A stretch of DNA of 64,000 nt from Podarcis cretensis (taxonomy: Eukaryota): assembly GCA_951804945.1 (NCBI GenBank), contig OX638149.1, forward strand, positions 51,584,001 through 51,648,000, in the 5' to 3' direction. A program made the translations under genes and the position numbers. This document shows, piece by piece, positions 1 through 64,000 of the stretch; position 1 is the stretch's first letter, and every line of letters starts with the position of its first letter. The notes under the pieces are model-generated. The model saw only the letters and a list, made by a program, of their open reading frames with translations. It was not told the DNA's origin and made no database searches.

Positions 1-1062
1 ATGAAACATGCATTGCTGAGTTATCATTATTAAATATTCTTGTACCAACTTACTTTGCTTGATCTGCCTATAGTAACTAATTAAAACAGGAGTACTACAA
101 GGATATCTGTAGTAGATCCAAACTGCTTTTTGGTTTATCATTTGTGAAAAATCCTTCCAGGCACCATCCTGGTTTGCTTCTGCCTGTCATGTTGTCTTAT
201 TTATTTATAAAATAGTTGTATACCACTATATCAAAGCAGTTTACAGCAGTAAAAGCATAAAAAGTTAAAATATGTCTATGAAGATAGGGACACTGAGCTT
301 TCTATACTTGGTTTGCTGTGGTTTGTCTAGCTTACTGCATGTGAGCTGAATTTATTGATCTCTGTCAAAGAACAATTCATCAGTTTTTCTTTTTGCTTTG
401 CCAGGGTCGTAGTGTATACCCAAGGGCTTATGGGAACTGGGTCACTCCTCTTTTTAAAACCTATTGGTGCATCTTCCCCATCTAAATACTTCAATAACAT
501 GCAGTTGTATAGTTAATGCAGACAATTTGTTATTTCACTGAGTCAGTTGAACTGATGCACTATTTTCCTTTCGTTGCTGGAAATGATATTTTAAATTGTT
601 CTCCTTAAATAGAAAGTTGGAGCAAGTGCTGATGGGTTTTTTAAAAAGGCATTCTCTGGATGGTTACACCCCTTTCAGGTGGTCTTTAACTTCACTAATG
701 TGTGAATTCTGCATGGTGGTTGACTCTTCAGCATGAGTCAATTGAGATGACATGGGCAGCTGGAGGGGGTATCACTGTCTAGGAAGCATCTTCTGGCTGC
801 TAATGCCCAAGAGCTTTTAAGGTGCTTCTCTGTATAATAATGGCTTTGTTCCAGTAGGCCACTATAATATAGTTGTATGGAGAATGAAGGCTAACACTGA
901 CCCTAAACTCGTTTGGAAATGAGACACACAGATTTCAGTGGAATTGTTATTAAATAAGTGTGCATGGTATCTCAACCTTAGCTTCACTTCCATTTGTCTG
1001 CATTGCCAGCATCTCTGGAAACCAGAAGGGAAAAGAAAGCAAGTCTCATTTCATTTTAGTGA

Positions 1063-1236
<174 letters not shown>

Positions 1237-1418
1237 TTGCTTCCTCCCTTCCCCCTTAAGGTGTGCATCCCGCAAGCATTTTCTCCAGAGGTCACCAAAT
1301 CATTGGCCTCCAACTTGCGTCAAAAACCATGAAAACAATCTGGAACTTTCTGAGGACACTCTTATTGTAACCAATGCTTCCTTTTAAACATCTAGAATTA
1401 TGGTGATGATTTTTTTCT

Positions 1419-1424
1419 AATAAA
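1419..1424 (+). terminator. Candidate PACSIN3 poly(A) signal AATAAA (a second one lies at 2820-2825)
   Basis: AATAAA ~180 nt after the stop codon; site usage cannot be determined from sequence. Confidence 0.4.
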
Positions 1425-2303
1425 GGTATATAAAATTTTCTGAATCCTGTATGTTATAATGGAATAGAAGGTGGAAAACGCCCCATAAAGCGCAAAGCAC
1501 CCAAACTCCTTTCCTCTTCTGTGCAGCGATTCCAACAAGCCTATTGTCTGCCAGCTGAATAAGTAGCAGTTGCTCTAAAAACAAACATTAAAGGATAGTT
1601 AGAAGCCAACTGTGGAATGGCAACTCTCCGGCAGCTTATTCCTAGGCAAGAGTCAAACTAGCCATCTCAATTGCACCCCAACTACCTCTCTAGCAAATAT
1701 ATTACATAAGCTCCTATCCCAACTGCTGAATCTGTTGATAGTTTGCAGTATTGACATCATATGGAAGCAAGGTATTGAAAACTATGCTGTTAAGAAGTGC
1801 AACTAGGATCTGATATGACTTACAGGACAAACCATAGTATCCTTCAGTATAGTCACATTGATTAGATGGAAAGCACTCAAACAGGCATTATGTTTGTGGT
1901 AACAGATGTACATCAACTATACATGTGGGGCTCCTGTGCTACATCAGGATAGTTGTGAGAGAAGGTGCTAGTGGTGTTCAAATCCACCCAAGGAAGGTTT
2001 GCCCAGAATGAATGGCACAGCATTTCAACCTATAATAGACTGACTGCTAAGAACTGCCTTCGCCTCACTTCTTCACATGCCCCATGGAGCTATTTTTACA
2101 GAGCACCACTGTTAGGCAGTGGACCACTTTGGGTCAGGTCCTCAGCAATCTTGCAAAAAGTTGGAAAGATCACTTGCTGTAGTTGGTGTCTTTTATGTAG
2201 CAAACATGCTTTGCCTTGGGGTTGAAGTTTTGCAACAGGTGCAAGTCTGTTGAAATATGGAGTGCAGCTGTTGCAACAAGTAATCGCTCTCATTCCTGTG
2301 CTG

Positions 2304-2309
2304 TTTATT
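2304..2309 (-). terminator. Candidate poly(A) signal of the THAP9-like gene
   Basis: TTTATT on + strand = AATAAA on - strand, ~630 nt past the stop at 2937. Confidence 0.35.
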
Positions 2310-2624
2310 GACCTGGCCCAAGGCTTCAGCCACTTGGTGCTGGACTTTGCTTCTTGATAGCCAAAGGTCAAGAGTTATGTTCTAATCTGGGCTGCTGCCT
2401 CAGCTTTGCTTCTACAGACCAGAGTGGGGTTGGTAAGAAAAGTGCTGGGGGAGGGGGAAGTCCCAATTTGGGGGACTAGTTGGAAAAAAGGCGTATGGTT
2501 CTTAAAACTCCAGAGCTGGGACTGCACAACAAAGGAAGCCATGATAAGTCCATAAGCGAAGTTCCAATATCCACTCGGGGAAAAACTTTATAGAGACCAG
2601 CTTTGCCAATGTAAATAGGATACC

Positions 2625-2695
2625 AATATTCCTGCATTGCGGGGAGTTGGACTAGATGATCCTTGGGGTCCCTTCCAATTCTACGATTCTGTGAT
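2625..2695 (+). mobile_element. CR1-type 3' tail fragment (tail of tRNA-Lys/CR1 SINE family)
   Basis: ttcctgcattgcggggagttggactagatgatccttggggtcccttccaattctacgattctgtga matches the tail of the copy at 59251-59395. Confidence 0.65.
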
Positions 2696-2936
2696 CCCCA
2701 TGCTGTAAGCCCTGCAAAAATGCTTCTCAAAGGCACACACACGTCACTTTCATGTGAAAAGTTAGAATGACCTTCCTGCATGTCAGTTCCGTGTGGACCT
2801 CCCTGCCTGTGTCCGCTCCAATAAAAAAGCCAAGTGCAAAGCAGCCTCGTAGTTTTCTACCAGCTTGCAGCATATCATAAGCTACCGCTTCTCTTACAAG
2901 GCCATGTAAACATAAGCATTCAGCTTCCCACCACCA

Positions 2937-4881
2937 TCAAATAGGCATGTACCATTCCATAAGTCCACGCGTTTGCTGAGGCCAGTCCCTGCTGGGGCCA
3001 TTTGCATTCCCTGTCTGCTGCTTATCATTAGCCACTTTCAAAGAGCTGCTACATTCATGAGTCGGTGGCATGGACAACTGCCCTTGCGCTGCCTCAAGCC
3101 ACAGTTCCAAGAAGGTTCGCACAAGCTCCTGCAGCAGAGTGACGTAATGGTTGGAAACCACAGCATTGCTCTCAAAGAGGTGGTTGCCCAGGGATGAGAA
3201 AAGACTGGGCTCCTCACTCACATCTGCCAAGATGGCCAGCTGCCACGTCAAGAACCCGCGGTGGCTGGAGTCTCCAAGGAACAAGGAAGGCAGGCCAACA
3301 ACCTGCTTTGCTCGGCGGATCACCTTCCGTACGGACTCTGCCGGGAGGTACTTTCTTCCCTTGCTCTGCACAAACAGCAGGGCACTGCCCGCAGGCACAC
3401 CCTTACAAGGGCACAAGAGGGCAGCACAGCATTCGGCGCAGGAGAGGAGGGGCAGCAGCTTCCCCAAAACAACGCAGGAAATGCAGGCGATGGCGTCTTC
3501 CTCCAACTCGGCCAGAAAGGCTGGGGCTATGCCCTGTGTCTCTCGTGGAGACCCAGTGCCCTGAGACAAGTGCCAGATCTGCCCGCGAGCCAGAGGCCAG
3601 GAAGCCTGCAACTGGAGGTTAGTTCTTCTGCGTAAGGATATGTCAAGCAGGTTTGGTGGATCGAGGCCCAGACGAGAAAGAGCTCTGTTCAAGACAACCC
3701 TGTACGCCCGCTGGAAGGTCCATGCGGGGCCAACACCTTTGTGCCCACGGGCTTGCTGTATGGCTCCCCTACACCACTCCAGAGGGTCCAGACTCCACCA
3801 ACAGGACAGCAAAGAAGCGGTGGGCTCGTCTTCTGCCTGTAGATGGGTCTGCGCCAGCCACTGAAAGCTGCGCAGGTTCACCAGGAAGCCAATGAAGCCC
3901 CATCGATGCCTGCTCAGCCCTACCAGCTCCCCGGTGGCAGTGCGGAGTTTGCGAAGCAGGTTCTCGTACTCATTGCAGAGGTTGTTGAGGGCGCTGGCAC
4001 TAGCACGGGAGAGGGTTGCCTTGAAACCTTTCCCATAGATGCTGCAGCTGCTGCACGTGTCAAAAATGGCACTCAGCAGCCCAATAAAGTGGGCGGTGGC
4101 TTCATGACCACGAAATTGAGGCAGGTCGAGCCTCGCTGCAAAATGCAAGGCCTGAACCGTGCCCTCGCTGAACAACTGCGTGGCCCCATTTCCCCACACC
4201 TGCTGTTCCTGCGGGCTGATCGCTCCGGCTTGGCATGCCTTCTGGAGCACCACTTCTTCCTGCAGAGCCCCGAGATGCAGGAGGTAATCCCAGCAGACCG
4301 CCTTGCTGCTCACCTGGAGGCTGCCGGCGGCTTGCAGCAAGCGGTGGATCAGCGTCAACAAATGACTGGGATCGAAGTAGTATGCTATTTCCAGCGTAGG
4401 AGTAGCTGGATGGAAAAATGTGGACTTGACAAAGAGGCCGTCCACCACCACTCCCAGCCGCCTGGCTGTCTCGATATTGGGAGCTGTGGCATCAGACGTC
4501 ACAGAGACCACCTGCACACCAATGTCGTACAGTTTGAGGATACAGTGGCATAGGAGCTGGGCTTGTATGTCACCTCTAAGGGTGGCGAGGAGGAAGTAGC
4601 CAACAGGCACTATCCACTGGCCTTGGAATCCAACAGCCACAAGCAGGAGGGCTTCTCCGGCTGCCGAAACCTCATCCGCATCATATTTACCAGCACCAAA
4701 GTCCATCAAACCGTGCAAATGCCCGGTGGAAGGGTCATAGTGGCTTCTCCTTTCCAAAGGGATGGAGCCCATAAGGAGAGAGCACAACTTGAAGGTTTTC
4801 TCCCCTGCTTGAGATCTCTCTGCCAGAGCATCAAAGGCTTGTTGGCTGAATCCCGGCTCGTAATCCAGGTTTGAGAGCCAC
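2937..4881 (-). CDS. THAP9-like exon 6: P-element transposase core (RNase H-like, GTP-binding insertion, C-terminal CxxC)
   Basis: Acceptor cttcttccctcatag|G. Translates (T)[37 protein letters not shown]... into the 616-aa ORF, with motifs GLMDFG, VTSDAT, YYFDPSH, ATQLFSE, SLDPLE, LSCAEC, NHYVTLL. Confidence 0.93.
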
Positions 4882-7800
4882 CTATGAGGGAAGAAGTATG
4901 GGAAAGAAAGCTAATCAGCTCCATGTTTGGTTCAAACAAAAATCTTTCTTCTACTGCCAAACCTCGGAGCCTGAGGATAGTATGTTTCTTTGCCCTCGTG
5001 CTTATGAAAAATCAAAGCATGATGTTACTTTCATAAACTATTTTAGGCCATGCTTGTGCTAGAGGGCCTGAGAATAGTTCCACGTGGGAAGGCAGAGCCT
5101 GCATCAGTTCTGCTTTATATACTCTACTTCTCTTTGCAGTATTTGAAGAAGAAAAAATCTCCCATAAACCATCAGGTGAGCTTGAAAGTCTGTTTTCTTC
5201 CCAACACACCAAATCACCCATGTGGTTTCCTTTAGGCTAACAGTGCATTTGGCACAGTTTGTGTGGGTCACTCTTAGGTCCTTATGGGCTGCTAGTGCTA
5301 TCTAATTGTTGCCTTTCTGTAAAATCTACAAGCGGAATCACAATTGACTTTCCATAGTACAGGGCACTTTGTGCTTTCCCCACGTGTACATCCACCACCA
5401 CATTATGTCCACCGCTCTCTACACCACTATTTTATGAGTCCATTTTTTAACACCTATATTTTAATTATCACTGAAAGATGTTTCTGGCTCTTGAAATTAA
5501 AGAGGCACATCATTATAGCACGGTACTTTGATTTTGTTCCTTCCAAGTGCCGGTTGTGTGGTTCTGTGATACACGCGGCTTTGCTATGTCTGCTTTTCTT
5601 GATGTTTCCATAGTCCAAAGTTGTTTTCCCCATATCTGGGCTCTCACAGAATAGCAGAGTATGTTTTCTAGTGACACATCTGATTTTAGTGTTTTAACCA
5701 ATTTTTACCATTTTGCATTATATCTCTTGTACAGCGGTACCTTGGGTTACAGACGCTTCAGGCTACAGACCCCGCTAACCCAGAAATAGTACCTCAGGTT
5801 AAGAACTTTGCTTCAGGATGAGAACAGAAATCGCGCGGTGGCAGCGGGAGACCCCATTAGCTAAAGTGGTACCTCAGGTTAAGAACAGTTTCAGGTTAAG
5901 AACGGACCTCCAGAACGAATTAAGTTCTTAATCCAAGGTACCACTGTAAACCACATAGAGACTACTGTAGTTAAGTGGCACGTGCGTCTTATGATATTTT
6001 TTCTTTGGTGCCACTGAGTGTTTGGATGGATGGGAGAAGACCAACCAATTCAGACTATCTTTCTTAGGTTGCAATCCTATATGTACGTATGTGGGACAGA
6101 GAGAGAGAGAGCATACTTTTTTTGAGAGAGCAAGACATATTTCTGAGAAAACCTTTAGAGGCTTGCAGTGATGCTTATACCTCCAAAGTCTAGTTTTATC
6201 AACTAGCACAGCTGTTTCCTTTTCCTTGTGAATTGTCCATTCCTCTGCTTCCTCTTACTAATAAATCTGATCTTACTTTAACCTCCAATGGATGAAAAGC
6301 TTAACTTTTCTCTCTCACACACACACCACACACACACGGGGCACACTACATTCAAGTCTTTTTGTTCACCTTGGCTTTCCCCTGATCAGAGTTTTGGGCA
6401 TCATTTACCTCTCTCAAATTGCTTCCATACAACAATGTGATGCCAAGCCAGTGCAGAGGTTGTACTGTCATGCTGTACTAAACAAGGGACAGCCCAGGTT
6501 TAAATTCTGACTCACTCCTGAAGCTCCCTGGATGACCTTGGGTCAGTCACCATCTCTTAGCTTAACTTGCTTCACAGGGTTGTTGTGAGGATAAAATGGG
6601 GGTTGGACATAGAACCAAGTATGCTACCTTAGGTTCCTTGGAGGAATTTGGGATATAAACATAGGGCCCAATTCAACTAACCAGTCTCACTTGTGGAAGC
6701 CTGTGCAAGGACTTCCGCTAGTGCAATGAAGGTTTCTCCCTATCCTCCCACTGCATGCCCCCTGCACCTCTGATATCAGTTCTGAGGTGGTCAGGAGAAC
6801 CCCTAGAAGAGCAAGCCTGAGCTGACAGTGTGATCTGTTTAGGGCTACACTGAATTCCTCCCACAATAACCCATGTAAAGTGATCAATCAGTTGGCTAGT
6901 ACATTACTCAAATCTTTCAAGGTTCAGTTCCAGTAACCATGAAAGATTAACCATTTCCCCCCAGCATGCCTTCAAGGTCAGAGGTTTCTTGACCAATTGC
7001 ATTTGGTGAAGTAGCAGTGCAATCCTAGCCATGTCTACAGAAGTCAGTCCTATTGAATTCCATGGGGCTTACTCAGCATAAATGGTGTTGGGCGGCAGCC
7101 TAAGCTATTGTTTACAAAAGTCCATGCATCGATAGTCTTCATGGTGCCACAGGCATCCGTCTGTCCCTTGCAGGATGTCAAACTCATTTTTATCTCAGTC
7201 ATCCAGCCCTAAATCCTGGGTTACCAACAGTCATATCCTCATGGTTTGACAATTTCCTCCTTTTGCCCAATAGTGCATTTTTAATGAAAGCTTTTCCAGG
7301 GGATCTGCAAATGTCTCCTCTGAGGAACCTGATTTTCAGATTTGGCCTCTTCTTTTTGGAACAAAGGAATTTGCCCTACTTTCCTTGAGGGATTGTTGCA
7401 TTTCCCTGGAATTTGGTTTCCGGCAACCTGAGTGAAGGCATCCTTGATACAGGGCCTCTGAGGGTGGAATTCCCTTCCCCTCCAGATAACATCTACGGCA
7501 GCTCTTAGGAGTTTTTGCAGCTTGTGAAAAACCTTTTTTTCATCTGGACCTTTGGCTGAATTTCTCTCTCTCCTCTGCACCTCAAACTTCATATTTGCCC
7601 TTGTGGATTGTTTGATGTGGAATTTACTTGTGTAGCATGAGAACAGAGGAAGCTGCCTTATACCAAGTCAGACCACTGCTTCATCTAGCTCCACAGTGTC
7701 TGCTCTGGCTGGCAGAAACCCCTCAGGATTTGGGGCAGGAGCCTTTTCCCAGCTCAGGGACTGAACCAGGGACCTTCTGCTTGCAAGTCAGATCCTCTGC

Positions 7801-10800
7801 CATTGTGGTCCTTCAGAAGATGGCCCAAGAGGTGTCATCCATGTCTGAGCAGTCAGTGGCAAATCTTACAAAGAAAGCTTGCAGACTACGTTCAGGAGCT
7901 CCTCTAGGTCTGTACGCGAGGTGTCCCGACATAATGAAGTAATGTGTTTTCAGGCATTCCCCACCCCTCTTTCTTTTCTCCCATCTTAAAAGTGTCACAC
8001 TGGAAAAAGTAGTTTCTTCAGCAAGCTAGAATGCATATATAGTGCCTATGTCTGTGCACTGTTGCTTTGCAACGTTTGCCCCTAGTTAACACAAATAAGA
8101 TACAAATAAGAAAGACATACGTGCGAAGGGTGGTGGCCTCTGGGAGCTGGAATGTCTTCTTCACAAATTCATAGGCCTTGGCTGAGAACAAATGCAGCGA
8201 GACGGCAAAGTTGCGGGTGGCAGCTGGGTAGTTCTCGCACAGGGCTCCCTCACACTGCAAAGTGAGCTGCAGGTCTGCTGAAGTAAAGAGGGTTCCTCAA
8301 GCAAGGGATGGACAGTGAGGTGAAGCTAATTTGGGGTGATGCTGCAGAGGAAGAGTCTTTAACATTGGCCTCAGCAGTGACTCTGCTGCGTTCAGACTGG
8401 GGCCTAGAAGAAGATTCAACATCCTCTATTTTCATGGGGAGGGAAACTGAGTCCAAAACCCAGGAGGACTGGGTGACCAAGAAAGCAGAGAAGGGTGTAC
8501 TTAAAGTTATTAAGGGTTTGGGGAAGTGGGGGAGATTTGTAGCAATTGCATACCGAGCACAACTGGCCAGTCGGAAATGCTGAGGAGGTAATCAAGTGAG
8601 GTAGGGAGGCTGAAACAATGGCAATATATTCCACATCTGGCAACCAATGCGCTCCTTTGGTTTCAGATAGTACATGGGTAGATGAGTCTAAAAAGCCCAG
8701 GACACAATTTTTTCATGGCCTTCTAGCATGAAACTCTGGGAATGTCTTCTCGATACTGACCAAACTAAGCCTCCTAAAGCAAAATATACATCAGGAGGCA
8801 TAGTTTGGTCAGAATCAAGTATACACTTCCAGAGTTAACACTAAATACATTATTTATGGTACATGAGCCACTAAAGGGTTGTGAAAATTACCCCACTCAT
8901 CTTAACCAAGCCTTGAAGCTGGTTTGTATCATGGCTCCCTCCTTGGAACCTTGAATGATTCTGAAACTGCACTGGTCTTATTGTAAAGGCCCCCTGGCAT
9001 GAAGAAGAGCCCCTTTGGCAAGGCTTACGGTGCTTACCGCTGAACTGGGAGCGCAGCATGTGTTCCATGTCCTTCTGGAGGAGATGCTGCTCCCGCAGGC
9101 TCTCCAGCACACTCCACAGCTCCTGCTGATAATAGGAGAGGCGGCGCTGGGCTGCGTCCTGCTCCCGTTCAGTCCCCTGCACTGGGCCAGTGGGGATCAG
9201 AGACTTGGTTCTGCTGCCCATAGCTTCACTCAGACTATACTGATGCTCCGCTTGGATGAGTTCCACCTACAGGAAGACAAAGAAGACCCGTTGCTTCATC
9301 TTTTTAATTCTCTCACCATAACTTCCATGTCCTCCTGGCACCCGATGTTTGTCCATGTGGATTTTCCACAAAGGGCTGGATTTGCTTATTCCTGAAAACT
9401 AAACTGACTTCACCTTTCTCCTTTGCCTTGATTTTCCTTTTAGCCTCTCACCACAGCCAGAGTAAACCCTTCCCAGACTCCCTTCTCCCATCAGATTCAC
9501 AATAGTTAGTGGATGTGGCCACTCTCCCTCTTTAAAGCTAACTTAGGATACCGTGATGGAAGTCAGGTTCTGCAGTTTGCTCCAGGAGCAAAGAATGTAA
9601 AGTTCTACCTTTGTACAGTAGGCTGGTTTCTACTCACACTTACACACCTCCTCCATCCAGGCCCACAAGAAGCATTATTTGAGGTCAAGGATACATTCCA
9701 GCCAGGCACAGACACTCAAGGAGGATGCAATCTAACAACAATGAGGGATGTGGCCTTGGAAGAGTGGGTGTGGCCTGGGGAGTGTCCTGAGGGCCAGAGA
9801 GGGACCTGGAGGGCCACATTTCACCCATGGGCCTGAGGTTCCCCATCTCTGCTATAGGCTTTGTCCAAGTCCCTATGGTAATATAAGCTACATGCTACAG
9901 CATTTAGTGACACACAGTTTTGTAATTTTAGATTCTGGACTTAACGGTCTCCTGGTGGGGAGGAGGGGCTCTTCATATGGTAATGTGCATTACTTTTTTC
10001 AGAATTTGGAGCCAGCTCTGCTGTGTTTAGTGTTCTCCTGCTCATTTTCTGTGTGGGGCCCTTGACCTCTGCCCCAAAGTCCTTCCCAACAGTTGCATTG
10101 CTGGCATTGGAGAAGGCACCAGCTACCCTCGCTTGTATACGTACTGCTTTGGCTTGTGCAGGAGATGAGTCAGCTGCTGGAGTAGCTTCGCTGATACTAG
10201 CCACTGGCCAACTGATGCCCATGGTTTTGACAGACTTTGATGGATGTTTCCCTTTTGTTGGTTCCTGTATTGAGAAAGAGTTCAAATGAATTAGACATAG
10301 CAATTTTACCAAAAAAAGAAAAAGGCCTGGTTGAAACAGACTGGATAAGCTAATGCTGTAGTAGAAGGCAAAAGTGAACAAAAAATAATCCCCAACAACA
10401 TTGCCATGGTATTACTGGAACTAATTAAGCATACTTCAAACATTAGAGGCTGGATCCAGGTTATGCCTTAGTCCCACACAACTCACTCATGACTATCTTA
10501 AGTTTCATCAATTTAACTGGGTGAAAAGTTAACCACTCGGTTGCAATCCTAGATACACTTATCTCAAAGTCCCACTGAAGTCAGTGGGATTTACTTATGT
10601 GTAGACATGTGTAGATTGTGGCATTATGTTTGATCCAACATACTCTCTACGTTATTTACTCATTGTCAGGCAAACCCAGATTTATTTCAAATGAAGAAAA
10701 AAGGCATTTCTGAGACCAGAATACAGATGAGGGCTTACGTATTGGAATAGCCATCCACTGCAAACCTAATTCACTGCACAATAAAGGTAACATTGTCAGA

Positions 10801-12537
10801 GACAGTTGTTCTCTTAGCCTCCTCCGTGGTGTGCTGGTTTTCCAGTGAAGTGTCTGACTTCAAACACAGAATTCCTCACCTGTGCTCTGAAATAGTATAG
10901 TCTGAAGGTTAAGACACATCCCTTTTCCTCAACACCAGTTGTCAGGCATGGGAAGGGAATGAATTCTGGACTCTTGGAACAGAGACACGCAACTCAGTGC
11001 TGCCTACACTGATTTGACAACAACTCTCCATGGTTCCAGGCAGGAGTCTTTAGCCAGCATAGAATCATAGAATCATAGAGTTGGAAGAGACCACAAGGGC
11101 CATCGAGTCCAACCCCCTGCCAAGCAGGAAACACCATCAGAGCACTCCTGACATATGGTTGTCAAGCCTCTGCTTAAAGACCTCCAAAGAAGGAGACTCC
11201 ACCACACTCCTTGGCAGAAAATTCCACTGTCGAACAGCTCTTACTGTCAGGAAGTTCTTCCTAATGTTTAGGTGGAATCTTCTTTCTTGTAGTTTGGATC
11301 CATTGCTCCATGTCCGCTTCTCTGGAGCAGCAGAAAACAACCTTTCTCCCTCCTCTATGTAACATCCTTTTATATATTTGAACATGGCTATCATATCACC
11401 CCTTAACCTCCTCTTCTCCACGCTAAACATGCCCAGCTCTCTTAGCCGTTCCTCATAAGGCATCGTTTCCAGGCCTTTGACCATTTTGGTTGCCCTCCTC
11501 TGGACACGTTCCAGTTTGTCAGTGTCCTTCTTGAACTGTGGTGCCCAGAACTGGACACAGTACTCCAGGTGAGGTCTGACCAGAGCAGAATACAGTGGCA
11601 CTATTACTTCCCTTGATCTAGATGCTATACTCCTATTGATGCAGCCCAGAATTGCATTGGCTTTTTTAGCTGCCGCGTCACACTGTTGGCTCATGTCAAG
11701 TTTGTGGTCAACCAAGACTCCTAGATCCTTTTCACATGTACTGCTCTCAAGCACTACCTCGAGATGCCAGACATTGCACCAGGGACCTTCTATATGCAAT
11801 GCAAATATTCTGCCCTTGCATCACCTTGCTTTCCCATTATCATCAGTGGGATATGGAAGGAAAACTGGTTTTGGAAGTAAAGCTTTGCAGTCTTTTCAGA
11901 CAGAGGCCTAATCTCAAGCATGCCAGTTCTTCAGGTGCAGATTATTGTGAACTGTTAGTCGTATATATCAAACTTCCTAAAACATTTCCGATGCTGTTGG
12001 GCTACAGGGTACACTAGAAAGGACTATAAAAATCTATGCACAATGACAGCTACAGAAAATACACCAAAGACAAAAGAAAAAGAAGAAAATTGCACAGATG
12101 AATATGATTCTTAATAAAATGCTTCTTAATAAAAACTGCTTGGAACATTCCCCCACCCAACTGCAGCACACCTAAGCATATTCCCCCCGCCCCCACTTTG
12201 ACGTAGCGGGAACCATATCCATCTCTGCAGCTGTCCCTTTTTTTGTTTTAGGACTATGGAAATCCTCTGCTGAGCCCACAAGCCGGTGGCAGAACAGGAA
12301 AAGTGCTGGGAGACCTTGACCTTGATCAAAAGCTGCAATGCTAAATGCACTTACACAAAGAGGGGTACAACCAATAGGCTACAATGACACTTAACCTCTG
12401 ACTAAATATGGATAGGACTGTTGGAAATGTTTGATAACAAAGTGTATAAGAAAGAAGGGAAACTCTGCAATGTGTCTTCCTCTGGGAGAGTTATCAGCTG
12501 AAGTGTGGGATACAAATTTTCAAAATAAGATAAATCT

Positions 12538-12611
<74 letters not shown>

Positions 12612-15600
12612 AAAAATAAATAACTCAAAAACTACTGCTACTTAAAGTGTCCCTGAATTTGGTGCATTTGCCTGACCAGCTTATTCCTCCTATTCCCTGA
12701 TCCTTCTGTGTCTTGTCCCTCTGTTGAAGTGTGAGCTAATTTTGGCAGGGTGCCAATATATTGAATACTGTACAACACTTAACATACATTTAAGCACTTT
12801 AATAAATAGATTTCCCCACTGAATATTGCTCCCAGTACAGCAATCCCTTCCTTGTTCCTGTCTTCCATTTCTACATACTATATTTCATGTCAGGCTATCA
12901 TCTGGACACCCCTTCTATTGCCAAAAAATGGTCTGTCCTAGCAGGTATCTGGATAAAGAAGTTCTTTTGTGGCTCCTTTTTCACTATATGACCCTTTGTC
13001 CGAGCAGCTGAATCAGAGACTCATAAAATGTGTTGGCACTTCTTCAGCTTTCCAGTTCCTGCTATTACTGAGCAAAAAGCTGATGAACCACAGTTCTTCT
13101 CTTCCATTCCCTTTACACATACACCCCCAAGGCCCACTACCAATTCCCAAACTCTCATCCTCCCTTACTGCATTTTCCTTCCTTCAACCCAAGTTTGCAA
13201 GTTTAAGTAAATGCTCTCCCTATTCTGAATCCTGCTGCTTTTGGCAATGTGCCTTTTTCATTCCCATATTCCCACTTTCAATTCACGCTCTTGCACCTAT
13301 GTTCAGTGGATTAAAGGTAAAGGTAAAGGTACCCCTGCCCGTACGGGCCAGTCTTGACAGACTCTGGGGTTGTGCGCCCATCTCACTTAAGAGGCCAGGG
13401 GCCAGCGCTGTCCGGAGACACTTCCGGGTCATGTGGCCAGCGTGACATCGCTGCTCTGGCGAGCCAGAGCCGCACACGGAAACGCCGTTTACCTTCCCGC
13501 TGGTAAGCGGTCCCTATTTATCTACTTGCACCCGGAGGTGCTTTCGAACTGCTAGGTTGGCAGGCGCTGGGACCGAGCAGTGGGAGCGCACCCCGCCGCA
13601 GGGATTCGAACCGCCGACCTTTCGATCGGCAAGTCCTAGGCGCTGAGGCTTTAACCCACAGCGCCACCTGCGTCCCTTAGGTTCAGTGGATTACATACTA
13701 GGAAATGCGTCTATCTACTCAACTGTCTTCAAAAATAAACACAGTCACCTACAGCTTATTTTTCTTCATTTAATGGATGTTCTTAGAAGCCATTGCTTCC
13801 TGAGCAGCAGGGGTGAGGAAACTTGGGCCCAAGAGCTGCACTGCCCCATGGAGAACCTTACAAGGGCCATATGCAAGCCATGGAGGAGGCCAAGGCAAAA
13901 TTGGGTGGGGCACCGGATGGGACTCTGATTTTAGTATCATAGGCTACATTTAGTATCATAGGCTACATTCACACAAGCAAAAGGCATCATCACAGACATC
14001 TTCCAGCCAGGCAACAGTTCTCAAGGAGGGCACAGAACAGGGACAATGAAGGGTGTGGCCTAGTGAGAGTCATGAGGGCCTGAAAGAAAAGCCTAGAGAG
14101 CCACATTCACTCTCAAACCTGAGGTTTCCTAACACTGCTGAATGAGAAGGGAAAAGTACCATGGAAAAGTGAGGCTGTATCAAATCTTATTCCTATGCAG
14201 AGAAGACCCACTGAAACTAACAGACATGACTAACTTGGGTTCATTAATTTTAATGGGCCTACACCAAGCAGAATTTAGTTGGAGTCAACCCTTAGAGGTT
14301 GCAGGTTTTAGACTGGACCAGAACTTGAGGTAGCACATATTTTAGGGACAAAGGAGATCTAGTAGGAGAGCCCTTGAGGTTAGTAAATGAGAACCAAGCT
14401 GCAGCTCAGAAATCCCTCAGTATGGCCCAAATTGCTGAGCAAGGCAGACAATTAAAAAGTCCAGCTAAGCTGCCAAGGTGAGCTGCGCTACAGCTTTCCT
14501 GACCAGGGAAGAGTCACTAGCAGGAAGCCTTTCCTGTCCTGTACAAGGAAGACAAACATCCCTAATGCCAGCAATTCTTACATTTCTGCTGCCTTCACAG
14601 AAAACCAGGGGATGGGATTGGAAGCATCCACCTCTGCAGCTCTGTATTGCCAGAGACTAGGAATGCTGACAGAAATTATGAGGCATTTGAGGGACCTGGG
14701 TAAGATTTAGGGACGAGAACCAGCCTTGTTGTTCCTGTACCACAACTCTTTCCCCTCTAGAACAGCATTACTTACACCAAGGAGGACAAGAGACAAGTCC
14801 CTGGGAAGTTAGTTTGCTTCTGTGAGTTGTGCAATGTCATTTCCCCACCCCTTTGGCTATAAAAAATTCAAATGACTTTCCATTCAAATGAATTTATTTC
14901 AACTTTTGGAAAGAGGCAAGGAGGGTGCACTCTCCCCAGGCGCTCATTTTTTGGACTGAGGTAGCAAATCCAGTTATTACACCAGGGCCTTCTCACAGGA
15001 TGTTGCGGTTACCTCACTAATCCAAACCAGATGTTGAGGATCCCAGAGACCATTGCTTTCTTCATGCAGTAACCCAGGCCTCTCCCAGATGTGAGCAAGA
15101 TATCAAGGCTGAGAGAAACCCCCTCAGAAAGTCCAAACAGTACCAAATAAGACGACTCCATTTAGAAAGCATTTTGCATCTGCCTATTTCTTTAAGAGGC
15201 CTGTGATTGTTCTACAAAGGCATCAAACTAAACTCAGTTCTCCTTCTGTGAGAAGGATTACAAAACAGGCCACTTTGAAGCCTGAAGCCATGTACAGCCA
15301 GGTAGGCTGCATCTGGATAAAATCACTTCTTTTGGGATGCTTCCCACCTCCACCCCCGGCCATCTTCTGTGTTTGTCATTTCCTTCTACCTTCTATGACC
15401 CAAGATGAAAGCTTTCAATTGCCATAGGTAGCGCAAGATCTTCTGCCTCAATCCACAAAGGAGATCTACCTAGCCCAGCATCTTGCTTCAAAGAGTAACA
15501 AGCCACACGCTGCTAGGGACTTGCTTCAAATCTTAATGTAACCCAGGATACCCTGCCCTCTTGGACATTTTGTTCCTGCTGTAGAATGACATTTAACAAC

Positions 15601-18600
15601 AGCTGTACATACTGAAACTTTTCGTGGACAGTGCTTGCATTATTCAGGGACTGAAGACAAGGAGGCAGGGCACTCTCCTGAAACAAACACTTGGCAGTTA
15701 AGAGCAGTGTGCCTATGTTGCAGCTTCAGAGGCACACAGATCACCCATTCTGAAAGAAAACAACAGGAAACACAGGACAGAGAGCCCCAGGGAGCTACGT
15801 TTTGGGCAGCCTATGCACTGATGAATACAACCAGCAATAAAGGGGGGGGGGAAGGCCCCACATTGCAGCCAAATCTGATGTTCCCTCTTGTGGCAAAACC
15901 AAAATGTTATTCTGTGCAGAGATTCTTTTAGATTAGATCAGCAATACTTCCAGAAAAACACCTCCCTACACCATGGAAGCATGGAAAAAATATTAGATAT
16001 GAAGCAAAAACAAAGAATTATGAAGTGGATATAAAGAGTGAAGGACACACAGTCTTTCCCCCCCTTTTTAAATGTCTTAGCAAGGACAGAAAACATGATG
16101 TTCCGATGTTGTACAGTACTAAGAAACTCTGCCAAAGCCCACCAATCAGGGACTCTAGGTGATGGTGCCCACAAATAGAGGGAGCCAGCGAACTCTTAAT
16201 GACTCAAACACACACACACACACACACAAAGAGCAGATGCCCCTTCATCACAACATGAGAAACCAGCAGTAACTCTGCTACTGGAAGCCCCAAAACATCC
16301 CAATAAGCAGGGGTTCAAGACTCCTTTTGCTGCTCTCAAACACAATTTTGTAGCCAAAACACGCAAAGGAAAGGAAGAAGATCCCACCCAACACAGCACT
16401 CATGTTGTTCCCATAGCACATAAAGAGCCGATCCCAAGTGGTGCCGGAAAGAGGCAAGTTGAGGGGCAGTTCAAGGTCCAGGCAAGAAGTGTTCCAGCCT
16501 GGTCCTGAGGTCTTTGAGCTGGAGCTACCGGAACCACACCCAGGGGTCCAGCTGAGTTTCATGAGCTGTTGTCAAAGAAAGACTCCCAAATCTGGTACTT
16601 CCCTTTTTGGACAGGTTTCCATTTGCTGTTTAAAACATTGTTGCTCCTACAAGCTCAGGGTCCATCCAGCCTTAGCTTCTGAGGCGAAACTCTCCCACTG
16701 TGCCAACTGCCCCACAGCAGCCTTGTCCAAGAGTCCCAACTTACTCTCTCCCCAGATCTAGTCAGGTCTGGGGCTTTTCTAAGTACTGGGGGCTCCAGGT
16801 CATCCTCAGATGAGGAATTCTCCAGCTAATACATAGCACAGGGGTAGGCAAACTAAGGCCCGGGGGACGGATGCAGCCCAATCGCCTTCTCAATCCAGCC
16901 TATGGACGGTCCGGGAATCAGCGTGTTTTTACATGAGTAGAGTGCGTCCTTTTATTTAAAATGCATCTCTGGGTTATTTGTGGGGCATAGGCATTCATTC
17001 ATCCCCCCCCCAAAAAAATATAGTCCGGCCCCCCACATGGTCTGAGGGACAGTGGACCGGCCCACGGCTGAAAAAGGTTGCTGACCCCTGACATAGCAGC
17101 AGTAGTGGGGGCTCTCCAGCCTGCAAGATTATTTAGGCCCACCAGGCTGCCCCATTTGGCCTGCGAAGGCATTTTGGTCAATCCAAGCCCATCTGTCCTA
17201 CACCGGATGTTATATATGTCATCAGATGTCAGGCAAACAAAGATAAAGCTGGGCCAAAAACGGTCTTGCTTGCAAAGCAGCTGATTGCAGGCACCTACAA
17301 AGTACTGTGCCCTTGGTTTGATTTCAAGCTGTGCAGGTCAAAGGAAGATGGGTCACCTGACATTATGGTGATGTTGGCTGACTGACAGGTGGGCAACCCC
17401 ATCCACCCATTAAAGTTGGCCCCTGGGTGGTGGGGAACATAAGGACCCTCAAGTCTTCTGACCAGCCAATTCCCCACTCCAGAACAGGGCATGGAGCTGA
17501 GAAGCAACCCATGCCCACTCAGCTAGTGTCACTGTAGTATCGAATTACAATGAAATTCTCTCCCACTGAATAATATTAATTATTATTATTATTAATTATT
17601 ACTTAAACCGCAGACATCCAACTGGCTTGCCCCAGACACTCTGGGCATCTTTCAACATAATATAAAAACACAGTGAGACATCAAACATTAAAAACTTCCC
17701 AATACAGGGCTGTATTTGGAAAGTTGTGTAATTGTTCATTCTTTGACATCTGATGTGGTGGCATTCTACAGGGCGAGTGCCACTACTGAGAAGGCTCTCT
17801 GCCGGATTCCGTGTAACTTCACTTCTCACAATGAGGGAACCACCAGAAGGCCCTCAGAACTGGACCTCAGAGCTGAATGATGGGGGCGAAGCTGCTCTTT
17901 TAGGTATACAGAGCCGAGGCCATGAAATCAGTGAGACCTGAAATTTCTTAAACTTGAATAGATTCTGCCTGAACTTGCAAGCAGAAATGGAAACACTGCA
18001 ACCAGGGTGTGGCGCAAACTCAGTGAAACGTTACACAAAGTGGCCATTGTCTGCCGAGCAATCATGTGTGGGTTTGCATATTGCAGGGTTCCCCACAAAG
18101 CACTCCAGTGTTAAAAAAACAAAACCCCAACCTTCTAGATGTCCGTCCCCCCGTTATGTAAACCTAGTAAGCAACCTGGAGGAAACTAAAATCTGGATCA
18201 AGTAGAGGAACTCTAAAAAAGAAATAGAAGCATAGAGATACCCTGAAATACACATAAATTGGTCAATCAACACGTTTTGAATTAATGCTCAAGGTGGTAT
18301 AGAAAAGTTGAATACAATGGAAATAATAGCTAAATATAACCTCCATTCTTCCTGTGTGCTAATATAATGTTACTGTTAAAACCTTCCTACCCTACAGCAA
18401 TGAAATATGGAGTGACACTGTGACATAAAGAGGAAATGGGGGGGGGGGGAGATGACATTTTATTACAGTGGTACCTTGGGTTACATACGCTTCAGGTTAC
18501 ATACACTTCAGGTTACACACTCCGCTAACCCAGAAATAGTGCTTCAGGGTAAGAACAGAAATCGGGCTCTGGCGGCGCAGCGGCGGCAGGAGGCCCCATT

Positions 18601-21600
18601 AGCTAAAGTGGTGTTTCAGGTTAAGAACAGTTTCAGGTTAAGAACGGACCTCCAGAACGAATTAAGTACTTAACCTGAGGTACCACTGTAGAAGCAAATC
18701 TTCCAGAAGCATAGAAATGAACAGCACAACTAGATAATGTGCAGGGGTGTGGGAAGTGTATTTACAGAACAATCCTATTCTCGTGCTATGACAAAGAGGC
18801 AGTAGATAAGTCATCACTTTGTTGGCTGAATAACTGCCACACCCAATGCAAGCTCAACCTGAAACAGTGTGGTGTGGAACACACAGCACAGAAACCCCAA
18901 AAGCAGTATAAACACAACAGACACAAACTCACTGCCCCTAGAAACATCCTAAAGCCCACCAGTTAAGGACTATGCCTGGAATGAGAGCCAGTGTGGCGTG
19001 GTAGGGAGAGTATTGGACTAGGACCTGGAAGAACGGAGTTCAAATCCCCACTCGGATATGAAGTGCACAGGGTGACTTTGCGCTAGTCACAATCTCTCAG
19101 CCTAACCTACTGTACAAGTGTGTTGCAACAGTGAAATGGAGATGGGGACAACCATGTATACTACCTTGAACTCCTGGAGGAAAGGCAGGATATAAATGTA
19201 ATAGTGAAGGATGCCCACCAATGGGGCATTTGCCTCCCACTCACCCTTCCAAGCCCCAACATCCAATTATAGGTGCTAGGAGCACAAGGGTTGCAGGAGA
19301 AGCCCTGGTTTGTTAGAAAAGTGCAGCATGACTTCTACTAAACCCTGCAGCCCCTCAACCAGCAGAGAGCAGGCCTTTTCTGTGGTAGTTCCTCATCTGT
19401 GGAATGCTCTCCCCAGAAAGGCTCACCTGCCACCATCATTACATGTTTTTAGGCGCCAAGGAAAAACATTCCTCTTTACCCAGGCCTTCAGCCATTAAAT
19501 AATCTACGGCTTGTTAAATGTGTTTGTGGCAGGGACTGTTATTGTGAATATTTTATTAGCATGCATCTATAATTATGCTCTGCATTATGTTTTTTATTAT
19601 TATGCTCCGTGAAATATGTTCTTGATGTTGTACACCACCCTGGGATCTTCTGATAAAGGGTGGTATATAAACTGAATAAATAATAATAACAATAATAATC
19701 TTCACTGTAGGATTGTGCCCTTAAGTTTCTGGTATCTTCTTACTCCAAGCACCTGACATGTCCTCCACCACACAGCGTATATTGTATAATAATATTACGG
19801 CTCCCTCCAGTGGATCATGCTGTTGATGCACTGGGAGAGGGAATCAAACACTTCTCCAAACTTTGAGGCTACTTGTTGCTGGGAACAGAGCAAGGGCAAC
19901 AACATGAATTGGTGTGAGATAATCTTCAAGTGTACCAACATAGTGTCAGCAGCACTTTTTAAAATTATGACTGCTTGCAGTCTTGTCTGCCTTGGTAAAA
20001 GAAACAGTTTTTACCCCATGAAATAAGGCAGCATGGCTTGGATCATGAGCAAGAACATCAACACACACGAAAAGAAGAGTAGCAATTACTGACAAAAACA
20101 CATGACCAGCATGTCAAAGATTAGAGCCCTGCTGGATCATATCAAAGGGCTGTTTAGACCAGTAGTGGCACACCTTTTTTCAGACCAGGCTCCCTATTTC
20201 CTTCTGAGCGCCACATGTCAGTGGTGGGTGGGGCAGCAGCAAAAGAAAGCAGAGCAATGAATGCAAATTTAACCTTTCTATACACACACATACTCATACA
20301 CCTCTCTTTATCTTCTATCCAGACAAGCAAGCCACATCATTAGAATTCCAACTAGGCAACAATATTTAGGGTGTGAAGGGTATCACCTGGGAAGAGTTCC
20401 AAGTGCCAGAGAGAGAGGTTTGGAGAACTGTGTTTGGTCACCAGGCCTGAGGTTCTCCATCCCTGACTGAGACCAACATCTTGTTTCCCAGTTACCAACC
20501 AGATGCCTCTGGGCAAAAACCACCCCCCCCCAGTAAATGGCAATTCAGAGACATCATGATTAGTTACAACTGATACTTTTAAAAGCAAAGTGGGAAATAA
20601 GATTATCTAAATCCTCATGTTAAAACTCGACTGTTAGCTGACTGTGCCTCTTCAGACTGTGGGTGGGTGATCAAATGTAGAAATGCTTTCTGATATTTTA
20701 GGTATACACTTGTCTGTGCAGAAAAATTATCAGTGGGAGGGAATGTGGACATTCATCCCTCACTTGTAGTCTTTAAGAATTTGGTGGAGCACATGGTTTC
20801 TATACAACTGGGCATCATAGGAGCCAACTCCTAGGGGCTGTGGGGGCTTTGGCCCCCATAATGTTGATGGGCATTTCTATTCAAATGGTGTGTGTGCACT
20901 GTGTCATGTGATTGATTATGCGGGGCGGGGTTTACCTGGGCCCCCACAATATTTTATTTAAATTGGCACCCCTGCTGGGCATTCAAAAGCATCACTGCCT
21001 CTGACAGCAGTGCAGACCCATGAATCCTCTTTTATAGGCACCTAAGCTGGTGGCCTGGGACGCAGGTGGCGCTGTGGGTTAAAGCCTCAGCGCCTAGGGC
21101 TTGCCGATCGAAAGGTTGGTGGTTCGAATCCCTGCGGCGGGGTGTGTTCCCGCTGCTCGGTCCCAGCGCCTGCCAACCTAGCAGTTCGAAAGCACCTCCG
21201 GGTGCAAGTAGATAAATAGGGACCGCTTACCAGCGGGAAGGTAAACGGCGTTTCCGTGTGCGGCTCTGGCTCTGGCTCTGGCCAGAGCAGCGATGTCACG
21301 CTGGCCACGTGACCCGGAAGTGTCTCCGGACAGCGCTGGCCCCTGGCCTCTTAAGTGAGATGGGCGCACAACCCCAGAGTCTGTCAAGACTGGCCCGTAC
21401 GGGCAGGGGTACCTTTACCTTTACCTTTTTAAGCTGGTGGCCACCACTGGGGGAGTGATCACAGATGGAGGCTAATATTCTGCCTTAAACCATGGTAGAG
21501 CATTGGCTACTTGGTGGCCCTGCCTGGCAGCACTCTCCTCCCTTCTCTGGTGCTAGGATACCTTGAAGGAGAACACAGAGGGGATCACGCCCGCCTTCAG

Positions 21601-22032
21601 CCTTTTCTGTCCTCCATACACCTCGAACTCATCCTGGAAGAAATGATCTGAGCAGATGCAGGCGCCTGAGCCTGGGATCCACAGCTTCCTGGAGCCTGGC
21701 TCAATGCGATTCACAGCCAGCATCCACTTCTTCCTCAGTTCATGGGCTTTGGGGAAGCTGGAGGAGGAAGAAGAGATGGCAAACTATAAATCCCACTGAC
21801 TTTCCCCACATGGGCTGATGGTGCAGGTGACGACACCGACTGACACAAAGCCCCGCCCACAACCCCACACCTGCCCCGCCCCCTCCGCTAATAGGCTTAG
21901 AACCAGCCACACTCTCCATGAGGAGGCCCCATTACGGTATTCAGATGCAGACCTGTGGAATGAGAGGCCCTTGGCCCGGTTCTCCCGCGTGTCCCGGTTG
22001 GGACAGTTAACGGCCGAGCAGGCTTTAGGCAT
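2937..22032 (-). CDS. THAP9-like P-element transposase-derived gene, ~907 aa, 6 coding exons: 22032-21953, 21757-21562, 10264-10145, 9266-9038, 8274-8121, 4881-2937
   Basis: Exons join in phase (80+196+120+229+154+1945 = 2724 nt) with GT-AG boundaries and no stops. The translation is collinear with human THAP9 as recalled, from the THAP finger to the C-terminal CxxC. Orthology to THAP9 is not established, so no symbol is given. Exon 3 is the least certain. Confidence 0.88.
5732..5946. mobile_element. Non-autonomous Tc1/mariner (Tigger-like) MITE
   Basis: TIRs CAGCGGTACCTTGG...CCAAGGTACCACTG with TA on both sides; same family at 18466 and 61073. Confidence 0.85.
6490..6660 (+). mobile_element. 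Degraded MIR/CORE-type (Squam3-like) SINE
   Basis: gatgaccttgggtcagtcaccatctcttagc...cacagggttgttgtgaggataaaatgg core; homologous to 18983-19203. Confidence 0.6.
7625..7812 (-). mobile_element. Old tRNA-derived SINE (reverse orientation)
   Basis: Reverse-complement B-box-like gggactgaaccagggaccttctgcttgcaag; related relics at ~10995-11820 (split by CR1), ~40540-40650 and ~58775-58915. Confidence 0.55.
8121..8274 (-). CDS. THAP9-like exon 5 (helical/HTH region)
   Basis: Acceptor ctctttacttcagcag|, donor CAC|gtatgt. Translates (D)[50 protein letters not shown](T), resembling THAP9 FACTLYLCSSKVYDYVRKILKLP. Confidence 0.9.
9038..9266 (-). CDS. THAP9-like exon 4 (HCF-1-binding motif EHQY plus coiled-coil)
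   Basis: Acceptor tttgtcttcctgtag|, donor GCG|gtaagc. Translates [12 protein letters not shown]...EHMLRSQFS(D), resembling THAP9 DHNYSL...LLRAQFSD. Confidence 0.88.
10145..10264 (-). CDS. THAP9-like exon 3 (low-complexity linker; donor uncertain)
   Basis: Acceptor tctttctcaatacag|GAA and best phase-0 donor GCA|gtacgt; 120 nt, phase 0/0, which fits exons 2 and 4. Translates [40 protein letters not shown]. Confidence 0.6.
11060..11750 (-). mobile_element. 5'-truncated young CR1 LINE (ORF2 C-terminus and 3' tail)
   Basis: Uninterrupted ORF ...[32 protein letters not shown]...[19 protein letters not shown]...; (ATTCTATG)n tail seen as catagaatcatagaatcataga. Confidence 0.95.
12545..12608. repeat. 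Compound (TG)n(TA)n microsatellite
   Basis: Directly visible. Confidence 0.95.
13314..13676 (-). mobile_element. Full-length Sauria SINE (Squam1)
   Basis: tRNA-like head (GGGACGCAGGTGGCGCTGTGG...GGTTCGAATCCC), (ACCTTT)n tail, 13-bp TSD GTTCAGTGGATTA at 13301-13313 and 13681-13693. Confidence 0.95.
16839..17090. mobile_element. Non-autonomous hAT element
   Basis: Ends CAGGGGTAGGCAAAC...GTTGCTGACCCCTG; perfect 8-bp TSD ACATAGCA. Confidence 0.9.
17572..17980 (-). mobile_element. L2-type LINE 3' fragment
   Basis: (TTA)n tail followed by reverse-complement L2-like 3' motifs (gagtgccactactgagaaggctctctgcc); boundaries approximate. Confidence 0.5.
18466..18688. mobile_element. Tc1/mariner (Tigger-like) MITE
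   Basis: TA-CAGTGGTACCT...AGGTACCACTG-TA; internal CAGGTTA repeats as in the 5732 copy. Confidence 0.88.
18983..19203 (+). mobile_element. MIR/CORE-type (Squam3-like) SINE
   Basis: GAGAGCCAGTGTGG head, B-box gttcaaatcc, gggtgactttg...tctctcagcctaacctac core, A-rich end. Confidence 0.7.
19340..19700 (+). mobile_element. L2-type LINE 3' end
   Basis: Translates ...[14 protein letters not shown]...[10 protein letters not shown] (typical L2 ORF2 C-terminus); terminal hairpin caccctggg...aagggtgg; (AAT)n tail. Confidence 0.75.
20816..20974. mobile_element. Short hAT-like MITE
   Basis: Imperfect TIRs CATAGGAGCCAA / TTGGCACCCCTG; perfect 8-bp TSD CTGGGCAT (20808-20815, 20975-20982). Confidence 0.8.
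21057..21429 (+). mobile_element. Full-length Sauria SINE
   Basis: Head GGGACGCAGGTGGCGC, tail (ACCTTT)3, 13-bp TSD TAAGCTGGTGGCC. Confidence 0.95.
21562..21757 (-). CDS. THAP9-like exon 2 (THAP domain C-terminal part)
   Basis: Acceptor cttcttcctcctccag|. Translates (S)[65 protein letters not shown] with the invariant P, W, CxxHF and AVPTIF-like box. Absent from the ORF track. Confidence 0.93.
21953..22032 (-). CDS. THAP9-like exon 1 (THAP domain N-terminus)
   Basis: Translates [26 protein letters not shown](S) with the CxxxxC zinc ligands; 80 nt; donor CAG|gtctgc. Confidence 0.92.
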
Positions 22033-22234
22033 CGTCTCCGACTCCACGGCGAAAAGCCCCAATCCCGGCTCCCGCCAAGCGCGGTTACTTTGCCTCGAGC
22101 GTCATGGCGGCAACGTCCGCGGCGCACTCTGAACTGACCCCGGAGGCGACCCGTCGGAGGGAAACACCCCGCGCGCGGATTGGTCCCCGCGGCGACCTTT
22201 TGCCGGCCGCGGTGGGTGCTGGGAAAAAGAAAAC

Positions 22235-36792
<14,558 letters not shown>

Positions 36793-38721
36793 GGATTCAG
36801 GAGAGACTTTGCAGCTTGTGGCCATCAGCGAAACACCAATTGCACCTTGAGTCCACCTGGAAGAATTGAACAGGATTGCTTTTTAGCCGAGCATGGCTAG
36901 GGGCTTCTTGAGAAGGAGAAATGGACATGCCTGGCACTTGCTCAAAAACTCTCTGGACATTATTTTCTATTTGAAATGACCCCAACCTTCATCTAATGGA
37001 ATATTGGCCCTTCCAGAGAATCCCCCGCTGCTGCTGCGTACTGCACAAGGGTTGCCAATTGACCTCTGTGCTGCTGCTGTTTCCACTTCCCCCAGCCCCT
37101 GGCTGTTATTAGCAGAATATGTTTGGGGGGAGAAGGAAGCTGTGTCTGAAACTCTTCCAAGGGAAATGGCAATAAACAGGGGAATGGTGGGGAATCCCCA
37201 GGGCCTAGACTGTCTTCTAGAACAGGGGGAAGTTTTGATTTTGGCACAAGGTCATTCTTGCTGGCCATGCCTTGAACCAATGTGATATAATTAGATCCCT
37301 TTTTGAGAGCAGCGACTTAAAAGCCTCCATCTGTAGCAAGCAGCAAAAGATCAAGGCATGCTTGGGTGGGCTTGTGCAAGATATTTGCAGTGTTACGCAA
37401 ATATGCTGGACAGCTGGGGAAACGTACATTTCTTACCCTGTCACACACACCCTGAACCGTGGGTTCTTGTTGTTGAGAAGAGAGCATCTTCAGTTGAGGA
37501 ATGAAGAGGTTATTGGGCCTGCTGTTTCATATAACCTGTTGCTTCGTCTCCTTGGTGCCCTCTTGGTTTCCTTTCAGACCTTTATGGAAACTGCTAACAA
37601 AACAGGGCAGTGGCCGCTCAGTCCACTGGCTCTGGTGCTGTTTGTGCAACCACTGCTGTTGCTGGCCTCCCTTCCCCGGTGAGATCTACCTGAATAGCAT
37701 GGCCCCATCTGTGCTGTGCTGTGGGGAAAGGAAGTAGTTTCAAGGAAAGCGGCTTCCCCTTGTCGAAGCTTCACTGCTGCCCCTTTGCTCCTTCTAGCCC
37801 AGCATTCTGGGTTTCTTTCTTTCTTAAACGACTCCAGTTACAGTTCTGCTGGTGTAGATGAAGAACAGGAGCAGATGAAAGTGCTCTCTTCCATCCCACA
37901 ATGCTGCTTTGATGTTCAGGACAGAAGCTATCCTGCCACAAAGCCCACTCTTGCATCTGCATGCCTTTCCCCCCTGCCTTGGTTTATGTTCTTCTGTTGG
38001 AAGAAGAATCTCTTCATCACACTGGGAAACTCAATCCACGTGAAGCGGTGCTTGCTGTTGTAACCATTTTACATTTACCTTGCATGATAGTTGCTGTTGC
38101 AGCTGTGGGTTCATCTGAAGACTTGCATCGTGCCCATTGTACATTCTGTGAAGGTAGCAAGTCTGCCTAATCGCTCTTCACTGGGAAATCAACCACTAAG
38201 AGTACACTGGAATGATGACTTTGGTTTCAGTAAGATGCTCTTGCTAGAGAGAGAGAGATGAGGTTTATCAGGGTAGCTTGAGGACCCACTTTATGATGGA
38301 GCAACATCTTGCCTATTTCCATATCTGCATATTCATTAGTGCAATTGACCTGCTTTCTCCTTGCACACTTCCCCAAGAAGGTAAATGGCTGCATGGGCTT
38401 ACTGGAAATCTCTTCCCCGCCCCCTTGGGTCTGCTCCACTTCTCATTTTTTGCTCCCTGGGTTCTGAAAATGCACTGATGTTTTAACTTTGATTATTGCA
38501 AATTTGTCTTAAAGTGCTCCTTTCCAAGGCCAGGAGTTTGCAGAGCTTTGGTTTGGCCTGGTGTGCTCTCGACTGGAAGAGGGTTCTCTTCTTGGGCTGT
38601 CTGTGTACTTTGAGTTAAAACGGTAGTATTAATGAGCTTTGTTGTGGCCAAGGTTGGGCCTCTGCTGTGTGGGGGAGTCCAAAGGGGAGTGATATGGATT
38701 CTCTCCCTCCCACCCCAAGTG

Positions 38722-38727
38722 AATAAA
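38722..38727 (+). terminator. Likely distal ARFGAP2 poly(A) signal (proximal candidate at 37171-37176)
   Basis: AATAAA followed by a GU/U-rich downstream element (gtgtgtgttccatttctgtgacttcctttttt). Confidence 0.55.
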
Positions 38728-39127
38728 ATCAAATACGTGTGTGTTCCATTTCTGTGACTTCCTTTTTTTAATTCAGATGTAGCTGATGGACCCCAGAGAC
38801 ACTGGGGCAGGCAGAGCTACTCCCTTTTCTATGCCATGGGCTAGGAAGGGAAGTTAGCAGACTTCAGGTGAGGTGCGAAGAGGACACAGTCTGGGTGTGA
38901 AAGCAGCCTTCAAGGATTACCAATTTGTGTTGATATTTTCCTTATGAAAAATGAGCTGATTTGAAACACCCTCTGATTAATACAGTTTTTTTAAAAAAAC
39001 TTTGTGCCTTCCCTAGGAAGACACTTGCCAATGATTTAGTGGAGTTTTGAGCGGTATTGTCACCTTTCGCATTCCCTCAAGGTTGTAATGAATCTCAGAC
39101 ACACATTACTTGCCTTTTACAACATGC

Positions 39128-39133
39128 TTTATT
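39128..39133 (-). terminator. Candidate CSTPP1 poly(A) signal
   Basis: TTTATT on + strand, ~730 nt past the CSTPP1 stop. Confidence 0.4.
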
Positions 39134-39576
39134 TACTATGCAGGAAAGTTTAAAGCTTTGCAAATTAATAAATAATGCCCTACTCCTTTCTCCTATGATA
39201 GAGCCCAGTAAGCATTTGAAAATGCTCATCGGCAATGGCCATCCCACAAAGTATGGAAGCTTAGCCCCAAATTTCAAATCTGGTGACTTAACTGGGGTCA
39301 TGTCTTACTAACTTGTTTGAATTTTGAAGTGAAAGCTTGGAAGGTATTGGAATAGCTAACCGACTAGCAGATAGGGCATATACAGGAGGAGAAAGTAAAA
39401 TAAATCTCACGAGGACAAGAAGAGTGCTTTGAGTTACAGGCTTCATCTTGTATATTTCCTATCCTTGGATGAGGATGAAAATGTTTCACAGTGCATAGTT
39501 TTGGGATTAGAATTGATTCTTCAAAGGTAGCTACTACTTGCCCTAGTGCTAGAACGTTTCTACTAATTTGACTTGT

Positions 39577-39595
39577 TTGCCACCAGAGGGCAGTC
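39577..39595 (+). promoter_or_regulatory. CTCF-like motif TTGCCACCAGAGGGCAGTC
   Basis: Matches the CCASYAGRKGGCRS core. Confidence 0.5.
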
Positions 39596-39861
39596 GAACC
39601 CTGCAGCTGATGTCAGCTTTCATGGCCTAGCCATCCAATTTCTCTGCCAGTACAAGGAGAAAACAACAGTTTCTTGTTAGAATGGGGTGTGCCTTGCTGA
39701 GAGGGAGCTCTGAGCTATAATACTGATAAAGAGTAAAAAGGAGTAGGTCACACGTTGAGCTTGTGGAGGAAGGTGCTTAAACAGCTATGTTTCGTCAACG
39801 CCTACATGGCTTCAGTTACAAGGGCTGGAAATAAGCTTGTACTCCCATGCATATCTATCCA

Positions 39862-42800
39862 TCAGTTCTCAGAGGAATCTGTCTCTTCGGTGGAGCCGTC
39901 GCTTTCCGCATCCATTTTCCGGCGGTGGAGGAGAGGCCTCCAAGGGGAGCTGAGGCGGAGAGAGGGGCGGGAAGGCACATTGGTCGCATCCCCGCTGGCA
40001 GGGTTGGAATTGGAAAGGGAGAGCCCGGAAACCTGAGCTACCCTGCAAGAAGAAAAATGGGGCTGAGAGATTTGTCATTGCAGAATCTTGTGCACTAGTA
40101 CGTGGGGGAAGGGATGTGGCTCACACGTTGCCGTCAGGGCTCTTCTGCCACATGGAAGACTTTATTATGTTTGCAACAAGCCAAGAGCTTCCTCTGCTGG
40201 CATATAGCTTCCACTTCCTAAACTGCTCTTGTTTAAATGACAGGACTCTTGACTTGCACAGCTAAGGCTGCCTCCTTAGAAGCCTCTGGGTCTCTTTTAA
40301 GGTGGCTAGCCAAACTGCTGTGTGAGACACCTTTTGCACTCTTGCACAGGTGCTGTTTCTTGGGATTAGACTTGGGCTGGAAAATCTTCCAGTCCTCCAT
40401 GCCAATTAGCAGTAACTGCTTAAAAAGGCAATTTGCCGTCTCATCAACTGCACCACTGAGCTGAGACGGATCCAAAGAGGAGTCATGCTGTATAACCTGT
40501 GCCTGTAGCTCAGGGGGAAAATGCATATTTTATAAACTGAAGGTGTTGGGTTCAGTCCCTGGCATCTGCAGACAGGGGTGGAAATGTCCTTGAAGGAAGA
40601 GGCACTGCAGAGTAGACTACTGAGCTAGAGGGACATGTTGCCTGACTCTGCTTTCTCCACTGGAAAAGGGACTTACAGTTTCTCCAGTTCCTGATCCATA
40701 TGTGGGTCAAGCAGCAAGTCTGCCTTATCTGGGAGAGCACCTGGAGGAGGAAAAAAGCAACAAGGTGAAGATCAGCCTGACACTTCAGCAAAAGCTTCTG
40801 TCATCCATATGCCATAGGAACTTGACAACTTCTATGTCCATTGTGTGTGCTTTTCAGCTGTTCATAATGCAAATAGAGCCTTCTGCAGAGTGGATGATAC
40901 ATCCCTTTGAGAACATGCAGTTAAGTCAAGGTGATGCTGGTCAATCTCTTTCCCAAAACAATGGGATTTGCGGGTACTCAGTTATGTTAACTGTTTGATT
41001 ACCTTTTACATGCTCTATTACTTGTTTTCTTGCTTAGAAGGAGCTACATGATCTCGGCCGCTTGTAACAAGGGTGCCTATGCAGCTGTCGTCTTCTGAGG
41101 GATGCCTCATAGAAAATCTAACACATAAACTAAAACACATAAGCTGAAAGCAAGCACCCTTGCCGCTGTCTTTCCATTGTGTCTTCACAGAAACTGTGCA
41201 ATTGTGTAGAATGAAATCCTGATGGCCTGCTTTCTTGCTGCAAAGAAGTATTGATAGGAGACAACTTGCCTTAACCCTTTCTGCTTCCCACAATGTACTG
41301 GATGCATGTTTGCAAGAGGGTAAATAAAGATGTAGTGGCTTGGGGTGGGAGCTAAGCTGGGAGAGCCACTAAACTAGATGGACCAATGGTCTGACCACAG
41401 GAAGGCAACTTCCTGTGTTCTCTGACGCTCCAAGAAATGGGGTTCTTCAGCACCCCTGGCTCCATGTCACAGAAGCCTGCAGCAGCCAAGAAAATGCTCC
41501 TGCCTGCCGCCAGCCTTCCACAGCCTCAATTAGCTGAACCCAGCCAAATGCTGGTCATCTTCCTGCATGTATAAGAAAGTCTCCTGGGACGCCTGAATCT
41601 CTTGGGAGAGTCAGTAGGCAGCACTTAGAGGACTGGTGAATCAATATTGACGTGAGGCTGGGCGTTGCCATCTGCCTGAGAAACTCATGCGCTGTGCTCT
41701 AATCCCTGTCTCTCATCATGGCAGGGCTAACCCTAACCCTGCAGACCAAAGCCTATTCAAATCAGCCTGCGTGCAGGGAAGATGAAAAGGCACCAGGAGA
41801 AGAATCCGGCTTCCCTTGCCAAGACGAGAGCACCTGTTCGACTTGCGGCTGCTGCCCCTCCCTGTGAGAGGCCTCGGCAGGAAGCTGGCAAGAGGCCAGG
41901 CCTTCCTTAATGGAAGGGAAAACCCAGGCACTTTGTGCATGGCACAGCAATGGCAGTGGGCAGGGCTTGCTCAGCCCATATGTTGGCTTTGCACCTTTAC
42001 TGGAAAGTGGCTTTTGCAGACCTGGCTGGGCACAGTCCAGGCGCCCTCTTCCTCCTGTGAATGGATGTCTCTCTAAGCCTGTTTGCAGAGGGGATTGCAG
42101 GCTTGTATGCTCTGTCCCCTTTGATATATAATCTCCTTGCTGCTGGGTAAACAGCCCTGCACCAGGAGAGCATTAGCAGCTCAGATGGCTGGCTGAGGCA
42201 CAGGGAGGGAGAGAGCAGCGCTGGCTGTGCTGTGACTTAGACCCTTGGCAGGCAGCTCACACGGGCCAGAAAACGAGACAGGGCAGAGGGACTGAGAAGC
42301 AGCTTCGTACAGGGACTTGCAATGGGTTGAAGATACTCAGAAGTCACTAGTACTCCTCTGCAAGGCCTGGCAACAAGCTCCAGTAACATATGAATGGTTA
42401 ACTTGTCCCGGAAAGACACTACATTCTCAGAGGGGCACAGACACTTTCCTAGTCTTACCAAACCTAGCTGGAAGCACAGATGTACCTTTGCAGGTATGAT
42501 GATGAGAGTTCAGGAACAACACAACTCTGGGAAGTGTGTGTAAGTGCCCAGCTAAAGCAAATTCTCTCTGATAATAGAGAGATGTGGAGCTTCTTATTGA
42601 GACAGGTGCGTTCCATGTTTGCTTTTACACTTTTTTTTTTAAAAAAGAGACAAATCAGCATTTTTAGAAAAGAAAATATGGGGTCTGTAACCTATATATG
42701 TTGGCTAAGAAAGGAAGTGACCCCATATTTACCTACTGGGCACAATTTATCCTTCTCATTAAAGGCAGGACAGGGGATGTATATATTGGGAGGGAGAGGA

Positions 42801-45800
42801 GGATATATGTACAGACTTTCAAGTCTATATTTGCAACAGGAACTAGGAATTGCTGAATTTAGCATGCCTTACCTAGCATTCTGCATGTAGACTTACAGAA
42901 TAGACAGAGTCCTGATTACACCTCAGCCCATGAGGCAAGAGAAAAGGAAGACAAAATCACCAGTATTTTGGGCGATGAGAGGCATAGCAATGAGGAGAAA
43001 TTAGCAGCATCTCTCTCAACTCTGGGGTAAGCCCAGATTCACAACTGAAATGTGAACAGCAGCAAATCAAATGCCAACTCTGTCATCAGTATTGTCTGTT
43101 CCCCAGCCTTCCTCTGCTCTTTTCATTTTTAAGATTGCTGCACTCATGCTCACTCATGGGCTTACCAGTTAGAACAAAGGAAACATTTTTAAAGTGCAAG
43201 ACTGCTCTAGAGTTGGAACCAGGAGCATTTCTTCATGGCACCATGGGGAACCAACCAATCAGCATAACATGGATCAGGCTTCTGCTGCAAATCTGAATAC
43301 CTGACAGCCAGCCACCCCCATCCCGGGCCCTACCCCCAGTTTATCCCTGGAGAGGAAGAGGTGTGGCTGGACTGAACACAGGGAGGGAGGTTCCAGACTC
43401 ATCCCAGCTGGTTCCCATAGTTCCCGTGTTACATCTTTCTTCCCCCTTCTTTGCTCAGCCCTGGGACTTATGGGTTTGTTGCGGGAACAGCTCTCCTCCC
43501 TATTCTTGATTTCAGGGAGTAAGAGCAGGAAAGAGAGATTTCATAAAAGAAAGGCTTTCAGATCACTAAGCTAGGGAAAGAAATGGGACCATGCTGCAAG
43601 GTTTCAGTCTAATATAGGACAGAACCTAACAATAGCTGGAAATTTAGCACAAAGGAATACATGAGATTAAATGTGAAATCTGATGGGCTCACTTTAGCCA
43701 ATCATAATTCATTTGATCCAGTCCAGGCCACAAATGACTGGGCAAACAATTAAACTCACTTCCCTCATTTTGCAGAAACAAATCAACAAATGTATACTCA
43801 GCAGACGGTTGCAACCAGTCACAGCTGCCTGACAAGGGGACCGGTATGAAACCCATGTTTCCAAACACGCCTCTGCCACAGTCACACTTTACAACTAAAA
43901 GATAATGCATGATGTGGTCTTTGGGCAACTGGAAGGAATTAAAGCAGTTTAAATGAAGGGTTTTTCTTTCTTTTTTTGTACTGTCCCGCTTGCCTTTCTT
44001 GACTGATTCATTCCAAGTTCCTTTACTCCAAAGGGACCTTTCTAAAATTCTCCTACATTGTTTTTCTGGCATATTTGGTCATGGCAAAGGCATTTTTCTC
44101 AGTGGTCACTTTAAAACCTGCTGTCAACTTCCCTAGACCACATCATTGCGGGGGAGATGGAAGAAACAGGGTGGGACTTTTCTTTACCGAGGGCTCTGTT
44201 GATCCCATGATGCTTTGCAAGAGCCATCAGAAATCCATAGAAGGTCAGTCTCTGCACACTGCTCAGAACTTCCTTCACAATAGCAGATGGGGGACAACTA
44301 GGCAAACAAGAGGAAGACAGGAAGAAATTGTGCTGCATCAGTTTCAGCAATTTCAGCTTATGGATGGAGGGATGGATCAGGTGTCACTTTGCAACATGAA
44401 GCTGTCTTTTAAAAGGACGCAGGAGGAAATAATCTCCCCATAACTCCCTCTGACTCTGGCCATGCGTGAATTGGGCTGGACCCCCTTGCCTCAAGGGATT
44501 TTGGTGGGAGCTGCCGCCTGGCATGTTACCAGTAAGGGAAGACTCATTTCACCATAGTCTTGCCAGGATCCAATCAGTTAGTCCCATTCCCTTGCCTCAG
44601 GGGAGGACGACTGCCCGCTGTGGCATCAAGGAAGAAGGACAAGGACAGGAAATGATGCCTGGACAAGCCTGGCTCTGTGTGGACCCTGTACAATTCCTGC
44701 TTCTGTACTAGATTTGAACATGGCTTTAATTTTTGAGAATCTTCTGTGAGCTGCTTTGAGAGTGTCTTGGGGCTATAAAGTAGGGTATGAATAAATAATC
44801 TCCACAGGCAACCATGATTGCCTTTTAATGTGAGGAGGTGAAAAGTGCTTTGCTGAAGGGCATTTCCCAACAACTTTGACCAGCAGGTACTACAATCCAT
44901 TTCTGTCAGCGCTGGCATAGCTCTCATACTGAAGGAAGGATACAGTCAGCACTGTTTCTATTGAGAAATGGGCCCTATTTCACGCTCAGCCTGAAATGCC
45001 CTCGATGGGCCTGAGAATACTGGGTTACTCTTAAGTCAAAAGACCCTCTGGCAGAACTCAGAGTTAAGAGGGGTCTCAAAACGTGCTCACTTGTTACAGG
45101 GAAAACTGCCTTTTTGCAGCTGTGTGCTCCTTGAGAAGCTGGTATCATAATTTCTGACACCCATCTAACTATCAGTGGTACTTAGCCGTGCTAGTTTCAG
45201 AGAGCAGAGAGGCAGCATTGGGCTAAGGATACAGGGCAACTTGCCACATCTCAGTTCCTAGATGTGATGAGTGTCTTTGCCTAGACTTCAGGGAGCCCCT
45301 CCCCTCCCTGCAAGGTAGGCAAAGATGAACCATGGTTTATTCATGTTAGCCGGTCACAAGCCTTACCTGTATTTGGACCTGTCACACAGAGACTCAAGGC
45401 ACTGGTAAAATGCAGATGCCTCCACCCCATCGAGCAGGCTGCACTCACTTAGAGTCTGGCGTGAACGATGCTGCCCAGAGGATGATGTAGGCACAATGAC
45501 GGTGTTTGGGTTCTTGCCCGTCAAGAGCTCTTGATAGATGGCAGCCACACTTTCAATGAACTCTGTGAGAACGGAAAGGCAACTTAGAAATCATGGTTAT
45601 TGGCACACATGGGAATTCGCAAGGGTTGGGGACATGTGTAGCAAATCGATCCCATTCTTCCTCCTGCAGTTACTTACGCATGATATTGGCAAAGAAGCCT
45701 TAGAGCATGCAATACTGTGATTTTACTTGTGTTACTATGTGATGAGGACCCAAAAGGCCTTAGTGCAGGGGACGCCAACATGGTTCCCTTCACATGGTTT

Positions 45801-48800
45801 TGGACTAATACTATGGTATGTATTTTTGTGTTTTTATATTGTAAACTGCCTTGTGATCCTCGGATGAAGGGTGGTCTAGAATTGTAAAAAACAACAAAAC
45901 AAAACAAAACAAAACAAAACAAAACAAAAAAACAAGCAGCCCCATCATCCCTGGCCATTGGCCATGCTGGCTGGGCCTGGTGGGTGCTGTAGCCCACAAC
46001 ATCTGGGAGGAAATCACACTGGCAACCTCTGTGCCTTCGTGACACAGCCTAGCACTTAGCCTTTTCAGGATGGGACAAGAAAGCCACAAGAGGATTTCAC
46101 AGGGCCACCTCTGAAAATCTTGTGGATGAATTGCAGGTCCTGCTCTTTGAGTGTGCTTTTTAAGAAAAATTCCTTCCAACTTTAATTCTACGAAGGAGAG
46201 TGAAAGTCAAGGCCACCCAATCAGACCAGCTTCTTAAACACGCAAACTTCCATGGTCACAGAGATAAACACCACCCAAGTTAGGAAGAAGCTGTTTGGAA
46301 TTGTTGGAGGAGGCAAGGGAGTTGGGTCAAGCAGTCTCCAGCCTGCAGCCCAGTGTACTTCAGCACAAATCCAAAGTAAACACAAGACAGGGTCCAAAGG
46401 GAAAATTAGGGGGAGAAGCTGGCCGAAAGCATTTCCCCCCAGGCTCCAAACCTTCCCCGCTGTTTACTCCCAGAATCTAAATTTAAACAAGTTTGTTTAT
46501 GGACCTGGTCAGCCATTTACAGATGTAGATTCCACACTGAGTGGTTTGCATGCATGTGGGCTGGTAGGGTAGCCTGGAAAGCTGACGTGCGCAGATGAGC
46601 ATGGAAGTGGTGACCTGTGGTCTGTGTCTGCCGACCTCTACGCACACAACTACAGCCTGGAAGGCTATGATGCGTCACGAAGATGGGTGGCTTTCTAAGG
46701 TTATCCTGAAGGTCCAGAGTTTAGAGCAGCTTTCAGAACATGCTGCATTCTTGAAATGGACCCCATTCACGCAGGAGAGAGTGACTGAGAGAGGGGCTCA
46801 TTATCTGCTGTGCATTTGGATTCCATCCCTGCCCAGAGATAAACAACAGAGAGGTGTGTTGTAAGGATGAAGGAATTTAGCACACGATTCCATCTTCCAG
46901 AGGCAATAAAATGTAAACAGGCATTTCCACACGGTTACCATGAATATACACTGTTCCCAAATTTCAGGGTTTTTACCCCTGACAGGTGCTAGAGTTTTCA
47001 CTCAGACCCATTCTCTCGCTGGTTACCATCAGAAAGGAAACTGCTTTCCAGAAATAAAATACTTGAGGCTGCTTCAAGCATTTTGAATTTGCTACATGTA
47101 AAGGGTTTTTGTGAAGATGTGAGAAAACCATGTACATGATGCCTATTTGTGGTCGTGCTGGTTGTATATTGATATTTTTCTTCTCCAGGTGTTTTGGGTT
47201 ACAATGCAATCTGAGGCAGCATGGCCAGTGTTCAGGTATGGCGGGTGCACATATCAATGGAGGTTTGTTCACAACAGGTTTTTGATGGGGTTACACAGAA
47301 TCAGGTGTGTGGTTTGGGGGTGCTCCTGGGCATAGTGTTATTTATGGAAGTGACCTCAGTGGCTGGGAGTGGCTTCTATCAGTTTGGGTTCATTCACCAA
47401 CTGCAGCCTTGTCTGGAGAAAGTGGAGCTGGCCCCAGTTGCACATGCATTGGTTACATCCAGACTAAACTACTACAGTGATTTGCATATAGGACTGCCTT
47501 TGGAGACAGTCCAGAAACTTCTGCCTTTGGAGACAGTCCAGAAACTTCAGCTGCTACAAACTTCAGCTGCCAGAATGCTTGTGGGAGTAGACAGTTTGAT
47601 CACATCATACTGATTTTGCATCAGTTGCTCTTGCCACCAATTTGTTTCTGGGCTCAGTGTGAAGAACTGGTAGGTAAAGGTAAAGGTAAAGGTACCCCTG
47701 CCCGTACGGGCCAGTCTTGACAGACTCTGGGGTTGTGCGCCCATCTCACTTAAGAGGCCAGGGGCCAGCGCTGTCCGGAGACACTTCCGGGTCACGTGGC
47801 CAGCGTGACATTGCTGCTCTGGCGAGCCAGAGCCGCACACGGAAACGCCGTTTACCTTCCCGCTGGTAAGCGGTCCCTATTTATCTACTTGCACCTGGAA
47901 CTGGTGGTAACCTTTAAAACCCTGAACAGTTTAGGACCAGATTATTTGAAGCGCTGCCTACACCCATATGAACCCACCCAGGCTAAGGACCTCCTACTAA
48001 GGTTGGCAAATACCAAAAACAGGGCCTTTTCAGTGTCAGCTCCACACTTGTAGAAGAACTCTGCTTGTCCCCTTTTCTTGTCGTTCTTAAGCAGACTCTA
48101 AAGACTTCTTTATTTCACCAAGCTTCTTATTTTTCAAGCTGGACTCCTGTATATGCTTTTATCTTGTGTATTTTTATTGTGCTATTTGTCCATTGTTTTG
48201 CAAAAGCCACCTTGCGAGGGCTTGCCTTTAAAGGAGAGGGTAGAAATATATAAACCAATAATAATAAATATACGGTGAAATGGATGCAAAGTTCACACAT
48301 GAGGAGGAGCCACATGTACTTTTCATGCTTTAACTTCAGTGTTTTCTGGAAATGAGTTGCGTCCAAAGTGTCTCTCTGACTCAGGCATGTGTAGAGTGAA
48401 TGATCTTCACATGCAGTTCTCTATCAGGAGGATCTGTGTTGTAGGACAAGGCTTCCTGGCCCGTGTTGCCCACACTCCTGCCACACTCCTGTCTATTGTA
48501 GCTGCACAGGAGGACAGTGGCACCATGAGGGCAGGGCCACACTCAGCAGAGTGAAGTGCAGGGCTGCTGTCTTATCACGTTTTGAAGTTAAGTGAAGCAA
48601 TACATATTACCATGTAAAAAGGGGTGGGTGGGCAATGGTGTGAAACTGCTAAGTCCAGAGTCTACAATCCTAAATGGGTCACCGTAGTAAGAGAGACTAG
48701 GTTAGTAAGATGGGTTCACCTGAGTAGTAAAACTGGATCTGGAGGGCAAACAGGAAGTCTGAAAAAGACATCAAGCAGTCCACAGCATCATCCATGAGAA

Positions 48801-49231
48801 CAATCCTGGAATGGAGAAGGAGAGACAGATAGTTCAACAACAGCCAGTTGCTATGCCAGGTAACTTACAGCTGAGGCCAAGTTCACAGGAAGTGAGCAAG
48901 GACTCTTCAGAGTCACAAAACGAACTCACAAAGAGGGTCACAGCCCTTTATAGACTAGAACAGATGCACAAGCTTCCATGGACTGGAATCCTAGGAATTA
49001 CCTCTGCCTATTTCCCAAAGCAGGTGATGGGAGGCAGAGCCAAAAGTGGGGCGAAACACCTTTCCTCTCTCTCCCGGTGTGCCACTGTTCTCTCGCCTCT
49101 CTTCCATCTCACCCAGCAGGCTGCCAGGGAATGAATGAACAGAGGTCTAAACTGCCAGAGGTCTAAACTGATCACATGTCAAAGGCTTCCCTGTCTTCCA
49201 TCACTCCATCTCTTTTGGCTCTCTCCTAGCA

Positions 49232-49272
<41 letters not shown>

Positions 49273-52200
49273 TTCCTGCCTCCTGCTCTCTGAACTCCCA
49301 CCAACCACACAAATTTAGCTTGAAGGCTACAGGTTCACCACCTGTGGCTTCAGCTGTTTTGTTATAAACTGGCTAAATCTTTAAGGTGCCCTGAGACTGC
49401 TTCTGCTAAAACAGACAAGCGTGGCTATTGGGTTGATCTGATTTCATGGTGTGTGGAAGCAACATTAGAACCCTGTGGAAATAGAAATGAAACATTGAGA
49501 GCTGAGCTGCCTTCAAGAGACTGGGTGCTTTCAAGGAAGGAGGTTCTTAACTTATTTCACTTGTTCCTAAAAAGGTGGTGATGGAGGACCTTCCTGACAC
49601 CTAAACTTTGGAAACCCACAAGTATCAGTCCTGCTTTGGCCAGTACGAAATAAAAATGTCATACATGTAAGATACAGAATCACTAATTTTCTGACAGCAC
49701 ATTCTGGAATCCTAAAAGAATGAAGGACACATTGCCTTCTGCTATCTTGGTTTAGCAATAATGGCCAAGTACTCTACACTTAAAGGATAAAACGAAGACA
49801 AGATTGCAGCAACAAATTCCTCCTGTTCTGACCTTGGACAAACACAGCTAATGCTAGCAGGAAAGAAAAGGGCTTTACTGTGCCGATTTATGCTGCAGTT
49901 TCAAATAGCGTTGATATTTATTAAACTAGCAGAACAAGATGAAAGTGAAACCTGGGATGCTCCTATGAAGGATTCAGGAAATAATCCTTTGGTTCCCTTC
50001 ATGTCTCAAGTCTGGGCTGCTCACTACAATGAGTAGGGAGAAGGGAGCACTTTGTGGGGAGTGCATTAACTGTTTGGGACCCACATCTGTTTAGTGGATT
50101 CTGCAGGGAACATGGAACTATCATTTGTGTTTTATGCTTCCTACTTGGTGACAAACACTGGCATGGCTCTTAGTTTGCATCTGTTTGCCAGTTTCTGTCC
50201 ATATAAAGACCCCATGCACGAAATACACGAATAAGAGCTGACCTTGAGAATGGATAGACAAGAATCATAGAACTGTAGGGTTGGAAGGGGCCACTAGGGC
50301 TAGCTAGTCCAACCCCCTACAATGCAGGAATCCTTTGCCCAATGTGGGGCTCAAACCCACAACTCTGAGATTAAGAATCTCATGCTGTACCAGCTGAGCC
50401 ATCCCAGCCTAGAGAGATCCTGTTAGGGCAGCTGGGCCCACATCACAGCCTACGAACGCACCTATATACAGATATACAATTCACTCTTCATAAAACACGC
50501 AGGGTCAAATAGGGTGAGAACTCATTTTGCTTCCATAAACAGTAAGCTCTGTCATGGCTTTGGCAAACATCCTCCAGCATTTGTCCGTTCATATGGTTCT
50601 AACACAGAGCGAACTGTATCCTTCAAAGCAGGAATGCCTTTTACTGGGGAGGGTTTGGGACTAGGACCCCCTTATAATCCAGAGAGAAGTCATCAGTCCT
50701 GGGTTGCTCCAACTGGTGGAAGAGGCTTGTGGAAGCTGAGCAGGAGGAGGAGACGGAAGAGCGGCCGGACGCATCTGCGGGAAAGGCTTCCCTCTCCGCC
50801 ACTCGGACCAGCTCAGTTCAGTGAGGCAAATTCAAGCACACAGAGCAGCTTGAATTAATTATTGCCAAGAAGAAAGGCTACGGCTAAGAGGGTCCCCAGG
50901 AGAAAAGCCACTATTTAAAACAAAACCCTTTGAAGATGTTGAAGTGCTTCTGTTTTATTTATTATGTCCCAGAAACCGCCTCCTCCTCCTCCTCCTGCTG
51001 CTGTCTAGAGCGGCAGCAGCTCCAGTTCTTAATTCCCACTAATAAGCACGTTATGGAGATTGTCGGTGGCCACATCAAGGAGATGGCTTTGAAGCTGGAA
51101 GGCAGAGCATCTTCCATCTCCCAGGCAATGCAGCGCAGCCTCTGGCATCCAAAACCACTCTTCAAGCCCTTGGAAGTGCTACAGGCTGCATCGGTGCCTC
51201 AAAGCTTTGCCCCCCTCAGGTAGCCCCAACAAAGGCAGCAGGCGTCAGAGGAGAGGCTGAAAAGAAGTTACCAGGAAATCTCTGCTCCTGGAAGAAAGAG
51301 GGTGAAGAAAAAGCCAGGGGCACTGAAGTCATGCTGAGCTTCAGTGGTGAATTCAAGGTCTGACCCTTAATGGAGTCGACACTCCTTCTCTCCCCCCACC
51401 CCGCCCCAATTCTAGAAGTGCTGGAAGGCTGTGATAGTTGTCTGAAGCTCTGCAAAGGTATTTGAGGAAGCTAAATTAAGGGAAGACCATAAAGCTATGC
51501 CAGAAGGTGTCTTGAGGAAGCACCTAGCTGGAAGCAGGTGTCCTCTGGTGTTGGGTTACCGGCTCCAGTGGGCCCGAGTGTCTGTTCTCCAGAGAAGACC
51601 AGTTGTGGGTAGAGCCGGCCCAGTTGCTTAAGAAGAGGGTGAGCGACAGAGTTATTTCCCCAAGTGAACTGCTGGCTGCACAGCTGAAGCAACCTGTAAA
51701 GCACATGTTTATGCTTCTCCTAAAGAGCTGAATGGGAGGAAAATCTGAGGAAGTGGAGGAGCCACAAGAAAGGGACGTGGTCCTAATTTATGGCGACATC
51801 CTGGAGGTGGAAATGGACCGGCACTATCTCTCTAGAAAACAGATGTTTGTGGACAGGGGGAGGAGAAACGTCTCATCCTTCCCTTTCTATTTTTCATATT
51901 GCACTCCAAGCACAAGGTTACAGAGCCCAGGTTTTACATGTCCGTGTGATGCTTTGCATATTGTGGAGCACTCGATTTAATGCCTTTAGTTCATGACAAA
52001 ATCTAAAGAAACACAGAGGTGACAGAAGGACTACTAGCTGAAAGTAAGGCATGTTGTAGATCAGATGTGGTAGGCTGACTCTGCTTTTCTGTAAGTTAAG
52101 TCCCCTCTTCCTCCATCCATCCATCCATTTTATCAATTCCTACCTTCAGCATATTGTGAAAGTAGAGTCCGCTAATGGGGACATTTTTCTCCTAAGGTTG

Positions 52201-55200
52201 CTAGCTGCTGGGGGGTGGGGGCGGGAGGAACCTCTCTTCCAAACATGGAGAAGGAGTGAAGAAATAAGCCTCCCTCCACATCCCGTGCTTTGGCTTCCTA
52301 GTAAGAATCACACACCCCTGTAATTAATTAGGGAAAAATAAGATCCATCACTGTATACTACCCATTAAATGAACATCTAGCTTGGCCCTAAGTCAGCGGG
52401 TGTCACAGACAGAAATTGGCCATGATATGAAACCCCAGCAAGCCTACTTTTCAGCAGCAACAAGTTGAAACTGTCAAGCGTATGTTATGGGGTGGGGAAT
52501 GTTTGTTAATCAGCACAATGTCATCAAGGCCCTTGTTGAAATAGCTGAAATCTGATCATTCCTTTGAACAGATGCAGGGAGGGGTCTTGATAAAGCTCCT
52601 CATCTGCTATGGACTGGCTGGATGCAGGGAGAGGGAGGCACCCCCTCCAGGGGAAGCAGGCTTAGAGCCAGGGGATTGGTGGTGGGATGACAATGAGTGG
52701 TCAGAGGGAGCAGAGGGGGCAGACTGGGAGGAGGGGGTGTTGGAAGCTGAAGAGGTAACAGGGTTTCGTGAGCAGGAAGCGGCTGTGACAGACAGGAATC
52801 CAGAATCAGGGGCAGGGGGAGGTCAAGAGGCAAAGTGGAGGCAGGCTGCTGAAGAAGCCAGCAAAGCTCTCCCTCCATCTGTGACCACCTCCCCTTCCCC
52901 CTGGTCTCCCAGAACAAGAAGAGGAATGAAGAGGGCGGAGCAAAGAGAGACCAGGGGGAGGAGCTGTAGGCTGCTGGAGAAGGAACCTTCAGTCCTCGCA
53001 ACTGCTTCGTTGGGGCTAGGCCTACTGGGAAGGGTTGCTGTGACCACTAGGACTGAGCTGTTTTGATTTCTTTGAATAAAGAGCTAACTTACCTGACACT
53101 GGGTGTTTTGTTGCTAACCCGCCCCTGACATCAGAACTGAGGGAACTGCCCGGCACTAAGTAGACTTCTCTCACACCTCTGCCACCACACCCTTTGGGAA
53201 GGGCAGACTTCAGGTAGTTTCAAGGTTACAAGCAGCTGATGTGTGGGACACAGCCCATCACTCCTTCTGTGGTGCTGGAGACAGAATAGCCTCTGCTCTT
53301 CGAGCCAAGCTGGATCAGCTCATGTCTGTGTCCCGGCTCCCCATTCTTCCTGATCACCCCTGTTATGGGACTGGGAGCCCATGCAGAGAGCACTTAATAT
53401 GAGCAAAGCCTAATATTAACTAGCAGGCACAAATCATTGCTTAAAAAAGGGAGTTAGGCACAGTATATGGTGTGCTTGCAATTCTGCTGCAAGTCCTAAT
53501 AGTTTGCTTCTAGCCAGATAACCGTCCTCTTTCCCACCCCACAAATCAAAGCAGGTCTATGTCACATATCACTGCCAAAGATGAAAGCCTCCAAACCGCC
53601 TGTGGCCGATGCCTTACAGGGAACTCACATGTGGGCATGTGAGAACTAGCCCAGTTCTCTCTGGTTTCGCCACAAGAGATGGAGGCCCAGACTGCACGTG
53701 AAGCAGCAGACCTGCATCTTTAAAGATGGGTCCGTGTCTGCCCCTTTCATGTGGGGTGGGGTGTGATTCATAAGGCCAAAGGGGAACATGGGTGAGGGTT
53801 CTTGGAACTCCCCCACTCGCCATCACCCCCTCCTCGAGAAATACGCACACAGCCTCTCTCCCAGAAGTTTTTCTAGCAGCCAGGCTTACTCCCTGTATCA
53901 GAAGGTGACTAGAAGAAAAGTCTTTGGAGAGAGGGACTGGGGGGAGGGATGGGAGCAGTGGACAGGCAGCTCACAGCCCACCACTCACCTACCATTTGCC
54001 CCTTAAATGCCACCCCACGAATGGAGCCAACCAGTGTTTAAAGATGCTGGATCACACCTCGTTCTCTTCTGCACTGCGGCTGCCTCTCCTCTCTGCCCCA
54101 ACATCGTATGTGACCTCTTTCTTTCATACGGTTTGTTATCAGCACATAGCAACAGGCCTCCAAAGAGCTGGCTGCCCTGTGAAATCATCTCAACCATGCA
54201 GCTTCAAGGATTCCAAAAGGCCTGTTGGATTATGAACGATGCCTGCCTATGAAATCATAGCCCCCAAAGCTTATCGATAGGTGCTGTCACTGAGTGGACT
54301 GATGGTAAGCCTTAAGTTATATCCTACTTGAAAGCAGGAACAAGAATCCTGGTTGGCAGGGGAGGTGACAAGCATGAGCCTGCTTGCCGATACTGAATCG
54401 AAAGAGCCAGCTGCATGGGAAAAAACGATCTGTCCATCTGGTGACACTAATGGCCCATAGTCAGCCAGGGGCTTCCGATGTACGAGTAGGGGGAAACTAA
54501 AAGAAAAATGCAGACAAGAGTATCAGAAGGTATAGAAGAGGAAGGAGAGGCAAAACCAGCTTCAGGTTAAGGCAGTATATCAAGTGACTTCCCTTGATTA
54601 GCTGCGTGGGTGAGAGCAAATTGTTAGCGCAAGGAAGCTCTCAAACCCAGAAGAGCAAAGGCAGTGAGATCATTCCCACCTGAGCCGGGGTGCCTCAGAC
54701 ACAGATCTCATTTTTCTCTCACACCTGCCGTCCCAAAGCCCCCAGCTTGTCTGTCTCCAAGGCACAAGCACACAACAGAGGAGTTGTGCGAAGCCTGCCC
54801 CCCCTTCAGTGGGGCCTCAGGTTTACAATGGCTTTGCAGATTAAATTCCTTGACACAATCTTCAGCACTGTGCCTCCTCTCAGATTTATGTATTCAGACT
54901 TATAGCCTGCATTGTGAAGACTGTGGACCAATGAAGTTATTCCTGGCAAAAATTCTCATTTATCCTTGCAATCAGCTTCTGAGGTAGGCCGCTATTAGTT
55001 TCTTTTTTCTTTTCTTTTTTTAAATGCTTTATTAATTTTGCAAAAAAACAATCAACAAAAACAAGCCAAGATCAATACAAATTACAAAAAGAAAAGAAAA
55101 GAAAATTCATACATCAAAGATTCCATTATGACTTCCAATCACCCCATTGTGTTTCCTGGGTTACATTATCAACTGCACACTTTCCATTGTCTCTCATAAA

Positions 55201-57338
55201 TTGTCTCAAATTGTCTTGGTTTTCTAAAATGTCATGCAGGGGTCAATCAAAACCTGCCAGAGAATTTAGATGTTTACAATGCCCTTTTAGGTATACTCTG
55301 TAAATGTCCCATTCTCTAATAAACCTTTGTTCTGTATCATCTCTCATTCTTCCTGTCGTTTTTGCTAATTCTGCGTATTCTAGCATTTTTGCCTACCAAT
55401 CCAACTTAGTGGGAACAGATTCTCCTTTCCATCCTTTAGCTATTAAAATTCTTGCTGCATACATGAAAATTCTCCTCAGATTTTTCAGAATATCATTAAT
55501 AACCAGCAGAGAGGCTTCGGGGGTTTTTGCAAAGGAAATTTTAAAAATCTTTTAAAGCTCATTGTATATTGTTTCCCAGAATCATTTTATTTTTTTACAG
55601 TTCCACCAAATGTGGATCATCGTGCCCTCTGCCTCTCCAACAAATGCTTGACCTGATTTTATGTATTTTAGCCAGTTTTGAAAGTGTTAGATACCAACAG
55701 TGAAGCATTTTCATGAAATTCTCTTTCAGGTTATAGCACGCAGTGAACTTCAAGTCTTCAAGTCACTTTGCAAACTGAACTGAAACACTGCTGACTCGCT
55801 CACTTGGTTAAAGTCAGCCGGTGAGTTCATTGGATTAATACCCAGGTTTCACAGGCCAGCTCTTAATACTCTACTAACTGGCTCTTGATTAAACCAGCAG
55901 TGACAATAAAGGTGACATGTGCCTTATTTTCCCCCCTTCTGCATGTTGAGTAAGATACTAGAGCATTGCAGAAAGCGTCTCATGATTCATAGAGCCTGCT
56001 GCAGCAGGCAAACTTTGTTTTGTCAATTCCCTTAAGACCATACCTAATTCTGCTGAGAACCAAAAGGCAGATCCTCTTGCTATTGACATTGTCTTTATGT
56101 CTATTAGACTCTTAAAAAGTGGCTTTCAACTGGGTTCTGGAAAAGCCCTGGTGGTTCCTTGGAGGGTTCTTCATGAGAAGATTAGTAATGACCAAGAAGC
56201 CTCCCTGAAGTTCCTCATAGAATCATAGAATTGCCAAGCTGGAAGGGACCCAAGGGTCATCTATTCCAACCCCCTACAATGCAGGAATCTTTTGCCTAAC
56301 ATGGGGCTCGAACCCACAAACCTGAGATTAAGAGTCTATGCTACCTTGACAGTCTTCAGGAGACAAGGCAACACAGAAACATATTCCTGAAGATAAAACA
56401 GTTGAAAACCACTGATCTAGTATGACACCCTCCCACACTCAGTTTGCATGCTTTTCATGTTCAAAAGTTTATTTTATTTATTTAAACAAAATTAATATAC
56501 TGCTTGCTTGACAGAATATCTCTCAAGTGGTTTTAATCTATCAGCACACCAACTGTGACTTGTTTTCAAGCGACTTTACAGATAAATATGCCCATATCCA
56601 ATTCAACATAGACTCTGCCCCAACTGCGGTATCTAAGCCAGAGTTATGTCAGGCTACCCGTTGCCAAAACTGCTTAGATTACTCGATCATTGGATGTCAA
56701 CAGGATGCCTGGGGAATCTCGCATATCAGTCTGGAGTCCATAAGGGTTTGGAAATGAGACCAGAGGAGCTGTTCCTTGGAAGATTTCAGACTGAAAGTGG
56801 ATCAAGAATAAAACCCATTCCCCTTCTCCCAGAATTTGAACATGAGGTTCAGCTCTGAAACAGATCCCTTTATATTAAACCAAAACATGCAGTCCAAAGT
56901 AAACACATTGCTTATCGCAAATACTGCAATTTTAAGAGACAGTTCAGTATTCATTCTTTGTTTTAAGTCGGGGTACTAAAAGCATTCAAGTTTAAATGAG
57001 TACCGACAGCAATACAGTCAAATGTACAGGCTTCCCTGTATTGAACACAAAAGCAGTGATCAGGAAAGACTTGTGTCCCCACGTCTGTGTTTATCATAGG
57101 CAGCCTGCATCATTCAAATTGCATATGCACCATGCACAACTGGCAGTGCCAACACTATTTCAGTACAGGCACTTTTTCTACCCAAGTATAAAGCAGGAGC
57201 TGATTCTCGCTGTAGGAAATAACCACAGATCTAATTGCTGAAGGAGTGCTCACCTTGCTGCTTTCTGTGTAAGCTCCATGGGGAAGTCAGGGCAAAGCAG
57301 CTGCAGGAGGCAGTGGTACTCCTTGGCTGTCAAGAGGT
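39862..57338 (-). CDS. CSTPP1: CSTPP1/C11orf49 (centriolar satellite-associated tubulin polyglutamylase complex regulator 1), last six exons: 57338-57254, 48805-48720, 45562-45367, 44297-44188, 40740-40677, 40042-39862; 5' exons lie outside the window
   Basis: DLLTAKEYHCLLQLLCPDFPMELTQKAAR|IVLMDDAVDCLMSFSDFLFALQIQFYYSE|FIESVAAIYQELLTGKNPNTVIVPTSSSGQHR...|CPPSAIVKEVLS...|ALPDKADLLLDPHMDQELEKL|VAQV...ESDGSTEETDSSEN*. GT-AG boundaries and phases are consistent; synteny with ARFGAP2. Confidence 0.93.
45890..45932. repeat. (AAAAC)n microsatellite: tail of a short L2-like 3' end inserted into a hAT MITE (~45765-46030)
   Basis: Repeat visible; the flanking halves (cagggg...ggacta / cccatcatccctggcc...tgtagcccacaacatctgg) resemble the 28892 MITE. 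Confidence 0.7.
47350..48130 (+). mobile_element. L2 LINE 3' fragment interrupted by a truncated Sauria SINE
   Basis: Translates ...HALVTSRLNYYSDLHIGLPLETVQKL...QLLQTSAARML and ...FKTLNSLGPDYL...RAFSVSAPHL (L2 ORF2 C-terminus). Confidence 0.8.
47672..47897 (-). mobile_element. 5'-truncated Sauria SINE
   Basis: (AAAGGT)n tail plus ~225 nt of body nearly identical to the 13314 copy; TSD GAACTGGT. Confidence 0.92.
49234..49270. repeat. (CA)n microsatellite
   Basis: Directly visible. Confidence 0.95.
50261..50408 (-). mobile_element. tRNA-Lys(CTT)-head / CR1-tail SINE
   Basis: Reverse complement of the 59251 element (agaatcatagaactgtagggttggaaggg...ctgagattaagaatctcatgctgtaccagctgagccatcc). 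Confidence 0.8.
52605..53130 (+). mobile_element. Probable solo LTR
   Basis: Begins TG(C)TA, ends TGACA, with AATAAA at ~53075 near the 3' end and a purine-rich body; TSD not clean. Confidence 0.55.
55003..55760 (-). mobile_element. L1-clade LINE 3' fragment
   Basis: Poly(T) run plus TTTATT at the left end (poly(A) tail on -); minus strand reads ...GTMIHIWWNCKKIK, the L1 ORF2 C-terminal CCHC-type motif. Confidence 0.75.
56216..56345 (-). mobile_element. tRNA-Lys(CTT)-head / CR1-tail SINE
   Basis: catagaatcatagaattgccaagctggaagggacc...ggggctcgaacccacaaacctgagattaagagtc. Confidence 0.8.
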
Positions 57339-58384
57339 CTGCAACAGAAAGAGAAGGATATTATTACTATTTGTGTTCATTCAGTTTATGAGTCATTTCC
57401 CACAACCATCACAGAACAACTTGCAAAAATTAAAATAACAATGCAGAATGAAGTGTTAAAAGGCAATGTCATACAGACAAGAAGGTGGGTGAAGCATAAT
57501 AGAGACTCAACCACTAAGGAGTCAGAAGGAAGCGATTTCCATGCCAACCTGTATTTGTCACAATCAGCACCATTTCTGTTTCGCTGCAGTTCAGTTTCCA
57601 ACAAATACTTCATTATTTACCTCACTGCCTACTAATTAACTTAAGTTATATAACTTACCATAACGTATGTGACTATTTATGTGACTTGCACAACTTGCAT
57701 TCGTTTCAATGTAAAGGAAATATCATAACAATCTTTAATAAGTCATCAATCACGTATCATTTGCATGGGGGGTGACGATGATGTGAAGGAAAACAATGGT
57801 GTTAATTCACTTGGCTGATTTCCATTCCTGACCACAGACAAACACACCAACTGCAGCAATTTCCGCTTTCTTTTCCATTTTTGCTGGAATATGCCAACAT
57901 TCCTTTATTTTTACATTTTTCTTTATGACATTATTTCCAAATCCTCAACTACCAAAAAAAAATAGTGGGGCTAGTGATGGCATAAAGTGCATAAAGGACT
58001 TAGATCATGTTTAGAGTTTGTAGGGAATTCCAGCATTTGGGGAGTGGAACATCTGCTTCCTTAACAGTCTAGACTCTTTCTTTCTTTATCCATAGGCTCC
58101 AAATGTTCCTTATTTACTAACACCTCTCCTCCTGCCACCACATTGCTTTCTGCCAAAAAGAAGAATCCAAATTCTGCAAAAAAATATGCATGTATGCAGT
58201 TTTCTGAGTTCAGTAAGAATATGTCACATTGTTTGACTTAGTATATTTTAAAAACAAGTTAGTTTTCCTATTACGGGAGCCAGATTTTCTTGCCAACAGA
58301 GTATGAACATGGAAAGTGACAATAGGACTTATCTTCATTGGTATAGGTAGGCATTCCAAAAGAAAAGTTGTAACAGAAAGGGCA

Positions 58385-58762
58385 GGGACGCAGGTGGCGC
58401 TGTGGGTTAAAGCCTCAGCGCCTAGGGCTTGCCGATCGAAAGGTCGGCGGTTCGAATCCCTGCGGCGGGGTGCGCTCCCGCTGCTCGGTCCCAGCGCCTG
58501 CCAACCTAGCAGTTCGAAAGCACCTCCGGGTGCAAGTAGATAAATAGGGACCGCTTACCAGCGGGAAGGTAAACGGCGTTTCCGTGTGCGGCTCTGACTC
58601 TGGCTCTGGCTCTGGCCAGAGCAGCGATGTCACGCTGGCCACGTGACCCGGAAGTGTCTCCGGACAGCGCTGGCCCCTGGCCTCTTAAGTGAGATGGGCG
58701 CACAACCCCAGAGTCTGTCAAGACTGGCCCGTACGGGCAGGGGTACCTTTACCTTTACCTTT
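58385..58762 (+). mobile_element. Full-length Sauria SINE
   Basis: Intact A/B boxes, (ACCTTT)3 tail, 13-bp TSD TAACAGAAAGGGC. Confidence 0.95.
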
Positions 58763-58919
58763 TAACAGAAAGGGCTGTAGTTGAATGGCAGATTATCAGA
58801 ATTCATCTCCAGATACGGCTGGGAGAGAGAGACCCATCTGAAAATCCAGAGAGCTGCTTCCAGTCAATAAAAACAATATAAAGCTACATTGATAGATGGT
58901 CCGACTCAGTAAAACATGT

Positions 58920-59055
58920 ATCACTTAATGCACAAAACTTCCCCCAAAGAACCCAGGGAAGTGCAGTTCACCCTTCACACAGCTACAATTCCCAGTACCC
59001 TTACTGAATGAGAGTTTCTGGGATTCTTTGGGGGTCATGCTTTAAATGTGCTTTA
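58920..59055. mobile_element. Palindromic MITE relic
   Basis: cccccaaagaacccagggaa ... tttctgggattctttggggg inverted repeat. Confidence 0.55.
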
Positions 59056-59250
59056 CATGCATGATGTACATAAAGTCCTGAGGGCCAAATTATATGTTTC
59101 ATACGGATATATGTAAAATTAAACCAATGACCAACTTAAAGAGGAAAAGTAATTTCTGGAGAGGCAATCTGGACCAGAAACGATGATGACTAAGCCTGGC
59201 CAGCCATTTCCCTGCTTCAGATCTGCCAAGTAGCTTCTCTCCTTTAGACA

Positions 59251-59395
59251 GTGAGAATAGCTCAGCTGGTACAGCAAGGGACTCTTAATCTCAGGGTTGC
59301 GGGTTTGAGCCCCACATTGGGCAAAACGATTCCTGCATTGCAGGGGGCTGGACTAGATGACCCTCGTGGTCCCTTCCAACTCTACAATTCTTTGA
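59251..59395 (+). mobile_element. tRNA-Lys(CTT)-head / CR1-tail SINE
   Basis: Head resembles tRNA-Lys(CTT) (TAGCTCAG...GACTCTTAATCTCAGGGT...GAGCCCCAC.TTGGGC) fused to a CR1 3' end; B-box mutated. Confidence 0.85.
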
Positions 59396-60530
59396 ACCCT
59401 GTGAGGGTGGGGAGCTGCCCATGATGTGGGGTTGGGAAATGGTGGTCATGGATGGGGTGCACACACAGACGCTGCAAACTTCTCCGGACCTGACTGCACA
59501 CTCTTGAAACATCTTTTCTTATTTAAAAAGGGCTGTGATGGCAACATTACATGCATCTGTGTGTAATGTCTCTTTTGGCCCAGTGAAGAGCCAAAAGCCC
59601 AGTGAATTAAAAGTTGCTTAAATTTGTTAAAAATCATTGGCAGGGTAACATTCGCTACCACATGCTAAGAAACCCATCCAAGCAACATCTGGCAGCATTA
59701 GGAAAGGCAAACAAGATCTAGGGGCATGTATGCAGAAGTATGGAGCACAAACCCACAGGCATTATTACTTTGGCATCCAGCGAGGCAGCTGGATGGCCTC
59801 TTTTGTAATTGTGTGTGCAAATCTGGTCACTATATTAAAGGAAGGCAGAGAGACCAGATCCAAAATACACAAGACAGCCAACCCAATGATTCATCTCTTC
59901 GGGAGCTGCTTTGTGAGAGGCTGGCAGAGAATGGCTTCTGTGGCTCAGAAGTGGGGCAGGGGGAGAGACGAAAGAGGTGAAGCTCAGGGAGGTTTATGGG
60001 ATCTAAGGAGAATGGAAACATACTGATGTCAAAAGCTGCTCATGATTGCATGTTCCCTGTCCAAAAGCCTGTGGACTGAAGTTAAGGAGAGGACTGGCTG
60101 AACAACAGTAATTTTGCTGTATTTCTATATGCAGAAGAATGCAAAGTATGGAAGAAAAGCCAGTAGTAGAACAAGGGCCAGGCTGGAAGCAGGCAGGCAG
60201 GATCCAAAGTGAACTAAGCGGGAGGACAGGGCTGGAAGAAACTTGGGTCACTCAGTTAGCCCTCTATAGCTCGTCCATTTTCTCACTCCAGTGTTCCATT
60301 AATGCAATTGGGATCCAAAGATGTCCAGTCATGTGCACAGAATGTTTACGTGTGTGCACATGGAGCTAGCCAGCTTTCCCTTCTGTCTGCAGTACATGGT
60401 GCCTCATTCAACAATGCTCTAGCACATGGCGGTCCAAATTTTCATACTAAGTGGGCCACAAGAGTCCTTTGTCACAGAATCTGTGGTTTGCACACTGCCT
60501 TGTCACATAGGGGGAGCCAGGCCAAAATTT

Positions 60531-60565
<35 letters not shown>

Positions 60566-61072
60566 CGCCAGTCCTTGCACTGCCTTGCCAAAGACAGCTA
60601 AGCAAGGCATTAGGCTCTGGGAAGAAGGCATGAGGCTCTGGGAGGGTCCTAGAGCCCTCCCATCTCCTTCCCAAAGGAGGTGGGAGGACTCCAGGACCCT
60701 GTCTGAACCCTCACGTCTCCTTCCCAAAGCCCACCACCTTGCTTTCACAACTTTGGGAGGGTGGTGTGAGGGCTGTGGATGGAGGGGGGGGGAGAGCATC
60801 AAATGTTGCTGAGAGACCACCCTGCTCTATAGGAACTCTAGACATGTAAGAGCATCTTTTCAGCAGAGGGGCAATAGGAGTGGAGTAGGCTGGGAGGTCC
60901 TGGAAAACTGATGGGTGCAATGCTATTGGGGTCCTCACCTATATTTCCAGTCAATATTTCACCTATATTTCCACAAATCATGGGATTTCTGTTTCACAAT
61001 GTACTCTATTATAGTACTCACAATTTCCCCCATTGTTGTTGAGACTTGACATACTCACAGCACAGCCATATA

Positions 61073-61668
61073 CAGTGGTACCTCAGATTACATACGCTTC
61101 GGGTTACAGATGCTTCAGGTTACAGATTCTGCTAACCCAAAAATAGTGCTTCAGGTTAAGAACTTTGCTTCAGGATGAGAACAGAAATCGTGCTCCAGCG
61201 GCGTGGCGGCAGCAGGAGGCCCCATTAGCTAAAGTGGTGCTTCAGGTTAAGAACAGTTTCAGGTTAAGAACGGACCTCCAGAACAAATTACCGTATTTTT
61301 CGCCCTATAGGACTTTTTCCCCTCCAAAAATGAAGGGGAAATGTGTGTGCATCCTATGGGGTGAATGCAGGCTTTCGCTGATGCCTGGAGAGCGAGAGGG
61401 GTTGGTGCGCACCGACCCCTCTCGCTCTCCAGGCTTCAGGAAGCTATCCCCCCAGCCCGGCAAGCTCCGGGAGCAATGGCAAGGTTGCGCGCAACCTCGC
61501 CTTCGCTCCCGGATCCCCAGCCCCGAGGCTAAAAACAAAACCAGGACAGCGAGCGGGATCCAATTTATTCCTTTATTCCCCCCCCCAAAAAAAAATAAGT
61601 GCGTCCTATGGGCCGGTGCGCCCTATAGGGCGAATATTACGGTAAGTACTTAGCCAGAGGTACCACTG
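61073..61668. mobile_element. Tigger-like MITE carrying a nested insertion
   Basis: TA-CAGTGGTACCT...AGGTACCACTG-TA; body matches the 18466 copy apart from the 61291-61642 insert. Confidence 0.88.
61291..61642. mobile_element. Second Tc1/mariner-superfamily MITE nested at a TA
   Basis: TIRs CCGTATTTTTCGCCCTATAGG / CCTATAGGGCGAATATTACGG; TA duplication; CpG-rich. Confidence 0.88.
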
Positions 61669-62447
61669 TATAGATGGAATTTTGAGTTAGTTCACAACAG
61701 CCAGAATACAAGATCCTTCTCATGGATGTTTGGCAGCATTCTGCTTCCCTTCCATTCAACCTGTATTTGCTTATAGCAGTAAATGGAAGGGGACTGAGAT
61801 CTCTTCTGTTGCAGACCTGGAAGATGGGGCTTTTCCTTCTCCAGCTCTTTTCTCTCTCATGGGGATTGTGTTGTTTGTACTCCAGTTGTCCCTCCAAACT
61901 TTCAGTGCTGAATTTTAATCAACAGACATTTCCTGGGTTCCTGTGACTGCTCAAAGCGGCCATGACTGAGGAGCCTGAAAATCTGACACCATCTCAAGGA
62001 AGGCGAACGGGGGAAAAAGTTCTACTGCCCTAACAAAGTTTATAGAAACAGGTGTGGTTCTGCGGCAGAATCTCCCCCCCCCCAAGCAGCAGCTGTGTGT
62101 GTTTATGTATTATCCTATGCTGAATGCTAATTCCTGGGGACTGGTTCTCAGTAAAATGATATCAAATAACTTTCCTTTAGCTTCATTGCTGTTCCCAGTT
62201 TTGAGAGTTTTTTTGTTTTGTTTTAATTCTCAGAGGTGTAGAAACTTCTTATCGAGAAAAATGCACACTGGACCTTCTTCTGAGGAGCACAAGACAACAA
62301 AATGCTAAATGCTCCTTTCTTTATGGATGTGGGGAAAGATGCACAAAAACACTTGCAAGCTGCAGTCCTGCTCTCTTTCCTTGTAAAGTTGTTTTGTGAA
62401 CCGCCAAGACCTCTGGGTATAGGGCAGTATATAAATTCAATAAACAC

Positions 62448-62448
<1 letters not shown>

Positions 62449-62487
<39 letters not shown>
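62449..62487. repeat. (CAA)n microsatellite
   Basis: Directly visible. Confidence 0.95.
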
Positions 62488-64000
62488 AGTAACCAGTAAG
62501 AAATTCTAAACTCTGCACTGAGAGACTTTGCTTGGTGGGGAAATGGGTACATCCCTCTTTTCTTCCACCACACAAATAACATCATGTGTGATCTTGCTTA
62601 ATTTTGGGGATGGTGGGGGAGGGGAGAGAAATATGACATGGTGAAAGGGAAGCAAGTACCTCACTTCATCACAGGAGATGAGAAGACAGAAGCTGCTCCA
62701 TCCCACCACATGAACACTTGCCAGTCCTTTTCATGCCTACAATGGGTCACTGCCTACATATTTCCACACTTTTAATCTGCAGAGAGGAGGGCTAGGAAAC
62801 TTATTTTTTCACAATCTCAGGCCAGATTCCTTTAAAAGCAATACACGTTTCTGTGGTCCTTGCATAATTATTTATGGAACGTTAATTGTATTGGGAGTAT
62901 CCACAGAAACACAGAACACAACGTCTTGAGTCCTGTGCCAAGCATCCTTGATTTTAAGGCAGCTGAAACTAAACCACTATATATTCCAGTTCCACTGCAA
63001 AATGGGATTTTTTTACATCAGGCTAACCCTGGGAAGTTCATGAACACGATCTCTCTTTGCATCTGATCATCCTATCTAAACAGGCCTAGTCGTTCAGCTC
63101 ATTTCAGGGATTCATTACATGTACCCTGGAGATAGTCAGGTTTTACTGTCATGATTCAGATATGAATGAAGCACACACAGATTTGAGGTATCACACTACA
63201 TAATATTGCATTGGGAGATGCTACAGTAATCGTGGCAAGGTTTAGCCTATTATATTTTACAGCAGTTAAAAATACTTGTAAAACTTTTTTTTAATCTTGT
63301 GAAAATTATCTAGGATAAAGTCATCACTCACTGTTCAATTATTCTGCAAGGGTAAGAGCATGATACAATTTATGACTGCAAATAAAGTTAGCTATACAGC
63401 TGCAGGTGAATTCCACATGGATTTTCATCCTTCGCAGTAATCTGCATCTTTATTAAGAGATATATGATAAAGTCCCAGTTGTTATTGCAAAACAGAAAGA
63501 TGGCCAGATGTTTTCCTTATATCTTCAGGTCATGTTCAACCTGCTGCCTATCATTTAAAAAGAAGATGGAAGGGGTGTAGGCATCTCTACTGATGTAAGT
63601 AATAAAGCTTCACTATGTTCAAAGGTAAGTAAACATGATTCTTCACTGTGTCATCTGTGGATAGATTTTTGTCATGCCTACATTGCACCTAAACTAAGGC
63701 AGAAATTCACTTGCATTGAATTGTGAGCATTGCTTTGCTTTGTTTCCTTCTCTTAGCCAGAAAGCACCATTTGTTGCCACCATTCCACATTTCTTCTGAC
63801 CAGTATTTCACAATGACCCGCTGAATAATTCTGGTATTCTGGTCACTTTGTGAACATTAGAAGAGAGCTCCACTGGAGATAATGATGCAGTAACAACCAC
63901 TGATATATCTGATGAACTGATATATCTTCTTGATATGCTGCAACAAGCTTCAACATTTATGAAACCTATATATTGATAGGCAGTCTTGACGGATGTTTTT

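Follow-up and report, generated by a model that had tools for sequence, protein, structure and literature searches.

Is there a second P-element-derived transposase gene in amniotes? To our knowledge, THAP9 is regarded as the only one. We address this question at a locus of Podarcis cretensis within a 64,000-nucleotide stretch of DNA (contig OX638149.1 of assembly GCA_951804945.1, positions 51,584,001 to 51,648,000; hereafter the window). We find that the window carries an intact copy of a P-element transposase that is immobile and maintained by the host, and that this gene is very probably the lacertid representative of an old, single-locus host gene, here called THAP9-B (clade B), the sister paralogue of domesticated, canonical THAP9 (clade A).

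The gene lies on the minus strand and consists of six exons, none of which contains a stop in its frame, joined across introns that are all GT-AG:

22032-21953, minus strand: exon 1, 80 nt, ATG plus 26 2/3 codons, with C5 and C10 of the THAP finger; donor GT at 21952-21951; located by tblastn with P0001
21757-21562, minus strand: exon 2, 196 nt, the remaining THAP domain (C62, H65, GVIPSVF motif); acceptor AG at 21759-21758, donor GT at 21561-21560
10264-10145, minus strand: exon 3, 120 nt, 40 linker codons, including a 13-residue stretch absent from clade A in the alignment of the two clades
9266-9038, minus strand: exon 4, 229 nt, helical linker (EHQYSL ... LLQKD ... QFS) where THAP9 has its coiled-coil region
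8277-8121, minus strand: exon 5, 157 nt, P-element transposase helix-turn-helix (HTH); tandem NAGNAG acceptor, with the start at 8277 or 8274
4881-2940 (stop 2939-2937), minus strand: exon 6, 647 codons plus stop, RNase H-like core, GTP-binding insertion domain and THAP9 C-terminal domain

Exon lengths sum to 2724 nt, or 908 codons, which become 907 if the second NAGNAG acceptor is used; the initial annotation, which had proposed six in-phase, stop-free exons and a protein of about 907 residues, thus holds. Isoform pairs (X1/X2) differing by one Ala also occur in Podarcis and Zootoca, and two Varanus isoforms show the same one-Ala difference. The junctions named earlier (SFH/, FK/, QFS/D and LRT/W, with the slash marking the junction) fall at those residues, here read as SFH/, SFK/, QFS/(A)D and LRT/W, and there is an additional one at AKA/VEL. 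Window exons were searched singly, and a database protein of 96% identity, P0001, served as the full-length stand-in; by tblastn, the exon 2 product is 100% identical to P0001 residues 27-92, and P0001 finds one locus of the gene within the window. The coding exons span 19 kb of intron-rich host DNA, with younger repeats sitting in the introns. ARAGORN found no tRNA-like sequence in these introns, and a LINE-like ORF in the window had no Pfam family match.

The gene sits between an SH3-ending gene and an ArfGap gene, its immediate neighbors in the window, and the surrounding features are as follows:

1075-1236, plus strand: last coding exon of the SH3-ending gene (SH3 domain at 1075-1233; Pfam SH3_9, E 3.9e-9), convergent with exon 6
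2304-2309, minus strand: candidate polyadenylation signal AATAAA from a pattern scan, 628 nt past the stop, which the gene may use
21800-22600, no strand: CpG island over both start codons (GC 0.65-0.67; CpG observed/expected 0.81-1.04 versus 0.13-0.5 in the flanks)
22235-22823, plus strand: first two coding exons of the ArfGap gene, from translation (Pfam ArfGap, E 6.3e-20 for 22704-22823)

By sequence motifs, these neighbors are presumably PACSIN3, not PACSIN2, and ARFGAP2, not ARFGAP3; a database search with the SH3 exon did not distinguish PACSIN3 from other SH3 proteins. We take human PACSIN3 and ARFGAP2 to be direct neighbors with no gene between them, and human THAP9 to adjoin SEC31A on chr4. 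The start codons of the window gene (22032, minus) and the ArfGap gene (22235, plus) are separated by 202 nt, and the CpG island would be a bidirectional promoter common to both, from which THAP9-B is probably transcribed. Among the 25 longest of the 126 inverted pairs in 1200-23500, none brackets the gene, a bracketing pair being one whose first arm lies below 2937 and whose second falls within the 202 nt above 22032. The combination of terminal inverted repeats and 8-bp target-site duplications that characterizes elements of the Pdre2 type was likewise not found on these 25 pairs, in line with the earlier report of no visible terminal repeats. Because no transposon ends remain, THAP9-B would be unable to move itself. 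In each of the annotated species checked, the isoforms lie on same-sized contigs.

The complete C2CH finger and transposase core first noted from the letters are borne out by domain searches. Pfam identifies a THAP domain in exon 2 (E 9.2e-10), the Tnp_P_element HTH in exon 5 (PF12017, E 2.9e-14), and TNP-like RNaseH_N, TNP-like GBD and THAP9_C in exon 6 (PF21787, PF21788 and PF22824); exons 3 and 4 had no Pfam family match. Thirteen clade B proteins all have the zinc ligands C5, C10, C62 and H65, along with P29, W38 and P86. The protein belongs to the P superfamily both by this finger and by its architecture of HTH, RNase H-like core split by a GTP-binding insertion, and C-terminal domain. 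A profile match to the Drosophila P transposase 6p5a (E 8e-56) covers chain residues 94-562. Furthermore, an AlphaFold model of exon 6 (mean pLDDT 75.7) has 6p5a_A as its best fold match (Foldseek E 1.9e-15; TM 0.67, target-normalized). THAP9-B would bind DNA in a sequence-specific manner through its THAP finger, which is followed by the helical linker.

In alignment, the window protein keeps equivalents of human THAP9 D304, D374, D414, D519 and E613, as well as of Drosophila D303, D339/H342 (the D(2)H motif), D444, D528 and E531; for the GTP-related D444 and D528, this is a matter of residue conservation. The Drosophila-type DDE triad is incomplete: D303 is kept as Asp and E531 as Glu, and Gly takes the place of D230 in all the full-length clade B proteins that were compared. 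Human THAP9 has Lys282 at this position (PMC10824691), yet it is reported to be active. Since the human protein also lacks the D230 acid, the Gly lowers confidence in catalysis, not in membership of the THAP9-type subgroup. Crocodilian B proteins have Gln at the E531/E613 position. Judging from these residues (the crocodilian Gln and the Gly at the D230 position), catalysis is not retained in all of clade B. The D374-equivalent Asp is present in B and replaced by Ala or Gly in sauropsid canonical THAP9; according to PMC10824691, D374 of canonical THAP9 is conserved in mammals only.

Phylogeny places the window protein outside canonical THAP9. The window protein shares 96% identity with Podarcis proteins entered as "THAP9" at NCBI, and the named species among its 19 close relatives are squamates, turtles and crocodilians, whether a single query or a clade B profile is used. 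An exhaustive HMMER search scored Alligator B at 812 bits, followed by THAP9 of gecko (274) and tinamou (264); below THAP9, matches reached at most 196 bits and were mostly ORFs on short contigs resembling transposon copies. In the tree, clade A comprises mammals, birds, turtles, crocodilians, one gecko and one cordylid, and clade B squamates, turtles and crocodilians only. A and B are sisters, with 100/100 support each for A, B and A+B; the same split is found in trees of 62 and 174 rows, and branching inside each clade matches the species tree. The window protein is therefore sister to the mammal and bird THAP9 clade, not nested within it. Nor is it the sole THAP9-type gene of its lineage, as both types are held by five species: Chelonia mydas, Chelydra serpentina, Lepidochelys, Eretmochelys and Crocodylus porosus. 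In Chelonia mydas, A and B are on different contigs, of 134.4 Mb and 142.3 Mb.

An AU test (26 rows) in which B and sauropsid A were made one clade rejects a duplication within Sauropsida (log-likelihood difference 37, P = 0.0001). Note that B sits on a long stem (0.93 changes per site), and long-branch attraction could contribute to the placement of B outside crown A; the AU test has the same model weakness. The tree was built without named amphibian, lamprey or fish THAP9, and thus the only bound on the date of the split is that it precedes crown amniotes. A limpet and a tick were the named species among the nearest non-amniote relatives, where THAP9 of an amphibian, lamprey or fish was not identified, and no amphibian-like sequence stood out among 150 representatives compared with clade A. 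One 903-residue protein from public read assemblies (P0198), which might be human, was left out of all comparisons.

The mode of origin can be read from exon junctions. Introns at THAP9-equivalent positions, as originally claimed, are found for B junctions 1, 2 and 4, which share alignment columns with break points between clade A isoforms: after residue 27 in Chelonoidis X1/X2, at residue 96/97 in Crocodylus P0340/P0248, and at QFS/DLPW in Alligator sinensis X1. These three coinciding junctions favor the duplication of an already intron-bearing gene over independent domestication. Most likely, THAP9-B would have arisen by DNA-level duplication of an immobilized, intron-bearing THAP9 ancestor before the mammal/sauropsid split. 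Of the two origins initially offered, a THAP9 paralogue or a separately domesticated element, the former is upheld and the latter is disfavored. The latter would have a second, related intron-bearing P element immobilized between the SH3 and ArfGap genes in a sauropsid or amniote ancestor. It draws on the identity between A and B (33-38%), little above that between A and outgroup relatives (26-36%), on the long B stem, and on junction 3 and the 13-residue insert, for which no clade A counterpart was shown. Yet A and B form an exclusive group against about 140 other relatives (100/100) and share three junction positions, and the closest outgroup sequences, each one long ORF on a 3-kb contig, seem to be intronless elements. 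We consider independent domestication improbable.

Even less probable is that a true orthologue of human THAP9 moved and evolved rapidly in squamates. The NCBI name agrees with such a relocation, and no canonical THAP9 of a lacertid, anole, varanid or snake was found among the listed relatives of gecko THAP9. However, relocation is refuted by the turtles and crocodilians that hold both genes in one genome; B is not nested in A, and the window protein is 61% identical to Alligator B and 34% to gecko A. Together with the AU result, this settles the initial alternative of a relocated THAP9 in favor of a paralogue. We give equally little weight to a decaying relic or still-mobile element whose frame is open by chance in the window species, an idea to which the fairly high lacertid protein divergence (4-9% over exon 6) and the partial cobra copy on its very long branch lend some color. 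The 908-codon frame is open, the 25 longest inverted pairs reveal no transposon ends, and the introns carry younger repeats. For the clade as a whole, this idea is contradicted by intact orthologues that track the species tree over squamates, turtles and crocodilians.

Variable sites also avoid the folded core: across lacertids, they make up 8.1% of confidently folded blocks versus 25.9% of low-confidence blocks (P = 8.5e-7). Databases list full-length, open B proteins for more than 20 species. Between matched species pairs, turtle-crocodile identity is 74% for B versus 66% for A, and squamate-turtle identity is 66% versus 56%; at the level of protein sequence, B is more conserved than A.

As a sister paralogue, THAP9-B would have been retained in squamates, turtles and crocodilians and lost in mammals and birds. 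The initial annotation held that the gene was absent from mammals, and no B copy was found among annotated mammal or bird proteins in the predicted-protein databases; we read this absence as loss. The notion that squamates keep A or B, never both, was tried and rejected. B-type ORFs diverge in the tree before the group formed by lacertids, snakes, anguimorphs and iguanians, and B is therefore probably also present in early-branching squamates. Canonical THAP9 proteins are not on record in lacertids, anoles, varanids or snakes, and annotation pipelines consequently give THAP9-B the name "THAP9". NCBI already annotates the gene as THAP9 in lacertids, anoles, varanids and pythons, and as 'uncharacterized LOC102930032' in green turtle. 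Our literature search found no paper that separates the paralogues or links THAP9 with ARFGAP2 or PACSIN3.

We know of no cellular role for THAP9. A second paralogue that predates crown amniotes alters the reading of reptile 'THAP9' data, because under that name NCBI lists clade A proteins for turtles and birds but clade B proteins for most squamates. Name-based orthologue sets, such as the 216-species set of PMC10824691, therefore probably mix paralogues. The published puzzle of D374, reported there as mammal-only in canonical THAP9, is sharpened, as a reptile sister gene keeps the residue. Contrasts are available within a single genome, between A and B, and across lineages, with only A in birds, apparently only B in most squamates, and both in turtles. 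It is possible, though we lean against it, that in squamates and turtles THAP9-B is the functional counterpart of mammalian THAP9, because it keeps the tested Asp/Asp/Glu set and canonical THAP9, having lost the D374-equivalent Asp in all sauropsids, does not. If so, a natural pair of catalytic and non-catalytic copies in one genome would be available for probing the function of a domesticated P transposase, and partial redundancy would explain why most squamates have lost A, and birds and mammals B.

THAP9 of human, like canonical vertebrate THAP9, is a domesticated P-element transposase (Majumdar 2013, as cited in PMC5753468; Sharma 2021, PMC8230255). THAP9-B has the same domain order over about 900 residues, as initially noted in calling the protein collinear with human THAP9 but strongly diverged; at least three exon junctions coincide, and neither gene has transposon ends. 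It shares with human THAP9 the five acidic residues listed above, and both proteins lack an acidic residue opposite Drosophila D230, the human one having Lys282 (PMC10824691) and the window one Gly. By analogy and residue conservation, THAP9-B may still nick or cut DNA, as human THAP9 does. Unlike canonical THAP9, B forms a separate sister clade that coexists with A in turtles and crocodilians, has an extra intron and the linker insert, and is absent from mammal and bird records. Its locus beside SH3-domain and ArfGap genes also differs from that of THAP9, presumably next to SEC31A. Sauropsid canonical THAP9 differs further in lacking the D374-equivalent Asp that B keeps. Zebrafish zfTHAP9/Pdre2 resembles THAP9-B as a vertebrate transposase of the P superfamily that has both a THAP and an RNase H-like domain (PMC10983969). 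However, Pdre2 is bounded by 13-bp terminal inverted repeats, carries subterminal repeats and 8-bp target-site duplications, and is accompanied by about 50 related copies (PMC10983969), whereas the flanks of the window gene show none of these repeats or duplications and its exons extend across 19 kb of host DNA. The Drosophila P transposase (PDB 6p5a/6pe2) has the same fold, with the D303, D339/H342, D444, D528 and E531 equivalents conserved, at an identity of about 19% and with Gly in place of D230; Drosophila P is a mobile element, whereas the window gene is a host gene.

THAP9-B comprises six exons on the minus strand (22032 to 2937), and all introns are GT-AG, as established by direct reading and tblastn.

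Exons of THAP9-B, with positions in the window
22032-21953, minus strand: exon 1, 80 nt
21757-21562, minus strand: exon 2, 196 nt
10264-10145, minus strand: exon 3, 120 nt
9266-9038, minus strand: exon 4, 229 nt
8277-8121, minus strand: exon 5, 157 nt
4881-2940, minus strand: exon 6, 1942 nt, followed by the stop

The exons sum to 2724 nt, or 908 codons. Exon 5 is preceded by a NAGNAG tandem acceptor (CAG/CAG, window 8271-8280), and use of the second site drops one Ala to give 907 amino acids, the form that matches the ~907-aa protein of the initial annotation, whose observation of the gene we confirm overall. The tandem acceptor seems to be conserved across squamates, because one-Ala isoform pairs are annotated in Podarcis raffonei, P. 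muralis and Zootoca, and the same alternative separates two Varanus isoforms. Exons were analysed singly, with the P. raffonei clade B protein P0001 (908 aa) as a full-length proxy; it is identical to the window protein over exon 2 (100%) and 95.8% identical over exon 6. Pfam identifies a THAP domain in exon 2, a P-element HTH in exon 5, and TNP-like RNaseH_N, TNP-like GBD and THAP9_C in exon 6. A profile built from 30 relatives hit 6p5a, the P transposase of Drosophila, with E 8e-56. The AlphaFold model of exon 6 (mean pLDDT 75.7) had 6p5a_A as its top solved-structure match (E 1.9e-15), then RAG1, Hermes and Transib.

The gene lies between two plus-strand neighbours, putatively PACSIN3 and ARFGAP2, whose sequence motifs they fit; PACSIN2 and ARFGAP3 are likewise adjacent to each other in human, so that telling the two pairs apart matters. 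One neighbouring ORF, convergent with exon 6, stops at 1236 and codes for the last part of an SH3 domain. The other gene has its start codon at 22235, 202 nt away from the THAP9-B ATG, and its next exon (22704-22823, plus strand) encodes an ArfGap zinc finger. A bidirectional promoter common to THAP9-B and the ArfGap gene would be the natural reading, because both start codons lie inside one CpG island (21800-22600; GC ~0.66, CpG observed/expected 0.8-1.0). The window contains no Ns, and none of the 25 longest of 126 inverted-repeat pairs brackets the gene. Both arms of one large pair (13313-13676 and 21057-21428; ~370 nt, 97-99% complementary, in opposite orientation) fall within the 11.3-kb intron 2. 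These repeats look like a young SINE-like family, in which ARAGORN found no tRNA, and they could pair with each other in the pre-mRNA. Intron 2 also holds (GT)n and (AC)n microsatellites (12534-12575 and 16202-16238), which explain several reported inverted-repeat pairs, and a 220-aa ORF (11137-11799, minus strand) that had no Pfam match and that looks like the C-terminal portion of ORF2 from a CR1-type LINE.

We find that THAP9-B and canonical THAP9 are distinct genes. The nearest proteins are lacertid sequences named 'DNA transposase THAP9' (91-96% identity); the source species is a lacertid near Podarcis, distinct from each of the five in the database. The 19 close relatives are all from squamates, turtles, crocodilians or unattributed assemblies; a profile of 13 proteins of the window type (clade B) retrieved the identical 19 from the protein database, and none from birds, mammals or amphibians. 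In an exhaustive HMMER search the scores fell abruptly: Alligator clade B scored 812 bits, and gecko and tinamou 'THAP9' scored 274 and 264 bits (33-34% identity). Remaining relatives reached at most 196 bits; these are mostly long ORFs on short contigs, and most look like transposon copies. Using the gecko sequence as query led to the canonical THAP9 family (clade A) of mammals, many birds, turtles and crocodilians, with Hemicordylus as one other squamate among the matches listed. In Chelonia mydas, B ('uncharacterized LOC102930032') and THAP9 lie on contigs of 134.4 Mb and 142.3 Mb, respectively. Protein cluster look-ups place both genes in Chelydra serpentina, Lepidochelys olivacea, L. kempii, Eretmochelys imbricata and Crocodylus porosus as well. 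Because A and B coexist in single species, simple relocation of THAP9 is excluded. This coexistence, together with the sister position of the two clades in trees, supports the preference of the initial annotation for a paralogue over a relocated THAP9.

Three trees (62 rows, quick search; 174 rows, FastTree; 26 rows, careful search) all recovered clade A, clade B, and A+B against all other relatives, with support of 100/100 for each in the careful tree. Branching within each clade mirrors the species tree. Constraining B with sauropsid A cost 37 log-likelihood units and was rejected (AU p = 0.0001), so the A/B split would predate the mammal-sauropsid divergence, a minimum age, as the named THAP9 sequences in the trees are all from amniotes. 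Long-branch effects may influence the placement of B, because its stem is long (0.93). As to whether B arose by duplication or by a second domestication, we favour duplication of an already domesticated, intron-bearing gene, because three exon junctions appear common to A and B. Clade A borders were taken from break points between annotated isoforms rather than genomic DNA: Chelonoidis X1/X2 break after residue 27, at B junction 1 (SFH/); two Crocodylus porosus isoforms break at residue 96/97, at junction 2 (FK/); and the alternative 5' part of Alligator sinensis X1 joins at QFS/DLPW, at junction 4. The Chelonoidis and Crocodylus breaks share alignment columns with the B junctions. Junction 3 adjoins a 13-residue insert specific to B and may itself be B-specific.

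Full-length open B proteins occur in more than 20 species, whose divergences span squamates, turtles and crocodilians. When matched species pairs are compared, B shows stronger conservation than canonical THAP9, with identities of 74% versus 66% (turtle-crocodile), 66% versus 56% (squamate-turtle) and 64% versus 54% (squamate-crocodile). Exon 6 proteins differ by 4-9% between lacertid genera (window 2940-4880 against P0001 and P0342-P0349), and the changes cluster in two low-confidence stretches, residues 405-452 and the final 48 residues. Among six lacertid sequences, 8.1% of sites vary in confidently modelled blocks versus 25.9% in low-confidence ones (Fisher p = 8.5e-7), which indicates, on the predicted structure, that recent change in lacertids spares the folded core.

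Catalytic positions were mapped by profile alignment to 6p5a and counted in 25 B and 121 A proteins. At the D230/K282 position, 20 of 21 full-length B proteins have Gly (the lone Ala is from a low-quality Lacerta agilis model); A has Lys in mammals, Gln in birds and Glu or Asp in turtles and crocodilians. The D303/D374 position is Asp in all B proteins (exon 6 residue D130; window codon 4491-4493) and in mammalian A (30/30). It is Gly in A of birds (76/78), in which A alone is annotated, Ala in A of all turtles and crocodilians, and Ala or a gap in one each of two squamates. Sauropsid canonical THAP9 has lost this second catalytic Asp, in P0189, P0340 and P0192 among others. The E531/E613 position is Glu in B except for Gln in both crocodilian proteins, and Glu in A (76 of 78 birds and all others). 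B proteins retain the DADE and D(2)H motifs and the residues equivalent to D444 and D528, except that two B ORFs have Asn at the second DADE Asp. D374 has been described as conserved in mammals only (PMC10824691); the new point, judging from our alignment, is its retention by the reptile sister gene B. Catalysis would not be kept in every lineage, because of the Gly in bird A, the Ala in crocodilian A and the Gln in crocodilian B. A role in DNA binding independent of cleavage is no less likely than one as a nuclease.

Four B-type exon 6 ORFs from public read assemblies (P0015, P0008, P0010 and P0011) branch basally within squamate B, outside the group of lacertids, amphisbaenians, snakes, anguimorphs and iguanians. 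Their probable sources are geckos, skinks or comparable lineages without an annotated B. Because of their position, B is probably present in early-branching squamates too, and the idea that squamates strictly keep either A or B finds no support. The cobra protein P0019 (Ophiophagus hannah), noted with P0109, is partial and lies on a branch ~10 times as long as those of boas and pythons, which suggests relaxed constraint or decay of B in at least some advanced snakes. B is already in public databases as THAP9 or an uncharacterised locus, and our literature searches found no paper recognising two THAP9 paralogues. THAP9-B is relevant to the study of transposase domestication as a so far unrecognised paralogue of a known type, not a new kind of system.
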